Shown: positions 1 through 61,537 of the stretch, one piece after another | How the letters are laid out: the number at the start of each line of letters is the position of its first letter | Position numbering within the stretch: position 1 is the stretch's first letter | Source of the DNA: Thermoplasmatota archaeon | GTDB taxonomy: Archaea; Thermoplasmatota; UBA186; UBA287 | Assembly: GCA_034190325.1 (NCBI GenBank) | Contig: JAXHST010000081.1 | Span: forward strand, 1-61,537 | Direction: 5' to 3' | DNA length: 61,537 bases | Notes under the pieces: generated by a model | The model's input: only the letters and a program-made list of their open reading frames with translations | Databases searched by the model: none | Told to the model about the DNA's origin: nothing | Made by a program: the position numbers and the translations under genes

Positions 1-158
1 CCTTTCTTTATCATCTCAGCTGTTTCTTTAGCTGTCTCTTCCACATAATCCACAGATGCTACCTTAGCTCCTTCCTCTGCAAACAGCTTTGCAGCAGCCC
101 GCCCCATGCCAGACCCTGCTCCCGTAATGAGAGCAACTTTTCCATCAAGTTTTCCCAT
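1..158 (-). CDS. Short-chain dehydrogenase/reductase, N-terminal part only (runs off the window)
   Basis: Minus-strand translation from ATG at 158: MGKLDGKVALITGAGSGMGRAAAKLFAEEGAKV, the classic TGxxxGxG Rossmann motif of SDRs. GGTGAGG Shine-Dalgarno-like sequence lies just upstream. Confidence 0.6.
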   Translation of the reverse strand, partial: MGKLDGKVALITGAGSGMGRAAAKLFAEEGAKVASVDYVEETAKETAEMIKK

Positions 159-364
159 TTTCCTCACCAAGTAATATTACTTTTATTTCTATTTAATAAA
201 TTGGGGTGTATTATAAATTTTAAGCCAAAATGACACATTACCATTGTCAAGAAGGGATGTAACATGAGCAATAGAAATTAGAAAAATCAGCATAACAAAA
301 GAATACGGAAAATGGAAGAAGAAAAAGGCGTATACGGGTCTAAATGAGAAAAAAGGAGGGAAAA

Positions 365-685
365 ATGGAAGAATATATCCAGGTGATTACAACTGTGGGG
401 AGTAAAAGAGATGCTGAAAGAATAGCTAATGTTCTGGTAGAGAAACACCTTGCTGGCTGTGTTCAGATATCGGGCCCAATAGAAAGCATATACTGGTGGG
501 AGGGCAGAGTTGAAAGAACAGAAGAGTGGTTATGCGTTATCAAGAGCGAGAATAGCATCTATGGTGAAGTTGAAAGAGCCATTAAAAAGAACCATCCTTA
601 TGAGATACCAGAGATATTGGCTATATCTGTTATAGAAGGAAATAAAGATTATCTGGAATGGCTGAGCAAAGAGCTTAAGAAATAA
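365..685 (+). CDS. cutA: CutA1 divalent-cation tolerance protein
   Basis: Translation matches the CutA pattern (LAGCVQI...SIYWWEGRVE...HPYEIPEILA). Start moved to ATG 365, directly after AAGGAGGG; the ORF track starts at 344. Confidence 0.8.
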   Translation: MEEYIQVITTVGSKRDAERIANVLVEKHLAGCVQISGPIESIYWWEGRVERTEEWLCVIKSENSIYGEVERAIKKNHPYEIPEILAISVIEGNKDYLEWLSKELKK

Positions 686-864
686 AAGCCAGCATAGCCC
701 GGATCTGGCTGCAGCTGTGGATAGAGCGAGCGCCAAAGCAACAACTGCCCATTTCCCTCTTCATCATGCGCCCTAAATATGTCTCCTCTCATCCATAACC
801 TGCCCTCTCACCAGGGATCTCCTCAACTAACTCTCCTAAGCTCTGAGGATCCTCTTCTCCTATA

Positions 865-1542
865 TCATATGAGAGGTATGATCTCTGTGATCACATAGTT
901 CACAAAACTCTCAAAATCCGTTCTGCTGAACATCGTAACAACGCAATTCCTAGTCAACCCAACAACCCTGTTATTTAATGAAAAGACCACATACCACGGC
1001 TTTCCATGCTTAAGGTATTCTGCGTATAGCTCAGTATCCCTTAAGCTCTGCCCATAGAGTGAGAGCTTCTTTATGTCTGGTATATCTATATCGTCAAAGA
1101 ATATTACCTTGCTGTTGCTCTCTTCCGCAAGGTTCTGTAACACATCAGCTCCTATCCTTGACTCAACAATCTTGCCCAGACTTATAAATAGCTCCTTGCT
1201 GAGCATGTTTGCTATCTGGTTTGCTCTGCTCTTCTTTTCAAAGACTATGAGAAAAGAACCGTAAAAGATTATTGGCACATCCCTTGTTGCGGGTTGTGCT
1301 ATCCTCTGCCCTCTGTGGTTTATGTGTATAAGGTAATCTTCTCTGTACACCGCTCTTATCGCTTTTCCATCCTTTCTAACATCTTCAATGCTCTGCACAA
1401 GCTTTATTCCTTCCTCCTCTATATCCCTGTGCACAGTTTTGAGCTTGCCTGCGATCTCTCCCTCTTCCTCTACCCTGAATATCTTGCATGCCAGAACCAT
1501 ATGCTTAAATGCGATGTAAAGTTTAATATTTCTTCTATCCAT
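865..1542 (-). CDS. Hypothetical protein (225 aa), divergent from the SMC-like operon; weak Toprim-like E...DxD pattern
   Basis: Long ORF with host-like codon usage and no family recognised. A hydrophobic strand plus Glu (LIVFEKK, E102) and VIFFDDIDIPD about 49 aa later loosely resemble Toprim motifs. Start may be ATG 1542 or the internal Met at 1500. Confidence 0.5.
   Translation of the reverse strand: MDRRNIKLYIAFKHMVLACKIFRVEEEGEIAGKLKTVHRDIEEEGIKLVQSIEDVRKDGKAIRAVYREDYLIHINHRGQRIAQPATRDVPIIFYGSFLIVFEKKSRANQIANMLSKELFISLGKIVESRIGADVLQNLAEESNSKVIFFDDIDIPDIKKLSLYGQSLRDTELYAEYLKHGKPWYVVFSLNNRVVGLTRNCVVTMFSRTDFESFVNYVITEIIPLI
1521..1529 (+). promoter_or_regulatory. Candidate TATA box (TTTAATATT) for the SMC-like operon
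   Basis: A/T element 23-31 nt upstream of ATG 1552. AAGGAAG RBS-like sequence at 1545-1551. The element lies inside the first codons of the divergent gene. Confidence 0.25.
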
Positions 1543-1551
1543 TTAAGGAAG

Positions 1552-3198
1552 ATGGCATGGATAAAAGAAGTGCGGCTTGAGAACTTCATGAGCTATGATT
1601 ATGCCAGGATCCCACTGAAGGACGGGGTCAATCTCGTCGTAGGGCCTAATGGTAGCGGGAAGTCTTCAATCCTTTTAGCGATCTCTCTGGCCTTCGGGCA
1701 GATATACACAGAGCGCTCGAAAAAGCTGAGCGATCTCATCAAATGGGGCAAGGATGCTGCCAGAGTCTCTTTGTTGATAGACAACTCCAAAAAGAATGGT
1801 AGGAGAACATTTGGTTTCTCAAATTCAGACACAGTGATGATATCGCGCTATATAAAGAGTGATGGAAGCTACTGGTATGAGATAGACTACAGGGAAGCAA
1901 GCTTATATGAGGTTCAATCCATTTTCAAGAGGATCGGCATAAATCCGAGCAATATGCTCATAATAATGCACCAGAACACACTTGAGCGGTTCAGCGCTTT
2001 GAAGCCTGAGGAGAAACTTTCATTGCTTGAGGATGCTGTGGGTTTCGGGAGTTATAGGAGCAGGATCATAGATTCCAGGAAGAAGCTTCAATCTGTGAGA
2101 GATGAGCTTGAAGAGGTTGAAAAAAACTCTGCGAACGCCAATGAGACCCTGGCTTACTGGAACAGGGTTTATGAAGGGTTTTTGCAGAAGAAAAAGCTTG
2201 AGGAAAAGTTAGACTCTTTAGCTCTTGAGCTCTCCTGGGCTAAGGTCCTGCGGGAGGAAAAGGCTCTTGCGAAACTGGAGAAGGAGGCGGAGAAGAAGAA
2301 AAAGGATGTAGAGAGACTTGAGAAGGAGATAGGTCTCTGGAGTGCGGAAGCGGAAAAAATGAGAGAAGAGCTCCTGCGCAGCATTAGTGAAGAGTTGCTT
2401 GAGGCATATGTAAAAAAGAGGGTTGATGTTGCGCTTAATGCTTTCAAAATTGAGCTTTTAAAAGGAGAGATCCTCTCTTTGAATGAAGAGATAAAGAGGA
2501 TTGCGCAGTACATAGAATCTACAATGCCCCAGGGTGCGAGAATGGAGAGCAATAGAACAACAAAGGAGATAGAGGAAGAGATAGGAAAAACAAAGGAAGA
2601 GGTAGTAAGGATAGGGGACATTCCGGATAATGCGGAAGAGGTCTACAGAAGCTTTGCTGATGAGTTCTATAAAGTAGAGGAGAAGCGTAAAGAGCTGGAG
2701 GGAAACAGAGATGCTGTTGGGGGGGAGTTGAAGGAGAGAGAAAAGAAGTGGAGAGAGAAGGTTGAGGGGCTAATAAAGGGCATAGAGCCCAGGTTCAGAG
2801 CAATTCTGAGGGAGGTGGATGGGGATGGATACATAAAGGTTGTCGGGCAGAGTGTAGAGGAGAGCGGTCTGGAGATATATGTGGGTTTCAAGAGTAATGA
2901 GCCAAGGCTTCTGGATCCCATGACGCACAGCGGTGGTGAAAGGGCTGCAGCAACAATGGCTTTTCTTCTAGCGATACAGCAGAACATAAAATCAAAGTTC
3001 AGGGCTATAGATGAGTTTGATGTGCACATGGATCTGCGCAACAGGGAGAGGATCTACAACATAATAATAAGCAGCGTCAAAGAGGATGAGCAGTATCTGA
3101 TAATAACTCCCAACCAGATAACTGTGAGGGATGAGAGGATGGGCATTATTGTCGTGCAGAGAAGCGGAGAAGCTTTGGCTATGAAGAGGGAAGCATGA
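1552..3198 (+). CDS. Half-size SMC-like ABC ATPase (548 aa), short coiled coil, no hinge or zinc hook
   Basis: Walker A GPNGSGKSS (nt 1642-1668), Q-loop IIMHQNT, about 230 aa of heptad-rich E/K/L sequence, signature HSGGERAAATMAF (from nt 2929), Walker B FRAIDEFDVHMD (nt 2998-3033). Start set at MAWIKEVRLENF; the track's 1294 extension is antisense overlap with 865..1542. Confidence 0.8.
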   Translation: MAWIKEVRLENFMSYDYARIPLKDGVNLVVGPNGSGKSSILLAISLAFGQIYTERSKKLSDLIKWGKDAARVSLLIDNSKKNGRRTFGFSNSDTVMISRYIKSDGSYWYEIDYREASLYEVQSIFKRIGINPSNMLIIMHQNTLERFSALKPEEKLSLLEDAVGFGSYRSRIIDSRKKLQSVRDELEEVEKNSANANETLAYWNRVYEGFLQKKKLEEKLDSLALELSWAKVLREEKALAKLEKEAEKKKKDVERLEKEIGLWSAEAEKMREELLRSISEELLEAYVKKRVDVALNAFKIELLKGEILSLNEEIKRIAQYIESTMPQGARMESNRTTKEIEEEIGKTKEEVVRIGDIPDNAEEVYRSFADEFYKVEEKRKELEGNRDAVGGELKEREKKWREKVEGLIKGIEPRFRAILREVDGDGYIKVVGQSVEESGLEIYVGFKSNEPRLLDPMTHSGGERAAATMAFLLAIQQNIKSKFRAIDEFDVHMDLRNRERIYNIIISSVKEDEQYLIITPNQITVRDERMGIIVVQRSGEALAMKREA

Positions 3199-3908
3199 AT
3201 GTCTATGAGGAGATAGAGGAATTCCTTGAGATGTGCAAAAAGATAATTGAGGAAGGTAAGGATCCTTTCAACCTGGACGTAAAGGAAGCTTTAGAGAGAC
3301 TTAAGGGTTTGAAAGACAGCTTTGATGATCTCGATATGGACTCTGAAGCTTTATGGACGTTAACGGGGATCATTGAGGCACAGGAAGGGTGGCTGGAAAA
3401 GAGGCTGGGCTCAATGCTGATAGACCCCATGCTTGTTGAATTCAGAATAAAAGGGATGAGCAGGGAAGCGCTTAGAGCTCTGGCTATCAGGTGCTATCAT
3501 CCCCTGGCTACCATAGAGACTCTTACTACTGCAAGGATAAAGGAGGCTGCTGATTACTGGAGGGCGAAAGAGAAAGGTAAATGGGCTCTCGGTGAAGAGA
3601 GCGCACATGAAATAGAGCCCATATATCTAAAAGAGCTCTATAGCCTGGATATTCTCTCCAGGGAAGAGTTTGAAAAGAAGATGGATGAGCTAAAAAGAGA
3701 GCTCAGCGGTGTAAAAAGCACGGATTATTTTGATTTTGTGAATGGAAAGAACTTTCAGGAAACGTTTGAGAGAGCTTATGTTCTCTCATTTCTCATAACA
3801 GAGGGCTTTGTTCTGTTAGATGTGGACAGAATAAATGAGAAGGTAGAGATCGTAAGAGCTGGAAAAAAAGGAAAGAAAAGTTCTTCCGTTGCTATACCGG
3901 TGTGGTGA
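3195..3908 (+). CDS. Kleisin-like protein (ScpA/Nse4-like)
   Basis: ATGA start/stop overlap with the SMC-like gene. 237 aa with a helical N-terminus (KDPFNLDVKEALERL...) and a C-terminal winged-helix-like segment (FERAYVLSFLITEGFVLLDVDRINEKVEIV) like kleisin C-terminal domains. Assignment by pattern only. Confidence 0.5.
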   Translation: MNVYEEIEEFLEMCKKIIEEGKDPFNLDVKEALERLKGLKDSFDDLDMDSEALWTLTGIIEAQEGWLEKRLGSMLIDPMLVEFRIKGMSREALRALAIRCYHPLATIETLTTARIKEAADYWRAKEKGKWALGEESAHEIEPIYLKELYSLDILSREEFEKKMDELKRELSGVKSTDYFDFVNGKNFQETFERAYVLSFLITEGFVLLDVDRINEKVEIVRAGKKGKKSSSVAIPVW

Positions 3909-3910
3909 TC

Positions 3911-4393
3911 ATGGCTGACGAAAAGGAGAGAGCTCTGGAGCTTCTCATGCTGAGAAGACACAGGGTGCCAGGAGCAACAGAGAGCGAGCTTGTCTCAGAA
4001 TTTGGTAAAGGATACGCTGATATACTGAAAGAGCTAGAAGGAGCACTGCAATCTCTGGGTTTAGAGATAAGGGGCGTTGAGGACACAAAGGGAGAAAAGA
4101 GGTATTTCATAACCTTTAAAGAGGTAAAAAAGAAAACAAATACACCAAGGATAGATGAGGTCTCTGCTATAGTAGCTTGCGTGGCTTACATAAATGCAAA
4201 AAAAGAGAAGGTGAAGAGAGAAGAGCTTGAGGGTCTGCTGAAGGAAAAGTTCTCAAGAAGGTCAATAGAGATATACATCTCAAGGGCTATAAGAGGGGGA
4301 TACCTTGTTGAGAAGGATGGTTATTTTGATATAGGGTGGAGAAGCCATGCAGAGATAGATTTAAAAGAGTTGAGCAATATCCTTACTGGATGA
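3911..4393 (+). CDS. Tandem winged-helix 'kite' protein (ScpB / Nse3-MAGE-like)
   Basis: 161 aa, two WH-like halves. LELLMLRRHRVPGATESELVSEF..YADILKELEGALQSLGLEIRGVED...RYFITF and ...GGYLVEKDGYFDIGWRSHAEIDLKEL resemble the MAGE-homology WH-A/WH-B layout. ATG sits 3 nt after the upstream stop (alternative GTG at 3902). Confidence 0.5.
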   Translation: MADEKERALELLMLRRHRVPGATESELVSEFGKGYADILKELEGALQSLGLEIRGVEDTKGEKRYFITFKEVKKKTNTPRIDEVSAIVACVAYINAKKEKVKREELEGLLKEKFSRRSIEIYISRAIRGGYLVEKDGYFDIGWRSHAEIDLKELSNILTG

Positions 4394-4908
4394 GCTGGTA
4401 TTACGCTTTTAATGACGAGCTTCAGCAAAAACTGGATAGAGCATACGCGCTGTGCCAGAAGCTTCTCGCACTGAAGCGCGGGAGTGAGGAATACAAAGAA
4501 GCACTGAAACAACTTTTTGGGGGTATAGGGAATAAAACCGTGGTTAGAGTGCCATTTTTCTGTGATTATGGAAAGAACATCTTCATAGGCAGTGACTGCT
4601 TCATAAATTATGATTGTGTGTTCCTTGACGAAGGAAGAATCGACATAGGAGACAGAGTGTGGATCGGTCCGGGGGTGCACATATATGGTGTTGAGCATAA
4701 ACTCGAGGTAGATAAAAGGAGCAATATAAGAGATGTGCCTGTTGTTATAGAGAATGATGTGTGGATTGGTGGGCATGCCACGATATTGCCGGGCATTACG
4801 CTGGGCAGAGGCTGTGCGGTCGGCGCAGGGAGTGTTGTTACAAAGAGTGTGGATAGTAAAGCTGTTGTAGCTGGCAATCCGGCAAAGGAGATAAGGAAAA
4901 CAGTATAA
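4390..4908 (+). CDS. maa: Maltose/galactoside O-acetyltransferase-type hexapeptide-repeat acetyltransferase
   Basis: N-terminal Mac-like helix (ELQQKLDRAYALCQKL), then left-handed beta-helix repeats (IGDRVWIGPGVHI...VIENDVWIGGHATILPGITLGRGCAVGAGSVV). ATGA overlap with the upstream stop. Confidence 0.75.
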   Translation: MSWYYAFNDELQQKLDRAYALCQKLLALKRGSEEYKEALKQLFGGIGNKTVVRVPFFCDYGKNIFIGSDCFINYDCVFLDEGRIDIGDRVWIGPGVHIYGVEHKLEVDKRSNIRDVPVVIENDVWIGGHATILPGITLGRGCAVGAGSVVTKSVDSKAVVAGNPAKEIRKTV

Positions 4909-4931
4909 AGCAAAAAGTGCATAGTTTAATT

Positions 4932-5852
4932 ATGCGATTTAACCTTAGAAGAAAGAAAAAAGAAGAACCTTCTGTTGAAACTTTTGAGCAAAATTTTGTT
5001 CCACAACAGGAGTTCGCTCCACCGCAGGAGGGCAGCGCTCCGGACATTTTAGCGGACAGGGTTGACATGCTTGATTCCTCTGTATCAGCCATAAGAGGAT
5101 GGGTTGAAGATGCGAGGAATAGAATAACTGCTTTAGAGGGGACGGTTAATGATACCGTTGTGCCTCTGAGAAGAGATCTCGAAGATGTTAAGAAGGATGT
5201 AAGCTCGATGGACGAGAAGTTACAGCAGCTCATGGCATTGTATGAGGTCATATCGACGCAGTATAATCCATTTATAGAGACATCCGCAGCCCCACCACCG
5301 CAAGCCGAAAATGGGAGTAAAGAAGAGAAGGAGATTGAGCAGCTTTTGCGCTCTGTTGCCCCAGAAGAGTTTGCGACAGCTCCGGGCGAAAACGTTGTGG
5401 AGATGCAGGAGGGCTATGAGACTTTAGAGGAGCCTGAATCTGCTGAGCTTGCGCCCATAACAGAGGAGGAGTTCGGCGTTGACCTTGGGGGCGGTTATGA
5501 ACTTGGCTATGAGCCTAAGGCAGTTTTAGGCGGTATACCAGATACTTACAGTAGCAACGCATTCACCATAAAACTTCTTGAATTCCTTATATCTAAGATC
5601 GGTAGAAAAAACCTCCCAGATCTATTAGAATACTATGAATCTATAGGCTGGATAGGTAAGGATGCAAGGAAGCAGCTTCTTGAAATGGCATCAGGTGTCT
5701 CTGTCAGCGAGGGTTTTTCCACAGACTGGAAGCTGAGCGCTGCTGATAACCTCAAGGTGCTTCAGTTCATCCAGGAAATAAGGGGGAAGCCAATAAGGAA
5801 GAGCGAGCTTGAAGAGATTGAGAGAAAGGCAGAGAAAATAAAGGGTGTATGA
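4932..5852 (+). CDS. Archaellum accessory protein ArlC/D/E (FlaC-like coiled coil plus FlaD/E domain)
   Basis: N-terminal coiled coil (DRVDMLDSSVSAIRGWVEDARNRITALEG...) and C-terminal FlaD/E signature (FTIKLLEFLISKIGRKNLPDLLEYYESIGWIGKDARKQLLEMASG). Confidence 0.65.
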   Translation: MRFNLRRKKKEEPSVETFEQNFVPQQEFAPPQEGSAPDILADRVDMLDSSVSAIRGWVEDARNRITALEGTVNDTVVPLRRDLEDVKKDVSSMDEKLQQLMALYEVISTQYNPFIETSAAPPPQAENGSKEEKEIEQLLRSVAPEEFATAPGENVVEMQEGYETLEEPESAELAPITEEEFGVDLGGGYELGYEPKAVLGGIPDTYSSNAFTIKLLEFLISKIGRKNLPDLLEYYESIGWIGKDARKQLLEMASGVSVSEGFSTDWKLSAADNLKVLQFIQEIRGKPIRKSELEEIERKAEKIKGV

Positions 5853-6256
5853 GCCTAAGCTCTGTGGCTGTAACATCAATTCTGGTGGTAGGGCTCATAG
5901 TCGCAGGTGGAATTTTATTACAGAGCATAACATTCAATCTGGAGCGCTTTATAGAAGGGTATGAGAATCTATACGAAATAAATAGCTCAGCAAGGGAGAT
6001 AGAGGTAAGAATAGAGGATATCCACGTTTCAGCAAGGGATGCTGTTTTGAGGATAGATGTGCTAAATGAAGGGCAAAGAGAAGTTAGTGATATATACGTG
6101 ATGGTCGATGGATCCGTCGTTCTGCACGAAAATAGCACGGTTTTCCCTTATGAGACCATAACCTTAGAGATACCTATAGAAAAAGCGAACCTGCGGAGAG
6201 GGAGCAGGATAAAGGTCATAGCTGATGGCTTCGCTGCTTACGCTGTATACTCCTAG
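5849..6256 (+). CDS. ArlF/ArlG-like (FlaF/FlaG family) protein
   Basis: ATGA overlap with the ArlCDE gene. N-terminal hydrophobic helix (VAVTSILVVGLIVAGGILL) followed by a beta-rich domain, 135 aa, typical of FlaF/FlaG. Confidence 0.45.
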   Translation: MSLSSVAVTSILVVGLIVAGGILLQSITFNLERFIEGYENLYEINSSAREIEVRIEDIHVSARDAVLRIDVLNEGQREVSDIYVMVDGSVVLHENSTVFPYETITLEIPIEKANLRRGSRIKVIADGFAAYAVYS

Positions 6257-7482
6257 GCTATCTCGTAGTTTTCCCCATCTTTTGGCAGAAGAACATTGTA
6301 ATTTGACAGATCCTTCGCCAGTAGCTCTCTCTTATCTCCATGGTAGAGCACAACATTTTCAGGCCTGCATTCGTCTATAAATCTCACAAGAGCCCTGTGA
6401 TCAGCATGCGCAGAGAAATCAAAGAACTTTACATTACATTTTGGTTTTCCTATATCCCCATCGAGCTCTATCGTCCCTGTGTCAAGCAGTCTTCTTCCAT
6501 TGGTGCCCTCAACCTGGTATCCTGTAAGAAATATGCTGTTTCTTTCATCATCCTTTATGTGTTTTATATAGAACAGTGCCGGTCCTCCATCGAGCATACC
6601 GCTTGTGGTTATCACCGCACCCCCGTTCTTCAAAAGCTTTTTTCTGTGCGAGTCATTGTTTACAAACTTTACACGACTGAGCGCTTTTTTTAGCTTGCTT
6701 GCAGATCGCAAAAATTTCCCATCGCTCAAGAATGTTGTTGCGATCCTTTTGCTCATACCATCCAGATAAACATCTATACCAAGGCCCTCAAGCATCATGG
6801 CTACTTCCTGGCTTCTTGCTACAGCAAACGCGGGTATGACAGCTACGCCTCCCCTCTTTATGGTATCGCTAACATCATCTCTGAACTCTTTTACAAGCTC
6901 TTCTCTGTTCGGGTGTTCTCTTCCTGCATATGTTGATTCTATGAAAAGGTTATCACACCTTATCGGCTTTACCCCACCTATCAACATGGAATCTACTGTG
7001 TTCATATCGCCTGTTATCAGAGTCCTTGAACCGTTGTTTATTTCAAACATTGTTGACCCTGGTATGTGTCCGGAGGAATATCCCCTTATATCTATTCCTC
7101 CTAGCTCAAATTTCTCACCATACTCTACAGGCTCGAAGTAGTTGCGCAAACTTGCTACATCACCCTCAGAGAATGGAAGGCTATAGCCCTCTAACTTTGA
7201 TACCTTTAGATTATCTCTGGCAAGGATCTCTGTTATGCTCTGCGTCATTGTGGTGGCAAATATCCTTGGTCCCCTTGCGGAAGAGAGCCAGGGTATGAGA
7301 CCACTGTGGTCTACGTGTGCGTGGGTCAGCAAGCAGAAATCTATGTTCGGACTTTCCTTAGGGAAAGATGGCGGTTTGCCCGGTGTAAACCCATAGTCCA
7401 ACAAAAACCTGTACTCGGGCAAATCGAACAGTATGCCCGCCATACCGACCTCTTCAGCTCCTCCTAGAAAAGAGAATTTCAT
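6253..7482 (-). CDS. Metallo-beta-lactamase / beta-CASP ribonuclease (aCPSF2-like)
   Basis: HxHxDH motif (LLTHAHVDHSG); C-terminal beta-CASP-type motifs (FSAHADH, VLYHGD); 409 aa with no KH domains. Its stop overlaps the arlF/G-like stop (CTAG). Confidence 0.75.
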   Translation of the reverse strand: MKFSFLGGAEEVGMAGILFDLPEYRFLLDYGFTPGKPPSFPKESPNIDFCLLTHAHVDHSGLIPWLSSARGPRIFATTMTQSITEILARDNLKVSKLEGYSLPFSEGDVASLRNYFEPVEYGEKFELGGIDIRGYSSGHIPGSTMFEINNGSRTLITGDMNTVDSMLIGGVKPIRCDNLFIESTYAGREHPNREELVKEFRDDVSDTIKRGGVAVIPAFAVARSQEVAMMLEGLGIDVYLDGMSKRIATTFLSDGKFLRSASKLKKALSRVKFVNNDSHRKKLLKNGGAVITTSGMLDGGPALFYIKHIKDDERNSIFLTGYQVEGTNGRRLLDTGTIELDGDIGKPKCNVKFFDFSAHADHRALVRFIDECRPENVVLYHGDKRELLAKDLSNYNVLLPKDGENYEIA

Positions 7483-7494
7483 CTTCTCTCACCT

Positions 7495-7857
7495 CTACCT
7501 TGCAAAACACCTGTCAGGCAGTTTTTCATATATGTTTGTCTCTTTTTTTTCTCCATTGTTATCACTGAATATTGATGCTTTTTTTATAGATCCTCTCTCA
7601 AGGATCCAGTAATGTATTCTCCACTCTCTACTGTCATAGAGAGTGACAACCTCCATTCCGGGTCTTATAAAACCTGCATTTTCTAAAGCATAGAATAGTT
7701 GTCTGTCCTGTGGCTCAAGTATATTATCTATTACCCTATCTTCAAATCCGAACAAATTTAGCACTGCTTCCGCACCTTTAACTGCATCTTCTTCATCCAG
7801 TTTGAGTTTTCCCTCAATTGCTTTAACTAACTCCTCCCGGGTTATAAGGTCCTTCAT
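7495..7857 (-). CDS. Hypothetical protein (120 aa), co-transcribed upstream of the beta-CASP nuclease
   Basis: ORF with host-like composition and a 12 nt gap to the downstream gene. No family recognised. Confidence 0.45.
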   Translation of the reverse strand: MKDLITREELVKAIEGKLKLDEEDAVKGAEAVLNLFGFEDRVIDNILEPQDRQLFYALENAGFIRPGMEVVTLYDSREWRIHYWILERGSIKKASIFSDNNGEKKETNIYEKLPDRCFAR

Positions 7858-7973
7858 TTTTTCTTCACTTCAATTATAGTATATAGTATAACAAATATTT
7901 AAAACCTTTGTTAGAAGACTTTTTTTTAAGTTTCAACAAATATTATAACAGGAGGAGGCATTATCCTAACAGA

Positions 7974-8417
7974 ATGATCTCCCTGAGGCGTGCAACAGCG
8001 AAAGACGCAGAGATCCTTGCCAGCTGGTTCAATGATAGAACAAATACAGAATACATGGATGATACAAGAGAGAGCTATGACGCAGAATACCTGAAGGATA
8101 AATTGGGAGCCATGGATTTTATAATCCTGCTCGATGAAAAACCTATAGGCTACTGTTTTCTATACGATATCAAAGATGGCAGGGCTGAGATATCCGTACT
8201 AATAGGGGATAAAGCTAAACAGGGTAAAGGCTATGGGAAGGAGGCTTTACGTTTGTTGTGCGATACCGCATTTAAGGAATTAGGTTTGAAAGAGCTCTTT
8301 GCTCGCGTTGATGAGGATAACGCACCCTCTTTAAGGATATTAGATAGGTGTGGTTTTTACAGGGCTGGAAAGAAGGGCAGGGATATCCTATTTTTTAAGA
8401 AGAACTATAGCTTATAA
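7974..8417 (+). CDS. GNAT family N-acetyltransferase
   Basis: GNAT motif A region (KAKQGKGYGKEALRLLCDTAF). Start set at ATG 7974 (MISLRRATAKD) after GGAGGAGG; the track start 7908 is TTG. Confidence 0.75.
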   Translation: MISLRRATAKDAEILASWFNDRTNTEYMDDTRESYDAEYLKDKLGAMDFIILLDEKPIGYCFLYDIKDGRAEISVLIGDKAKQGKGYGKEALRLLCDTAFKELGLKELFARVDEDNAPSLRILDRCGFYRAGKKGRDILFFKKNYSL

Positions 8418-8887
8418 CCGAACTTTCGCAAAAGAGCTTTTCTCTCTTCTTTCTTATCCTCATTCTCTACTCCTTCAGGTTTATACCCATCTATCACACC
8501 AAGGATTCCTCCCCCCTGTGCGGTCTCGCAAACTATAACCTCTAAAGGATTGGCAGTTGCGCAGTATATAGTGCATACTTCAGGAACGCTTTTCAGCCAG
8601 TTCAGCAAATTTATGGGAAAAGCCTCTCCCAGCAGAATGACAAATATGTGTCCTGCACCTATGTCTAAGGCTATCCTGCACGCCTGGTCTGTAAGCTCTC
8701 CATCATTCCCCTCCCATCTCACAAGGCAATCGCCAGAAGCTTCATTGAATGCTATTCCGAAACTGCAGGAAGGCACCGCATTTTTTATTGCTTCATAGAG
8801 ATCCTCTATGCTCTTTATGAAGTGCGTCTGCCCTATGATTATGTTTGTTCCTTCCGGCTTTTCCACCGGGATCACTTTTATTTCCAT
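8405..8887 (-). CDS. Adenosine-specific kinase family protein (PF04008-like)
   Basis: Full-length pattern typical of this archaeal family: MEIKVIPVEKPEGTNIIIGQTHFIKSIEDL...GAGHIFVILLGEAFPINLLN...LGVIDGYKPEGVE...RKFGYKL. Confidence 0.6.
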   Translation of the reverse strand: MEIKVIPVEKPEGTNIIIGQTHFIKSIEDLYEAIKNAVPSCSFGIAFNEASGDCLVRWEGNDGELTDQACRIALDIGAGHIFVILLGEAFPINLLNWLKSVPEVCTIYCATANPLEVIVCETAQGGGILGVIDGYKPEGVENEDKKEERKALLRKFGYKL

Positions 8888-9036
8888 ATGTGGTTAAATG
8901 ACGCTTTGTTTATTAATCTTTTTTATCTTTTGATTTTCAATAGCGCATCCAACATCTTTGTTTATACATAAGGCTGAGAAGCTCTTTAAACACAAACTAT
9001 TTAAATAGGGGATGTTATATATTTTGAGGTGAAAAA

Positions 9037-9600
9037 ATGTCCAGGGTGGAGAGAGAAATTCTTGAAAAGCACGGGATAGACATGAACGTGCTGATGGAAA
9101 AGTTGAGGAAGGCTGCGGCTTCGGAGCTTCTGACTTACTACTACTATACTCTGATACGCTATAATCTCGCAGGGCCAGATGCTGAGGCGGCGAAGGAGAT
9201 AGCGGAGGATGCAAGGCTTGAGGACAGATGCCACTTTGAGATCCTGGTACAGAGGATCTATGAGCTGGGAGGTGAGCTCTACAACACGCTGAGAGAGCTT
9301 GAGGAAGATGCTGGCTGCAAGAGTCCTTACTTACCAGAGAATAGAGACACAAAGTCCCTGCTAAAGGTGCTGCTTGATGCTGAGAGGTGCGCTGAGAGGA
9401 TATATCATGATCTCTGCGATTACACATTCGGCAAGGATCCGGTGACCTATGATTACTCTTTAGCCATATTGCACGAAGAGGTTGAGCATGAAGCATGGTT
9501 TGAAGAGCTATTAGACATGGGCAAGAGCGGGCATTTCAGGAGAAGGTATCCCGGAGAGAGCCCCTTCACAAAGAAGTTCAGACACATAGAGAAGGACTAA
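9037..9600 (+). CDS. Dps-like (DPSL) ferritin-superfamily protein
   Basis: Four-helix ferritin-like pattern with metal-ligand-type residues (ASELLTYYYY..., EDARLEDRCHFEIL, HEEVEHEAWF). GAGGTGA RBS. Confidence 0.65.
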   Translation: MSRVEREILEKHGIDMNVLMEKLRKAAASELLTYYYYTLIRYNLAGPDAEAAKEIAEDARLEDRCHFEILVQRIYELGGELYNTLRELEEDAGCKSPYLPENRDTKSLLKVLLDAERCAERIYHDLCDYTFGKDPVTYDYSLAILHEEVEHEAWFEELLDMGKSGHFRRRYPGESPFTKKFRHIEKD

Positions 9601-10400
9601 GCCAGAGCTACATCGAGCAACATCATAACCGCAAAGCCGAGGAAGGCTCCCATTGTTGCTATGTCCGGGTTCTCCCTCTCTGCCTCCGGCACAACTTCCT
9701 CTATAACCACAAATATCATAGCTCCTGCGGCGAAAGCTAGGGCATATGGTAAAATAGCTCTGGCGCTTATTGCTATTGCAGCGCCTGTAACACCAGCAAT
9801 AGGCTCAACAATGGCTGATAGCTGCCCATAGAAAAAGCTCTTTTTTACGCTCAGGTGCTCTCTGCGCAGAGGAAAAGAGACCGCAAGACCTTCAGGAAAG
9901 TTCTGTATGCCTATGCCGATAGCCAGGGCTATCGCTGTAAGGGTTGTGTAGCCCTCCAATCCCGCAGCCGCGGCGCCGAAAGCAACACCGACCGCCAGGC
10001 CTTCAGGTATGTTGTGCATGGTTATCGCAAGCACCAGAAGGGTAGTTTTGCTCCACGAAGTTTTCACCCCCTCTCTCTCATTGATCGATGCCCCCAGGTG
10101 CAGGTGAGGCATCACCATGTCCAAGATCCTTAGCGTAATGCCGCCGAGCAGAAAGCCTACTAACGCAGGCAACCATGGTGCAGCACCAATCTCTGAAGAT
10201 AGCTCTATCGCAGGTGCAAGCAGCGACCAGTAACTTGCGGCCAGCATCACCCCGGCTGCAAAGCCAAGCATAGCGTCAAGCAATTTTTTGCTCGGCTCTT
10301 TTAATAAAAAAACAAAAGCAGCGCCCAACGCTGTCAGAGCCCATGTGAAGCATGTTGCCAGAAGTGCCTGAAGAACAGGGTTCATGCTCTTTAGCTGCAT
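9597..10400 (-). CDS. zupT: ZIP family divalent metal transporter (ZupT-like)
   Basis: Multi-TM protein with ZIP signatures (HNIPEGLAVG, IGIQNFPEGLAVS). Start could be the downstream Met (MNPVLQ). Confidence 0.75.
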   Translation of the reverse strand: MQLKSMNPVLQALLATCFTWALTALGAAFVFLLKEPSKKLLDAMLGFAAGVMLAASYWSLLAPAIELSSEIGAAPWLPALVGFLLGGITLRILDMVMPHLHLGASINEREGVKTSWSKTTLLVLAITMHNIPEGLAVGVAFGAAAAGLEGYTTLTAIALAIGIGIQNFPEGLAVSFPLRREHLSVKKSFFYGQLSAIVEPIAGVTGAAIAISARAILPYALAFAAGAMIFVVIEEVVPEAERENPDIATMGAFLGFAVMMLLDVALA

Positions 10401-10459
10401 CTCATATAATAAAACTATCTATGGCGCAACTCTATTAAAGAGAGAGATGTCTTATCTCT

Positions 10460-11095
10460 GTGCGATTTACCAGAAAGAGCCTATCAAGGTTCAATGGAAG
10501 GGATGGCATGCCTGCTTACATCGCATTTGAGGGCAAGGTTTATGATGTCTCTGAGAGCCCTTTATGGCGCAATGGAAAGCATCAGGTGGTGCATGAAGCT
10601 GGAAGAGATCTTACTGGAGAGCTAGATAAAGCACCGCACGATAAGGAAATGCTTGATAAATTTCCTGTAGTAGGGGAATTTCTGTGGTATGAGGAGATCG
10701 AGCACACAGCAGATGCAGGGATAAGAGCTTATGGTGCAACAATAGACGAGCTTTTTGAGAACTGTGCTTATGGAATGCACTCAATAATGTTAGAAAACTA
10801 TGATGTTTCTAAATCTAAAGAAGGATCTTTTGATTTTGAGCTTGAGAGTGATACCCTAGAGGCCCTCCTGGTGAAATGGTTGAACGAGCTTCTTTTCTAT
10901 TTTGAAACAAAATCTTTAGTATTCTCCGATTTTGTGGTTAAGCTCAATAAAAAGTTAAAGGCAAAGGCCTCCTTTGAGGAGTATGATGAAAAAAAGCATG
11001 GTTATGCAACCCTGATAAAGGCCGTAACTTACCATAACCTGGAGATAAGAAAAGAGAAAGATATTTATGTAGTAGAGGTAATATTTGACGTTTAG
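10460..11095 (+). CDS. Fusion: cytochrome b5-like heme/steroid-binding domain plus archease
   Basis: GTG start. The N-terminal ~75 aa match the small b5-like family (FNGRDGMPAYIAFEGKVYDVSESPLWRNGKH...HEAGRDLT). The remainder is archease (YEEIEHTADAGIRAYG...WLNELLFYFE...IKAVTYHNLEI...VEVIFDV). Confidence 0.75.
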   Translation: MRFTRKSLSRFNGRDGMPAYIAFEGKVYDVSESPLWRNGKHQVVHEAGRDLTGELDKAPHDKEMLDKFPVVGEFLWYEEIEHTADAGIRAYGATIDELFENCAYGMHSIMLENYDVSKSKEGSFDFELESDTLEALLVKWLNELLFYFETKSLVFSDFVVKLNKKLKAKASFEEYDEKKHGYATLIKAVTYHNLEIRKEKDIYVVEVIFDV

Positions 11096-11103
11096 GTGAC
11101 AGG

Positions 11104-12507
11104 ATGAAATTGAAAAAGATAGGCGAATGCAGATATGAGATACCGGTAGACTACAAAGCCGGAATGAGGGTTCCCGGGCTCATATTCGCAAATGAAAGTA
11201 TGGTAGAGAATGTATCAGAGGCTGTCGAGCAGGTAGCGAATGTTGCCACATTGCCAGGGGTGTTAAAGCATTCATTAGCAATGCCAGATATGCACTGGGG
11301 TTATGGCTTCCCTATAGGCGGGGTAGCGGCTATGTCTCCTGAGAACGGTGTTATAAGCCCCGGAGGCGTAGGTTTTGACATAAACTGTGGCGTCAGACTC
11401 CTTGTCTCTGATGTTCCATATGAGGACATCAAAGGAAAGCTCAGAGATCTGGTTGACAGGATATTCAAAGAAGTGCCAAGTGGTGTAGGATCAAAGGGAA
11501 AGCTAAGGCTGAGCCCCGAGGAGTTGAAAAAGCTTGTGGTAGATGGCGCCTCATGGGCTATAGATGGAGGTTATGGTTACGCTGAGGATCTAAAATGCAT
11601 AGAGGAAGATGGGTGCATGAAGGATGCTGATGCAGATGTAATAAGTAAGAGAGCGATTCAGCGGGGAGCCCCGGAGGTAGGAACTCTGGGCGCGGGCAAC
11701 CACTTCCTTGAGATCCAGAAGGTTGATAAGATATATGATGAGAGGATAGCAAAGGCTTTTGGCCTCTTTGAAGGTCAGATAACCGTGATGATTCACACAG
11801 GTTCAAGGGGCTTCGGTCACCAGGTATGCACTGATTTTCTTGAGGTTATGGAAAAAGCATCTAAAGATTATGGTATAACTCTTGCCGATAGACAGTTAGC
11901 CTGCGCTCCTATTGAGAGCAATGAAGCGCAGAATTACTATGGCGCTATGTGCTGCGCAGCCAACTATGCATGGGCAAACAGACAGATTATAACGCACTGG
12001 GTTAGAGAGAGCTTTGATGGAGAACTCAGAGTGCTTTATGACGTTGCACACAACATTGCTAAATTTGAAGAGCATGATGTTGATGGTAAAAACGTCAGGT
12101 GCTGCGTTCATAGAAAGGGAGCAACCAGAGCCTTTTATGACAGAAGCGAAATACCGCAGATTTACAGGGCTGTGGGGCAGCCCGTGCTCATACCCGGGGA
12201 TATGGGGACTGCTAGCTATGTCCTTGTTGGAACCGAGCAGGCTATGAAAGAAACCTTCGGCTCAACATGCCATGGAGCAGGAAGGGTTTTGAGCAGGCAT
12301 CAGGCTCTGAGGGATCTAACATATGAAGGCGTGAACTCGGAGTTGAGGGGCAAAGGCATATATCTGAGAGCTGCCAGCAAAAAGGTTGCTGTTGAAGAAG
12401 CGCCTGAGGCTTACAAGAGGGTTGATGAGGTTGTTGACGTATGCGAGAAGGCAGGGATCTCAAAGATTGTTGCAAGGATGGTGCCATTGGGTGTAGTGAA
12501 GGGCTAG
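11104..12507 (+). CDS. rtcB: RNA-splicing ligase RtcB (no intein)
   Basis: Hallmark motifs PDMHWGYGFPIGGV, GFDINCGVR, LGAGNHFLE, HTGSRGFGHQ, HGAGR. 467 aa. Confidence 0.95.
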   Translation: MKLKKIGECRYEIPVDYKAGMRVPGLIFANESMVENVSEAVEQVANVATLPGVLKHSLAMPDMHWGYGFPIGGVAAMSPENGVISPGGVGFDINCGVRLLVSDVPYEDIKGKLRDLVDRIFKEVPSGVGSKGKLRLSPEELKKLVVDGASWAIDGGYGYAEDLKCIEEDGCMKDADADVISKRAIQRGAPEVGTLGAGNHFLEIQKVDKIYDERIAKAFGLFEGQITVMIHTGSRGFGHQVCTDFLEVMEKASKDYGITLADRQLACAPIESNEAQNYYGAMCCAANYAWANRQIITHWVRESFDGELRVLYDVAHNIAKFEEHDVDGKNVRCCVHRKGATRAFYDRSEIPQIYRAVGQPVLIPGDMGTASYVLVGTEQAMKETFGSTCHGAGRVLSRHQALRDLTYEGVNSELRGKGIYLRAASKKVAVEEAPEAYKRVDEVVDVCEKAGISKIVARMVPLGVVKG

Positions 12508-13163
12508 AGAGCTATAGCTCCATTCTTTAGCACAGGGCAAACGTCAAAAGCATCTTTCTGCAAGCAAAAGCCAATATCTTTCTCAAACCCATGCTCTTTT
12601 AGCCTCTTTGCTCCTGAACAAGCCATTACATCCTCTTCCTTAACTCTCTTAGCTAAAATAGCAAAGTCGTTCGCTGGCTTAAGAGGCTCTGCTATGCACC
12701 CTGCGCCATAGAGATCCTCAAGGGCAAATTCTTTGGCCTCCAAGCCGCAGCAAACAAGGCATACTTGCGTATAGCCCTCTCTTTCCATTTTTTCCTTCAC
12801 AGCGCTTGCATTGAGGACTGAGCCTATCAAAACGTTTTTTCTCATAAGCGCTCTTATCACCTTCGTGCCAGCGCTTGTGCGATGCACTATTGTTTTTCCT
12901 TTTATGCTTTCATCCAGCGCAGATGGAGAGTTGTTCATGTCGAAGCCCCTTATGCTTTTCGTTCTGCTCTCTCCAGCCAGCAATACCTTTTCTTTTGTTT
13001 GTTCTTTCAATTGAAAGGCCTCTTTTGTCGTCTGCGCAGGGATAATTTTTTTTGCTCCAAGAGCCAGAGCTGTTACCATAAAGCTTGTAGCCCTGAACAC
13101 ATCTATAACAACATAGCAATCTGCGCTCTCTTCAGCTCTGGAAAACCATACAACCTTAAACAA
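12504..13163 (-). CDS. comB: 2-phosphosulfolactate phosphatase family protein (ComB-like)
   Basis: N-terminal VVIDVFRATS motif and overall ComB-like layout. 8 nt overlap with upstream xpt. Confidence 0.65.
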   Translation of the reverse strand: MFKVVWFSRAEESADCYVVIDVFRATSFMVTALALGAKKIIPAQTTKEAFQLKEQTKEKVLLAGESRTKSIRGFDMNNSPSALDESIKGKTIVHRTSAGTKVIRALMRKNVLIGSVLNASAVKEKMEREGYTQVCLVCCGLEAKEFALEDLYGAGCIAEPLKPANDFAILAKRVKEEDVMACSGAKRLKEHGFEKDIGFCLQKDAFDVCPVLKNGAIAL

Positions 13164-13737
13164 AGGTTATGCCCCCCTTTATGCTTTTTATTTTAACAAG
13201 CGTATAGGGGTCAATCTTTAAGCGCTCTCTGCCCCCTTCAAAGCACTTTTCTATTATGGCGCAATATCCGCAGAGCTCTGCCTTTGCCTCTTTTACCATC
13301 TCCATCAGGGCTAAGCATGTCGAGCCGCTCGCCAAGAAATCATCCACTATCAGCACTCTATCCTTCTCATTCAGATATCTTTTTGATATGGCGAGAGGTA
13401 TCTTTTCTCCTCTGGTAACAGAGTATGCCTCTCTGAAATAAACGTCTGAGCCAAGGGTTTTTGGCAGCTTTTTCTTAGCGTAGAGCATGGGCACTTTGAG
13501 ATGGAAAGCTGTGAAGCACGCGGGGGGTATACCGCTAGCTTCGACCGTTAAAACCTTGGTTGCTGAGGGAAATTTTTCTGCGAAATCCATGCCTATCTCA
13601 TCCATTATCTCCATATCCACAAGGTGATTTATGAATCCGGCAACATTTATTATGTTGGGCTCAACTATTATGGCATCCTTTTTTATTCTCTCTTTGATCC
13701 TTTCTTTTAGCTCCATAAATAGAATGTTATTCTTCAT
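13156..13737 (-). CDS. xpt: Xanthine phosphoribosyltransferase
   Basis: Collinear with bacterial Xpt (VAGFINHLVD..., VEASGIPPA, PRPP loop VLIVDDFLASGST, IIEKCFEGGRE). Confidence 0.7.
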   Translation of the reverse strand: MKNNILFMELKERIKERIKKDAIIVEPNIINVAGFINHLVDMEIMDEIGMDFAEKFPSATKVLTVEASGIPPACFTAFHLKVPMLYAKKKLPKTLGSDVYFREAYSVTRGEKIPLAISKRYLNEKDRVLIVDDFLASGSTCLALMEMVKEAKAELCGYCAIIEKCFEGGRERLKIDPYTLVKIKSIKGGITFV

Positions 13738-13807
13738 TAAATCTGTTTGTTTTGATTATATCGCAGGCAAAGAACAATGATAATATAGTGGGAACTCATT
13801 TAGGTAT

Positions 13808-15964
13808 ATGCGGTTCTTTTTCATAGATCACCCTAAAAGTGCCGTTCTGATTTTTGCCCTTATAACTTTAACACTATCTTTGCCCATATCTCAGATGAGG
13901 ATAGAAACAGATATGACCGCCTATCTGCCATCCGATGTTCCTGTTGTGCAGGCATTGAATGAAGTTGCGAGCAACTGGGCTACAGAGTATTACATCCTGC
14001 TCATAAAGTCCGACAACGTGCTGGATAGAGAGGTGCTTGATGAGATGCAGCGTGTGGAATCCATGGTTAATCCGGATGTTAATGACGGGGGTTTGAGGGA
14101 TGGCGTTGTCTATACAATGTCAATATCCTCTGTTCTATCCATAATGCCTTTTGATGTGAGTCCACAATCAATAATCTCTATTCTCCCATCAGAGATAACA
14201 GGGATGCTTGTGAACGAAGACATGACGCAAACAGCCATGCTCGTTGGGGTCTATCCATTCGCAAACAGAACGGCTCTAACACAGCGCATCAGAGCAGTTG
14301 TGGAGGACTCATCTCTAAACATCTCCATTACAGGTTTACCCGTAATATCTGAGGAGGTAACGGTATGGGCATATGACCAGATGTACATCATCTTGCTTGT
14401 CGTCATAATTCTATTTGCAGTGATATATGCATTTCATAGAACCATAAAGAGCATATTCATATGTCTCATTCCAAGTATCCTTGCCATGGCTCAAACCTAC
14501 GGGCTCTTAGTTCTGTCACGTGTCACTTTAACCCCCGAAATAGTCCTGCTTGTAGCTCCTATGTCTCTCGCGCTTGGGGTTAACTATGCAATATACCTCA
14601 TGGAAAGGTTTTCATCAACAAATAGCGCAGATGCTAAAGAAAGATTATACAAGACCGTAAGAACTACAGGCATTGCGATCCTTCTGTCAGCGCTCACAAC
14701 AATTGTTGGCTTTGTCTCATTAGTATTCGGGATTCTTCCGAGCGTTAGAGTTCTGGGCATAGCGCTTGTTATGGCAATATCTCTTGTTTTCATATCAACT
14801 GCCATGCTGGTACCTGCACTGATACTGATACTGAAGTATGAAAAGAGGGGTTCATCCCACCTGTGGCAAAGCCTCAGCGAGTACCCCATCAAACACGCTA
14901 AAGCAATAGTCTCTGTGATACTCATTTTTACCATAGCCTCTCTATTCTGCATCACCACAGTATCCACCAGTGCAAACTACATGGAGATGGTCCCTGAGAC
15001 CATACCTTCTATAAATACAATGATGGACTACTCAAAAAACATGTCCTCAAGCGCCCAGCCAAACATGATGCTGGTTAAGGGAAATATTACTGATGTCAGA
15101 GCTTTGAAAGCTCTTGATAACTTCATAAATGAGCTCAACACGATAGAAAATGTCTCAGCCTTTGGCATACCAGCGGTCTATAGAGCAATATGGGAGAATA
15201 CCCCCCTTTTCCCGGAGCTCTACGGCTCTTTTCCATCAGAGCAGTGGCAGATCAACATCTTAAACCACCTTATGACCAGCTTTGCTGGTGATGAGATTCT
15301 CAGCACGTTTGTCAGCGGCAATAGCACCATAATAATGGTTAACACACCAATGATGGGTATAGAGGAGAGCACAAGGATTGTCACAGAGATAAACAGGCTC
15401 ATTAATGAGACGAGCATACCTGGCTGTGAGATATCTCAGCTCACTGGCTCGGTAGCTCTCACAGTTGAGATAAACAACATGCTGCTGACCAACCAGCAGA
15501 GAACCCTCATAATATCCTTAATACTCATATTCTTTATGGTTACCCTCATTTTCAGATCTTTGAAGCTTGGACTGCTTGTTATGATTCCACCTGTGCTTGT
15601 TGTGGCGTGGGAGCCTCTTCTTCTTTTCCTGATCAACATACCTCTCTCTCTCATAACAATAAGCCTTGGCTCTATAATGATCGGTATCGGGGTAGATTAT
15701 GGGATTGAAATAGTTCAGAGGGCACGCGATGAGGGTATGGGTATAAAAGGGATGGAAACCAGCATAAGACACACAGGTATGGCTTTGACGCAGGCTGTTG
15801 TGACAGAGGTCTTTGGTCTTGCGCCGGCTCTTCTTATAGAGATAACTCCGGTAAGGCAGTTTATCCTTTTGCTTATGCTCATGATAGCTACAGCTTATAT
15901 GTTTGCAGTGTTTTTCTTACCTGCCGTCTATTCTCTGTTTAGGAGGGAGCATGGAGGAGTTTAA
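13808..15964 (+). CDS. MMPL/RND-superfamily membrane transporter
   Basis: 718 aa. Two blocks of about 5-6 TM helices, each preceded by a large extracytoplasmic domain, typical of MMPL-type exporters. Confidence 0.65.
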   Translation: MRFFFIDHPKSAVLIFALITLTLSLPISQMRIETDMTAYLPSDVPVVQALNEVASNWATEYYILLIKSDNVLDREVLDEMQRVESMVNPDVNDGGLRDGVVYTMSISSVLSIMPFDVSPQSIISILPSEITGMLVNEDMTQTAMLVGVYPFANRTALTQRIRAVVEDSSLNISITGLPVISEEVTVWAYDQMYIILLVVIILFAVIYAFHRTIKSIFICLIPSILAMAQTYGLLVLSRVTLTPEIVLLVAPMSLALGVNYAIYLMERFSSTNSADAKERLYKTVRTTGIAILLSALTTIVGFVSLVFGILPSVRVLGIALVMAISLVFISTAMLVPALILILKYEKRGSSHLWQSLSEYPIKHAKAIVSVILIFTIASLFCITTVSTSANYMEMVPETIPSINTMMDYSKNMSSSAQPNMMLVKGNITDVRALKALDNFINELNTIENVSAFGIPAVYRAIWENTPLFPELYGSFPSEQWQINILNHLMTSFAGDEILSTFVSGNSTIIMVNTPMMGIEESTRIVTEINRLINETSIPGCEISQLTGSVALTVEINNMLLTNQQRTLIISLILIFFMVTLIFRSLKLGLLVMIPPVLVVAWEPLLLFLINIPLSLITISLGSIMIGIGVDYGIEIVQRARDEGMGIKGMETSIRHTGMALTQAVVTEVFGLAPALLIEITPVRQFILLLMLMIATAYMFAVFFLPAVYSLFRREHGGV

Positions 15965-16595
15965 GAGAGCAGCTGCAGAAGAGGCTGTTGAGCTAATAGA
16001 AGATGGCATGGTTGTTGGTCTTGGCACAGGAAGCACCGTGAGCTATGCTATAAAGAGGATAGGTGAGATGAAGAAGATAACAGGGGTGCCCACTTCCATA
16101 GAAACTGAAAAACTCGCAAAAAAGTATGGAATCAGGATAGGAAACGTGGAGGACTTTGATGTTATAGACATTGATATAGATGGCGCTGACGAAATCGATA
16201 GATCTTTAAATCTCTCGAAGGGCTTGGGTGGTGCCCTCTACAGAGAGAAGGTTGTTGCACTGATGAGCAGGACCTTTGTTGTTGTGGCTGATGAGAGCAA
16301 ACTTGTTGGATCTCTGGGTGAGAAGGCTCCTGTATCTGTAGAGCTCCTTCCTTTCGGGCATAAGAGAGCTATCAGAGCACTTCAATCTCTGGGTTGCAGA
16401 TGTGATATAAGGGAAAAGAGGAGTGATAATGGAAACATGCTTGTGAGCTGCTATTTCGGACCGATATCAGAGCCATCCTCTCTTGTTGAGGCGATAAAGA
16501 GCATAACTGGTGTTGTGGAGCATGGACTATTTATTGGTATGGCGAGCAAATGTTTCATCGGGGGGAGGAAAGGGGTTACAACTATGGAGAGGTAG
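15951..16595 (+). CDS. rpiA: Ribose-5-phosphate isomerase A
   Basis: MEEFKRAAAEEAVELIEDGMVVGLGTGSTV..., DGADEID, GGALYREK. Start at ATG 15951 after AGGAGGG; 14 nt overlap with the MMPL gene. Confidence 0.9.
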   Translation: MEEFKRAAAEEAVELIEDGMVVGLGTGSTVSYAIKRIGEMKKITGVPTSIETEKLAKKYGIRIGNVEDFDVIDIDIDGADEIDRSLNLSKGLGGALYREKVVALMSRTFVVVADESKLVGSLGEKAPVSVELLPFGHKRAIRALQSLGCRCDIREKRSDNGNMLVSCYFGPISEPSSLVEAIKSITGVVEHGLFIGMASKCFIGGRKGVTTMER

Positions 16596-16600
16596 CAGCC

Positions 16601-16613
16601 TTTTTTTCTTCTT
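16601..16613 (+). terminator. Oligo-T archaeal terminator candidate after rpiA
   Basis: TTTTTTTCTTCTT begins 6 nt after the rpiA stop. Confidence 0.4.
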
Positions 16614-16647
16614 CAGATCCTGCAGAATAACAGATATTCTTTTATGA

Positions 16648-16884
16648 TCATCTGGACTGTATGTCCCTGAGTCTTGCTTGAGCCATGAATGCCATAGCTA
16701 GAGTTCTGATTAGAGCATTCTCCTTCTTCAGCTCTTCAACAATCTTTTCTATTTCTTTTATATCATAGCTACTCTTGTAAGGAAGCTCTGCTTCTCTTAC
16801 CTTTCTGTTCATGAGGGCTTCTGCAGCCTCTCTACCCAAAGCATGAACGAATGCGCCAACAAGCTCATCTCTACTTACTCTCAT
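16648..16884 (-). CDS. Hypothetical small protein (78 aa) downstream of apgM
   Basis: ORF 29 nt downstream of apgM on the same strand. Helical, charged; no family recognised. Confidence 0.4.
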   Translation of the reverse strand: MRVSRDELVGAFVHALGREAAEALMNRKVREAELPYKSSYDIKEIEKIVEELKKENALIRTLAMAFMAQARLRDIQSR

Positions 16885-16913
16885 GTCAATATTATGTTTT
16901 GATTTTTGAATAT

Positions 16914-18152
16914 TTAATCTTTTACCTCTATGGGTATATCCATGAGGTTTAGAAGAGTTGGCATAACGTCTCTGCCCCTTATCCGTCCTATATTACCGTT
17001 TACGCATGAAAGTTCATCAAATTCTTTCACCTCATCTCTCCGTGCGTTTTTTGAAAAGAATAGAATGGGCGAAGCATCACCTGTTATAAGGCCGGTTGCT
17101 GTGGACCTTGTGTAGTCGCTGGTTACGCCTATTGTTGTCTCTTCTCCCACTTCCTGGAGCAGATAACCCAGAGCTGCATCTATGCGCTCTATGGCATCTA
17201 TCTTGCCCTGCACGTCTTTTTCTCTCCCGAATATATCTGACATTTTTATGTGGAGGAGCACAAAATGATAGTTTATCAGCCCTTCAATCACACCCTCCAT
17301 TTTTGCTATCAGATTGGTGTTTTTTCCCCCGGTGGCGCCCTCAACGCCTATGACATCCATCCCGCATAACCTTGAAACTCCCTTCACCAGGTAGTGCCCT
17401 GCAACGCAGGCTCCTTTTACTTTATATTTTTCATTGAAATTTTCTATCTTCGGAACCATCATTGGATCTCTCAGGATTAGAGCATTTGCTGGCAATTTTC
17501 TGCGCAATTTTCTGCGCCTATTGATGTCGCTATCCTTGAGCGTCTTTGTCGCATTTTCTACAAATTCGTTTAATATCTGAGCAGTGGTTTTCGCCTCTTC
17601 ACTACCATTGAGAGACTTGAAATGTGGTATACCTCCATTCGCCATAGCTTTTATCTGATTTGATAGCCCCTTCCCGTGCAGAGCAACTCCGCACTCACTC
17701 GTACCTATGCTCTTAGCTGCGCTTGTCACTTCATCAAAGGAATTGACAGATATGTGCACCCCATTTATATTCATCCCATCTAAGGTGAGCGCTAAAACTT
17801 TTCCCCCTTCTTCAAGTCCAGCATCCGGTTTTATCATCCTTCCTTCATCATCCATGCTGGCAAATGTGCCCCGAAGCGTTAAATCCCCGGGGTTTAGGCT
17901 TGACCCAAGGGCCGCGTTGACTACAGGAGAGAGCCCAGGATAATCTTTCAGATCATAACCGAGGATGGAGAAGATCGATATGGCTTCCCCGGGTTTTATT
18001 CCGGCTCTTATAGGATACATCAGACCATTGATCCCCTTGTTTGCGAGGTCGTTGAGGTTCCTTTTATATGCATACTGGAGAGGTGTCCTGTTGTCAAGCT
18101 TTGGCACAGGCCTGTCTGAAGAACCACTGATGATTATTAGTACGCTATTCAT
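16914..18152 (-). CDS. apgM: Cofactor-independent phosphoglycerate mutase, archaeal type
   Basis: 412 aa with an ApgM-like layout (N-terminal IIISGSSDRP...TPLQYA, C-terminal SDYTRST / metal-site-like motifs). Confidence 0.8.
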   Translation of the reverse strand: MNSVLIIISGSSDRPVPKLDNRTPLQYAYKRNLNDLANKGINGLMYPIRAGIKPGEAISIFSILGYDLKDYPGLSPVVNAALGSSLNPGDLTLRGTFASMDDEGRMIKPDAGLEEGGKVLALTLDGMNINGVHISVNSFDEVTSAAKSIGTSECGVALHGKGLSNQIKAMANGGIPHFKSLNGSEEAKTTAQILNEFVENATKTLKDSDINRRRKLRRKLPANALILRDPMMVPKIENFNEKYKVKGACVAGHYLVKGVSRLCGMDVIGVEGATGGKNTNLIAKMEGVIEGLINYHFVLLHIKMSDIFGREKDVQGKIDAIERIDAALGYLLQEVGEETTIGVTSDYTRSTATGLITGDASPILFFSKNARRDEVKEFDELSCVNGNIGRIRGRDVMPTLLNLMDIPIEVKD

Positions 18153-18209
18153 CTTTAATTATGTATTGAGTAGTTTATATAAAAAACTTTAGCTTAGATA
18201 GATTCAAAA

Positions 18210-19088
18210 TCAAATGATGCCCGCCTTTTGCAGGACGAGGAGATCCTCTGTAGAAAGCTTCTCTCCCCTCTGGAATCTTGCTAATATTTCCTCTGCCTCT
18301 TTGCCGATCTCCTCTTTCTTTCTCTCATCCACCGCTTTCTTTTTCTTCTTCTTTTCATCCCTTGCTTTTCTTTCGAGCTCATTTATTCTATCGACAAGCT
18401 TTATGTGCTCTTCATGCGCCCTATCTGCTTCTTTTCTAGTCTTTGTTATTTCATCCCTTATGCTCTCAAGTTTGCTCCTTATTTCATCAGCCTGTTTGAA
18501 TACCTCTACCATGTTTTCATGCTCTCTCTGTGCTTCTTCTGAGGTCTCCCTTATCCTTTTATTGAACTCTCTCAAGCTGCTCCTTAACTCTTTTAATTTC
18601 GCGTTTTTTTCGTTTATAACGGTGTTCTGTGAGAGCAGCTCTTCCCTCATTTTGATTTCTCTGTTAAGCTTTGCGACCTCCTCTATGATCTCCCTCTCCT
18701 GTTGAGGGGTTAAAACTGTCGTCATCTGTTTGAACTCAAGTCTCTTCAACCGTTTTTTGAGCGCCCCTATAGTCATGTTGTTTGTTGGGAGTATCTCCCT
18801 TTTGATCCTGGAAATCTCATCGGATAACTCTTTTATACTCGTCAGTATCTTATCCTTCTCTACCCTCAGCTCCTTTACCCTGCCGTTGAACTCATCTCTC
18901 TTGCTTTTGTGCTGAACTGCTTCGTCTATCTTTGTTTTCAGCACCCCTTCGGTCTCATTTCTGGTGCCAATTAGCTCTTTTACCCTGCTGTTGAGTTCAT
19001 CCCTTTTATTCCTGTAAAACTCAGCTTGTCTGTTGAGATCTCCGATCTCCTCCTCAGCTTCCATCCTAACGGTTATGGTTGAAAGCAT
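18210..19088 (-). CDS. Archaeal coiled-coil protein (COG1340-like)
   Basis: 292 aa, almost entirely heptad-type E/K/R/L sequence, with a C-terminal lysine-rich tract (DEKKKKKKAVDERKKEE). Confidence 0.55.
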   Translation of the reverse strand: MLSTITVRMEAEEEIGDLNRQAEFYRNKRDELNSRVKELIGTRNETEGVLKTKIDEAVQHKSKRDEFNGRVKELRVEKDKILTSIKELSDEISRIKREILPTNNMTIGALKKRLKRLEFKQMTTVLTPQQEREIIEEVAKLNREIKMREELLSQNTVINEKNAKLKELRSSLREFNKRIRETSEEAQREHENMVEVFKQADEIRSKLESIRDEITKTRKEADRAHEEHIKLVDRINELERKARDEKKKKKKAVDERKKEEIGKEAEEILARFQRGEKLSTEDLLVLQKAGII

Positions 19089-19214
19089 ATTTAAAGATTT
19101 GTTTTACCTATATATAAGATAAGTGCTTTAGATGGTGAAATGGTGTCTTTTTATATGGTAGATACCCGGCGATAGTTTTATCAGATACCTTTTTATTACT
19201 ATATAGTGATAAAA

Positions 19215-19736
19215 ATGGGAAAGCTGAACGGAAAAAAGATAGCGGTTGTGCTGGAAAACGGTTTTGAGGACTCCGAGTTCTACGTGCCTTACAACAGGTT
19301 GAAGGATGAAGGATCTGAGCTTACAATAGTGGGCCTTGAGAGGGGAAAGGTGCTCGAGGGCAAGAGTGAGGGATATAGAGCAGAGGCAGATAGAAGCTTT
19401 GATGAAGTTAAACCAGAGGATTTTGATGCGCTTTTGATACCTGGGGGTTATTCGCCAGACAAGCTGAGAGCTTACGAGAAACCTGTTGACTTTGTAAAGG
19501 GTTTTGAAGGAAAGCCCGTGTTTGCGATATGCCATGGCCCCCAGCTACTGATATCTGCGGGGATGGTTAAGGGTAAAACCGTCACTTCATGGGCTTCTGT
19601 GGCCGTAGACCTCAAGAATGCTGGAGCAAACTGGATTGATAGAGATGTTGTCATTGATGGTAATCTGGTGACATCAAGGAAGCCAGCGGATCTGGGGGCT
19701 TTTGTTGAGGCGATAATAGATATACTAGGAAAGTGA
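19215..19736 (+). CDS. pfpI: PfpI/DJ-1 family intracellular protease
   Basis: KKIAVVLENGFEDSEF..., nucleophile elbow AICHGPQLL, LVTSRKPADL. ATG 19215 preferred over GTG 19206. Confidence 0.85.
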   Translation: MGKLNGKKIAVVLENGFEDSEFYVPYNRLKDEGSELTIVGLERGKVLEGKSEGYRAEADRSFDEVKPEDFDALLIPGGYSPDKLRAYEKPVDFVKGFEGKPVFAICHGPQLLISAGMVKGKTVTSWASVAVDLKNAGANWIDRDVVIDGNLVTSRKPADLGAFVEAIIDILGK

Positions 19737-19763
19737 TATAAACAAAAAACTCAATTATAAGAT

Positions 19764-19988
19764 ATGGTTATAGCTTATCTGTTAGCGTTGGTGGAGACCG
19801 GTAAAGAGCACCGGGCAGCGGAGGAGATATTGAAGGTGCAGGGGGTCAAAGAAACTGTAATAACCTACGGTACATGGGATCTTGTCATAAAGATCTCCAC
19901 AGATACTCTGAATGAGCTTGATATGATTATCACAAAGGTAAGGGAGATACCTCTGGTTCAACAAACCGAAACCCTTATAGGCATATAG
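19764..19988 (+). CDS. Stand-alone Lrp/AsnC ligand-binding (RAM) domain protein
   Basis: 74 aa with the beta-alpha-beta-beta-alpha-beta RAM pattern (IAYLLALVETGKE...VKETVITYGTWDLVIKI...) and no HTH. Confidence 0.6.
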   Translation: MVIAYLLALVETGKEHRAAEEILKVQGVKETVITYGTWDLVIKISTDTLNELDMIITKVREIPLVQQTETLIGI

Positions 19989-19998
19989 AGGCAGAGTA

Positions 19999-21162
19999 AT
20001 GAAGGTGGGGATGCTCGGCTGGGAATACCCGCCATTCAAGGTTGGTGGACTGAGCATTCACTGCTATGAACTTACCTCAAGGCTTGCAAAGGGCTGCTCT
20101 TCTATAGATTTTTATATGCCTAAGACGGGTCTTAAAATAGTTTCGCCAAGCGAAAAGATAAGAATACTGGAGGTACCGCTCTCAAATGCAGGGATAAATC
20201 CTTATTTCAGGATCTCTGTAGGCAGCAGCCTTGTGGATCTCGAGCTCAACGATTTTTTCAGCGCTGTTGAAGCTTACAATGAGAAGGTTATAGAGTTTTT
20301 CCTTAAGCACAGCAGCGATTGCGATGTAATACACTGTCATGACTGGATAACCCTGGGCGCCGCTGTTGAGCTAAAAAGAATGTTGAAGAAGCCTCTGATT
20401 TTTACTGTTCACAGCACCGAATATGACCGCTCTGCATATTTCTTTCCCATGCAGTGGATAATCGATAGAGAAAGGTTTGGCATGGAGAATGCTGATCGGA
20501 TCATAGCTGTGAGCAAAAGGACGAAAAAACAAATAGAAAAAGAATATGGCATAGATGGTAGCAAAATTGTGGTTGTTCCCAATGGCATTGACTTCTCAAG
20601 ATTTGAGCGTGAAGAAGAGAGAGATTATGAGAGAAAAAACAGGATTCTCTTCGTTGGAAGGGTGACCAGACAGAAGGGATTAACATTTTTTGTGCAGATG
20701 GCAAAGAAGGTTCTTGAAAAGGAGGATTGCAACTTTGCGATCATAGGAAAGGGTGATGAACTTTCTAACTTGATAAAGCTCACTATAGATCTCAAGATCG
20801 CTGATAAATTTTCTTTCTTAGGGTTCCTGCCAGATGAGGAAGTTATCGAATACATGTACAACAGTGATCTCTATGTTCTGCCCAGTGTTTCCGAGCCCTT
20901 CGGTATAAGTGTGCTTGAAGCGATGAGCACGGGTTTGCCGGCTCTTATCTCCAAAAGCACAGGGGTTGGGGAATCACTGATTCACTGCTTTAAGACGGAA
21001 TTCTGGGATGTGAATGATATGGCAGATGTTGCTGTAGCGATTTTGCGCCACAGGTCTATGAGAGAGATCATAGGAAAGAATGGAAAGGCAGAGGCCAGGA
21101 TATACACATGGGAAAGGTGCGCTAATGAGACAAGAAGGGTTTATGAAGAGGTGGTGAGGTAA
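19999..21162 (+). CDS. GT-B glycosyltransferase, archaeal glycogen synthase-like
   Basis: N-terminus MKVGMLGWEYPPFKVGGL resembles archaeal GlgA. C-terminal half has the GT4/GT5 E-x7-E region (LPSVSEPFGISVLEAMSTGLP). Confidence 0.65.
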   Translation: MKVGMLGWEYPPFKVGGLSIHCYELTSRLAKGCSSIDFYMPKTGLKIVSPSEKIRILEVPLSNAGINPYFRISVGSSLVDLELNDFFSAVEAYNEKVIEFFLKHSSDCDVIHCHDWITLGAAVELKRMLKKPLIFTVHSTEYDRSAYFFPMQWIIDRERFGMENADRIIAVSKRTKKQIEKEYGIDGSKIVVVPNGIDFSRFEREEERDYERKNRILFVGRVTRQKGLTFFVQMAKKVLEKEDCNFAIIGKGDELSNLIKLTIDLKIADKFSFLGFLPDEEVIEYMYNSDLYVLPSVSEPFGISVLEAMSTGLPALISKSTGVGESLIHCFKTEFWDVNDMADVAVAILRHRSMREIIGKNGKAEARIYTWERCANETRRVYEEVVR

Positions 21163-22337
21163 TGGTTGATGTGTGTTTTTACTTTGAGGTTCACCAGCCA
21201 GTGAGGTTGAAGCGTCTCTCTGTGTTTGATGAGGTAAAGAAACCCATAGAGAGCTATTTTGACTGGGAAAAGAATAGAGAAATATTTCTGAAGGTGGCTG
21301 AGAAGTGCTACTATCCTGCAACCCATATGTTTCTGGAGCTTCTTGATGAGTATAAGGAGCTAAAGCTATCATTCAGCCTCTCCGGCACCTTTATAGAGCA
21401 GGCAAAGAGATTTGCACCGGACGTGCTAGACCTCTTCAGGGATCTTGTCAAAACAGGAAGGGTTGAGCTTTTGTGCGAGACTTACTACCATTCACTCTGT
21501 GGCCTCTGGGAAAAGCAGGATGAATTTAAGGAACAGCTCGAGCTACATAGAAAAACGATGGAAGAGTTATTCAACGTCAGACCCAGGGTTGTGCGCAACA
21601 CCGAGCTCATATATGATAACCGAATAGCCAGGAGCGTTGCTGATCTCGGCTTTGATGCGATTATAACGGAAGGCATAGAAAAGATCCTTGGCTGGAGAAG
21701 TTCTAACTTCCTGTACAGCTCAGAGGATGAGAGGTTGAGAGTTCTCCTGAAGAACTACAGACTCAGTGATGATATAGCCTTCAGGTTCTCAAATGCTTCC
21801 TGGAATGAATATCCCTTGACAGCTGAGAAGTATGCAGGCTGGATAGCGAAAGCTCCAGGTGATTATGTAGGTTTATTCATGGATTATGAGACATTTGGTG
21901 AGCACCAGTGGAAGGAGACGGGGGTATTTGATTTTATGAGAGCTCTGCCTGAACAGCTTCTTTCAAGGGGTGTGAATTTCCTGAGCCCCAAGGAGGTAGC
22001 ATCCTACGCTCCAAGAGAACCTCTTGATGTGCCCCTCGCAATTTCATGGGCAGATGTGGAGAGGGATGTAAGCGCATGGTTGGACAATGAGATGCAGCAT
22101 GAGTGCTTTAATGAGATCAGAGATCTTGAAGAAGCAATTAAGAGGAAGGGAGATGAAGAGTTATTGCATGTATGGCGTTTGCTCCAGACGAGCGATAATC
22201 TCTATTACATATCCCTCAAAACATTATCTGATGCAGAGGTCCATGCATATTTCAGTCCATATGATAGTCCATACAGGGCTTTTATGAACTACATGAATGC
22301 AATACAGGATCTCAAAAGAAGGGTTATGCAGCCCTAG
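21162..22337 (+). CDS. Glycoside hydrolase family 57 protein (alpha-amylase / glucan-processing)
   Basis: GH57 N-terminal signature (CFYFEVHQPVRLK), ...YYHSL..., FMDYETFGEHQW. TAATG overlap with the upstream GT gene. Confidence 0.75.
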   Translation: MVDVCFYFEVHQPVRLKRLSVFDEVKKPIESYFDWEKNREIFLKVAEKCYYPATHMFLELLDEYKELKLSFSLSGTFIEQAKRFAPDVLDLFRDLVKTGRVELLCETYYHSLCGLWEKQDEFKEQLELHRKTMEELFNVRPRVVRNTELIYDNRIARSVADLGFDAIITEGIEKILGWRSSNFLYSSEDERLRVLLKNYRLSDDIAFRFSNASWNEYPLTAEKYAGWIAKAPGDYVGLFMDYETFGEHQWKETGVFDFMRALPEQLLSRGVNFLSPKEVASYAPREPLDVPLAISWADVERDVSAWLDNEMQHECFNEIRDLEEAIKRKGDEELLHVWRLLQTSDNLYYISLKTLSDAEVHAYFSPYDSPYRAFMNYMNAIQDLKRRVMQP

Positions 22338-23024
22338 TCATCCCAAAATGATGGAACCTGAGAAGTTCTCTTTTTCTCCCCTTAGCGCTCTTCTCAGATC
22401 CTCAAGGTTTTTTCCATCAAATACCCAGCATTCCATGTTTGAGCGCTCTATAATCCTCGCACCCAGGAGATCCACCACGCTCTTAGCACCTGCTCTGGCG
22501 CTGTTCTTTGCGACTATTGAAACAAGCTCATTGGCTTTGAGCTCTTTTACCTTTTCTGCGCTTCTGTCGCTCTTCGGATCACCTGTATAAACACCATCAA
22601 CCGATGTTGCGAGCAAAAGCTTCTTTGAGCCCAGCCTCTCAGCCAAAAGTGCTGCCACTGCATCAGTTGTGTGCCCGGGTATGGTGCCCCCCATAACAAC
22701 AAACCTGTGCTCTGCTGTTATGGCTTCATTTATGCTCTCCGCAACCTTAGGGTAGACTTCGCTTCCAAGAGCACAGATCAAAAGATAAGCATTCATCCTT
22801 GTTGCTAATATGCCTATCTCATCCAGCAAAGACTCGTTTGCATCCATTGCTCTCCCCTTCTCTATGTATTTCCTTGCTATCTCCCCCCCTCCAACAACGA
22901 TATAGATCCTATCCTCGACGCTTTTAAGGCATTCTGCCACCTCTCTTATGAACTCTGTATCTATATCCTCTGGGGCCATTATTGATCCGCCGTACGAAAC
23001 AACCAGCATCATCTGTAATCTCAT
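22338..23024 (-). CDS. pyrH: Uridylate kinase (archaeal type)
   Basis: Amino-acid-kinase fold motifs (VVSYGGS, IVVGGGEIAR, VVMGGTIPGHTTDAVAALLAE). Confidence 0.85.
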   Translation of the reverse strand: MRLQMMLVVSYGGSIMAPEDIDTEFIREVAECLKSVEDRIYIVVGGGEIARKYIEKGRAMDANESLLDEIGILATRMNAYLLICALGSEVYPKVAESINEAITAEHRFVVMGGTIPGHTTDAVAALLAERLGSKKLLLATSVDGVYTGDPKSDRSAEKVKELKANELVSIVAKNSARAGAKSVVDLLGARIIERSNMECWVFDGKNLEDLRRALRGEKENFSGSIILG

Positions 23025-23066
23025 AATTTATATAAATGATTATCTCTTAAGGGATTTGAAAAGAAG

Positions 23067-24278
23067 ATGGACAATATAGAGGAGTACAGGTTCAAGAAGC
23101 TTATTCAGGAGCTTGAGGACATAAAAGGAAAAGCCACAGAGCTGATATCTCTTTACATACCTCCGGGTAAGGAAATATCTGATGTCGTTGCATACCTTAG
23201 AGACGAGCTCTCACAGTCCTCAAACATAAAGTCAAAAAGCACAAGAAAAAATGTAACCTCGGCGATAGAATCACTCATATCAAGGTTAAGATATTACAGA
23301 ATAGCCCCTGGCAACGGTATCGCCATGTTTGTCGGGCATAAGAGCGCAGAGGCAAACCAGACAGAGATGGTCGCTTATGTTATAGATCCACCGAAACCCA
23401 TTCAATCCTACATCTACAGATGTGACTCCCAATTCTTTCTGGACCCCCTTAAGGAGATGCTCGGGGAAGAAAAGGTATATGGGCTTTTGATCATCGATCG
23501 CAAGGAGGCAACCATAGGATTGTTGAAGGGTAACAGAATAGAAACCGTAGAGGTAATGGAGTCTCTGGTGCCAGGGAAGCATGGTCGAGGAGGTCAATCA
23601 CAGCGAAGGTTTGAAAGGCTCATAGAGATAGCTGCGAATGAGTTCTTCAAGAAGGTAGGGGACAAGGCAAGTGAGGTCTTTCTTAATACGGAAGGCTTGG
23701 AAGGCATAATTGTGGGCGGTCCTGGGCCTACAAAGGATTATTTTTTACAGGGCAACTATCTGCACTATGAAATTGCAAAAAAGATATTTCCAAAGACTTA
23801 TGATACAGGTTATACTGACGAGTATGGGCTGAGAGAGCTTGTGAACAATGCTCAGGAGCTGCTTCAGGAGACGCAGCTAGCAAAGGAGAAAGCACAGTTT
23901 AAAGCCTTTATGGACGAGATAGTCAAAGAAAATGGTTTAGCGGTGTATGGAGAAGAGGAGATAAGGAAATATCTTGATATGGGCGCTCTGGATGTTATAT
24001 TGATCTCTGAGGATATGGACAAGGTCAGGGTTAAAGCAAGATGCCCTCAGTGCGGATATGTTGAAGATAGAACAGCAGATGCGGACGAAGAGCTCTTTTG
24101 CCCCAAATGTGGTGCGCTAATGGACAAAGAGGAGGAAAAAGATCTTCTCGGAGATCTTTTACACAAGGCAAAGGAAAAGAGCACAAGGGTTGAGCTGATA
24201 TCCAGGGATACAGAAGAGGGAGAGATCCTGGCCAAGGGCTTCGGTGGTATGGGAGCCATAGCGAGATTTAAGGTATGA
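23067..24278 (+). CDS. prf1: Peptide chain release factor aRF1
   Basis: NIKS motif (SSNIKSKSTR) and GGQ motif (HGRGGQSQRRF). 403 aa. Confidence 0.95.
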   Translation: MDNIEEYRFKKLIQELEDIKGKATELISLYIPPGKEISDVVAYLRDELSQSSNIKSKSTRKNVTSAIESLISRLRYYRIAPGNGIAMFVGHKSAEANQTEMVAYVIDPPKPIQSYIYRCDSQFFLDPLKEMLGEEKVYGLLIIDRKEATIGLLKGNRIETVEVMESLVPGKHGRGGQSQRRFERLIEIAANEFFKKVGDKASEVFLNTEGLEGIIVGGPGPTKDYFLQGNYLHYEIAKKIFPKTYDTGYTDEYGLRELVNNAQELLQETQLAKEKAQFKAFMDEIVKENGLAVYGEEEIRKYLDMGALDVILISEDMDKVRVKARCPQCGYVEDRTADADEELFCPKCGALMDKEEEKDLLGDLLHKAKEKSTRVELISRDTEEGEILAKGFGGMGAIARFKV

Positions 24279-24324
24279 GCAGAAGAGAAGAAGACAGAGT
24301 ACGGAAGGAGTGTGATGCTGGAAT

Positions 24325-25980
24325 ATGAGCGAGGAGAGAGATCCACTGGAGTGCTTTCATGAGGAGATAAGAACTCTTCTGGGGGGAACAGAGGTAAGGT
24401 TGATAAAAGCTCCAGAGGGCAAGGGGGATGCAGCATTTGCCTGTTTTCCCTTAGCCAAGCAGGAAAAGAAGGATCCTGCGGCTATAGCAACGGAGCTGGC
24501 AGAAAGGATAATGGGCAAGGAGAGAAAATGGGTTAAAGAGTGCAGGAGCGAAGGGGGATATCTCAATTTCTTTGTAGATGAGAATTGTCTGGCAAGAGCG
24601 GTTTTTGATGGGGTGGAGAGCAAACTGTTCGGTAGAGGACAGAAGAAGAAAGAGAAGGTGCTTCTGGAGCATACAAGTGCAAACCCCACAGGCCCCTTGC
24701 ATGTAGGTAGGGCCAGAAACCCGATAATAGGCGACACTTTAGCGAGAATAATGCGCTTCAATGGCTATGATGTTACAACAGAATACTATGTGGATGACGC
24801 AGGTATGCAGGTGGCTATGCTTGCGTGGGGTGTAAAGAACTGTTTTGAAGAGAGCAGAGAAGAGAAGATAGATCATAGACTTGTAGCATGCTATCAACAG
24901 GCTGCAAAGCTAAGGGAAGAAAATCCAGAGGTTGACAGAGAGATAAGGGAGCTGTTGGAGAGATACGAAGAGGGAGAGACAGAGGCTGTGCAGGAGATGG
25001 AGGAAACTTACAAAAAGGTTCTTGATGGAATAGTGAAGAGCCTTGGAGATATAAATGTTTATATAGACTCTTTTGTTAAGGAGAGCACTTTTCTACGCAG
25101 CGGGGAGGTTGGCAGGGTTATAGGGCTGTTGAAGCCTTATGCACAGGTCAAAGATGGGGCTCTGTGCATCGATCTAAAACCACACCCATTCTTTCTAACA
25201 AGGAGTGATGGCACAACCCTCTATCTCACCAGAGATATAGCCTATCATATAGATAAGTTCAGAAGGTGTGACATAGCTATCAACATTCTCGGGGAAGATC
25301 ACAAGCTTGAGTCAGAGCAGCTTGCCATAGCTCTGAGGCTGCTAAAGCAGAGAGCACCAGAGGTAATATTCTACGCTTTTATATCGCTGCCAGAGGGCAA
25401 GATGTCAACGAGAAGGAAGAGAGTCGTCTACCTGGATGATCTCATAGATGAGTCTATAGCGAGGGCAAAAGAAGAGGTTCTAAAGCGGAGAAGCGATCTG
25501 GATGATGAAAAGCTTGGCAGGATTGCTAGGGCCGTTGGCATAGGAGCTGTGAGATATAACATAATAAAGGTTCAGGCTTCAAAGCCGATAAAGTTCAGAT
25601 GGGAGGATGCCTTGAATATGGAGGGTAATAGTGCTCCTTTTCTTCAGTATTCTTATGCCAGAGCGAGGAGCATACTCAGAAAGGCAGGAGATCTTAAAAA
25701 GAATGTAAGTGTTGAGATTGCAGAGCCAGAGGAGAGAAAACTTGCACTCAGGATAGCAGAGCTCCCTCAGGTTGTTAAGGGCGCTGCAGAGCAGAGAGCC
25801 CCGCACCTTCTGGCAGAGTACCTTCTAGCGCTCGCCTCTGATTTCAATGTGTTCTACACACAGTGCCCCGTTCTGAAGACCAGGGTTAAAGAGCAGAGAG
25901 TTGCGCTTGTTGATGCTTTTGCCTATGTTATGAAGAGTGGTTTGGAGCTCCTTGGAGTTGAAGCTCTCGAAGAAATGTGA
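24325..25980 (+). CDS. argS: Arginyl-tRNA synthetase
   Basis: Class I HIGH-type motif (SANPTGPLHVGRARN) and a DALR anticodon-binding-like C-terminus. 551 aa. Confidence 0.9.
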   Translation: MSEERDPLECFHEEIRTLLGGTEVRLIKAPEGKGDAAFACFPLAKQEKKDPAAIATELAERIMGKERKWVKECRSEGGYLNFFVDENCLARAVFDGVESKLFGRGQKKKEKVLLEHTSANPTGPLHVGRARNPIIGDTLARIMRFNGYDVTTEYYVDDAGMQVAMLAWGVKNCFEESREEKIDHRLVACYQQAAKLREENPEVDREIRELLERYEEGETEAVQEMEETYKKVLDGIVKSLGDINVYIDSFVKESTFLRSGEVGRVIGLLKPYAQVKDGALCIDLKPHPFFLTRSDGTTLYLTRDIAYHIDKFRRCDIAINILGEDHKLESEQLAIALRLLKQRAPEVIFYAFISLPEGKMSTRRKRVVYLDDLIDESIARAKEEVLKRRSDLDDEKLGRIARAVGIGAVRYNIIKVQASKPIKFRWEDALNMEGNSAPFLQYSYARARSILRKAGDLKKNVSVEIAEPEERKLALRIAELPQVVKGAAEQRAPHLLAEYLLALASDFNVFYTQCPVLKTRVKEQRVALVDAFAYVMKSGLELLGVEALEEM

Positions 25981-27142
25981 TCAGCTCTCTACCATGCCCT
26001 CAGTGCGAGCAACAATGTTTGTGCATGCCAGGCTCTGATTATGTTGTTCATGGTCTCAAACATGTCTGTTATGGGGTTTATTGCCAAAGCCAGAGCAACC
26101 ACTATCCCTATCTGATCTGCTGTTAAACCTGGAGGACCGAGAATAACGAATAGAAGCATAAGGCTGCCCCCGGGCATACCTCCCGGCACCAATGCTTGCG
26201 AGAACAGTTGTGAATACCATGAGAGCTATCTGCGGAGCACCAAGCTCCAAACCGAAGATCTCAGAGGCAAGGACAGCGAAGAGGGGTAGGTGGATGCAGA
26301 CACCATCCATGTTTATCGTTGCGCCGAGAGGCAGAGAGAAGCTCGCTAGCTCTTCCCTTATCTTAAGATTTTTTCTGGCAACATCCATAGATACAGGCAG
26401 GGTAGCAGCGCTGCTTCTTGTTGTGGATGAAGTTAGAAGGGCATTCTTTACAGCGCTGAAAAACTTAAGGGGGCTCATTCTTGTGAACAGGTAATTGAAG
26501 AGGGAATATATGCAGAACATCATAAAAAGAATCCCGACAACCACACCGCCCACTATCTTTACATAAGGTCCAACTATGCTCGGCCCATAGAGACCAAAAT
26601 TAACGACAGTGAGAGCAAAGATGCCTATTGGAGCGTACTGAAGCACTCGCTCTATTATCTTGAACATCACATCTGTTATCCCATTTGACATTATTTTTAT
26701 CAGCCCTATGGTTTCTTTTAAATCCTCCCTTTCTTCCAGCAAGCCCCGTAGCCTGCGCACCAAAAGCGTCTATGAGCTTCTGCCACTCCAGCGCAGCACC
26801 CGCGCCAGGTCTTATGATTAGTGCAAGCAATAGGCCCAGGCATGCAGTTATGATGCTTGTGAGCATATACCAGCCTATCGTCTTTCCTCCCACTCTGCCG
26901 AGCTTTTTTATGGGCAAGCTTGCAGAGCCATACAAAAGTGAGAAAAAGACAACAGGAACAACAACCATCTTCAGCATATTTGCCAGTATGCCCCCGAAAG
27001 GAGTTGGATAAGGCGCTACAGGCTCTGCTATCAAATTACCGGTGAGAGCGCCATACACCCACATTGCGCCCCCAACAACTACGCCAAAAAGAAAAGCATA
27101 GAGCAGCTTTTTCCCTATGAAAACTCTGAGATGTGCTTTCAT
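25981..27142 (-). pseudogene. Disrupted Na+/H+-dicarboxylate/amino-acid symporter (DAACS/GltP family)
   Basis: Family-typical sequence is split over three frames (ORFs 26600..27142, 26056..26763, 25989..26192). Conserved segments include KMVVVPVVFFSL, APIGIFAL, SSAATLPV, GATINMDG, ASIGAG/GMPGGSL and ITDMFETMNN. The C-terminus continues in yet another frame (SLACTNIVARTEGMVES*) to a stop at 25981-25983. Confidence 0.75.
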
Positions 27143-27198
27143 TATGTGCTCCAGTCTTCAAAAGACAAATTATTTATATAACCACATTGATTAACTTC

Positions 27199-29691
27199 AT
27201 GGGTAAATGGGCTTCTCTGGCCATAATAGCAGCTCTGCTTTTACCCGCTCTTGGGGTTGAAGCGCAGCAGGGTGGATATGTTGATACGATATACTTCAAT
27301 GTAAGGACGCAGATGGATGTAGGGCTGATGGATACTGTGCAGGGTCTAACGGACCTCTACTATTACGGGCTTCCCGGGGCGATGATAAGTGGCCTCCAGC
27401 AATCACAGAGAGATATGCTGGACATGTATGTCACGCCCTCCGGTTCCTGGTCCCTGCTCTTTAATCCAATACCGAATGAGGCGCCATACCTTGTCAAAGT
27501 GGGCGGTAAAGAATACTTTAATCCCTTTGCTATACGAGAGGTGCGTTTTGCTATGCACAATCTCATAAATAGACAGTTCATAGTTGATGAGATATCGAAT
27601 GGGCATGGCGGTCCGATGATAACCATGGCTACGCCCTCTATCCCAAGCTCTGTATTTTTCAATGAGATACCAGCAAAGCTTGGTCTCACATACCAGGGCA
27701 ATGAGCAGAAAGCTCTGCAGGATATAGAGGAAGCCATGAGAGAAGCTTCAAACCTTCCGGAGCTCAAAGGAAGGTTGGCAAAAAGAGGAAGCTCATGGTA
27801 CTTTGACAACCAGCCTGTTAGCGTGAAGTTCGTGATAAGGGTTGATGATCCTGAGCGCACAAGGGTAGGTGATTATGTCTCGAGACAGATAGAAAAGACG
27901 GGCATAAAAGTGGAAAAACTTCTGTGGGACAGAGTCAGAGCCATAAACACTGTAATGTATGATGATCCAGCAAAATACGAATGGAGCATATATACGGAGG
28001 GCTGGGGTGCAGGACAGCTCTACCCGTACTGGGATACAATAATAGCGCAGATGTATGCACCGTTCTATGGTAACTTGCCTGGAGGTGCAAATTCGGGATG
28101 GTGGAACTATAAGAATGATGAGATAGATGAGGATGCAAAGAAAGCCCTATATGGTAACGTGTTAACAGATGATGAGTACTGGGATGCATGCGAAAAAGCT
28201 GTTACGCTCGGCTTGCAGGATGCTGTGCGGATGTATCTCTCCTATCAGGACCAGTATTATGTTGCCTATAAACCCAGGTTTAATGAACGTTTTCTCTACG
28301 ATCTGGGCATGGGTCTCAGCAGGCTTTCGCTCATAACAGCCAGTACAAAGGATAAGGTGCTGCGGATAACAGAGTACTCTGCTCAGGGCGGACTCTTCAT
28401 GTCCTCATGGGATCCTGTTGGTGTTGATGGATTCAGCGATACGTATAGCACAGCCATATGGAGAGCCCTTGAAGCCGGCGCAGTCGTACCACCACACCCA
28501 ACAACAGGAAAATATGATAATGAGAGCGTTGTTGTTGACTGGAATTCAATAGAGTCAAAGGCAAAGAGGGCTTCGGATGGCACTCTCATCGGGGATCTTA
28601 CAGTGCCGTCAAACGCTCTTATCTATGATACTGCTAAGGAAGCGTGGGTGCCTGTGGGCAATAATGTCAAGGCGATCTCGAAGGGCGCAGAAACCATAAA
28701 ACAATGGAGGTGGCATGATGGGCATATGATGTCCATGGCAGATTATATAGCGTCAATTGCCTTCGATGCAGAGTGGGCTAAGAAGGATGGAGCTGGTGAT
28801 AGATACTACGATGACACATACTCTTCTATGTCTCTTCCGAGTATAGAGGTCGTGAAGGGATATGCATTCAGCCCTGGAAATAACAGGATAACCACATATG
28901 TGGACTATAATTTCCCTGCAGATAAGAACCAGGTAATGGGTTATGTAGCTGTTGGAACTGGGGGTACGAACTATAATAGGCCAATACCCTGGCAGCTGAG
29001 GGAGGCTCTGGGCAGGATGGTTGCGGAGGGCAGCGCTTCGGGCACTGTATACAGTTTCACTGGCGGAAAGGCAACAGATATAGATCTTCTGAACCCCCAG
29101 TGTGTCTCGGATATAAGGGCGGAGCTCTCAGAGATGAGGAATAATAAGTACATACCTCCTTACCTTAAAGGCTATACAACAGAAAAGGATGCTCTGGAGG
29201 GCTATGATGCGATAATAAGATTCATAGATCAGCACAAGCATGCAGCTATATCGAATGGGCCATTCTATCTTGACTCCTATAACCCTGTTGGTCCTTCATT
29301 AACCTTAAAGCGCTGGAATGATTATCCGATAAAGCCGCAGGAGTGGATGCAGAGGTACACCACAGCTATACCCAGAGTTGACAGAATGGATGTGCCTTTA
29401 GTATCCCAGAAAGGCAGGGATGTTGGCATAGCTGCTCATATCAGCGAGGTTTCTTATCCACAGGACACAGCTAAACCCTCAACAACAGCAAAGGTTAGCG
29501 TATCTCTGGTAACTCCACAAAAAACCTATACATATGAAACGAGAGCTCAGAGCAGCGGTGTTTACATAGCAACAATACCTGCAAAAGATTTAGCGGATCT
29601 GCCAGCAGGAAACTATGTTTTGATGGCTACAGCATCTCTCCCCTCAGGTATGGAGGCTTCTAGTAGCACAAACATAATCGTGAGGGGATAG
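27199..29691 (+). CDS. ABC transporter substrate-binding protein, family 5 (peptide/oligosaccharide type), large archaeal form
   Basis: Signal peptide MGKWASLAIIAALLLPALGVEAQQ, followed by a family-5 SBP-like sequence and a beta-rich C-terminal extension of about 100 aa. Start moved to ATG 27199. Confidence 0.75.
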   Translation: MGKWASLAIIAALLLPALGVEAQQGGYVDTIYFNVRTQMDVGLMDTVQGLTDLYYYGLPGAMISGLQQSQRDMLDMYVTPSGSWSLLFNPIPNEAPYLVKVGGKEYFNPFAIREVRFAMHNLINRQFIVDEISNGHGGPMITMATPSIPSSVFFNEIPAKLGLTYQGNEQKALQDIEEAMREASNLPELKGRLAKRGSSWYFDNQPVSVKFVIRVDDPERTRVGDYVSRQIEKTGIKVEKLLWDRVRAINTVMYDDPAKYEWSIYTEGWGAGQLYPYWDTIIAQMYAPFYGNLPGGANSGWWNYKNDEIDEDAKKALYGNVLTDDEYWDACEKAVTLGLQDAVRMYLSYQDQYYVAYKPRFNERFLYDLGMGLSRLSLITASTKDKVLRITEYSAQGGLFMSSWDPVGVDGFSDTYSTAIWRALEAGAVVPPHPTTGKYDNESVVVDWNSIESKAKRASDGTLIGDLTVPSNALIYDTAKEAWVPVGNNVKAISKGAETIKQWRWHDGHMMSMADYIASIAFDAEWAKKDGAGDRYYDDTYSSMSLPSIEVVKGYAFSPGNNRITTYVDYNFPADKNQVMGYVAVGTGGTNYNRPIPWQLREALGRMVAEGSASGTVYSFTGGKATDIDLLNPQCVSDIRAELSEMRNNKYIPPYLKGYTTEKDALEGYDAIIRFIDQHKHAAISNGPFYLDSYNPVGPSLTLKRWNDYPIKPQEWMQRYTTAIPRVDRMDVPLVSQKGRDVGIAAHISEVSYPQDTAKPSTTAKVSVSLVTPQKTYTYETRAQSSGVYIATIPAKDLADLPAGNYVLMATASLPSGMEASSSTNIIVRG

Positions 29692-29710
29692 TGTTGGAGC
29701 TCCTCTCCTC

Positions 29711-29729
29711 TTTTTTATCTTTGTTTTTA
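29711..29729 (+). terminator. T-rich tract between the SBP gene and permease genes (possible partial terminator/attenuator)
   Basis: TTTTTTATCTTTGTTTTTA lies 20 nt after the SBP stop and before the permease ATG at 29742. Confidence 0.25.
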
Positions 29730-29741
29730 TCATGAGGTAAC

Positions 29742-30776
29742 ATGAACTGGAGATATGTGGCTAGAAGGATCCTTGCAGGTTTTCTGATCTACGTTCTTAT
29801 AATCTTTATATATTCCTGCCTTTTCAATGCGGTTCTTGAAGAGACGGCAAGGGCGAATATAGAGGAGCAGATAATGCAGGAGATGATGGGGCTAAGGAAT
29901 CTAACGCCAGGGCAGATGGCAAACTACAGGGAAGACAGGAGAGCAGATCTTTACGATAGATACCATTTAAACGAACCTGTATTCCAGAGAATAATCTGGC
30001 GGACAATAGATACTCTCACATTCAACTATGGCAGGGCAACATCGATGAGAAGCGCCTCCCAATCTCAGGAGGCGAGGGATATAGTATTTGAAGCTCTTCC
30101 GAACTCAATACTGCTATTTACCACAGATATACTCATATCATTTACAATAGGGCTTTTCTTAGGCTTGAAAAACGCGCAGAAACCTGGGAGCCTGGCAGAT
30201 AGATCAACGAGTGTTGGTGCTCTGGTATCAATGGGCCTTCCTTCATGGTGGTTAGGTATGGTCTTCATGATGGTATTCTGCTATACTTTCAGGATCTTTC
30301 CTACCGGCGGGATACACTCTGTGCCCCTGCCGCAGGGGATCTATTACTATCTTGATATCCTCTACCATATGGCTCTTCCACTGATAACCCTTGTTGTTAT
30401 AGGATACTGGGGGAATGCTTATATTGTTAGGAACCTGGCGGTTAGCGCACTTCAGGAAGATTTTGTCACATCAGCAAGAGCAAGAGGATTGCCTGAAAGA
30501 AAGGTGCTTTACGGACATACCCTGCGCACAATATCGCCCGCTGTTATGACAATGGGGGTTCTGATGCTTTTAGGATCTATAGGCGGCAATCTCATATTTG
30601 AGGGAATATTCAGCTGGCCCGGGTTGGGTAGGGTTTACTGGGTGGCATTGCAACAGAATGATATCCCTGTCCTTGTGGCAGACCTCTCAATAACAACAGG
30701 CATCTTCATAATGGGCGTGGTTTTCCTTGATCTCATATACGGTTTTCTTGATCCAAGGATAAAGGCGGGTGATTAG
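29742..30776 (+). CDS. ABC transporter permease (DppB/OppB-like)
   Basis: 344 aa, multi-TM, with an EAA-type loop (FVTSARARGLPERKVLYGHTLR). Confidence 0.8.
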   Translation: MNWRYVARRILAGFLIYVLIIFIYSCLFNAVLEETARANIEEQIMQEMMGLRNLTPGQMANYREDRRADLYDRYHLNEPVFQRIIWRTIDTLTFNYGRATSMRSASQSQEARDIVFEALPNSILLFTTDILISFTIGLFLGLKNAQKPGSLADRSTSVGALVSMGLPSWWLGMVFMMVFCYTFRIFPTGGIHSVPLPQGIYYYLDILYHMALPLITLVVIGYWGNAYIVRNLAVSALQEDFVTSARARGLPERKVLYGHTLRTISPAVMTMGVLMLLGSIGGNLIFEGIFSWPGLGRVYWVALQQNDIPVLVADLSITTGIFIMGVVFLDLIYGFLDPRIKAGD

Positions 30777-32087
30777 ATGAGAGAGGTATTCGAAGGAATT
30801 AAAGAGTTCTGGAAGGAGTTCCGGAGGATTAAATCTGGAGTGGTGGGTTTGATTCTTTTAATAATATTTGTGCTCATAGTAATTTTTGAGCCCTTACTTC
30901 TTGCTTATCCGGAGACAAATGAGAGGTGGAACGATATAACATACTGGCAGGACCTGCCCATGAACGCGCCCCCTGTATGGGCTGCAAGGGGCTATCCTGC
31001 AAGCGAGACGCTGAAGCCCGTAGATTTTTCGACGGAAGGAACATATCTTGACTCTCTTGATTTTGTTTATAATTTTGATTATAGTGCGCCTCCAGATGAT
31101 CTCATCATAGCTCTGGATTACCCCGTGCCACCATCCACATTTTTGTCAATAAGCATAGAGATCCCGGGCAAAGGAAAAATAACGATCCCCTCAAAGCAAC
31201 TTCCTTACGGGACTTCATTAAGGATACCGGTAGCAAGAGACAGCGATTTCAGGAATGCCATGAGGGCCATAGATCCCTCAAAAAACCAGATGGATGCGCT
31301 CTTTTCTCAGAAGGGGGAGTACAGAATAAACTTCCTTTTCGTTCACAACGATGCAGAGTTTCATGAAGCCCTTAAGGATATGAGGATCAATGTGCTCGGT
31401 AAAGCCCATGGTCTTCTGGGCACCGATGCTTACAGAAGGGATCTCTGGAGCGGCGTTGTGGCAGGGGTGAAGTGGGCCCTTATAATAGGGGTAGTAACTG
31501 CGGTGATAACAGTTCTCATAGGTGTTTTTTTCGGGATAACCAGTGCTTATTTCGGTGGGTGGATAGACGCATTCATGCAGAGGGTGTATGAGGTTGTGGT
31601 GTCAATGCCGCTATTCCCTCTGATGATAGTGATAGCAGCTATATATGAATCAAGCATATGGCTCATTATATTGCTTATGTGCCTCTTCTTCTGGGCAGGG
31701 ATACAAAAAACTGTTAGAGCAATAGGGCTCCAGATAAAGGAGGAGACATTCATAGAAGCTTCTGAGGGTTTTGGTGCCTCCTCGCGCTGGATCCTGCTAA
31801 AGCATATGTTCCCCCTTCTTTTGCCATATGCCCTTGCAGAAATGGCTTTGATGGTTCCAGGTGCTATAGTCTACGAAGCATCCCTGAGCCTTATTGGTTT
31901 GGGGGACTCTACTATAGTCACATGGGGGCAGATACTTGGAGCAGCCCAGACCAGTGGAGCTGTCATCAACAATCTCTGGTGGTGGGTTTTGCCTCCGGGT
32001 ATAGCGATAGTGCTTGTCGGCATGAGCTTTGCTTTTATAGGTTTTGCTTTAGATACTGTAGTTGCACCGAGGTTGAGGACACTATGA
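30777..32087 (+). CDS. ABC transporter permease (DppC/OppC-like) with a large extracytoplasmic insertion
   Basis: N-terminal TM, then an extracellular segment of about 170 aa, then the permease core (FIEASEGFGASSRWILLKHMFP). Confidence 0.8.
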   Translation: MREVFEGIKEFWKEFRRIKSGVVGLILLIIFVLIVIFEPLLLAYPETNERWNDITYWQDLPMNAPPVWAARGYPASETLKPVDFSTEGTYLDSLDFVYNFDYSAPPDDLIIALDYPVPPSTFLSISIEIPGKGKITIPSKQLPYGTSLRIPVARDSDFRNAMRAIDPSKNQMDALFSQKGEYRINFLFVHNDAEFHEALKDMRINVLGKAHGLLGTDAYRRDLWSGVVAGVKWALIIGVVTAVITVLIGVFFGITSAYFGGWIDAFMQRVYEVVVSMPLFPLMIVIAAIYESSIWLIILLMCLFFWAGIQKTVRAIGLQIKEETFIEASEGFGASSRWILLKHMFPLLLPYALAEMALMVPGAIVYEASLSLIGLGDSTIVTWGQILGAAQTSGAVINNLWWWVLPPGIAIVLVGMSFAFIGFALDTVVAPRLRTL

Positions 32088-33040
32088 TGCTTGACGTTAA
32101 AGATCTGAGGGTTTATTTCTACACGCGTAATGGGGTTGTGCATGCTGTTGATGGCATAAACTTCGGGATAAAAAAGGGAGAGACCCTGGGCATTGTGGGT
32201 GAGAGCGGATGCGGAAAGACAACAACTGGCATGGCTATAATGAACATGATCCCCAGGCCAGGAAAGATTGCGGGTGGCTCTGTTTCTATAGATGGAAGAG
32301 AGATATCCTCTCTAACAGAGAGCGCAATGCGCAAAGAGGTAAGGTGGAAAAAGGTCTCCATGGTCTTTCAGGGTGCAATGAACTGTCTTACACCCACATA
32401 CACTGTAGGAAAACAGATGGTTGAGACAATAGTTTATCACACAAAGATGGAGGAGGAAGAAGCCTTAGAGATAGCAAAGAAATACCTTGCGCACGTTGGA
32501 TTGAAGGAGGATGTTGTGAGACGCTATCCCCATGAGCTTAGCGGAGGGATGAAACAGAGAGTGGTTATAGCCACAGCACTTCTTCTGGAGCCGGGGCTTG
32601 TGATATGCGATGAGCCAACAACGGCCCTGGACGTTATAGTCCAGGCTCAGATAATAAATCTGCTAAAAAGATTGAAAAAGGAGCTGAACCTCTCTTACAT
32701 ATTCATAACCCATGACCTCTCAATAGAAGCAGAGGTTGCCGACAGGCTTGTAGTTATGTACGCTGGCAAAATCGTTGAGCTCGGCACGAATGAGCATATA
32801 TACGGGAGGGAGCCTATGCACCCCTATACCCAGAAGCTCCTTGCCTCCACACCTAGGCTGAGAGCGAAGGTGGATGAGCTTGACTTCATACCTGGCACGC
32901 CGCCAGATCTTTTAAACCCTCCCTCAGGCTGTAGATTTCATCCCAGGTGCCCCTATGCTTTTGACAGATGCAGAGAAGAGGAGCCTGAGCTTATCGAAAT
33001 AGAAGAGGGTCACAGGGTAGCGTGCTGGAGGGTAAGATGA
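32084..33040 (+). CDS. ABC transporter ATPase (DppD/OppD-like)
   Basis: Walker A GESGCGKTT, signature LSGGMKQR, Walker B VICDEPTTALD, C-terminal Cys motif (GCRFHPRCPYAFDRC). Start at ATGATG 32084 overlapping the upstream stop; the track's 31922 extension was rejected. Confidence 0.85.
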   Translation: MMLDVKDLRVYFYTRNGVVHAVDGINFGIKKGETLGIVGESGCGKTTTGMAIMNMIPRPGKIAGGSVSIDGREISSLTESAMRKEVRWKKVSMVFQGAMNCLTPTYTVGKQMVETIVYHTKMEEEEALEIAKKYLAHVGLKEDVVRRYPHELSGGMKQRVVIATALLLEPGLVICDEPTTALDVIVQAQIINLLKRLKKELNLSYIFITHDLSIEAEVADRLVVMYAGKIVELGTNEHIYGREPMHPYTQKLLASTPRLRAKVDELDFIPGTPPDLLNPPSGCRFHPRCPYAFDRCREEEPELIEIEEGHRVACWRVR

Positions 33041-34002
33041 TGCTTAAAGTCTCTGAACTAACGGTTCATTTTCCCGTGCGCAGAACATTTAAGGAGCTCC
33101 TCACAGGGGTTAAAAGGGTTGTGCACGCTGTTGATGGCATAAGCTTTGAGGTCGAGCGCGGGGAAACATTTGCCCTTGTGGGCGAGAGCGGTTGTGGAAA
33201 GACGACCACGGGAAAAGCCATCGCCAGACTTATAAATAAAACCTCCGGCACAATAACTCTTGAGGGTAGAGGGGAGGAGGGAATAAAGGATAGAGAGTAC
33301 AAGCGCAGGGTGCAGATGATATTCCAGGATCCTTACGCTTCCTTAAACCCGAGATTTAAGATCAGGGATGTTCTGGAAGAGCCATTGATAATACAGCGCG
33401 TAGGTAAAAGCAGAGCTGAGAGAATGGAGAGAATAACAAAAGCTATGCATGAAGTCAAGCTGGATGAAGAATTTTTGACAAGGTATTCTCACATGCTGAG
33501 TGGAGGTCAGAGGCAGAGGGTATCTATTGCAAGAACGCTCGTTCTCAACCCTGAGCTGATAGTAGCAGATGAGCCTGTATCCATGATAGATCTATCAACA
33601 AGGGCAGAGATACTCCATCTTATGCGTGAGATCAAGAGGAAAAGGGATCTCACCTATCTTTACATAACTCATGATCTCTCTACTGCAAGGTATTTTGCAG
33701 ACCGGATGGCTGTTATGTACCTTGGTAATATCGTAGAAGTAGGCAGCGTTGATGATGTCATAGATGATCCACAGCACCCATACACAAAAGCGCTGATAGC
33801 AGCGGTGCCCGAGATGGTGAGTGGGAGAGAGAATGAGATCAAAGAGTTGCCGATAAAGGGGGAGATAAGCTCTGCTATCGATCTTCCAAAAGGCTGTCGC
33901 TTTAATCCACGGTGCCCCTATGCTTTTGACAGATGCAGAGAAGAGGAGCCGGAGTTGAGAGAGGTGCACAAAGGGCACAGCGCTGCTTGCTGGCTTGCAT
34001 AA
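33037..34002 (+). CDS. ABC transporter ATPase (DppF/OppF-like)
   Basis: Walker A GESGCGKTT, signature LSGGQRQR, Walker B IVADEPVSMID, C-terminal GCRFNPRCPYAFDRC. ATGA overlap with the upstream stop. Confidence 0.85.
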   Translation: MMLKVSELTVHFPVRRTFKELLTGVKRVVHAVDGISFEVERGETFALVGESGCGKTTTGKAIARLINKTSGTITLEGRGEEGIKDREYKRRVQMIFQDPYASLNPRFKIRDVLEEPLIIQRVGKSRAERMERITKAMHEVKLDEEFLTRYSHMLSGGQRQRVSIARTLVLNPELIVADEPVSMIDLSTRAEILHLMREIKRKRDLTYLYITHDLSTARYFADRMAVMYLGNIVEVGSVDDVIDDPQHPYTKALIAAVPEMVSGRENEIKELPIKGEISSAIDLPKGCRFNPRCPYAFDRCREEEPELREVHKGHSAACWLA

Positions 34003-34032
34003 GGCTTTATTAGTGAAAAGTGCTTTACCGTT

Positions 34033-35496
34033 GTGCATGATAGGGTCACTTTAGGGCGGAGGACCCTGCTGGTAGTCCTCCAGTACATTATAGGAACGGT
34101 CGTAGGGCTTATATGCATAACGCTGCCAGCAAAGTATTTTGATGTTGGTGTCTTTGGGCTTGTCATCGGTGTGGGCTTCTCAGCTTTTCACATCCTAGCT
34201 TTTTTCTCAGATTTAGGGCTGAAGCAGACTCACATGGGTTTTGTTCATAGATATGGTTTTGCGGAGTGCAACTCCTCCTATGCTTTAGCCAAAGTGATCC
34301 TTGGATCTTTTTCCTCCATCGCTTTTCTTTTAATAGTCTTTTTAACAGGGTCCTCAAAGGTTATGTTGATCTTTCTTCTGTGCGCTCTTCTCTTTACCCT
34401 GAGAGATCTACCAATAGGCATATTTGACTCAAGGATAGAGACTATGAAGAGCCAGAGTTCACTGATAGTAGAGCACATCATGAGGCTTGTTTTTACCATA
34501 GTGCTTACGCTCTTGGCAATAGGTGAGCCGGAGGACGTTCAGGCCATCTATCTTTCCTTAACATTCCTGTTGAGCATGCTTGCTAGCACAGCTTTTGCCC
34601 TTCTGCTGCTGAGAGGCTACCCATTCGCTAAGCCTTTATATGTTAAAGAGTACTTCTCCGCTGCCCCCGCAATAGCATTCATGGGAGGCATAGATATAAT
34701 AATGCTGAACGCAGATAAACTGATCCTTCAATTTTTTGTGAGCACTGAAGCTCTGGGTGTTTATACCGGGGTCAACAAGATAGCACAGCTCGTTTTCTAC
34801 CTATCAACTGCCCTCATAACGATATTACTTCCTGCTGTGGCTGCCATGGACGATAGCAGAGCTGCAAAGGCAACATCATTTGCCGAGAGGTATCTGATGC
34901 TTGCGATCTTCCCCATAGCTTTTTTTTCAATTGTGCTGCGCAATGATATCATAAGATACCTTTTGCCTCAGGAAGCTTTCCTTGAAGGCGGATTTTCAAT
35001 GGTTCTGCTCATGCTCGCAACCCTGCTGCTTGCGAGCTCAAGGAGCGAGGCGGTTCTTTTATTTGCCAGAAGCAGGAACAGGGAAGCAACCCTGATAAAC
35101 TCTTTGTTAGCCGTGTTTTATATAGCCTCTACCGCTCTTCTCTCTGAGCTTCGGGGTATAGATGGCGCAGCTCTTGCAGCCCTCCTTTCAGGGCTCTTCA
35201 GCTTTTTAGCCTTTCGCTATGCCTGCACAAAGCTGGGTAAGGAATTCATAGGGAAGAGATTTTTGAAACAGCTTTTAGCTGTGATAATAGCTTCTGCTGC
35301 ACTTTTTTTGCTCGGATTTTTCGATCCCGGGGAAGCTGTTTTCCTCTTCTTTCTCTTTCGTATAGCTGCAGGAATAATTATATACGGATTCGTCCTTATT
35401 CTCTTAAGGGAGCTTAAACTGGAGGATTTAGCTTATGCACTGGAGTTGATAGGTGAACATGATGAAGGTAAGCATAGTAATAACGGTAAAAAATGA
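34033..35496 (+). CDS. MOP-superfamily polysaccharide/oligosaccharide flippase (Wzx-like)
   Basis: 487 aa, about 12-14 TM helices, typical flippase organisation. GTG start. Confidence 0.6.
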   Translation: MHDRVTLGRRTLLVVLQYIIGTVVGLICITLPAKYFDVGVFGLVIGVGFSAFHILAFFSDLGLKQTHMGFVHRYGFAECNSSYALAKVILGSFSSIAFLLIVFLTGSSKVMLIFLLCALLFTLRDLPIGIFDSRIETMKSQSSLIVEHIMRLVFTIVLTLLAIGEPEDVQAIYLSLTFLLSMLASTAFALLLLRGYPFAKPLYVKEYFSAAPAIAFMGGIDIIMLNADKLILQFFVSTEALGVYTGVNKIAQLVFYLSTALITILLPAVAAMDDSRAAKATSFAERYLMLAIFPIAFFSIVLRNDIIRYLLPQEAFLEGGFSMVLLMLATLLLASSRSEAVLLFARSRNREATLINSLLAVFYIASTALLSELRGIDGAALAALLSGLFSFLAFRYACTKLGKEFIGKRFLKQLLAVIIASAALFLLGFFDPGEAVFLFFLFRIAAGIIIYGFVLILLRELKLEDLAYALELIGEHDEGKHSNNGKK

Positions 35497-36211
35497 GGAA
35501 AAGAATATAGCAGAGCTCTTGGAGAGCCTTGTAATGCAGGAGCAGCCCATAGAGATAATTGTTGTTGATTCTGCTAGCAATGATAAAACATGCAGGATAG
35601 TTGAGGATTACTGTGAGCGCTATGATTTTGTAAGGCTATTTTTGCATGAAGGCTCAAGGGGTGAGAGCAGGAATTTTGGCTGCTCTAAAGCGAGTGGAGA
35701 AGCTTTTGCTTTTATTGACGGGGATTGCATTGCCGATAAGGAATGGGTAAAGGAGCTCAGAAAATCTCTGGATAACAGTGATATAGTTGCCGGTAAGACA
35801 GTGTATGAAGGAGAGCGCTTTACCTCTCGTATGAGCCTGTACATTTATGGCGTAGATATATCCTTCCCTTCATGCAACATCGCTTATAAAAGGGAAACTT
35901 TTCCCCGGTTTGATCCCTGGTTTAAGACAGCAGAGGACATAGATTTAAACCTCGAGGCTGTAAAGAATGGAGCAAAGTTCTTTTACAACGAACATGCTAT
36001 AGTATACCATAAGGTGAGAGAGGACATGGGATCTTTTATAAGACAGGCATTCTGGTACGGATTTGGCAGGGGACAGCTGTTCCTAAAACACCACATCATG
36101 GGTGCTTCATCTTTTGTGCCCGAGCTGAACCTGTGGGATGTGATAAAGAGGGTATGCGGTGCTTTTGGCTTTGTTGTTGCGATAATAACTAGGGGGGAAA
36201 CGAGACTATGA
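35459..36211 (+). CDS. Family 2 glycosyltransferase
   Basis: VSIVITVKNEEKNI...VVDSASNDKT...IDGDC (GT-A DxD region). Confidence 0.75.
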   Translation: MMKVSIVITVKNEEKNIAELLESLVMQEQPIEIIVVDSASNDKTCRIVEDYCERYDFVRLFLHEGSRGESRNFGCSKASGEAFAFIDGDCIADKEWVKELRKSLDNSDIVAGKTVYEGERFTSRMSLYIYGVDISFPSCNIAYKRETFPRFDPWFKTAEDIDLNLEAVKNGAKFFYNEHAIVYHKVREDMGSFIRQAFWYGFGRGQLFLKHHIMGASSFVPELNLWDVIKRVCGAFGFVVAIITRGETRL

Positions 36212-36885
36212 GTAAAGAAAAAACAATAAGCATAATTATCCCGGCGCTCAACGAAGAAAAAGCGATAGGAGGAGCTCTGAGCACCGTGCCCAAAAAAGAG
36301 CTTGAAGCTATGGGCTATGAGGTTGAAGTTCTCGTGGTTGATGGGGGGTCTAAGGATAGAACAAGGGAGATCGCAGAATCCCTGGGAGCAAGAGTGATAG
36401 TGGAGCCGAGAAAGGGTTATGGCAGAGCCTACAAAACAGGGTTTGAGAAATGTAAAGGGGATATAATTGTAACTGGTGATGCTGATGGCACCTATCCCTT
36501 TGAAAAAGTACCAGAGATGTTGGGATTGCTTGAAGATTTCATAACAACAGATCGCTTTGCATCCATGGAAGAGGGCGCAATGAGCAGGATGCATTACATT
36601 GGTAACTTTATACTCAATCTTGCTCTCAGGCTTCTCTATAAGATTGACATAAGGGACTCTCAATCAGGCATGTGGATCTTCAGAAAGAGCATATTGAAGG
36701 ACCTAAACCTCAAAGCTGACGGCATGGAGCTCAGTGAAGAGATAAAGGTTGAGGCTTTTCGCAGGTGCAGAGCAAAAGAAGTGCCCATACACTACAGAAA
36801 GAGGATAGGTGAGAAAAAGTTGAGAAGCTTCAGAGATGGAATGAACAATCTGCTATATCTCTTTAAGAAAAAGCTGGCGGAATAA
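36208..36885 (+). CDS. Family 2 glycosyltransferase (dolichyl-phosphate hexose synthase-like)
   Basis: ISIIIPALNEEKAI...VVDGGSKDRT...GDADGTYP. ATGA overlap with the upstream GT2 gene. Confidence 0.7.
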   Translation: MSKEKTISIIIPALNEEKAIGGALSTVPKKELEAMGYEVEVLVVDGGSKDRTREIAESLGARVIVEPRKGYGRAYKTGFEKCKGDIIVTGDADGTYPFEKVPEMLGLLEDFITTDRFASMEEGAMSRMHYIGNFILNLALRLLYKIDIRDSQSGMWIFRKSILKDLNLKADGMELSEEIKVEAFRRCRAKEVPIHYRKRIGEKKLRSFRDGMNNLLYLFKKKLAE

Positions 36886-36888
36886 CCC

Positions 36889-38355
36889 TCACCATCTTGT
36901 TACTCTTTGGAGATCTCTGCGAGCCTTTGTGTAAATAAGGACCTCCAGCAGAGCAAAAAGTGCTACCATACCTATTCTTCCTGCCCATATGTAAATATTG
37001 GACTGTGCCAGGTATTGTGGAGCACTGGTTGCTAACCAGCCAACAAGCAGAAAGATGAGGTATACTGGGGTAATATATTTCATTATATAGAATATTCCTT
37101 TGGGCAATCTTATTTTCCCACCCCTGTTCAGCTCTTCCAGTGCATTTGCGCCAAAAGACAATACGAACAGAAGGACCTCTAATAAAGAAACGACGACGAG
37201 AAGAAGTGAACCCGCCCAGAAATCCATGTCATCAAATACGCCCTGGTGATAGAAAAGTACTGGCAGGTTAGAAAAGAGAAAAACCAGGGCAATTGTTATA
37301 GTGACGCTCTTTACCCTTGGCGCCTTAAATTCGTCCTGCAGGAATGATATAAAGGGCTGAAGAAGGCTGACTATTGTTGTGATACCTGCAATGAATAAAA
37401 GAAGGAACCATATGACACCAAAAGCTCTGCCTCCAGGCATGAACTCCATAACCTTTGGCATGGCAATGAAAGCAAGGTTGTATCCCTCTGTCATCTCAGC
37501 GCTTATAGAGCCGAAAAAGAAGAATATCGCAGGTATCGCTATGCATCCCCCAAATACAACCTCGCAGATCTCGTTGAGCAGCGTTTGAATCATAGGCCCC
37601 CGGGCAATATCCTCATTCTCTCCCATATAGCTGGCATATGCTGGTATCTGTGCTTGCCCCAGTGATAGGGTAAAGAATATCTGCCCTGTAGCCATGAGCC
37701 ATACGTTCCAGTTTTTGAGCAACCCCCAATCAGGCTTCCATATATAACTCAGGCCTTCTAATGCCGTGGGTCCTAAAGTTAGGACCCTTACTGTCAATAT
37801 TATCGCAAATACGAAAAGGAGGGGCATTGTTATTTTAACCATCTTTTCTATGCCTCCAGATATGCCTTTAGCAAGTATTATGAATACTATGATGAGCACA
37901 ATGATATAGAGCAGATAGGATGAGTAGAACATGCTTCCACCTCCTGTATAATCGTAGAGGAATGCTGAAGTATCGCTTCCAAAGTACGTACCTAAAGCTG
38001 AGAAAATAGAATAACCTAAACCCCATGAGGATACGTAGGTGTAATAAGAGGCTATCACAAGAGCTACAAATAACCCTATAGCCCCGAGATATCTGGCGCT
38101 CTTTTTTCCAGAGATCTCTGAGAATATCTCAGGCAGAGAGCCATGTCCCCTGGCTCCTGCATATCTGCCTATTGCCCATTCAACCCATAGGGTTGGTAAA
38201 CCCAGAAGGAAAAGAGCTATGAAATAAGGGATCATGAAGCTTCCGCCAGCCTTTGCGATCTGGCTAGGAAACCTGACAAAGTTACCCAGGCCTACAGCTG
38301 AGCCCGACATTGCAAGTATCATCCCGATCCTTGAGCCCCACTTTTCTCTTGCCAT
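36889..38355 (-). CDS. Sodium-dependent neurotransmitter/solute symporter (SNF/NSS family)
   Basis: N-terminal hallmark WGSRIGMILAMSGSAVGLGNFVRFP..GGSFMIPY; 488 aa, 11-12 TM. Confidence 0.85.
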   Translation of the reverse strand: MAREKWGSRIGMILAMSGSAVGLGNFVRFPSQIAKAGGSFMIPYFIALFLLGLPTLWVEWAIGRYAGARGHGSLPEIFSEISGKKSARYLGAIGLFVALVIASYYTYVSSWGLGYSIFSALGTYFGSDTSAFLYDYTGGGSMFYSSYLLYIIVLIIVFIILAKGISGGIEKMVKITMPLLFVFAIILTVRVLTLGPTALEGLSYIWKPDWGLLKNWNVWLMATGQIFFTLSLGQAQIPAYASYMGENEDIARGPMIQTLLNEICEVVFGGCIAIPAIFFFFGSISAEMTEGYNLAFIAMPKVMEFMPGGRAFGVIWFLLLFIAGITTIVSLLQPFISFLQDEFKAPRVKSVTITIALVFLFSNLPVLFYHQGVFDDMDFWAGSLLLVVVSLLEVLLFVLSFGANALEELNRGGKIRLPKGIFYIMKYITPVYLIFLLVGWLATSAPQYLAQSNIYIWAGRIGMVALFALLEVLIYTKARRDLQRVTRW

Positions 38356-38528
38356 ATGCCTAAAAAGCTTGTACTTTACTTATAGGTTACGGTAAGGCAG
38401 ATCACGATAAAAGGACAAGGATGAAAAGGTTTTACCTTTGTATGAAACCAGAAAGGGTCCTTAACGTCCTCGGGTACATAGGCGTAATGTTCATGACATA
38501 CGGCTTTCTTTCCCTGATCCTAATAGTA
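38279..38528. repeat. Direct repeat copy A (~250 bp): 5' end of the SNF gene, shared promoter region and 5' end of trkH
   Basis: Aligns without indels to 42651..42900 at a constant offset of 4372 nt. I count about 10 mismatches (~96% identity). Confidence 0.9.
38421..38525 (+). pseudogene. Truncated 5' fragment of trkH (first ~35 codons) in repeat copy A
   Basis: MKRFYLCMKPERVLNVLGYIGVMFMTYGFLSLI... parallels the start of the intact trkH at 42793. Homology stops at about 38525, where DctM-like sequence begins. Confidence 0.7.
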
Positions 38529-39355
38529 TCCACAGTCACAATATGGTCATATACTCTATGGCTGCAGGTGGTGTTTCAATAGGCGCTCTATTCATGGCCG
38601 GGATCATACCGGGAATAATTCTGGGCGTCTTTCTTATGATGCTCGCATACATCATAGCAAAAAAAAGGAGCTACCCTGTGGGTAAGAGGTTTGAAGTAAG
38701 GAATCCTGAGAGGACAATAATCGAAACTGTTCTGGGACTTCTTACCATAGTGATAATCCTTGGCGGGATACTCTCAGGCTTTTTCACAGCAACAGAAGCC
38801 TCAGCTGTTGCTGTTGTGTTGCATTTCTTGTTTCTGCTTTTGTATTCAGAAGAGAGCCGCTGCGTGATTTTCCAGATACGTTCCTGAGAGCTGGCAAAAC
38901 AACTGTTCTTGTGCTGTTTCTGATAGCAAATGCTGCTGCATTTGGTTGGCTGTTATCCTATCTGAACGTCCCAGGACGTTTTGCTTCTGCCCTTATGGGA
39001 ATAACTGAAAACCCATTTGTTTTGCTTCTTGTCATAAATTTGATTCTCCTTCTTTTCGGTATCTTTATGGATATGGCGCCTCTGATAATAATAACCACAC
39101 CAATTTTCTTACCAATAGTAACCCAGCTTGGCATGAGCCCCGTTCACTTTGGCATAGCGCTTCTGCTGAATCTATCTATAGGCCTGTGTACCCACCTGTA
39201 GGAAATACTTTGTTTGCAGGATGTGCTGTTGGAGGCGTAAGCATTGAAGAGGAGACAAAGGCTATGTGGCCTTTTTATATGGCGATGATCATTGTCCTGC
39301 TCTTTGTAACCTACGTGCCATGCCTATCAATGTGGCTTCCCGGCATAACTATGTA
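38519..39355 (+). pseudogene. 5'-truncated, twice frameshifted TRAP transporter large permease (DctM) remnant
   Basis: DctM C-terminal-half motifs spread over three frames: MVIYSMAAGGVSIGALFMAGIIPG...TATEASAVAVV / LFLIANAAAFGWLLSYLNVP...FMDMAPLIIITTPIFLPIV..GMSPVHFGI..LNLSIGLCT / PPVGNTLFAGCAVGGVSIEE..WPFYMAMIIVLLFVTYVP..SMWLP*. No DctQ or DctP nearby. Confidence 0.7.
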
Positions 39356-39535
39356 AGCTTCTGTAAGGTTCAATCCTTTTTGCATCCGACTTGTTTATTG
39401 GTTTGTTTCTTTTTCCTCTCTTATTGCATGATACTGCATGCGTTCAGTAGCTAAAACCATTTCCATCTCAAAACCAGAAAATATCAAAAGTCTCAAAATC
39501 GTAAAGTATAAGTATGAAAACGATATATTTAGATT

Positions 39536-40861
39536 ATGGTGAGGATGACGCATTTTGAGGTACTTGCGCTGGCTGTGGTGCTCCTGGCAACTGTGCTTCC
39601 GTTAAGTGCAGTTGAAGCTCAAAAGTCTGCTTATGGGCAAGATAAAGTGTTTGGTATCGATGAAAGCAGCTTTGCATTTGAGGAAAGAAATGGCGAGACA
39701 ATCGTTGGAACTTTATATACTCCTATAACCCTCTATGAAGAAAAATTACCAGCCATCGTTTTCGTGGGTGGTTTGTGGACAAGAGTTGAAGATTATACCT
39801 GGATAACGAGAAGACTGGCTTCAGATGGTTACATTGTTTTATCCATGCAGCCAGAAGGACAGGACGAATCAACTGGTACTGTTCAGGCACCAGAGCTCAT
39901 GGACTGGGTGAACAACACCCAGGATGCAATAACTGCACTAATCTCGGCAGAAGGCAAGATAATTGATAAAGAAAGGATAGGTGTTGCCGGGCACTCCTGC
40001 GGAGCTTTTGCTGCCCTGGTTACGGGACTTATAGATAATAGAGTAAAAGCAGTCGTTTCTCTGGCTCCAATAAACTTTTTCTTGCCTCAGGCTACAGATT
40101 TTGCTGATTCAGATCATGAAGCGGCTATCCAGATTCAGGATGGCCCGGCAGATTTTCTTACAGCAATTCCGACTAATGCAATACGTATTTACAATGAATT
40201 GAACGGGATAAAAGAGCTCATAACTATTACAGGTGCGCTCGAATCTCATGAAATGTTTGTCAATCTGGATATTGCGGGTATGCCATGGGATAAGAAGATC
40301 TCTTACAATTATGCAAAAGCGTGGTTTGACTATTACCTTAAAAACGAGCAGGCTGCCTTTGATGTTATAACCACGCCAACTGAAGAACTATCTATAATAT
40401 GCGGACTGGTGTACGATCTTGGTGATGGAATAAAAAATGATTTTTCCGTGGTGGGGCCTTCTTCGATCCTGTTCAAATTAACAACTGAGATAGAGCAAAT
40501 AATAACTTACCCGAGGGAGATGGTGCTCAACACACGAATCATCAAGGTGTTTATCAGAAACATACTGGCATTCCTGGTAGATGGCGTTGTTTATCAACTG
40601 GGAAGACAAACTTCTGCGGTAAAATATCTATTTTCATTATCTGTCATTCTTCCCATAATGGGAATAAATGAAAATGCATTAGATTCTAACCTGCGTTTCC
40701 TGTTGAAACCACTTTGCGCATTAACAGATTTGATGATGATGTTTTTCTGGCAGACGACGTGGTGGACTATCTGGGTTGTGGGAGCTCTTCTGTTGTCGCC
40801 CATAATCTTTTTTGAATTTATGATTGAGGGGTGTGCACTACCAACACTGCAAAGAATATAG
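39536..40861 (+). CDS. Secreted/membrane-anchored alpha/beta hydrolase (dienelactone hydrolase / esterase-like)
   Basis: Signal peptide (LALAVVLLATVLPLSAVEAQ), nucleophile elbow GVAGHSCGAF (GxSxG), C-terminal hydrophobic segments (FFWQTTWWTIWVVGALLLSPIIFF). Confidence 0.55.
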   Translation: MVRMTHFEVLALAVVLLATVLPLSAVEAQKSAYGQDKVFGIDESSFAFEERNGETIVGTLYTPITLYEEKLPAIVFVGGLWTRVEDYTWITRRLASDGYIVLSMQPEGQDESTGTVQAPELMDWVNNTQDAITALISAEGKIIDKERIGVAGHSCGAFAALVTGLIDNRVKAVVSLAPINFFLPQATDFADSDHEAAIQIQDGPADFLTAIPTNAIRIYNELNGIKELITITGALESHEMFVNLDIAGMPWDKKISYNYAKAWFDYYLKNEQAAFDVITTPTEELSIICGLVYDLGDGIKNDFSVVGPSSILFKLTTEIEQIITYPREMVLNTRIIKVFIRNILAFLVDGVVYQLGRQTSAVKYLFSLSVILPIMGINENALDSNLRFLLKPLCALTDLMMMFFWQTTWWTIWVVGALLLSPIIFFEFMIEGCALPTLQRI

Positions 40862-41365
40862 CCCCTTGATTCCTCTATTATGGCATCAGGTCTTGCCAAT
40901 CATAGATGCCCAGATATAAGAACACAAGGAGGCTACTTTCCCTCCACGACCCTAAGAACGCTATCTTGTGTTTCTTATATATGCCATCCTCTTTTTATTT
41001 TCCATTTTCACCTCAGATCCCCACTCCGGATGATCTTTCCCAGAGTGGTTTCTCTGAGCTTGTCAGGCCATTCAGAGCCAGCGATTCATAAGGTCTTCAA
41101 CGATTGAGTGCTTGGTGAAAACACCTGTAAATAAGTATAAGTATGAATGTGCAGTTATGCCAGTGAACAAACCCATCAAATATTCTCTTAGTCCAATTTA
41201 ATCTATCTCCGGGGACTGGGGATATGTTTATACCTTTCTTCAAGAAAGAAATTATCAAAGTTTGTGCGCATAAGGTATATGCATCTGTGCCTATTTACGC
41301 CTATTGATAATCATCCCACAGTGGGTTTTTCAAAGTTCTCTATATTTTAATGGTTTATTCATTAT

Positions 41366-41372
41366 AAAAAAA
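41366..41372 (-). terminator. Oligo-T terminator candidate downstream of the DUF2804 gene
   Basis: A7 on the plus strand (T7 on the minus strand) about 20 nt after the stop at 41392-41394. Confidence 0.35.
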
Positions 41373-41391
41373 GATAGAGTTTTGTTTTCCC

Positions 41392-42573
41392 CTACCAGCG
41401 GTTGTAAACCTTTTCGGCAAATCCTAATAAATTCTGCACCTCAATCTCCTGCCCATTATCCAAAATTGCCTTTCCCGAAAAATAACCAAATACCTGATGC
41501 TGATTTGATCGGAGGATTAACGCGTTAGTATCGGAGTGACGGTCAATTATGGGTTGAAAGGTCATTTCAAACCGGGAATCATTACTGGTAAAAGTCCAGG
41601 GTTTTAGATAGCTATCTGGAGGGATATGAAATTCTACCTCTCCCAGTTTGTGGGCTTTACCTTCATAAAAAAGCATGTTTTCGGTTGCCCGGGAAGTATC
41701 TCCAAAACCATAACCGATATTAAATCCGAACGATTTATTCTCCACCATCCCCGAGGCAGACCCCCAGTACCAGGTATTAGTATATGGCCAGACTCCTCTC
41801 CCCCAATCGAGCACCCCAAAGCTATTTTTCGGTTGAAACAAAAATTTCTGCTCACCTAATGCGAGTTCTCCTTCGGCCGGCATGCAGTTAATTTTCTGGT
41901 TATAATAAAAGGCACGTTTAGATTCCGGGAAAGGGGTGGCGATGGCCATAGATTCTAAAGAAGGGGGCTGATGTAGAATGATACTTCCGCTTAAAGAATC
42001 ATTATTGCTAAAAGAGGGTATATCAACAGAGATGATCCGCTGCTCTTGGCGCCTTAAGAATTTTAGGGAAATATCTTTATTCTGAAAAACGACATCTCCT
42101 TCTTTGGAAGTGGGAGGCATATTAAAGGACCCCAAAGGGAGCAGGGTCATAGTAGTTTTGGTTATCTCTTTAGGCTCTTTAAAATCAAACAAGGTTACCG
42201 ATATAAAACCTAAATATCCGTTATCGGATATGGTAAAAGCAGCTCCGTAAGATTCGCTCAAGATGCAGTAGTAGTCCCACTCTTTTATCCTGATCTTGGG
42301 TGCCTTAATTTTTTGGCGATCGTATCTCAGTAATAAATCTTTTGCCCAGCCCGCTTGCTTAAGAGTCCCGTCTTCATTTAACAAATCTGCCGGCTCGGTA
42401 ATCTGATATTGCTCCATATTATCATTTATAGCAGTTATTTCCTCCTCACCCTCCTCTCTATTTAATATCCTGTTTATGAAATCCTTTATATTATCTCCTA
42501 TACCTCTCTGCGCCTCAACTGTGGTAAAGAGCAGCGCACACACAACAAGCACAACAAATGCTTCCCTCATCAT
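41392..42573 (-). CDS. DUF2804 family protein with signal peptide
   Basis: Signal peptide MMREAFVVLVVCALLFTTVEAQ. Core pattern IKEWDYYCILSESYGAAFTISDNGYLGFISVTLFDF and ...WYWGSASG... is typical of DUF2804. Confidence 0.6.
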   Translation of the reverse strand: MMREAFVVLVVCALLFTTVEAQRGIGDNIKDFINRILNREEGEEEITAINDNMEQYQITEPADLLNEDGTLKQAGWAKDLLLRYDRQKIKAPKIRIKEWDYYCILSESYGAAFTISDNGYLGFISVTLFDFKEPKEITKTTMTLLPLGSFNMPPTSKEGDVVFQNKDISLKFLRRQEQRIISVDIPSFSNNDSLSGSIILHQPPSLESMAIATPFPESKRAFYYNQKINCMPAEGELALGEQKFLFQPKNSFGVLDWGRGVWPYTNTWYWGSASGMVENKSFGFNIGYGFGDTSRATENMLFYEGKAHKLGEVEFHIPPDSYLKPWTFTSNDSRFEMTFQPIIDRHSDTNALILRSNQHQVFGYFSGKAILDNGQEIEVQNLLGFAEKVYNRW

Positions 42574-42650
42574 AATATGATTTATGTTTTTAACCCATTT
42601 ATATTTTTTATGTTTTTTCTCTCTTATCCACTGCCAATTGGGTTTTCCGT

Positions 42651-42727
42651 AAGTTACCCAGGCCTATAGCTGAGCCCGACATTGCAAGTATCATCCCGAT
42701 CCTTGAGCCCCACTTTTCTCTTGCCAT
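42651..42727 (-). pseudogene. Orphan 5' fragment (~25 codons) of the SNF symporter gene in repeat copy B
   Basis: MAREKWGSRIGMILAMSGSAIGLGNL, one or two substitutions away from the intact gene start at 38355. Homology ends at 42651. Confidence 0.75.
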
Positions 42728-42900
42728 ATGCCTAAAAAGCTTGTACTTTACTTATAGGTTACGGTAAGGCAGATCGCGATAAAAGGATAAGGATGAAAAG
42801 GTTTTACCTTTGTATGAAATCTGAAAGGATCCTTAACACCCTCGGGTACATAGGCGTAATGTTCATGACATACGGCTTTCTTTCCCTGATCCTGATCGTA
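42651..42900. repeat. Direct repeat copy B (~250 bp)
   Basis: See copy A. Contains a 5' SNF-gene fragment (42651..42727, minus strand), the promoter region and the start of the intact trkH. Confidence 0.9.
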
Positions 42901-44229
42901 TTCAGCTATTTTTTTGGGGAGCTTGATCTCATGAAACCTGTTTTGCCATCTTCACTCTTTTTTATTGCATCTGGCTCAGCCCTTTTTCTCTGGCTGAGAA
43001 AAAGATTTACGGCAGAGCTATCTATGAGCTCTGCTATGAGAATAGCTGCCATAATGTGGTTTGTTCTGCCTTTATTAAGCACTATACCGTTTTTGGTTGC
43101 TGGCGATCTAGATTTTGTCAGCGCCCTCTTTGAAGCAATGTCCGGCTACACAACCACTGGCTTAACTATGTATGCGGACGTAGAATCATTACCGGACAGC
43201 ATACTGTTCTGGAGATCCTTTATGCAGTGGATAGGTGGTATAGGGATATTGGCGCTTTTCATCACCATCTTCTCTTCCAGAACTCCTGTGCTAAGGAGGC
43301 TTTACACTGCGGAGGGCAGGAGCGATACTGTGAACTTCGATGTCGTAAGGACCTCAAGGACCCTCTGGCTCTTTTATTTTGTCGTTACTGCGCTCTGCTT
43401 TCTGCTTTTGTGGAACGCAGGGATGCCACTCTTTGACTCCTTAAATCATGCTTTCACATCCCTTTCTACCGGGGGCTTCTCTGTTAAGAATAGCAGCATA
43501 GGCTATTACAACAATTTATGGATTGAGATAATCCTTATGATCTTCATGATTGTAGGAGCCACAAACTTTGTCTACATGATAAATCTTATAAAATCAATTC
43601 CAAAAAGGAAAAAGCCAGCTCTAAACGTGGAGCTAGAGGGTTTTCTCATTATCCTTTTTATAGCTATCGCTTTCATCGTCTTTGTGGGGAAGATGGATCT
43701 CAGGGGAGCATCCTTCCAGGCGATTTCTGCTACGGCAACCACTGGTTTTCAGACAAGGAATTTGAACAGCTGGAGCGATTTCAACAAGGTCATGCTTAGC
43801 TTACTTATGATAGTCGGCGGATCTTCAGGCTCCACTGCTGGAGCTGTGAAGATATTCCGTGTTGAGATATTCTTCCTCTCGCTATACTGGTACTTCAGGA
43901 GGCTGGCTCTACCAAAGGATGCGGTCATCGTCCAGAGGTTCGGGGGAAAAAAGGTACAAAACGAGGAGGTTGTTCATGTGGTTCAATATATAATGATCTA
44001 TGTTCTGAGCCTTCTTGCAGGAGCTATGGTGCTGACAGCATATGGCAACCCTTTTGTAAACTCTTTTTTTGAGGCTGCTAGCGCTATAGGGAACACAGGT
44101 TTATCCGTGGGTATAACCTCTGCCGGAATGCCGACGGTAGAGAAGATCGTTCTTACAATAGAGATGTGGATAGGACGTGTTGAGATATTTCCTGTGCTTA
44201 TGCTCTTTTTCAGGGCGCGGACAGGCTAA
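42793..44229 (+). CDS. trkH: TrkH/KtrB-family potassium uptake membrane protein
   Basis: 478 aa with repeated M1-P-M2 units and selectivity-filter-like motifs (SGYTTTGL, LSTGGFS, ATTGFQT, IGNTGLSVG). Start may be Met at 42814. Confidence 0.8.
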   Translation: MKRFYLCMKSERILNTLGYIGVMFMTYGFLSLILIVFSYFFGELDLMKPVLPSSLFFIASGSALFLWLRKRFTAELSMSSAMRIAAIMWFVLPLLSTIPFLVAGDLDFVSALFEAMSGYTTTGLTMYADVESLPDSILFWRSFMQWIGGIGILALFITIFSSRTPVLRRLYTAEGRSDTVNFDVVRTSRTLWLFYFVVTALCFLLLWNAGMPLFDSLNHAFTSLSTGGFSVKNSSIGYYNNLWIEIILMIFMIVGATNFVYMINLIKSIPKRKKPALNVELEGFLIILFIAIAFIVFVGKMDLRGASFQAISATATTGFQTRNLNSWSDFNKVMLSLLMIVGGSSGSTAGAVKIFRVEIFFLSLYWYFRRLALPKDAVIVQRFGGKKVQNEEVVHVVQYIMIYVLSLLAGAMVLTAYGNPFVNSFFEAASAIGNTGLSVGITSAGMPTVEKIVLTIEMWIGRVEIFPVLMLFFRARTG

Positions 44230-44514
44230 GGCAAAAACTATCGGACATAAGAATCTTAACCGGCATAAACTTTAGCTCAGGTGAAATCCGGTAGCGGGAA
44301 TAGTGGCTTTGCTGGATCCCACATATGAGCTCTTCTGAAAAAGTTAGTTCTAAGATCTCTGGTACTTCTCCAGACACAGATCTTTAATATAGATGTTAGT
44401 ACAGGCGGCTAAAGACCATATAGATGCAGAGCTTGCTGCCGGAAAAAGGTGCGCAATCAAAGTAGGATATTATGGGCATTCGGGGGAGGCAACAGTATGT
44501 TTAGATGTGGTGTC

Positions 44515-45822
44515 TTAAGTCTTTAGATACCTTGTATTCCCCTGAAAGTTAAGCCCCTCTATCAGCCTGGAGGTTAATGCTTCCACCTCTTTATCAACAA
44601 GCTCTTTGAATGTTTCATCCTCCTTATACGCGTTTATTATCCCTTCTCTGATATACCTTTTTCCGCTTTCATCCCTGAAGTTCAGAGCAAGGTATGAATT
44701 GAATCTGAAAAATTCCTCTCCTGGGCTCTTTTCACTTTTGTTCTCTGCATTCTTTACCTGCTCCTTTACCTCCTCTGTAGCGAGCTCCCCTCTATTTTTT
44801 ATCTCTTCGCGCAGGAATCCTAGCGTATCGTTATAAGCTCTCTCAAATACACCTCTATGCCTGCTCTTGGAGAGAAGCTCAAAGATGAGCTCTATATAGA
44901 CTCCAGAGATCTTGTACTTGAGCTTTTTGTTTGTAGCCTTCAACAGAGCTTCATATGTGCCTTTTCCTTTACCGCTGTAAGGGCTTGTGCCGCTACCGGA
45001 GTGGAAACAGAGAAGAGACCCATGCCTTCTAGCTATGCTGTTCAGATCTATCATGTGCTCTTCCAGCCCGATAAGATCTCCTGTGAAATCCGTTCTTTTT
45101 CTGAAGCCTACGTTGGGAGCAACAAAGTCTACATTAAGCCCTCTTTCCCTCCACTCCTTAAGAACAAAATCCATCTCTTCTATTGCAGTCCTCTCTTTAG
45201 TCTCATCAAGGGAGATTTCAAAGCCGAAGTTTTCTTTTTTTCTGCTGATGTATTCGTAGAGATCCTGCATCACGTCAATAGCTTTCGCAAATTTTATTGC
45301 ACACCTCTTCTCAGCTGGTGTTTCATATTTGCCCACAAGATTTAGCCTCCTGAACCTATCCTCACTGTATCCTCTCTGATCAAAGAGGGCGGAAGCGTCT
45401 ATCGTAAAGAAATCTACTGCGTCTGTGCTCAGCGCTTCATCGATCTCTTTTTTGTTATACCCTATTGAGCTTTTTATCTCTTCTTCGCTTATCCTTTTTT
45501 TCTCAAAAGTTCCGGCTATCCTTTTAACAGCCATTGAAGAGGAGCCTATAATAAGATGATCTGCCTCAAGTTCTATAACAACATCTTTCTCCTGTGCAGC
45601 TCTCCTGGCTTTTGTGAGGTACTCTTTTATAGAGGTCCCTGTGTGCCCCAATGTGGGATATCCATGGGTGTTCACAACTTCTTCAAGGGCTGTCTCTCTC
45701 CCAAATGAGAGCCCCAGGGTTCCTGCTGTGCTGTTCGCTTTATAACTGTTGAGTATGCCCTCCAAAAGCACATCTGGCAATCTAATACCCGTGTACGGGT
45801 GAGGAATTTTTCCAAGGCGCAT
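44515..45822 (-). CDS. uxaE: Tagaturonate/fructuronate epimerase-like protein (UxaE family)
   Basis: 435 aa TIM-barrel-like protein. Motifs ELEADHL, FEISLDET, FHSGSG, YKISGVYIE resemble the UxaE family. Assignment by memory of the family pattern, supported by hexuronate-gene context. Confidence 0.5.
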   Translation of the reverse strand: MRLGKIPHPYTGIRLPDVLLEGILNSYKANSTAGTLGLSFGRETALEEVVNTHGYPTLGHTGTSIKEYLTKARRAAQEKDVVIELEADHLIIGSSSMAVKRIAGTFEKKRISEEEIKSSIGYNKKEIDEALSTDAVDFFTIDASALFDQRGYSEDRFRRLNLVGKYETPAEKRCAIKFAKAIDVMQDLYEYISRKKENFGFEISLDETKERTAIEEMDFVLKEWRERGLNVDFVAPNVGFRKRTDFTGDLIGLEEHMIDLNSIARRHGSLLCFHSGSGTSPYSGKGKGTYEALLKATNKKLKYKISGVYIELIFELLSKSRHRGVFERAYNDTLGFLREEIKNRGELATEEVKEQVKNAENKSEKSPGEEFFRFNSYLALNFRDESGKRYIREGIINAYKEDETFKELVDKEVEALTSRLIEGLNFQGNTRYLKT

Positions 45823-45926
45823 ATAAAAACATGGTATTTTCCATATAAATAATTAACCAGCTTGCTGGAGCGCAGGGAATTGTTAATTTATAAGTATTCA
45901 AAATACTATCAAAATAGGGAATAACT

Positions 45927-46730
45927 ATGGAAGGAGTAAATGGAAAAGTGATCTTTATCACGGGAGCTACAGGTGTGATATGCAGTGAAATAGCAAAAGC
46001 GCTTGCTAAAAATGGTGCAAAACTCATTCTGGGCTATCATAAAAAACCTGCAGATGCTTTGCTGGAAGAGATAAAAGGTATTGGCTCAGATGCTATAGCT
46101 GTGAATATAGATGTGGTTGATGGGAAAGATGTGAAAAGAGCTGTGGGTACTGCTATAAGCGCATTTGGCAGGGTTGATGCTCTCATCAATGGTGCAGGGG
46201 GAAACGATCCGAAAGCAACAACGAGCAGCGAAGTGCCATTCTTTGATCTTCCTCTGGAAGAGGTAAAAAAGGTCTTTGATATAAACTTCACAGGAGCTTT
46301 TATATGCTCGCAGGCATTCGGAAGAGCTTTCGCAGAGAAAAAAGGTGGAGTAATCCTCAATATATCATCCATGAGCGCTATAAGACCTATGACAAGGGTT
46401 CCTGCTTACTCTGCTGCCAAGGCAGCGCTGAGCAATTTTACACAATGGCTTGCTGTTGAGATGGCTATGAATTACTCCTCAAACATAAGGGTAAATGCTA
46501 TAGCCCCTGGCTTTTTGTTGACAGAACAGAACAGGCTCCTTCTTTTAAAAGAGAATGGAGATCTCAGTGAGAGAGGGAAGAGGATCATAGAGCATACACC
46601 CCAAGGAAGATTCGGAGAACCAAAGGATATGATAAGCACGGTGCTCTGGCTTCTTTCCTCAGGCTCTGAGTTTGTAACCGGTATAACCGTGCCTGTAGAT
46701 GGGGGCTTTTCTGCATACGCGGGGGTTTAG
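45927..46730 (+). CDS. uxuB: SDR-type D-mannonate oxidoreductase-like (fructuronate reductase)
   Basis: TGATGVICSE Rossmann motif, INGAGGNDPKATT...FFDL insertion typical of SDR-type UxuB, catalytic YSAAK. Confidence 0.6.
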   Translation: MEGVNGKVIFITGATGVICSEIAKALAKNGAKLILGYHKKPADALLEEIKGIGSDAIAVNIDVVDGKDVKRAVGTAISAFGRVDALINGAGGNDPKATTSSEVPFFDLPLEEVKKVFDINFTGAFICSQAFGRAFAEKKGGVILNISSMSAIRPMTRVPAYSAAKAALSNFTQWLAVEMAMNYSSNIRVNAIAPGFLLTEQNRLLLLKENGDLSERGKRIIEHTPQGRFGEPKDMISTVLWLLSSGSEFVTGITVPVDGGFSAYAGV

Positions 46731-46784
46731 AATATAACGTTAAAATCTGGAATAATTATTTATAGAGCGCCCAAGATTATCTCC

Positions 46785-48863
46785 ATGGATCTGCACTCAG
46801 GGAAGGCTATTTTGCAAGTTAGAGACGAAGGCTTTAATATAGCTATGGATGGAAGGACGATTTTAGAGAGCTACGATAGATATCCAATCTCTTACATGAT
46901 GGATGGAGGATGGATTAAAGCAGAAGAATTGCATGAGTCTGAAGGCTCAATCATATTTTCTAAAGGAAAGGTATCTTTCTCTGCACCCGATCGCAATCTA
47001 TTTAGGATATCTTTGTCTGTTGATGGAGCTGAAAAAACAACGCTAAACTTCCGCTCAGCGCAGCACTTTTATGGATTTGGAGAGCGCTTCGATTCCCTGG
47101 ATCAGAGAGGGAAGCGTGTGGAGCTCTGGAACGTTGATGCAGAGGGCCCCAAAAATGGAAGAGCCTATAAGAATGTGCCTTTTTTCCTCACTGAGAGATA
47201 CGGCATTTACATAGATACCACTTCCAGAGTTGTTTTCCATCTGTGTGATGAAGGGGAAGAATATTACTCCATAACCGTCGATGGCCCTGACGTAGATATA
47301 TACATACTATGTGAAAAGGATCCTATGAAGATAATAGAAGCTTATGCCAATCTCTCTGACAAACCACCTCTGCCCCCCAAATGGGTCTTTGCTCCATGGA
47401 AGAGCAGGGATGTACACCACAGCAGTGCAGAGGTCTATGAGGACTTCAAGATGATGAGAGAAAAGGGTATACCATGCGGCGTTCAGGTTATAGATAGCCC
47501 ATGGGAAACCAGGTATAACAATTTCGTTGTTAATAGAAAGCAGTTTCCAGACTTTGAAAGGATGGTTGAGGAGCTTCATGATCTGTGTTACAGGTTATTT
47601 CTGTGGATAACCCCTTTCACAAACATAGAGAGTGATGCAAGCGAGGTTGATGGACAGGAGAGGGAAAAGGCTGAGAACTTCGATTACGCAGAGAAGCACG
47701 GTTATTTCGTAAAAAATAGAGAAGGAGAGCCCTATATTATAGAGTGGTGGAAGGGGAAAGGCGCGCTCATAGACTTTACAAATGAGGAAGCAAAGGAGTG
47801 GTGGAAGGAGCAGCACAGAAAGGTCCTTGCGTATGCGGATGGCTTTAAAACCGATGATGGTGAGTATGTGCCCGAGGATGCAATCTTTTCAAATGGAAAA
47901 AGCGGAAGGGAGATGCATAACCTGTATCCCCTGCTATATAACAGGGCCATATATGAGGCAACAATTGAGGCAAAAGGGGAGGGGCTTGTTTTTGCAAGAA
48001 GCGGATGGGCAGGATCCCAGGTTTATCCATGCGTCTGGGCCGGAGATCAGGGATCAGATTTCTCCTTGGATAATGGTTTGCCTACAGTAATAATTGCCGG
48101 GCAGAGCGCCGGAATGAGCGGTTTTTCGCTCTGGGGGCATGACATAGGAGGCTATGGAGATAAAGGATCCAGCAAGAGGTGCTTTATAAGATGGGCCCAA
48201 CTCGGGGCGTTGAGCCCCATAATGCAGATACACGGAAAAAGGAACACAGAACCATGGAGCTTTGATGATGAGACATTATGCATATACAGAAAATATGCGA
48301 AGCTGCACACCTCTCTATTTCCTTACATCTACAGTTACGCAAGACAAGCATCTGAGAGAGGTCTCCCTATCATAAGGAGCCTGTTCCTTCTTTACCCGGA
48401 GGATGAAAGAGCGCATAAGGAGGTCTATGAGTACTTTTTGGGTAATGAACTGCTTGTGGCACCCATATATGATGAGAGCGATGAGAGAGTTGTTTATCTG
48501 CCTTCCGGGCTATGGGTAGATTTCTGGACTAAGGAGAGCTATAAGGGTCCTACGGATATGATATACAGAGCGCCTTTAGATAAGATCCCTCTGTTCGTTA
48601 AGGGTGGTGCGATATTGCCGTTCATGGGCGATGAGGTAGATTCCCTGGAGGGGTATGACGATAAGAGAATGAGAATAGAGGTCTATCCTTCAAGCAAAAC
48701 GGATTTTGAGCTTTATGACGGAACAGAGTTGCGTCTTGAGAATGAAGTCCTGCACATAGCAGGAAAAAAGAGGAGAGAGTACATCATAGACGTCTTTGCA
48801 AGACAGAATTTTAGAAGGGTTGTTGAGGGCTCTACCATGGACATAGATGTCAAGATGGCATAA
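46785..48863 (+). CDS. Glycoside hydrolase family 31 (alpha-xylosidase/alpha-glucosidase-like)
   Basis: 692 aa; FYGFGERF, catalytic-nucleophile region DGFKTDDGEYVP (YicI-like KTDFGE), VWAGDQ, WGHDIGG. Confidence 0.75.
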   Translation: MDLHSGKAILQVRDEGFNIAMDGRTILESYDRYPISYMMDGGWIKAEELHESEGSIIFSKGKVSFSAPDRNLFRISLSVDGAEKTTLNFRSAQHFYGFGERFDSLDQRGKRVELWNVDAEGPKNGRAYKNVPFFLTERYGIYIDTTSRVVFHLCDEGEEYYSITVDGPDVDIYILCEKDPMKIIEAYANLSDKPPLPPKWVFAPWKSRDVHHSSAEVYEDFKMMREKGIPCGVQVIDSPWETRYNNFVVNRKQFPDFERMVEELHDLCYRLFLWITPFTNIESDASEVDGQEREKAENFDYAEKHGYFVKNREGEPYIIEWWKGKGALIDFTNEEAKEWWKEQHRKVLAYADGFKTDDGEYVPEDAIFSNGKSGREMHNLYPLLYNRAIYEATIEAKGEGLVFARSGWAGSQVYPCVWAGDQGSDFSLDNGLPTVIIAGQSAGMSGFSLWGHDIGGYGDKGSSKRCFIRWAQLGALSPIMQIHGKRNTEPWSFDDETLCIYRKYAKLHTSLFPYIYSYARQASERGLPIIRSLFLLYPEDERAHKEVYEYFLGNELLVAPIYDESDERVVYLPSGLWVDFWTKESYKGPTDMIYRAPLDKIPLFVKGGAILPFMGDEVDSLEGYDDKRMRIEVYPSSKTDFELYDGTELRLENEVLHIAGKKRREYIIDVFARQNFRRVVEGSTMDIDVKMA

Positions 48864-48873
48864 GTCTAGAGTG

Positions 48874-50418
48874 TTATAGTGATATTATAACTGCGAGAGC
48901 GCCAAATATGGAAAGAGTAACAAGGCAGGCAACTATGAAGCCTGCCCATGTCTCCCTCTTTGGCCAGCCTATATCAAGGAACAACTTTCTGTACTCTTTT
49001 TTGTCCTCCCCGCTATAGATCCTGTTGAGGAACTCTTTTCTATTCTCAGGCGCTGTTAGAAGGCTTACAACTATGGTTAATGCTATCCCCATGGTAAGAA
49101 AGAGAAATACCTCTAAAGCATACCCTATGCCCAGAGATCTGCATACAAGAAATGTTGCTGAAGAGGAGAGGAAGCCAGCCCATGCGCCCTTTGAGTTTAT
49201 CCTGTGCCATGCAACCCCAAGCCACCACGATATGCCCGTAAAGCCCAGGATCTCAGCCATTATCTTTATCCCCTCAACAACGCTTGGCAGAAAGAAGGCG
49301 AAGAGAACTGAAGCAAGAGCTATCATAAAGGAAAAAAGCCTTCCGTATTTAAGGTACTCTTTTTCCTCCCTTCCTGGGCGTAGACCAGAGTAAACCTGCG
49401 TCATGAGCGCTCCTCCATCAATCATGTAGCTATCTACACTGCTCATCCCCATCGCCATGAAGCTTGCTATCACAAGTCCTGTTATGCCGGTGGGAAGAAA
49501 ATCGTGTATGACGTATCCAAACAACATCTCCCTATTTACCAGGGCGGGGTATATTATGAAGCCTGCCACTCCAACTATGGCCCATGCTATCGTGCAGAAG
49601 CGCTTTAATGTCATTCCGTATGTGACTCCAATCCTGCTCCCAAGTTCATTGCGTGCGCTGCCACAGATCTCCATGTGGTGTGGCTGACAGGGCCATGAAG
49701 CAAGCTGCGCTATTATAAGCGCGATTATGTAGCCCAGAGTGAGCTCATGTGGGGCTACCATGGACAGGTAGCTCGCAGGCAGGGCTTCATTCATCGCATG
49801 CATACCACCAACATGCGAGATTACAGGTATCAGCAGCCCGAATGAGAATATTATTATCATAAATCCCTGTATGAAGTCTGTTATGACTGCAGCTTTGAGA
49901 CCGCCGGATATGCCGTATATCACGAAAACAACGAACATTATGATGATCGAAAGCTCAATACTCACAGCGCCGAGCGTAGCTGCGCTTATGACTCTACCTG
50001 TGGCCTGCAGTATGGTCCCTATATATACAAAGTAGAAAACAGCGCCCATAAATGCATACGCTATAGAGAAGCTCTTTGAGAATCGCTCTTCAAAGAAATC
50101 CGCTGTTGTTAAACATTTGCTCCTTCTGAATATGGGCGCAAGTATCCAGAAAAAAGGGGTTAGTGGAAGGAGGTTGAACTGATACCATATGCCTGAGTAG
50201 CCAGCAGAGTAGCATGCTCCCGCGATTGCTACAGGATGGTCGCTTGCTGTTCCTGTTCCGAACATGTGCATTAAAGAATAGCCCCAATTAAATCTTCTTT
50301 CACCCATAAAAAAAGACTCTCTACTTTTAGCCGCAGTTCTTGACTCAAATAAGCCTATCAGCACCATAATAAAAAGGTATATGCCCACAACAGAGAGATC
50401 TATAAAAAGCTCTTCCAT
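48874..50418 (-). CDS. Sodium:solute symporter (SSS family)
   Basis: 514 aa, 13-14 TM, SSS-like N-terminal region (FFMGERRFNWGYSLMHMFGTGTAS). Confidence 0.7.
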   Translation of the reverse strand: MEELFIDLSVVGIYLFIMVLIGLFESRTAAKSRESFFMGERRFNWGYSLMHMFGTGTASDHPVAIAGACYSAGYSGIWYQFNLLPLTPFFWILAPIFRRSKCLTTADFFEERFSKSFSIAYAFMGAVFYFVYIGTILQATGRVISAATLGAVSIELSIIIMFVVFVIYGISGGLKAAVITDFIQGFMIIIFSFGLLIPVISHVGGMHAMNEALPASYLSMVAPHELTLGYIIALIIAQLASWPCQPHHMEICGSARNELGSRIGVTYGMTLKRFCTIAWAIVGVAGFIIYPALVNREMLFGYVIHDFLPTGITGLVIASFMAMGMSSVDSYMIDGGALMTQVYSGLRPGREEKEYLKYGRLFSFMIALASVLFAFFLPSVVEGIKIMAEILGFTGISWWLGVAWHRINSKGAWAGFLSSSATFLVCRSLGIGYALEVFLFLTMGIALTIVVSLLTAPENRKEFLNRIYSGEDKKEYRKLFLDIGWPKRETWAGFIVACLVTLSIFGALAVIISL

Positions 50419-50534
50419 ACCTTTTATTTCCTCTCTTTTATATATAATTTCCTTTCCTATGCACCTCTATTCTCCTTGAAAGAGGTTTAAAGCTTAAACC
50501 AAATCTTTTAATACAAAAACTTTGATTTAACCCC

Positions 50535-51173
50535 ATGGGGGAGATAGAGGAAACGTTAAAGGAGATAGAAAAAGAGGGCATAATAGCAATAATAAGATGC
50601 AACGATGATGAGGAAGCTCTGAAGCTTGCTGAGGCTATAAGGGCCGGGGGCATAAAGCTCATAGAGATCACTATGACTGTACCAAATGCCATTGGAGTTC
50701 TTAGAGAGCTGTCGGGTAGGGAGGATATTGTTGTTGGCTCAGGCACGGTTCTTGAACCGAGCACCGCAGCGCTATGCATCGCAGAAGGAGCAAAGTTCAT
50801 AGTGAGCCCTGCTTTTGATGAAGAGACAGTAAAACTCTGCAACAGGAACGATGTTCTATGCATCCCTGGCATAGGGAGCGTGACTGAAGCTCTAAGAGCT
50901 TTTGAGATAGGGGCAAGGGCTGTTAAGCTATTTCCTAGCGAGGTTCTGGGAAAGGAGTTTATCAAAGCGATTAGAAGGCCTTTGCCATACGCCAGGGTAA
51001 TACCTACGGGAGGGGTTTCTTTAGGGAATGTGAACGATTGGTTTAGCGCTGGAGCATTTGCCATAGGTGTTGGTGGCGCTCTGACAGCGCCCGGGGAAAA
51101 AGGCTATGAGTGCATAAAGGAGCTTGCAGGAAAGTTTGTTCTGGAGATAAAAAAGGTCAGGGGACAAAAATGA
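50535..51173 (+). CDS. eda: 2-keto-3-deoxy-(6-phospho)gluconate aldolase (Eda/KDPG aldolase)
   Basis: IIAIIRC...GGIKLIEITMTVPNA...VGSGTVL...IVSP...IPG..TVTE...GARAVKLFP...IPTGGV; class I aldolase Lys in VKLFP. Confidence 0.85.
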   Translation: MGEIEETLKEIEKEGIIAIIRCNDDEEALKLAEAIRAGGIKLIEITMTVPNAIGVLRELSGREDIVVGSGTVLEPSTAALCIAEGAKFIVSPAFDEETVKLCNRNDVLCIPGIGSVTEALRAFEIGARAVKLFPSEVLGKEFIKAIRRPLPYARVIPTGGVSLGNVNDWFSAGAFAIGVGGALTAPGEKGYECIKELAGKFVLEIKKVRGQK

Positions 51174-52156
51174 GAGTTGGAATAACTATGTTCAGAGAGA
51201 TAACGGAAGAAAAAGCAAAGCTGGCCCGGCAGCTGGGCGTTAGTTCTTTAGTAGTGCATACACCCGATCTGGGAGGCGAGGGCTACTGGAGGTTCTCTGA
51301 TCTTCTCCATCTTAAGGAGCATGCGAGAGCTGAGGGGCTAGAGCTTGTTGCTATAGAGAACATGCCCAGAAGCTGGTATGATAAAATAATGCTCGGTTTA
51401 GAGGGCAAAGAAGAGCAGATAGAGTGCTGGTGCAGGACCTTAGAAAATATGGGCAAGGCCGGTATAAAGGTACTGGGATATGACTGGATGCTGGGGGGAG
51501 TTTCAAGGACATGCATGCATTCAAAGGGCAGGGGTGGAGCCAGGGTAACAGAGTTCGATTACGAACTTGTCAGGAATGCTCCCGCTGAGAAGATGGATGC
51601 GCAGTATGCAGATGCTCTGCTAATGAATATAAGCGCCGAGGATCTGTGGAAGAACTGCCTTGCATTTTTGAAAGAAGTCATTCCTGTGGCTGAGAGCTCA
51701 GGTGTTGTTATGGCTCTGCACCCAGATGATCCTCCTATATCGCAGCTTGGAGGTATGAACAGGATATTCTGCAGCGTTGATGCTTTCAAAAAATCTATGG
51801 AAGAGGTACCAAGCGAAAGCAACAGGATCGAATTCTGTCAGGGAACGTTCGCAGAGATGGGGTGCGATATCTATGGAACCATCAAAGCTTTCGGTAAAAG
51901 GATTGCCTATGCGCATCTGAGGAATGTGAAGGGCAGAGTACCAAAGTTCTCAGAGGCTTTTATAGATGAAGGGGATATAGATATGCTTGAGGCTATGAGA
52001 GCTTATAAAGAGGGAGGCTTTGATGGTCTTCTATTACCGGATCATCCTCCAGTCATGGTAGGCGATGAGATATGGAGCCCATTTTTCCCTGTGGGAGGGG
52101 ACAGGGGGTGGAGCTATACTATAGGTTATATAAAAGGTCTGCTGAGGGCACTATGA
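51170..52156 (+). CDS. uxuA: Mannonate dehydratase
   Basis: UxuA-like TIM barrel (ALHPDDPP, FCQGTFAEMG, YAHLRNVKG, LPDHPP). ATGA overlap with the eda stop; the track's 51110 extension was rejected. Confidence 0.75.
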   Translation: MRVGITMFREITEEKAKLARQLGVSSLVVHTPDLGGEGYWRFSDLLHLKEHARAEGLELVAIENMPRSWYDKIMLGLEGKEEQIECWCRTLENMGKAGIKVLGYDWMLGGVSRTCMHSKGRGGARVTEFDYELVRNAPAEKMDAQYADALLMNISAEDLWKNCLAFLKEVIPVAESSGVVMALHPDDPPISQLGGMNRIFCSVDAFKKSMEEVPSESNRIEFCQGTFAEMGCDIYGTIKAFGKRIAYAHLRNVKGRVPKFSEAFIDEGDIDMLEAMRAYKEGGFDGLLLPDHPPVMVGDEIWSPFFPVGGDRGWSYTIGYIKGLLRAL

Positions 52157-53808
52157 GCGAGATATTCAAAGCTCCAGAATGGTCACTGAACAGGTCTCTA
52201 TTAAAATCCATGGGTAAAACGGATGAGGATCTCGATAAGCCTATAGTGGGCATAGCGAACTCATGGAATGAGATAGCACCGGGGCACTGTCCCCTAAGAG
52301 AAATAGCGCATATGGTGAAAAATGGCATAATTGCTTGTGGAGGGACACCCTTAGAGTTCGGGACAATAACAGTCTGTGACGGGATAGCACAGGGACATGA
52401 GGGAATGCGTTATTCTCTTGTCTCCAGAGAGATAATAGCAGCCAGCGTTGAAACAATGTATAGAGCACACAGACTTGATGGTCTGGTATTGCTTGCTTCC
52501 TGTGACAAAGCTGTGCCGGGGATGCTTATGGCTGCGGCAAGGGTGAATGCCCCCTCTATACTTGTTAACTCTGGTCCTATGCTCTCCGGGCATTTTGAGA
52601 AGTGCAATCCGTATGGTGGCTCTCTTGTTGATAGCTCTGCTGTTGAAGAGTGTTACGGTGCTTTTCTTGAAGGAAGGCTAACTGAAGAAGAATACAGAGA
52701 TCTTGAGAACAAAGCCTGTCCCTCTCCAGGCTCATGTGCCATGCTCGGTACAGCAAACACGATGTCCTTTGCCTCAGAGGCTATGGGCATGAGCCTTCCT
52801 GGCAGCTCAACAATTCCACCTACAGACGCTGAGAGGTTCAGGGTTTCCGAAGAAAGTGGCAGAGCCCTTATGGAAATGATCAGAAAAGGGATAAAGGCTA
52901 GGGATATAATGAACAAGCGGTCTATCGAAAACGCTATAAGAGTTGTCCTGGCTATAGGCGGCTCTACAAACTTTGTTCTTCACATCTTAGCTATAGCTAA
53001 AGAGGCAAATGTAGATCTCTCTTTAGCCGATATTGAAAAGCTATCAGATTCAACACCAACGATAGCCTCCATAATGCCCTCCAGCCCCTTTGGCTGTGCT
53101 GAATTTCATTATGCAGGTGGCATGAGGGCTGTGATGAAGGAGATGCAGGGTCTGCTGCATCTGGATGCTCTATGTGTTAATGGAAAAGCCATAGGGGAAA
53201 ACATTGCGGGTGCTGAAGTGAAGGATAGCAGGATCATAAAGAGTCTTAGAGAGCCTTTTAATAAAACCGGGGGGTTAACGGTGCTCAGGGGCAACATAGC
53301 GCCAAGGGGTGCTATAGCAAAGCCTTCAGCCATTCCAAAGGATCTGTTCTTTTTTGAAGGGAACGCAAAGGTGTTTGATGGCGAAAAAGAGGCAATAGAT
53401 GCCATAGCAAAAGAAAAAATAGAAGATGGAGATGTTGTTGTCATAAGATATGAAGGGCCAAAGGCATCCGGTATGCCCGAGATGTTCAAACCTATGAAGC
53501 TTATGAGAGGAAGGAACATAAGGGCTGCTCTCATAACTGATGGTCGCTTCTCAGGATCAAACAATGGGCTCTTCGTCGGGCATGTAAGCCCTGAAGCTAT
53601 GGAGAATGGGCCCATAGCCTTTGTGGAAGATGGAGATGCTATCATTATAGATCTCGAGAAAAAAAGGATAGATAATATGGCTAGCGATTTTGCTGAGAGA
53701 GCCAGGAGAGAAAGAAAAAGAGAGGATAAAAAGCCAAAAGACGGGGTTTTAGCGATCTACTCAAAGCTTGCGAGCTCAGCAGATAAGGGCGCAGTAATCG
53801 AGGGATAA
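52153..53808 (+). CDS. IlvD/Edd-family sugar-acid dehydratase, paralog 1
   Basis: CDGIAQGHEGMRYSL, SCDKAVPG, PSPGSCAMLGTANTM, ITDGRFSG, GHVSPEA. ATGA overlap with the uxuA stop. Substrate not assignable from sequence alone. Confidence 0.8.
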   Translation: MSEIFKAPEWSLNRSLLKSMGKTDEDLDKPIVGIANSWNEIAPGHCPLREIAHMVKNGIIACGGTPLEFGTITVCDGIAQGHEGMRYSLVSREIIAASVETMYRAHRLDGLVLLASCDKAVPGMLMAAARVNAPSILVNSGPMLSGHFEKCNPYGGSLVDSSAVEECYGAFLEGRLTEEEYRDLENKACPSPGSCAMLGTANTMSFASEAMGMSLPGSSTIPPTDAERFRVSEESGRALMEMIRKGIKARDIMNKRSIENAIRVVLAIGGSTNFVLHILAIAKEANVDLSLADIEKLSDSTPTIASIMPSSPFGCAEFHYAGGMRAVMKEMQGLLHLDALCVNGKAIGENIAGAEVKDSRIIKSLREPFNKTGGLTVLRGNIAPRGAIAKPSAIPKDLFFFEGNAKVFDGEKEAIDAIAKEKIEDGDVVVIRYEGPKASGMPEMFKPMKLMRGRNIRAALITDGRFSGSNNGLFVGHVSPEAMENGPIAFVEDGDAIIIDLEKKRIDNMASDFAERARRERKREDKKPKDGVLAIYSKLASSADKGAVIEG

Positions 53809-53809
53809 A

Positions 53810-55516
53810 ATGATGAAAAGCAGAACAGCAAGAAAAAAAGGGTACGAGATCGATCCGCTGCGCTATGCAATGGATTGGAGTGCAGAGGACTTAGGGAAGC
53901 CACAGATCCTTGTTGAAAGCACCTACGGGCAGAGCCACCCGGGCAGCTATCATCTCAAAGAGCTCGTTGAGGAGGTGGATAAGGGTATTTTCTCCAGGGG
54001 AATGAAGCCTGCAGACTTCTTTGCTACGGATATATGTGACGGGATAGCACAGGGACATGAGGGAATGCGTTATTCCCTTGTTTCCAGAGAGATAATAGCA
54101 GCCATGGTTGAGATACATGCGAAGGCTGAGGCTTTTGATGGGATTGTGTTTATAAGCTCCTGCGATAAAGCCATACCTGCGCATCTGATGGCTTTAGCCA
54201 GGCTAGATCTGCCCTCCATATTTGTGCCCGGGGGCTCGATGATAACTGGCATAGAGGACCTCACTTTGGAGCAGGTAGGTAAATACGCAACAATGCTTGA
54301 GAGGAAAGAGATGACCGAAGAAGAATATGATTTTTTATCTCTCAACTCATGCGCTAGCTGCGGTGCATGCCAGTTCATGGGAACAGCCAGCACCATGCAG
54401 TGCATGGCTGAAGCCCTGGGCTTGGCGCTTCCAGGGAGCGCCCTCATACCTGCAAGCTTGAGCCTGCTTGGGAAGAATGCAAGGATGTCCGGGGAAGAGA
54501 TGGCAATGCTTATAGAGAATGATCTCAGGCCTAAAGAGATACTCAGTGAGAAGAGCTTCATGAATGCAATAATGGTTCATGCTGCTACAGGGGGATCAAC
54601 AAATGCTCTTCTCCATCTTCCAGCTATAGCGCATGAGGCTGGTTTAAGGATAGATGGAGAGCTCTTCGATGAAATAAACAGAAAGATGCCTTATATAGCG
54701 AACATAAGGCCTAGTGGAAGTTATGCGACAGAGTATTTCTGGTATGCTGGTGGGGTGCCAGCGGTAATAAAAGAGCTGAAGGATAGGTTATATCTAGAAA
54801 CCATGACAGTAACAGGCAAAACCCTGGGAGAAAATCTCAAAACTTTAGAGGAAAAAGGTTATTTCAAAAAGGCTGATGGTTTTCTGGGAAAATTCAGGAT
54901 CGGTAGGAGAGAGATCATAAAAAGTTTGGAAAAACCTCTGAGAGAAGAGGGGGCAGTGGCTATTTTGAAGGGCAACATCGCTCCTGAAGGCTCTGTTGTC
55001 AAGCAATCAGCTGTGCATGAGCTCTTCTTTGAGGGCTATGCAAGGGTTTTTGATTGTGAAGAGGATGCGTACAGAGCTGTTCTGGACGGAAAAATAGAGG
55101 ATGGAAGTGTTATCGTTGTGAGATATGAAGGGCCAAAGGCATCTGGCATGCCTGAGATGTTCTACACCACAGAAGCTTTAGCTTCAACGCAGAGCAATGT
55201 AGCGCTCATAACTGATGGTCGCTTCTCAGGGGCAACAAGGGGCCCATGCGTAGGGCACATAAGCCCTGAGGCTATTGTTGGTGGACCCATAGCTTTTGTT
55301 GAAGATGGTGATGTCATCAGGATAGACATAAAAAACAGGAAGATAGATGTTGTCTCAGCTGAGAGTGTATCGGAAATGTTCAAAAAGAGGAGTGCTGAAG
55401 TTGAAAAAAAGATCAAAAGAGTTGAAAGGGATAGGAGAAAAGGTAAAAATGGTATTCTGCCCATCTACTCCAAACTGGCTGTATCGGCGATGAAGGGCGC
55501 CTACATGGAGGTGTAA
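53810..55516 (+). CDS. IlvD/Edd-family sugar-acid dehydratase, paralog 2
   Basis: CDGIAQGHEGMRYSL, SCDKAIPA, CASCGACQFMGTASTM, ITDGRFSGATRG, GHISPEA. Starts 2 nt after the paralog 1 stop. Confidence 0.8.
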   Translation: MMKSRTARKKGYEIDPLRYAMDWSAEDLGKPQILVESTYGQSHPGSYHLKELVEEVDKGIFSRGMKPADFFATDICDGIAQGHEGMRYSLVSREIIAAMVEIHAKAEAFDGIVFISSCDKAIPAHLMALARLDLPSIFVPGGSMITGIEDLTLEQVGKYATMLERKEMTEEEYDFLSLNSCASCGACQFMGTASTMQCMAEALGLALPGSALIPASLSLLGKNARMSGEEMAMLIENDLRPKEILSEKSFMNAIMVHAATGGSTNALLHLPAIAHEAGLRIDGELFDEINRKMPYIANIRPSGSYATEYFWYAGGVPAVIKELKDRLYLETMTVTGKTLGENLKTLEEKGYFKKADGFLGKFRIGRREIIKSLEKPLREEGAVAILKGNIAPEGSVVKQSAVHELFFEGYARVFDCEEDAYRAVLDGKIEDGSVIVVRYEGPKASGMPEMFYTTEALASTQSNVALITDGRFSGATRGPCVGHISPEAIVGGPIAFVEDGDVIRIDIKNRKIDVVSAESVSEMFKKRSAEVEKKIKRVERDRRKGKNGILPIYSKLAVSAMKGAYMEV

Positions 55517-55517
55517 A

Positions 55518-56831
55518 ATGCTTCAGTTAGCTCTTGCTGCTATAGGCGGTGTAGTGCTTCTGCTATTCCTTGTTATGGTGCTAAAGCTGCATGCCTTCCT
55601 GGCTATAATGATATCCGCAATGGTGACAGGAATATTATCTGGTATGGATCCTTCAAGTGTCCTAAGCAGCATAGAAGAAGGCATGGGCAGCACTCTGGGT
55701 TTTGTTGCAGTTGTGGTTGGTTTAGGGACCATGTTTGGCAAAATGCTGGAGATCTCAGGAGGGACTGATGTGCTTGCAGATACGCTCTTAAAAAGGTTTG
55801 GTGAGAGATCCCAGTGGGCTCTGAGCATAACAGGCTTTCTTGTCGCCATACCAGTCTTTCTGGATGTGGGCTTCGTCATTCTTGTGCCTATTATCTATAG
55901 TCTCAGTGAAAAGAGCAAGAAGTCCCTGCTCTATTACGCAATACCTTTACTTGCAGGGCTTGCGGTTACCCATGCGATGGTCCCCCCTACCCCGGGACCA
56001 ACAGCCATAGCTGATATCCTGCATGCAGACCTTGGCATGGTCACTCTATTTGGAATAATCATAGGCTTACCGACGATGGCAATAGCAGGCCCTCTGTTCG
56101 GCAGGTATATAGGAAAGAGAATAGACGCAAGGGTGCCTGAGGCTATGAGAGTTGAAAGGACAATGAGAGAAGAGACGCCGAGCTTTTCTATTGTTCTTGG
56201 AGCTATTCTGCTGCCAATAGTGCTTATGGTTCTTAACTCTACGTGCTCCATTTATTTAGAGGGGGCAGCGAAGAGCCTCCTCGGGTTTATAGGACATCCA
56301 TTTTCAGCGCTCACCATCGCTACAGTTCTATCTCTGATCCTTTTCAGAAAAGGTTTTACCGGAAAAGAGCTTCGATCGATAGCAACATCCGCTCTGGCAC
56401 CAGCAGGTATAATAATTCTTGTTACCGGGGCAGGAGGAGCCTTCAAGCAGGTGCTTATAGATAGCGGCATTGGAGATGCAATAGCTCAGTCGATGGGCAC
56501 TTCTGTTTTACCTCCGCTTGTTATAGCATTTTTCATTGCGTGCGCTATGCGTCTTGCTCAGGGCTCCGCAACGGTAGCGATGATAACCTCAGCGGGAATT
56601 GTGGCTCCCCTCACAACAGCTCTAAGTCAGCCACAGCTTGCCCTTTTGGTGATCTCAATAGCCTCGGGAGCTACTATTTTCTCGCACGTGAATGATAGTG
56701 GTTTCTGGCTGGTTAATCAGTATCTAGGGCTCAGTGAGGTGGATACGATAAGATCGTGGAGCATAATGGAAACGATAATAGCGTTGTGCGGTTTTTCGCT
56801 TGCGCTGGTTATCAGTCTTGTTGTGGGGTAA
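55518..56831 (+). CDS. gntP: GntP-family gluconate/sugar-acid:H+ symporter
   Basis: 437 aa with GntP-like motifs (GSTLGFVAVVVGLGTMFGKMLE, VTHAMVPPTPGP, ITSAGIVAP, SHVNDSGFW). Confidence 0.8.
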   Translation: MLQLALAAIGGVVLLLFLVMVLKLHAFLAIMISAMVTGILSGMDPSSVLSSIEEGMGSTLGFVAVVVGLGTMFGKMLEISGGTDVLADTLLKRFGERSQWALSITGFLVAIPVFLDVGFVILVPIIYSLSEKSKKSLLYYAIPLLAGLAVTHAMVPPTPGPTAIADILHADLGMVTLFGIIIGLPTMAIAGPLFGRYIGKRIDARVPEAMRVERTMREETPSFSIVLGAILLPIVLMVLNSTCSIYLEGAAKSLLGFIGHPFSALTIATVLSLILFRKGFTGKELRSIATSALAPAGIIILVTGAGGAFKQVLIDSGIGDAIAQSMGTSVLPPLVIAFFIACAMRLAQGSATVAMITSAGIVAPLTTALSQPQLALLVISIASGATIFSHVNDSGFWLVNQYLGLSEVDTIRSWSIMETIIALCGFSLALVISLVVG

Positions 56832-56877
56832 AGGGTAAAAGGTGATAGAGATGCAAAGAGAAAATCAAAGAAGAAAA

Positions 56878-57810
56878 ATGAGGGCAGTAACATTTGGAGA
56901 GACAATGATAAGGCTTTCAACAGAGGAAAATGAGAGGTTTGAGCAGGCAAAAAAGCTTGAGTTAAGCCTTGCTGGAGCTGAGTCAAACTTCGCGATAGCA
57001 TTCGCAAAGCTCGGGGGCATAAGCTCTTTTGCCTCAGTTTTTCCAGATAATCCTCTGGGTCTCTGGTCTCTCGATGAGATAAGGAAGCACGGTGTTGACG
57101 TTTCCGATATTCTGCTAACTGAAGGAAGAATGGGCCTTTACTTTGTGGAGCAGGGCAAAAAGCCCAGAACGACAAAGGTAGTATACGATAGGAAAAACTC
57201 GGCTTTTGCTATGGCAAAAGAGTTCAGAATAAACATAGAAGCATGTGACCTTGTGCATACCACAGGCATAACCCTCGCTCTGAGTGAGAAAGCCAGGGAA
57301 GAAGCATATGGGCTATTCAGAAGAGCAAAAGAAAAGGGGATAAAGAGATCATTCGACGTGAACTACAGAGAGAAGTTATGGGATGCTGAGGAAGCTTTTA
57401 AGGCTATAGAGCCCATGCTTGATAATGTGGATATCCTCTTCTCTACGATAGATGACGTGAGGAAGGTTTTTGGAATTGATAGAGAATCCTGCGCTGAAGA
57501 GCTTTATGCAAGATATGGTATACCTGATATAGTAATCACTCTTGGGAAGGATGGAGCGCTCTGCCTGAAGGACGGAGAGCTGCTTAAAGAGGGGGGCTAT
57601 GAGATAGAAACAGTTGACAGGATCGGTGCCGGAGATGCATTTGATGCAGCCTTTGCCCTTCTTTCGCTTGAAGAAAAAGACGCTGGCAAAGCTTTGAGGT
57701 ATGCTGTTGCTTCTGCGGCGCTTGCACACACGATAAAAGGGGATATATTCTATGCTCGCAGAGAAGAGATCGAAGAGATGCTCGGGTTAAGAAGGGGAGT
57801 TTTCCGATAG
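56878..57810 (+). CDS. kdgK: 2-dehydro-3-deoxygluconokinase (PfkB family)
   Basis: MRAVTFGETMIRL start typical of KdgK, GAESNFA, C-terminal GAGDAFDAAF. ATG 56878 preferred over GTG 56842. Confidence 0.8.
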   Translation: MRAVTFGETMIRLSTEENERFEQAKKLELSLAGAESNFAIAFAKLGGISSFASVFPDNPLGLWSLDEIRKHGVDVSDILLTEGRMGLYFVEQGKKPRTTKVVYDRKNSAFAMAKEFRINIEACDLVHTTGITLALSEKAREEAYGLFRRAKEKGIKRSFDVNYREKLWDAEEAFKAIEPMLDNVDILFSTIDDVRKVFGIDRESCAEELYARYGIPDIVITLGKDGALCLKDGELLKEGGYEIETVDRIGAGDAFDAAFALLSLEEKDAGKALRYAVASAALAHTIKGDIFYARREEIEEMLGLRRGVFR

Positions 57811-57849
57811 AAGCTTGCAAACGGCAACATATATAAGAGGAGTAGAGAG

Positions 57850-58554
57850 CTACATGCGGTTCGCTGCATAAACAAGGGCTACGCCCACAAACAGCAGCGC
57901 CCTTCTCAACGTTATGGTCGGCGGGAAGAGAAGAACATCTGAGAAGAAAGCAAAGTAGCTGATCACAAAGAAGCCTGAGGCTAAAACAAGACTCTTCTTT
58001 CTCTCCTTACCCCTGGCATGCGATAAGGAGTATAAAAGAAATATTAACCCTGGAGCAAGACTCAGAAAGGAGATCAGATAGCATGCTATGGACCACTCCA
58101 GACTCGGATTTACCTCTGCAATGCGCATTCCATATTCTTCATAGACTATGGAAGTGTGAGGGAAGAGATAATAGAGTACCATAAAGACAACAAAAACAAG
58201 GAGATCTAAGACCTGGAACACTCTTTTTCCAGCAGGCTGAAGGATCTCAAGAGCGAAGAGAACCCCAAAAACAGGCACCAGCGCAACAGATGCCCATGTT
58301 ATTGCCTGTCTGAGGTCTTCACCAAGTTCTCCGTAGAGTGCTCCTCCAGTAAGCTCAAAGTGTATATCATAGACATCTATAACAAATTCTGTGATATAAC
58401 TGAGAAAGAAGAAAAAGAACATAAGGGCAAGAAAAAGCTGGGGATTTAGCTCTTCATTTTTATATCTCTGAAAGATCCTTACAGAAACGAAAAGGGAAAG
58501 CAGAGTAAGACAAAGGGTAAGACCAGACTCTATCAGGAGAGCAGTAGTAACCAT
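57850..58554 (-). CDS. Hypothetical integral membrane protein (~7 TM)
   Basis: 234 aa with alternating hydrophobic segments. No family recognised. Confidence 0.5.
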   Translation of the reverse strand: MVTTALLIESGLTLCLTLLSLFVSVRIFQRYKNEELNPQLFLALMFFFFFLSYITEFVIDVYDIHFELTGGALYGELGEDLRQAITWASVALVPVFGVLFALEILQPAGKRVFQVLDLLVFVVFMVLYYLFPHTSIVYEEYGMRIAEVNPSLEWSIACYLISFLSLAPGLIFLLYSLSHARGKERKKSLVLASGFFVISYFAFFSDVLLFPPTITLRRALLFVGVALVYAANRM

Positions 58555-59217
58555 AAATACTCTTATGGCGCGTGCCCTTTATTAAATTTTCTTCCGTATT
58601 GCTTAGGGCAAGGTGATTTATCGGAGAGTTTTGTTATCTCACACGTTTCTCTTACTTGCTATGCTTTCCTCAATAGTTGCTAATTGAACTGCTGGCCCAC
58701 TTCGCAGAGCTCCCGTTGCATAGAAGTTCCCTATTGTGGCTATAGCATTTGCTCCAAGCAAAGTACCCATTGAGAGCATTCTCTCCTCATCGCTTCATCA
58801 CTCCTTAGCTGACAGCCCTCTATCCTTTTACTTTGCCCTCTCTGTGCCATACTTCTATGTCCCCATCTTCGGAAATACATTTTACTTATCTCAATTTCAT
58901 TCCAGTTCAGGTTGTTTGTCGCATAAAAATTGAAGTTGCTGTTTAGAGAGAAGAACTCTTATTTTTGGATAAATCTGTTGAGATTTGATTGATCTGTGTG
59001 GTATACAAACAATCATATGTGCAGTGCTTATCTGCGATTGCAACTCATTAACCTTTTTGTAGCATCTGTCTCTTCTTTCTCTGTGAATAAATGCTCAAGA
59101 TCTTTGCCCATATACATATTTTGGAAATAACGTCCCAGGTGTATCTGAAGTCCAAAAGGATTTGGGCGGAGTACCGAAGATACGAAGCCAGATACGCTCT
59201 GTTAGCCGAAGTATGCA

Positions 59218-61116
59218 TTAAATCAATCTCGACAGAAATTCTAAAGTTTCTTTATCTTCGCAGTATATATAAGTTCCGCTTATTCCTCTTGTCAGAAAGA
59301 TTCTATATCTATTCTTCAAAAGGGACAGCGATAGTTCTCTTGCGTCATTATCCCCCTTTTTTCCCGTTTTAATGAGATCTTTTAAACTGATGGGTCTCCC
59401 TATGATATCCTCGCAGTTATCGCCAAGCGCCCAGGAATTATTGCGCATAACAAAATCCCTTCCCCAGATAATCCCTGCATAATCCAGCTCAAATCCTTGA
59501 CATCCATAAATTGAAGCGCACGTATCCAGTTCGTTTGATCTGCCCTGCATCCAAAAGGGGACATATTCCTTTCTTGGGTCCATCAACCAGTAAATTTTTG
59601 ATCCAAAATCTTTGTATAACTCAAACTTACTGTAAAGGGGATAACCAACTCTGAGATTTTTTATACCTCTAGGGTTATGAAGGTCGCCTGGCGATTCGGT
59701 AAATGAAGCTATGAGCCCAACTTTCAATTCTGGTTTCGTTTTGTGTTTCATTTTAAGCGCATTTATTAATTCTGCCAGTGATGAAAACACTCTAAATTCA
59801 TAGTTCCAACCAGGATCTTTAGAGTTTCTCACATTATCTGGGCTTGAGAGAATTGTTTCAATCCACTGATGATACTGCTCTCCTCCTTGCACCCTATAAA
59901 AACCGTTTAGATATCGTTTTTTTATGTTTAACCCGAGAGCGTCTGCCTCACGCTCGAAATTGCTGGTTTTTCCCTCCTCCTCAGCATTTAATATCTGACC
60001 TTCGTCGTAGAAGAAAACGGTCATTGGCGCGCGTTGCATAGCGATCTTCATGTTATCTCTTTTCATTCTCTGAGCTTCATCATAGATAGCAATGTCGAAT
60101 TTTGGACTGTTTGGATTGCCCTCAGCAAGACCCGGGTTTTGTGGCCTTCCGGTTGAATAAAATTTTATTACAGAGCTCATTTCTCCCGCTGCATCAAAGA
60201 CCTCTCTTATCGTATTGATCAATCTGTTGTTTCTGTATCCAAGTACTGAGCTTTTACCTCTAGATAGAGAATTTAGTAGAATATGTATAGCCAACAAGGA
60301 TTTCCCGGATCCCGGGGCTCCTTGTATAAGATAAACATTCTTATTTCCTGCCGCTAAGTCCTCCAATATTTCATTAGTTAATCCTAATTGTTCGTTGGAC
60401 AAACCGAACCCAGAATCGGCTAATGCCTGAAATGCCCCATTTTTCAATTCATCATAGTGCGTCCTTATTGCATCGAATAGGTGCTTTGATTGCACGTACT
60501 TCCCGTCAACGAATTTCGAGACCACGTCGCGGGGTAGCTCATTTTTATCAAAAGTTTCTCTTAATGATTCACGAAATTCTTCATCCCAATCCTTAAAAAA
60601 TCCTTTCACTTCATTAAAATCGATGTTTTTGTCTATTGAAGAGATGTTGTACATATATACACATCCTTCGATATCAAAATTCTCAGAAGCGGAGTGAGAG
60701 AATTTTATCTTTCCCACATAATTTCTAACCTGGTATTCAGGATGTGCGCTCTTTCCGATATCAGATTCTACAAAATTGGATTCGACTTCATCCGCTTTAT
60801 TCCAACCCTTGAGTTCAATTATCAAAGCTTGCGGTTTACCATTTTTTCCGTAGCCCAATAAAATAACATCGCATCTTTCACCACTAAAAGGTAGCCTATA
60901 CTCCAGGAGGATCTGCAAATTTTCAAAATAAGTGTCAGATAGAATGTCTGCCATGGCCTTTAGGGATGACCGCCACGCTCGCACCTGTTCGATCCCCGGC
61001 GATTCTCCACAACTTTCCAGAAAATTATTTTTTAATTCTTTTATAAAATTATCCAGATTTCGTTCTACCATGCCTACAAACGCTTTGACACTCGATTGCC
61101 AGATCGCGTTTACCAT
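59218..61116 (-). CDS. DUF2075-family protein: PD-(D/E)xK-like nuclease module plus P-loop SF1-helicase-like ATPase
   Basis: N-terminal GERCDVILLG...ALIIELKGW (D...ExK), Walker A GAPGSGKS (nt 60298-60321), Walker B IAIYDEAQRM, C-terminal GCQGFELDY...RIFLTRG. Start set at ATG 61116 (MVNAIW); the track start 61197 is TTG. Confidence 0.7.
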   Translation of the reverse strand: MVNAIWQSSVKAFVGMVERNLDNFIKELKNNFLESCGESPGIEQVRAWRSSLKAMADILSDTYFENLQILLEYRLPFSGERCDVILLGYGKNGKPQALIIELKGWNKADEVESNFVESDIGKSAHPEYQVRNYVGKIKFSHSASENFDIEGCVYMYNISSIDKNIDFNEVKGFFKDWDEEFRESLRETFDKNELPRDVVSKFVDGKYVQSKHLFDAIRTHYDELKNGAFQALADSGFGLSNEQLGLTNEILEDLAAGNKNVYLIQGAPGSGKSLLAIHILLNSLSRGKSSVLGYRNNRLINTIREVFDAAGEMSSVIKFYSTGRPQNPGLAEGNPNSPKFDIAIYDEAQRMKRDNMKIAMQRAPMTVFFYDEGQILNAEEEGKTSNFEREADALGLNIKKRYLNGFYRVQGGEQYHQWIETILSSPDNVRNSKDPGWNYEFRVFSSLAELINALKMKHKTKPELKVGLIASFTESPGDLHNPRGIKNLRVGYPLYSKFELYKDFGSKIYWLMDPRKEYVPFWMQGRSNELDTCASIYGCQGFELDYAGIIWGRDFVMRNNSWALGDNCEDIIGRPISLKDLIKTGKKGDNDARELSLSLLKNRYRIFLTRGISGTYIYCEDKETLEFLSRLI

Positions 61117-61135
61117 TATTGTAGATAACGCTAGT

Positions 61136-61145
61136 GAATATAAAG
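61136..61145 (-). promoter_or_regulatory. Candidate TATA box (CTTTATATTC on the minus strand) for the DUF2075 gene
   Basis: Located about 20-29 nt upstream of ATG 61116, consistent with a short-leader or leaderless archaeal transcript. Confidence 0.3.
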
Positions 61146-61537
61146 TTTTTCTGGAGCGAAGTGGAAGAAAAATTTGGGGGAGGGGCGAGCCGAGCAATTT
61201 CCTCTTTATCCTTTGTTAAGCGGGGGGCAAAATCTTTGATTTTGAAGCGCAGCGTCCCCGTAGTGTTTTTATTTTTGCCGTTACATCGAAGAATTCTGTT
61301 TAGAGAAGGGACCATTTTTTCCAATTAATTCATCCATGGTCTTTCCATTTTCATCCTTCCATTCAATCCAGCCAAGCTCCTCTATATGAGCCTTTTTGTT
61401 GAAATGCCCCCGTGTAGAGCCCAGTTATTTTTTCGCTTCTCCAACATCACTCACCTCCCAGTCTTAGGAATAGCCCTAGCTTAGCCTCTGGTGGTAGTTT
61501 TCTTACCACCGCTTCGTTAGGGGTCTCCCCAGGATCC

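What the first reader, a model, noticed from the sequence alone, without database searches (positions are those of the whole stretch)
865..4393. Miniature SMC / kleisin / MAGE-like kite operon with SMC5/6-type head motifs, plus a divergent uncharacterised partner
Seen in sequence: a 548 aa ABC ATPase with an SMC-type split head (Walker A GPNGSGKSS, Q-loop, signature SGGERAAATMAF, Walker B FRAIDEFDVHMD). The intervening coiled coil is only about 230 aa, with no hinge domain and no CxxC zinc hook. Its stop overlaps (ATGA) a 237 aa protein with kleisin-like N- and C-terminal (winged-helix) patterns. Next comes a 161 aa tandem winged-helix protein. Established knowledge: SGGER..xT plus DEFDVxMD is the head signature I associate with eukaryotic SMC6/SMC5, not canonical prokaryotic SMC (DEVDAALD). 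Inference: the small protein's LxLLxLRR...ESELxxxF..Y..ILKELxxxLxxLGLEI and YLVEKDG.YFDIGWRSHAE strings look like the MAGE/Nse3 WH-A/WH-B layout. That makes a three-gene, half-size SMC5/6-like (SMC-Nse4-Nse3) module in an archaeon. The divergent 225 aa gene starting 9 bp away has a weak Toprim-like pattern (LIVFE...49 aa...FFDDID). If real, that would instead suggest a compact Wadjet/JetABCD-like DNA-sensing or restriction module. Either reading would be unusual.
Basis: partly seen in the sequence, partly recalled or inferred. Interest (0 to 1): 0.8.

Follow-up and report, generated by a model that had tools for sequence, protein, structure and literature searches.

The report
Short-armed archaeal SMC5/6-like operon
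This is a compact archaeal relative of the eukaryotic SMC5/6 DNA-repair complex (ATPase, kleisin and kite genes in one operon). The kind is already in the literature; this copy has very short, hinge-less arms and a conserved neighbouring gene for an RdgC-like DNA-binding protein.

Summary
Window 1552-4393 carries three tightly coupled genes: a 548-aa SMC-type ABC ATPase, a 237-aa kleisin and a 160-aa tandem winged-helix kite. A fourth gene runs divergently at 865-1500.

The ATPase family profile hits yeast and human SMC6 and SMC5 ahead of every other solved SMC. Outside archaea, its nearest labelled relatives among 1.84 billion proteins are eukaryotic SMC5/SMC6. The kleisin family hits Nse4_C/EID3/Nse4. 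The kite model matches Nse1/Nse3(MAGE) best.

It is not new. A 94%-identical locus in Thermoplasmata archaeon WOFA06 is listed as an "SMC5/6-related" SMC-kleisin-kite cluster in van Hooff et al. (bioRxiv 2024/25). Yoshinaga & Inagaki (2021) defined the ATPase clade.

The Toprim/Wadjet alternative is rejected. The divergent protein has an RdgC fold (pLDDT 88; E about 1e-6 to 1e-7 against E. coli and phage RdgC).

I found two points not discussed in those papers:
- The family has no hinge domain, and the window protein has no cysteine. All length variation maps to one arm-tip site.
- The RdgC-fold gene is linked to the operon in several archaeal phyla, often together with Lhr helicase and an MPE-type phosphoesterase. 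This suggests a recombination/repair role.

The parts
865..1500 (-). Divergent gene for a 211-aa RdgC-fold protein ('P4'). The ORF runs up to 1542, but homologues support the start at Met15.
   Evidence: The family has 30 word-search relatives and 480 genomic places. The AF2 model has pLDDT 87.7 and pTM 0.85. Foldseek gives E. coli RdgC 2owl at E 2.9e-6 and TMq 0.63, and phage RdgC/'recombination-associated' proteins at E 2e-7 to 7e-4. There are no Pfam, NCBIfam, PADLOC or PDB sequence hits.
1501..1551 (.). 51-bp divergent intergenic region with an AT-rich box, TTTAATATT, at 1522-1530. The box centre (1526) is 26 bp from both start codons. Putative shared or bidirectional promoter (inference).
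   Evidence: Sequence read. Spacings of 51-62 bp occur in the sister genome L010 and in the distant L007 and L009. Thaumarchaeal loci have 80-200 bp with two separate TATA-like boxes.
1552..3198 (+). 548-aa SMC5/6-related SMC-type ABC ATPase, short-armed and without a hinge.
   Evidence: Pfam SMC_N 7e-36. PDB: Smc5 1e-27 and Smc6 9e-22. Family profile: Smc6 2.4e-75, Smc5 9e-70, Pyrococcus Smc 1.5e-58. 98 cluster representatives score E<1e-30, mostly 541-690 aa.
1642..1668 (+). Walker A motif, GPNGSGKSS (aa 31-39).
   Evidence: G31 P32 N33 G34 G36 K37 S38 are invariant in the family alignment.
2050..2790 (+). Arm region (aa about 167-413). Predicted antiparallel coiled coil with its tip near aa 275-290 and a break at aa about 324-336 (MPQGARMESNR). 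No hinge and no CxxC.
   Evidence: Crude heptad and charge profile, 0 Cys. All family length variation is a single 137-column gap after residue 274. No PF06470 hit in the window protein or in the relatives scanned (P0046, 657 aa, and the four of about 1000 aa).
2929..2943 (+). ABC signature motif, SGGER (aa 460-464).
   Evidence: S460 G461 G462 E463 are invariant. The motif aligns with the SGGE of yeast Smc6.
2998..3033 (+). Walker B and D-loop, FRAIDEFDVHMD (aa 483-494). ITP follows at aa 518-520 (nt 3103-3111).
   Evidence: D487 E488 H492 D494 P520 are invariant. The region aligns with yeast Smc6 ALDEFDVFMD and IIITPQDI.
3195..3908 (+). 237-aa Nse4-type kleisin. Its start overlaps the ATPase stop (ATGA). 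The C-terminal winged helix is at aa 177-218 (nt 3723-3848).
   Evidence: Pfam Nse4_C scores 22.4 bits against a cut-off of 26. 6 of 8 close and 15 of 24 broad family members hit Nse4_C, best 2.4e-7. The broad profile against PDB gives EID3 4.4e-4, yeast Nse4 5.8e-3 and the ScpA N-domain 0.21 for aa 6-72. The overlap is verified.
3911..4393 (+). 160-aa kite (tandem winged helix) of the Nse1/Nse3(MAGE) type.
   Evidence: The AF2 model has pLDDT 81.6. Foldseek against PDB ranks NSE1/MAGE-G1 5hvq and Nse1-Nse3-Nse4 7dg2 first (E about 3e-5), then MAGE-A11/A4, ScpB, MukE and JetB. 4 of 7 close relatives hit Pfam SMC_Nse1, best 4.7e-6. The broad profile's best PDB hit is the MAGE chain 7dg2_C at E 0.04.
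4390..4908 (+). 172-aa hexapeptide (LbH/Mac) acetyltransferase whose ATG overlaps the kite stop (ATGA). Probably co-transcribed, and probably a lineage-specific passenger rather than a subunit.
   Evidence: Pfam Hexapep 7e-14 and Mac 2e-4. The overlap is verified. The same 4-bp overlap occurs in L001, L003 and L004. The gene is absent next to the kite in L007 and L041.

Best explanation
The locus encodes an archaeal 'SMC5/6-related' SMC complex.

Shown by sequence and structure comparison:
- The 548-aa protein is an SMC-type ABC ATPase of the SMC5/6 clade with all catalytic motifs intact.
- The next gene is an Nse4-type kleisin.
- The third gene is an Nse1/Nse3-type kite.
- The three genes are translationally coupled.

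Inferred from what is established for Smc-ScpAB and Smc5/6-Nse1/3/4:
- Two ATPase subunits form a homodimer whose heads sandwich two ATP molecules between Walker A/B and the signature motif.
- One kleisin bridges the neck of one subunit and the cap of the other.
- A kite homodimer sits on the kleisin.
- ATP-driven head engagement clamps DNA on top of the heads.

Unlike eukaryotic SMC5/6 and the one Asgard relative examined (P0121), the arms are only about 105 residues per strand (about 15 nm). They end in a simple turn, with no hinge domain and no zinc hook.

The divergently transcribed neighbour encodes an RdgC-fold protein, presumably a DNA-encircling dimer. It is genomically linked to this operon in several archaeal phyla. 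Elsewhere it is flanked by Lhr helicase and an MPE-type phosphoesterase. From this I infer that the complex works in recombination, replication-fork or DNA-junction processing, like SMC5/6, rather than in bulk chromosome condensation.
For: ATPase:
- Pfam SMC_N 7e-36.
- Best PDB sequence hits are Smc5 at 1e-27 and Smc6 at 9e-22.
- The 45-member family profile gives Smc6 2.4e-75, Smc5 9e-70, human SMC6 1e-69, Pyrococcus Smc 1.5e-58 and Smc2 3e-55.
- In 1.84 billion representatives, the family (98 hits at E<1e-30, mostly 541-690 aa) is followed by hits of 780-1170 aa. Those I labelled are an Asgard Freyarchaeum protein and fungal and spider SMC6/SMC5.
- The catalytic residues are invariant.

Kleisin.

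Kite.

Operon structure.

Conservation of P4<->ATPase-kleisin-kite:
- At 30-47% identity in a Thermoproteota MAG.
- In 43 of 67 informative P4 loci spanning Thermoplasmatota, Nitrososphaeria, Bathyarchaeia, Hydrothermarchaeota, Methanophagales, Methanosarcinales and Halobacteria MAGs.

Published classification of the ortholog: WOYO01000046.1_17/_16/_15 is listed as SMC5/6-related SMC, Nse4-related kleisin and Nse1,3-related kite. That contig is 94% identical in DNA, and 94-96% in protein, to the window.

RdgC fold of P4.

Lhr/MPE context. The archaeal Lhr-MPE link is known from PMC8301817.
Against: - There is no experimental evidence and no complex prediction. Subunit contacts, stoichiometry and DNA clamping are transferred from homologous complexes.
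- The window's own kleisin scores below Pfam's cut-off (22.4 against 26 bits), and its own kite has no sequence hit. Their assignment rests on family-level hits, one AF2 model and gene position.
- No structure was predicted for the ATPase. 'Hinge-less' rests on the absence of profile hits, the absence of Cys and a crude heptad analysis, so a tiny novel dimerisation element at the tip cannot be excluded.
- The P4 link is synteny only. 24 of 67 informative P4 loci, mainly ANME-1 and Methanosarcinales, have no such ATPase nearby.
- The loci were sampled through P4, so the reverse frequency is unknown.
- Many loci are closely related Nitrososphaerales.
- The window lineage itself lacks Lhr and MPE within 61 kb.
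Confidence: 0.8

Rival explanations
1. A compact Wadjet/JetABCD-like (or Lamassu/Gabija-like) anti-plasmid or anti-virus defence module, in which the divergent gene supplies a Toprim nuclease.
For: The ATPase gives generic hits to PADLOC ABC-ATPase models: mad3 104 bits, LmuB 53, AriA 52, JetC 34. The kite model also matches JetB at fold level, at rank 30. It is established that eukaryotic SMC5/6 restricts extrachromosomal viral DNA, so a restriction-type role is not absurd.
Against: - The kleisin, the kite and P4 have no PADLOC hit.
- P4 has an RdgC fold, not Toprim/JetD.
- No nuclease gene lies in the cassette in the window.
- In the window and its close relatives the locus sits among housekeeping genes, not in a defence island. 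The cassette recurs next to varied ordinary genes across archaeal phyla.
- SMC5/6 outranks JetC and MukB by far.
Confidence: 0.05
2. A divergent, shortened copy of the canonical archaeal condensin Smc-ScpA-ScpB that does general chromosome organisation.
For: NCBIfam SMC_prok_A/B are the best NCBIfam hits, at about 160 bits. The Pyrococcus Smc head is a strong PDB hit. ScpB and the ScpA N-domain appear among weaker kite and kleisin matches.
Against: - The NCBIfam scores are far below the cut-offs of 567 and 729 bits, and NCBIfam returned no SMC5/6 family to compete.
- With PDB as reference, SMC6 and SMC5 beat archaeal Smc by 37-55 bits.
- The kleisin C-terminus is of Nse4 type, and the kite is closest to Nse1/Nse3.
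- The sister genome is reported to have a separate canonical SMC-kleisin-ScpB cluster on contig WOYO01000050.1.
Confidence: 0.05
3. A kleisin-less SMC-related repair or organiser ATPase (Rad50/SbcC, RecN, RecF, arcadin-4, or ASRP/ClsN/Sph) whose neighbours are unrelated.
For: The protein's size (548 aa) resembles RecN and ASRP. There are weak NCBIfam hits to Rad50 (62 bits), ASRP (56), RecF (50) and arcadin-4 (42).
Against: - All those scores are far below the cut-offs and below the SMC scores.
- ASRPs carry a zinc hook (PMC9389158), whereas this protein has no cysteine.
- The kleisin and the kite are identified independently and are always adjacent.
Confidence: 0.02
4. The three-gene SMC5/6-like complex is real, but the RdgC-fold gene is only a neighbour. 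It belongs to an Lhr-MPE repair cassette that happens to sit next to the operon in some lineages, and it has no functional tie to the operon.
For: P4 is found without the ATPase in 24 of 67 informative loci, and next to Lhr alone in ANME-1 and Methanosarcinales contigs. MPE follows P4 directly in 31 of 73 loci.
Against: The tight divergent arrangement with the ATPase (38-62 bp) recurs in lineages that lack Lhr and MPE nearby, including the window, its relatives and L007. It also spans several phyla.
Confidence: 0.3

Closest known systems
Archaeal 'SMC5/6-related' SMC complex (Yoshinaga & Inagaki 2021, PMC8665677; van Hooff, Raas, Tromer & Eme, bioRxiv 10.1101/2024.01.07.573240)
   Same: The ATPase clade, the Nse4-related kleisin, the Nse1/3-related kite and the SMC-kleisin-kite gene order are the same. 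The ortholog in Thermoplasmata archaeon WOFA06 (UBA287) is one of that paper's example clusters, and one of two in Euryarchaeota.
   Different: Nothing differs in kind. Text searches of both papers and of the van Hooff supplement for 'shorter', 'hinge' and related terms found no discussion of arm length or loss of the hinge. I did not search them for RdgC, Lhr or a fourth gene; the passages I read on the gene clusters do not mention one.
Eukaryotic SMC5/6 core (Smc5-Smc6-Nse4-Nse1-Nse3)
   Same: Head sequence signature (DEFDVxMD, ITPx), the Nse4_C winged helix, the MAGE/Nse1-like tandem winged-helix kite, and a likely link to recombination and repair.
   Different: - A single ATPase gene (homodimer) instead of the Smc5/Smc6 heterodimer.
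- 548 aa against about 1100 aa.
- No hinge.
- One 160-aa kite with no room for the C-terminal RING of Nse1, instead of Nse1+Nse3.
- No Nse2, Nse5 or Nse6 recognised in or beside the cassette.
Prokaryotic Smc-ScpA-ScpB
   Same: Homodimeric SMC, one kleisin, a kite dimer and an operon organisation. The kleisin N-domain gives a faint ScpA-N hit.
   Different: The heads, the kleisin C-domain and the kite are all closer to the SMC5/6 versions. The arms are about a third as long, and there is no hinge.
Wadjet JetABCD / MksBEFG
   Same: SMC-kleisin-kite architecture. JetB is a fold-level match of the kite at rank 30.
   Different: There is no JetD/Toprim nuclease, no MukF/JetA-type kleisin hit, and only weak JetC scores. 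The fourth gene has an RdgC fold.
ASRP family (ClsN/coalescin, Sph1/2; NF045487)
   Same: An archaeal SMC-superfamily ATPase of about 600 aa with short arms.
   Different: ASRPs have a zinc hook, and no kleisin or kite partner is reported for them. This protein scores 55.6 bits against a cut-off of 300 and has no Cys.
RdgC (E. coli 2owl, P. aeruginosa 2owy; phage RdgC-like proteins)
   Same: P4's predicted fold matches with TMq 0.55-0.66 and E 2e-7 to 3e-5.
   Different: P4 is 211 aa against about 300 aa. It has no detectable sequence similarity (8-12% identity, no PF04381 hit). It is archaeal and linked to an SMC operon. RdgC-like proteins reported in Halobacteria sit in a different operon, with 'RdgC histones' (PMC11390915).

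Membership tests
Archaeal SMC5/6-related SMC complex | SMC-type ABC ATPase whose head groups with SMC5/SMC6 rather than with canonical SMC | tested here: met
   Ranking by score, not a tree. PDB single sequence; family profile Smc6 2.4e-75 and Smc5 9e-70 against archaeal Smc 1.5e-58. The next labelled relatives in 1.84 billion proteins are an Asgard protein and eukaryotic SMC5/6. The published tree includes the ortholog.
Archaeal SMC5/6-related SMC complex | Adjacent Nse4-related kleisin | tested here: met
   Nse4_C is hit in 15 of 24 family members, best 2.4e-7. The window copy scores 22.4 bits, below the cut-off of 26. PDB gives EID3 at 4.4e-4 and Nse4 at 5.8e-3. The ATGA overlap with the ATPase is verified.
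Archaeal SMC5/6-related SMC complex | Adjacent Nse1/Nse3-related kite | tested here: met
   Foldseek top hits are Nse1/MAGE-G1 and Nse1-Nse3-Nse4. SMC_Nse1 is hit in 4 of 7 close relatives. 7dg2_C MAGE is the best profile hit, but weak at E 0.04.
Archaeal SMC5/6-related SMC complex | Orthology to a published example cluster | tested here: met
   L010 = WOYO01000046.1 is 94% identical in DNA over 7.7 kb and 94-96% in each protein. Genes _17/_16/_15 are listed in Supplementary Table 3.
Archaeal SMC5/6-related SMC complex | Coexistence with a separate canonical SMC-kleisin-ScpB set in the genome | not testable with these tools
   There is no second SMC-like ORF in the 61.5-kb window. It is reported for the sister genome on another contig.
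Eukaryotic SMC5/6 holocomplex | Smc5/Smc6 heterodimer with about 50-nm arms joined by a hinge domain | tested here: not met
   There is one ATPase gene of 548 aa. PF06470 is not hit, while the Asgard and fungal relatives do hit it. The arm is about 105 residues per strand.
Eukaryotic SMC5/6 holocomplex | Nse1 RING, Nse2 SUMO ligase, Nse5/Nse6 | tested here: not met
   There is a single 160-aa kite with no Pfam hit of its own. The genes flanking the cassette are a hexapeptide acetyltransferase, a FlaD/E-like gene and the RdgC-fold gene. The rest of the window was not scanned for these proteins.
Wadjet / JetABCD | JetD-type Toprim nuclease partner | tested here: not met
   P4 has no Pfam, PADLOC or PDB sequence hit. 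Its confident model matches only RdgC-type folds.
Wadjet / JetABCD | MukB/JetC-type ATPase and MukF/JetA-type kleisin | tested here: not met
   JetC models score at most 34 bits, and the kleisin has no PADLOC hit.
ASRP (ClsN/Sph) | NF045487 above its cut-off, and a zinc hook at the arm tip | tested here: not met
   55.6 bits against a cut-off of 300. The protein has 0 Cys. The zinc hook is a family trait according to PMC9389158.
RdgC family (PF04381) | RdgC fold | tested here: met
   Matches 2owl, 2owy and 14 phage proteins, most of them named RdgC, 'recombination-associated protein' or 'exonuclease', at E<1e-3 with TMq up to 0.66.
RdgC family (PF04381) | Sequence-profile membership | tested here: not met
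   None of the 25 family members hits PF04381, even at E<=10.
RdgC family (PF04381) | Ring-shaped homodimer that binds DNA and modulates the recombinase | not testable with these tools
   This needs a multimer prediction or biochemistry.

The most novel reading that the evidence does not exclude
The TACK and euryarchaeal branch of the SMC5/6-related family is a naturally minimal, hinge-less SMC5/6. Its arm length is free to vary from about 100 to about 350 residues per strand at a single tip site. It works as one functional module with an RdgC-fold DNA ring protein, and in many lineages also with Lhr helicase and an MPE nuclease. If so, the SMC5/6 lineage was tied to recombination and fork repair before eukaryotes arose, and neither a hinge nor long arms are needed for its core activity.
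Probability: 0.3. Interest if true: 0.65.

Novelty: already known. Interest (0 to 1): 0.4.

Why it matters
As an instance of the archaeal SMC5/6-related complex, the locus adds little, because its ortholog is already tabulated.

It could still matter in three ways:
- **Minimal model.** A 548-aa ATPase with a 237-aa kleisin and a 160-aa kite is roughly half the mass per SMC of the eukaryotic core. It needs only three genes, which makes it attractive for structural and single-molecule work on how SMC5/6-type machines clamp or move DNA.
- **Hinge and arm length.** The apparent absence of a hinge and the freely variable arm length make it possible to test what hinges and long arms are for.
- **Repair context.** The recurrent neighbourhood of RdgC-fold protein, Lhr helicase and MPE phosphoesterase gives a concrete hypothesis. 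It suggests that the repair and recombination role of SMC5/6 predates eukaryotes.

Tried and rejected
- **Single-sequence profile searches of the kite and P4.** Pfam, NCBIfam, PADLOC and PDB gave nothing.
- **Narrow kite profile against PDB.** It gave only spurious U1A and MYC2 hits. Family-member scans and structure prediction were needed instead.
- **Toprim/JetD reading of P4.** Rejected: the LIVFE...FFDDID pattern lies in a protein whose confident model is RdgC-like.
- **Wadjet, Lamassu or Gabija membership.** Rejected: only generic ABC-ATPase cross-hits.
- **ASRP/ClsN, Rad50, RecN, RecF.** Rejected on score, on the lack of a zinc hook, and on the presence of a kleisin and a kite.
- **Start codons ATG 1542 (P4) and GTG 3902 (kite).** Rejected in favour of Met15 (position 1500) and ATG 3911, because homologues begin there.
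- **Hexapeptide acetyltransferase as a fourth subunit.** Not adopted. The 4-bp overlap is conserved only among close relatives and is absent in the distant loci inspected (L007, L041).
- **A canonical SMC or other SMC paralogue in the window.** None found.
- **Literature searches using terms with '/' or ','.** These failed on syntax. One reformulated search found nothing relevant.
- **Shared-promoter idea.** Only weakly supported. The equidistant AT-rich box is seen in the window lineage, while other lineages have longer spacers with two boxes.

Full report
**What is there**

The ORF map shows the genes at the coordinates given.
- A 548-aa protein is encoded at 1552-3198. It lies inside a longer 634-aa ORF, and the homologues support the internal ATG.
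- A 237-aa protein is encoded at 3195-3908. Its ATG overlaps the upstream stop as ATGA.
- A small protein follows. Its homologues start at ATG 3911, giving 160 aa, 2 nt after the kleisin stop.
- On the other strand is a gene whose homologues begin at Met15, giving 865-1500 and 211 aa. The divergent spacer is therefore 51 bp, not 9 bp.
- The kite stop overlaps (ATGA, 4390-4393) a 172-aa hexapeptide acetyltransferase.

- G31-S38 (Walker A)
- Q141 (Q-loop)
- S460-E463 (signature)
- D487/E488 (Walker B)
- H492/D494 (D-loop)

**The ATPase**

- Pfam gives SMC_N at 7e-36 and no hinge.
- NCBIfam scores for SMC_prok, Rad50, ASRP, RecF, arcadin-4 and RecN are all far below their cut-offs.
- Against solved structures, the single sequence ranks yeast Smc5 (1e-27) first and Smc6 (9e-22) close behind, with the Pyrococcus Smc head between them.
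- The family profile separates them clearly:

| Solved structure | E-value |
|---|---|
| Yeast Smc6 | 2.4e-75 |
| Yeast Smc5 | 9e-70 |
| Human SMC6 | 1e-69 |
| Human SMC5 | 6e-65 |
| Pyrococcus Smc | 1.5e-58 |
| Smc2 | 3e-55 |
| Smc3 | about 1e-45 |
| Rad50 | about 1e-14 |

- The printed alignment shows family DEFDvHmD and viTP aligned with Smc6 DEFDVFMD and IITPQ.
- An exhaustive HMMER scan of 1.84 billion representatives found 98 proteins at E<1e-30, almost all 541-690 aa. The next hits are 780-1170 aa at 25-30% identity.
- The ones I labelled are an Asgard (Freyarchaeum) protein of 835 aa, two fungal proteins and a spider SMC5. Two of the eukaryotic three are named SMC5 by their sources. 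P0144 I take to be an SMC6 from its N-terminal extension.

So, after its own family, the nearest labelled relatives are SMC5/6 proteins, not canonical SMC.

**Arms and hinge**

- All length variation in the family is one 137-column gap placed after residue 274 of the window protein. The window protein has the shortest centre.
- The extra sequence in longer members looks like more charged heptad sequence, not a domain.
- None of P0046 (657 aa) or the four members of about 1000 aa hits SMC_hinge. One of those (P0067) was traced to Bathyarchaeota.
- In contrast, the Asgard protein and two of the three eukaryotic proteins scanned do hit SMC_hinge.
- The window protein has no cysteine, so a zinc hook is excluded.
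- A crude heptad and charge profile shows coiled-coil character over residues about 167-415, with dips near 231, 279-290 (the tip) and 335.

'Miniature, hinge-less, hook-less' is therefore supported at sequence level.

**Kleisin**

- The window protein hits Nse4_C just below threshold (22.4 against 26 bits, aa 177-218).
- Its only PDB hits are EID3 and Nse4 (E 0.36-1.2).
- The family is small in the word-indexed database, with 8 hits.
- It could be extended through synteny to 24 diverse members. Of these, 15 hit Nse4_C (best 2.4e-7).
- The broad profile hits EID3 (4.4e-4) and yeast Nse4 (5.8e-3). For the N-terminal 70 residues it hits the ScpA N-domain faintly (0.21).

**Kite**

- Only 6 relatives were found by word search. 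Four of the seven aligned sequences (the six relatives plus the window copy) hit Pfam SMC_Nse1, best 4.7e-6.
- An AF2 model (pLDDT 81.6) shows two winged-helix units.
- Its best PDB matches are, in order, NSE1/MAGE-G1 (5hvq), the Nse1-Nse3-Nse4 complex (7dg2), MAGE-A11/A4, ScpB, MukE and JetB. All of these are kites, with the SMC5/6 ones first.
- A broader profile's best PDB hit is the MAGE chain of 7dg2, though only at E 0.04.

**The divergent gene**

- It has no hit in Pfam, NCBIfam, PADLOC or PDB sequences, alone or as a 25-member profile.
- Its AF2 model is confident (pLDDT 87.7, pTM 0.85).
- In PDB it matches only RdgC significantly: E. coli 2owl at E 2.9e-6 and TMq 0.63, and P. aeruginosa 2owy.
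- In the viral library, the 14 matches at E<1e-3 are mostly named phage RdgC, 'recombination-associated protein' or 'exonuclease'. The rest are unnamed (best 2.2e-7, TMq 0.66).

The Toprim/JetD idea is therefore rejected. The protein has an RdgC fold but is not a sequence-level member of PF04381.

**Conservation and context**

- Close relatives at 52-95% identity keep P4<->ATPase-kleisin-kite-hexapep-FlaD/E.
- A Thermoproteota MAG keeps the four core genes at 47, 40, 30 and 35% identity.
- A scan of one genome per species found 480 P4 relatives. They occur in Nitrososphaeria, Bathyarchaeia, Methanophagales, Methanosarcinales, Halobacteria MAGs, Hydrothermarchaeota and Thermoplasmata.
- In the best 80 loci, an iterative search of all ORFs found the short ATPase in 43 of 67 informative loci. 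In 24 it lay within 200 bp and divergent, and in 19 it lay within 0.2-5 kb. Kleisin and kite followed it wherever the flank allowed.
- Where a few kb intervene, the insert is an Lhr helicase directly upstream of P4 (Pfam DEAD, Helicase_C, WH_Lhr, DEAD_assoc).
- A calcineurin-type phosphoesterase follows P4 directly in 31 of 73 loci.
- Several ANME-1 and Methanosarcinales contigs have Lhr divergent to P4 with no SMC nearby.
- An Lhr-MPE link in archaea and bacteria is already known (PMC8301817). That study annotated neighbours with TIGR profiles only, which would not reveal an unannotated protein like P4.

This sampling started from P4 and is phylogenetically redundant. It shows recurrent linkage, not a rate.

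**What the literature already says**

- Yoshinaga & Inagaki (2021) defined 'SMC5/6-related aSMC' in TACK, Euryarchaeota, Asgard and Thermoplasmatota.
- Van Hooff et al. (bioRxiv, version of May 2025) showed that these sit in operons with Nse4-related kleisins and Nse1/3-related kites.
- Their Supplementary Table 3 lists Thermoplasmata archaeon WOFA06 (GTDB UBA287) with SMC5/6-related genes WOYO01000046.1_17/_16/_15. It also lists a separate canonical cluster on WOYO01000050.1.
- That contig is my locus L010. It is 94% identical in DNA to the window over 7.7 kb, and 94-96% identical in each of the four proteins.

Term searches of these papers and the supplement found no discussion of arm length or the hinge. 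The cluster descriptions I read mention no fourth gene. ASRPs (ClsN/Sph) are a different family, with a zinc hook.

**How it most likely works**

Shown:
- An intact SMC5/6-clade ABC ATPase.
- An Nse4-type kleisin.
- An Nse1/3-type kite.
- Tight translational coupling of the three genes.
- A linked gene for an RdgC-fold protein.

Inferred from Smc-ScpAB and Smc5/6 structures:
- An ATPase homodimer whose heads engage on ATP.
- One kleisin that bridges the neck of one subunit and the cap of the other.
- A kite homodimer on the kleisin.
- DNA clamped on the engaged heads.

Further inference: the RdgC-fold, Lhr and MPE context points to recombination-intermediate or stalled-fork processing rather than bulk compaction. 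The 51-bp spacer has an AT-rich box centred 26 bp from both start codons. This may mean a shared promoter region, but the support is weak.

**Verdict**

- The kind is already known.
- Residual interest lies in the hinge-less minimal architecture and in the RdgC/Lhr/MPE linkage, both of which need multimer modelling and biochemistry.

Noticed in passing
window 4390-4908 (+): A 172-aa hexapeptide (LbH, Mac-capped) acetyltransferase starts with an ATGA overlap on the kite stop, so it is probably co-translated with the SMC5/6-like operon. The same overlap occurs in L001, L003 and L004. The gene is absent next to the kite in the distant loci inspected (L007, L041).
   Followed up: partly
window 4917-6256 (+): A FlaC/FlaD-E-like archaellum accessory gene (about 306-311 aa) and a 135-aa gene follow the acetyltransferase directly. 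The order is the same in L001, L003 and L004.
   Followed up: no
L015, L028, L034, L038, L039, L053, L055, L072-L079, L084-L089 (for example L055 4125-8444): In Nitrososphaeria, Bathyarchaeia and Hydrothermarchaeota the RdgC-fold gene sits in an Lhr helicase - P4 - metallophosphoesterase (MPE-like) arrangement beside the SMC5/6-like operon. I found no description of this in the papers read. Some ANME-1 and Methanosarcinales contigs have Lhr divergent to P4 with no SMC nearby.
   Followed up: partly
L007 / L008 / L081, 1-3975: In a Thermoproteota MAG a HerA(DUF87)-Mre11-Rad50 cluster lies about 0.8 kb beyond the kite gene, separated by one NTP-transferase gene. It is a second DNA-repair neighbourhood for the same cassette.
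   Followed up: no
L009 6224-8702: A 'Euryarchaeota archaeon' MAG keeps the divergent P4<->ATPase pair (573 aa, 39% identical). An AMP-binding enzyme follows the ATPase, and no kleisin or kite is seen within 6 kb.
   Followed up: no
L004 5697-6321: The P4 copy in this 54.8-kb metagenome contig is split (a 128-aa ORF plus a fragment). The same gene is intact (214 aa) in L005 and L006 from other samples. This may be a frameshift or an assembly error.
   Followed up: no
L072: The record is labelled 'bacterium' but carries the thaumarchaeal-type Lhr-P4-MPE plus SMC5/6-like cluster. It is probably a mislabelled archaeal MAG.
   Followed up: no
window 6253-7482 (-): A 409-aa ORF with an HxHxDH motif (metallo-beta-lactamase / beta-CASP-like by eye) lies downstream of the archaellum genes. 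It was not analysed.
   Followed up: no
window ATPase aa 328-335 (nt 2533-2556): A conserved break in the C-terminal arm helix, with family consensus G-P-R-v-E-T-x-R (GARMESNR in the window). The invariant Trp203, Trp229 and Trp400 also lie in the arms. This may be a joint or kleisin-neck contact, but it is unexplained.
   Followed up: no
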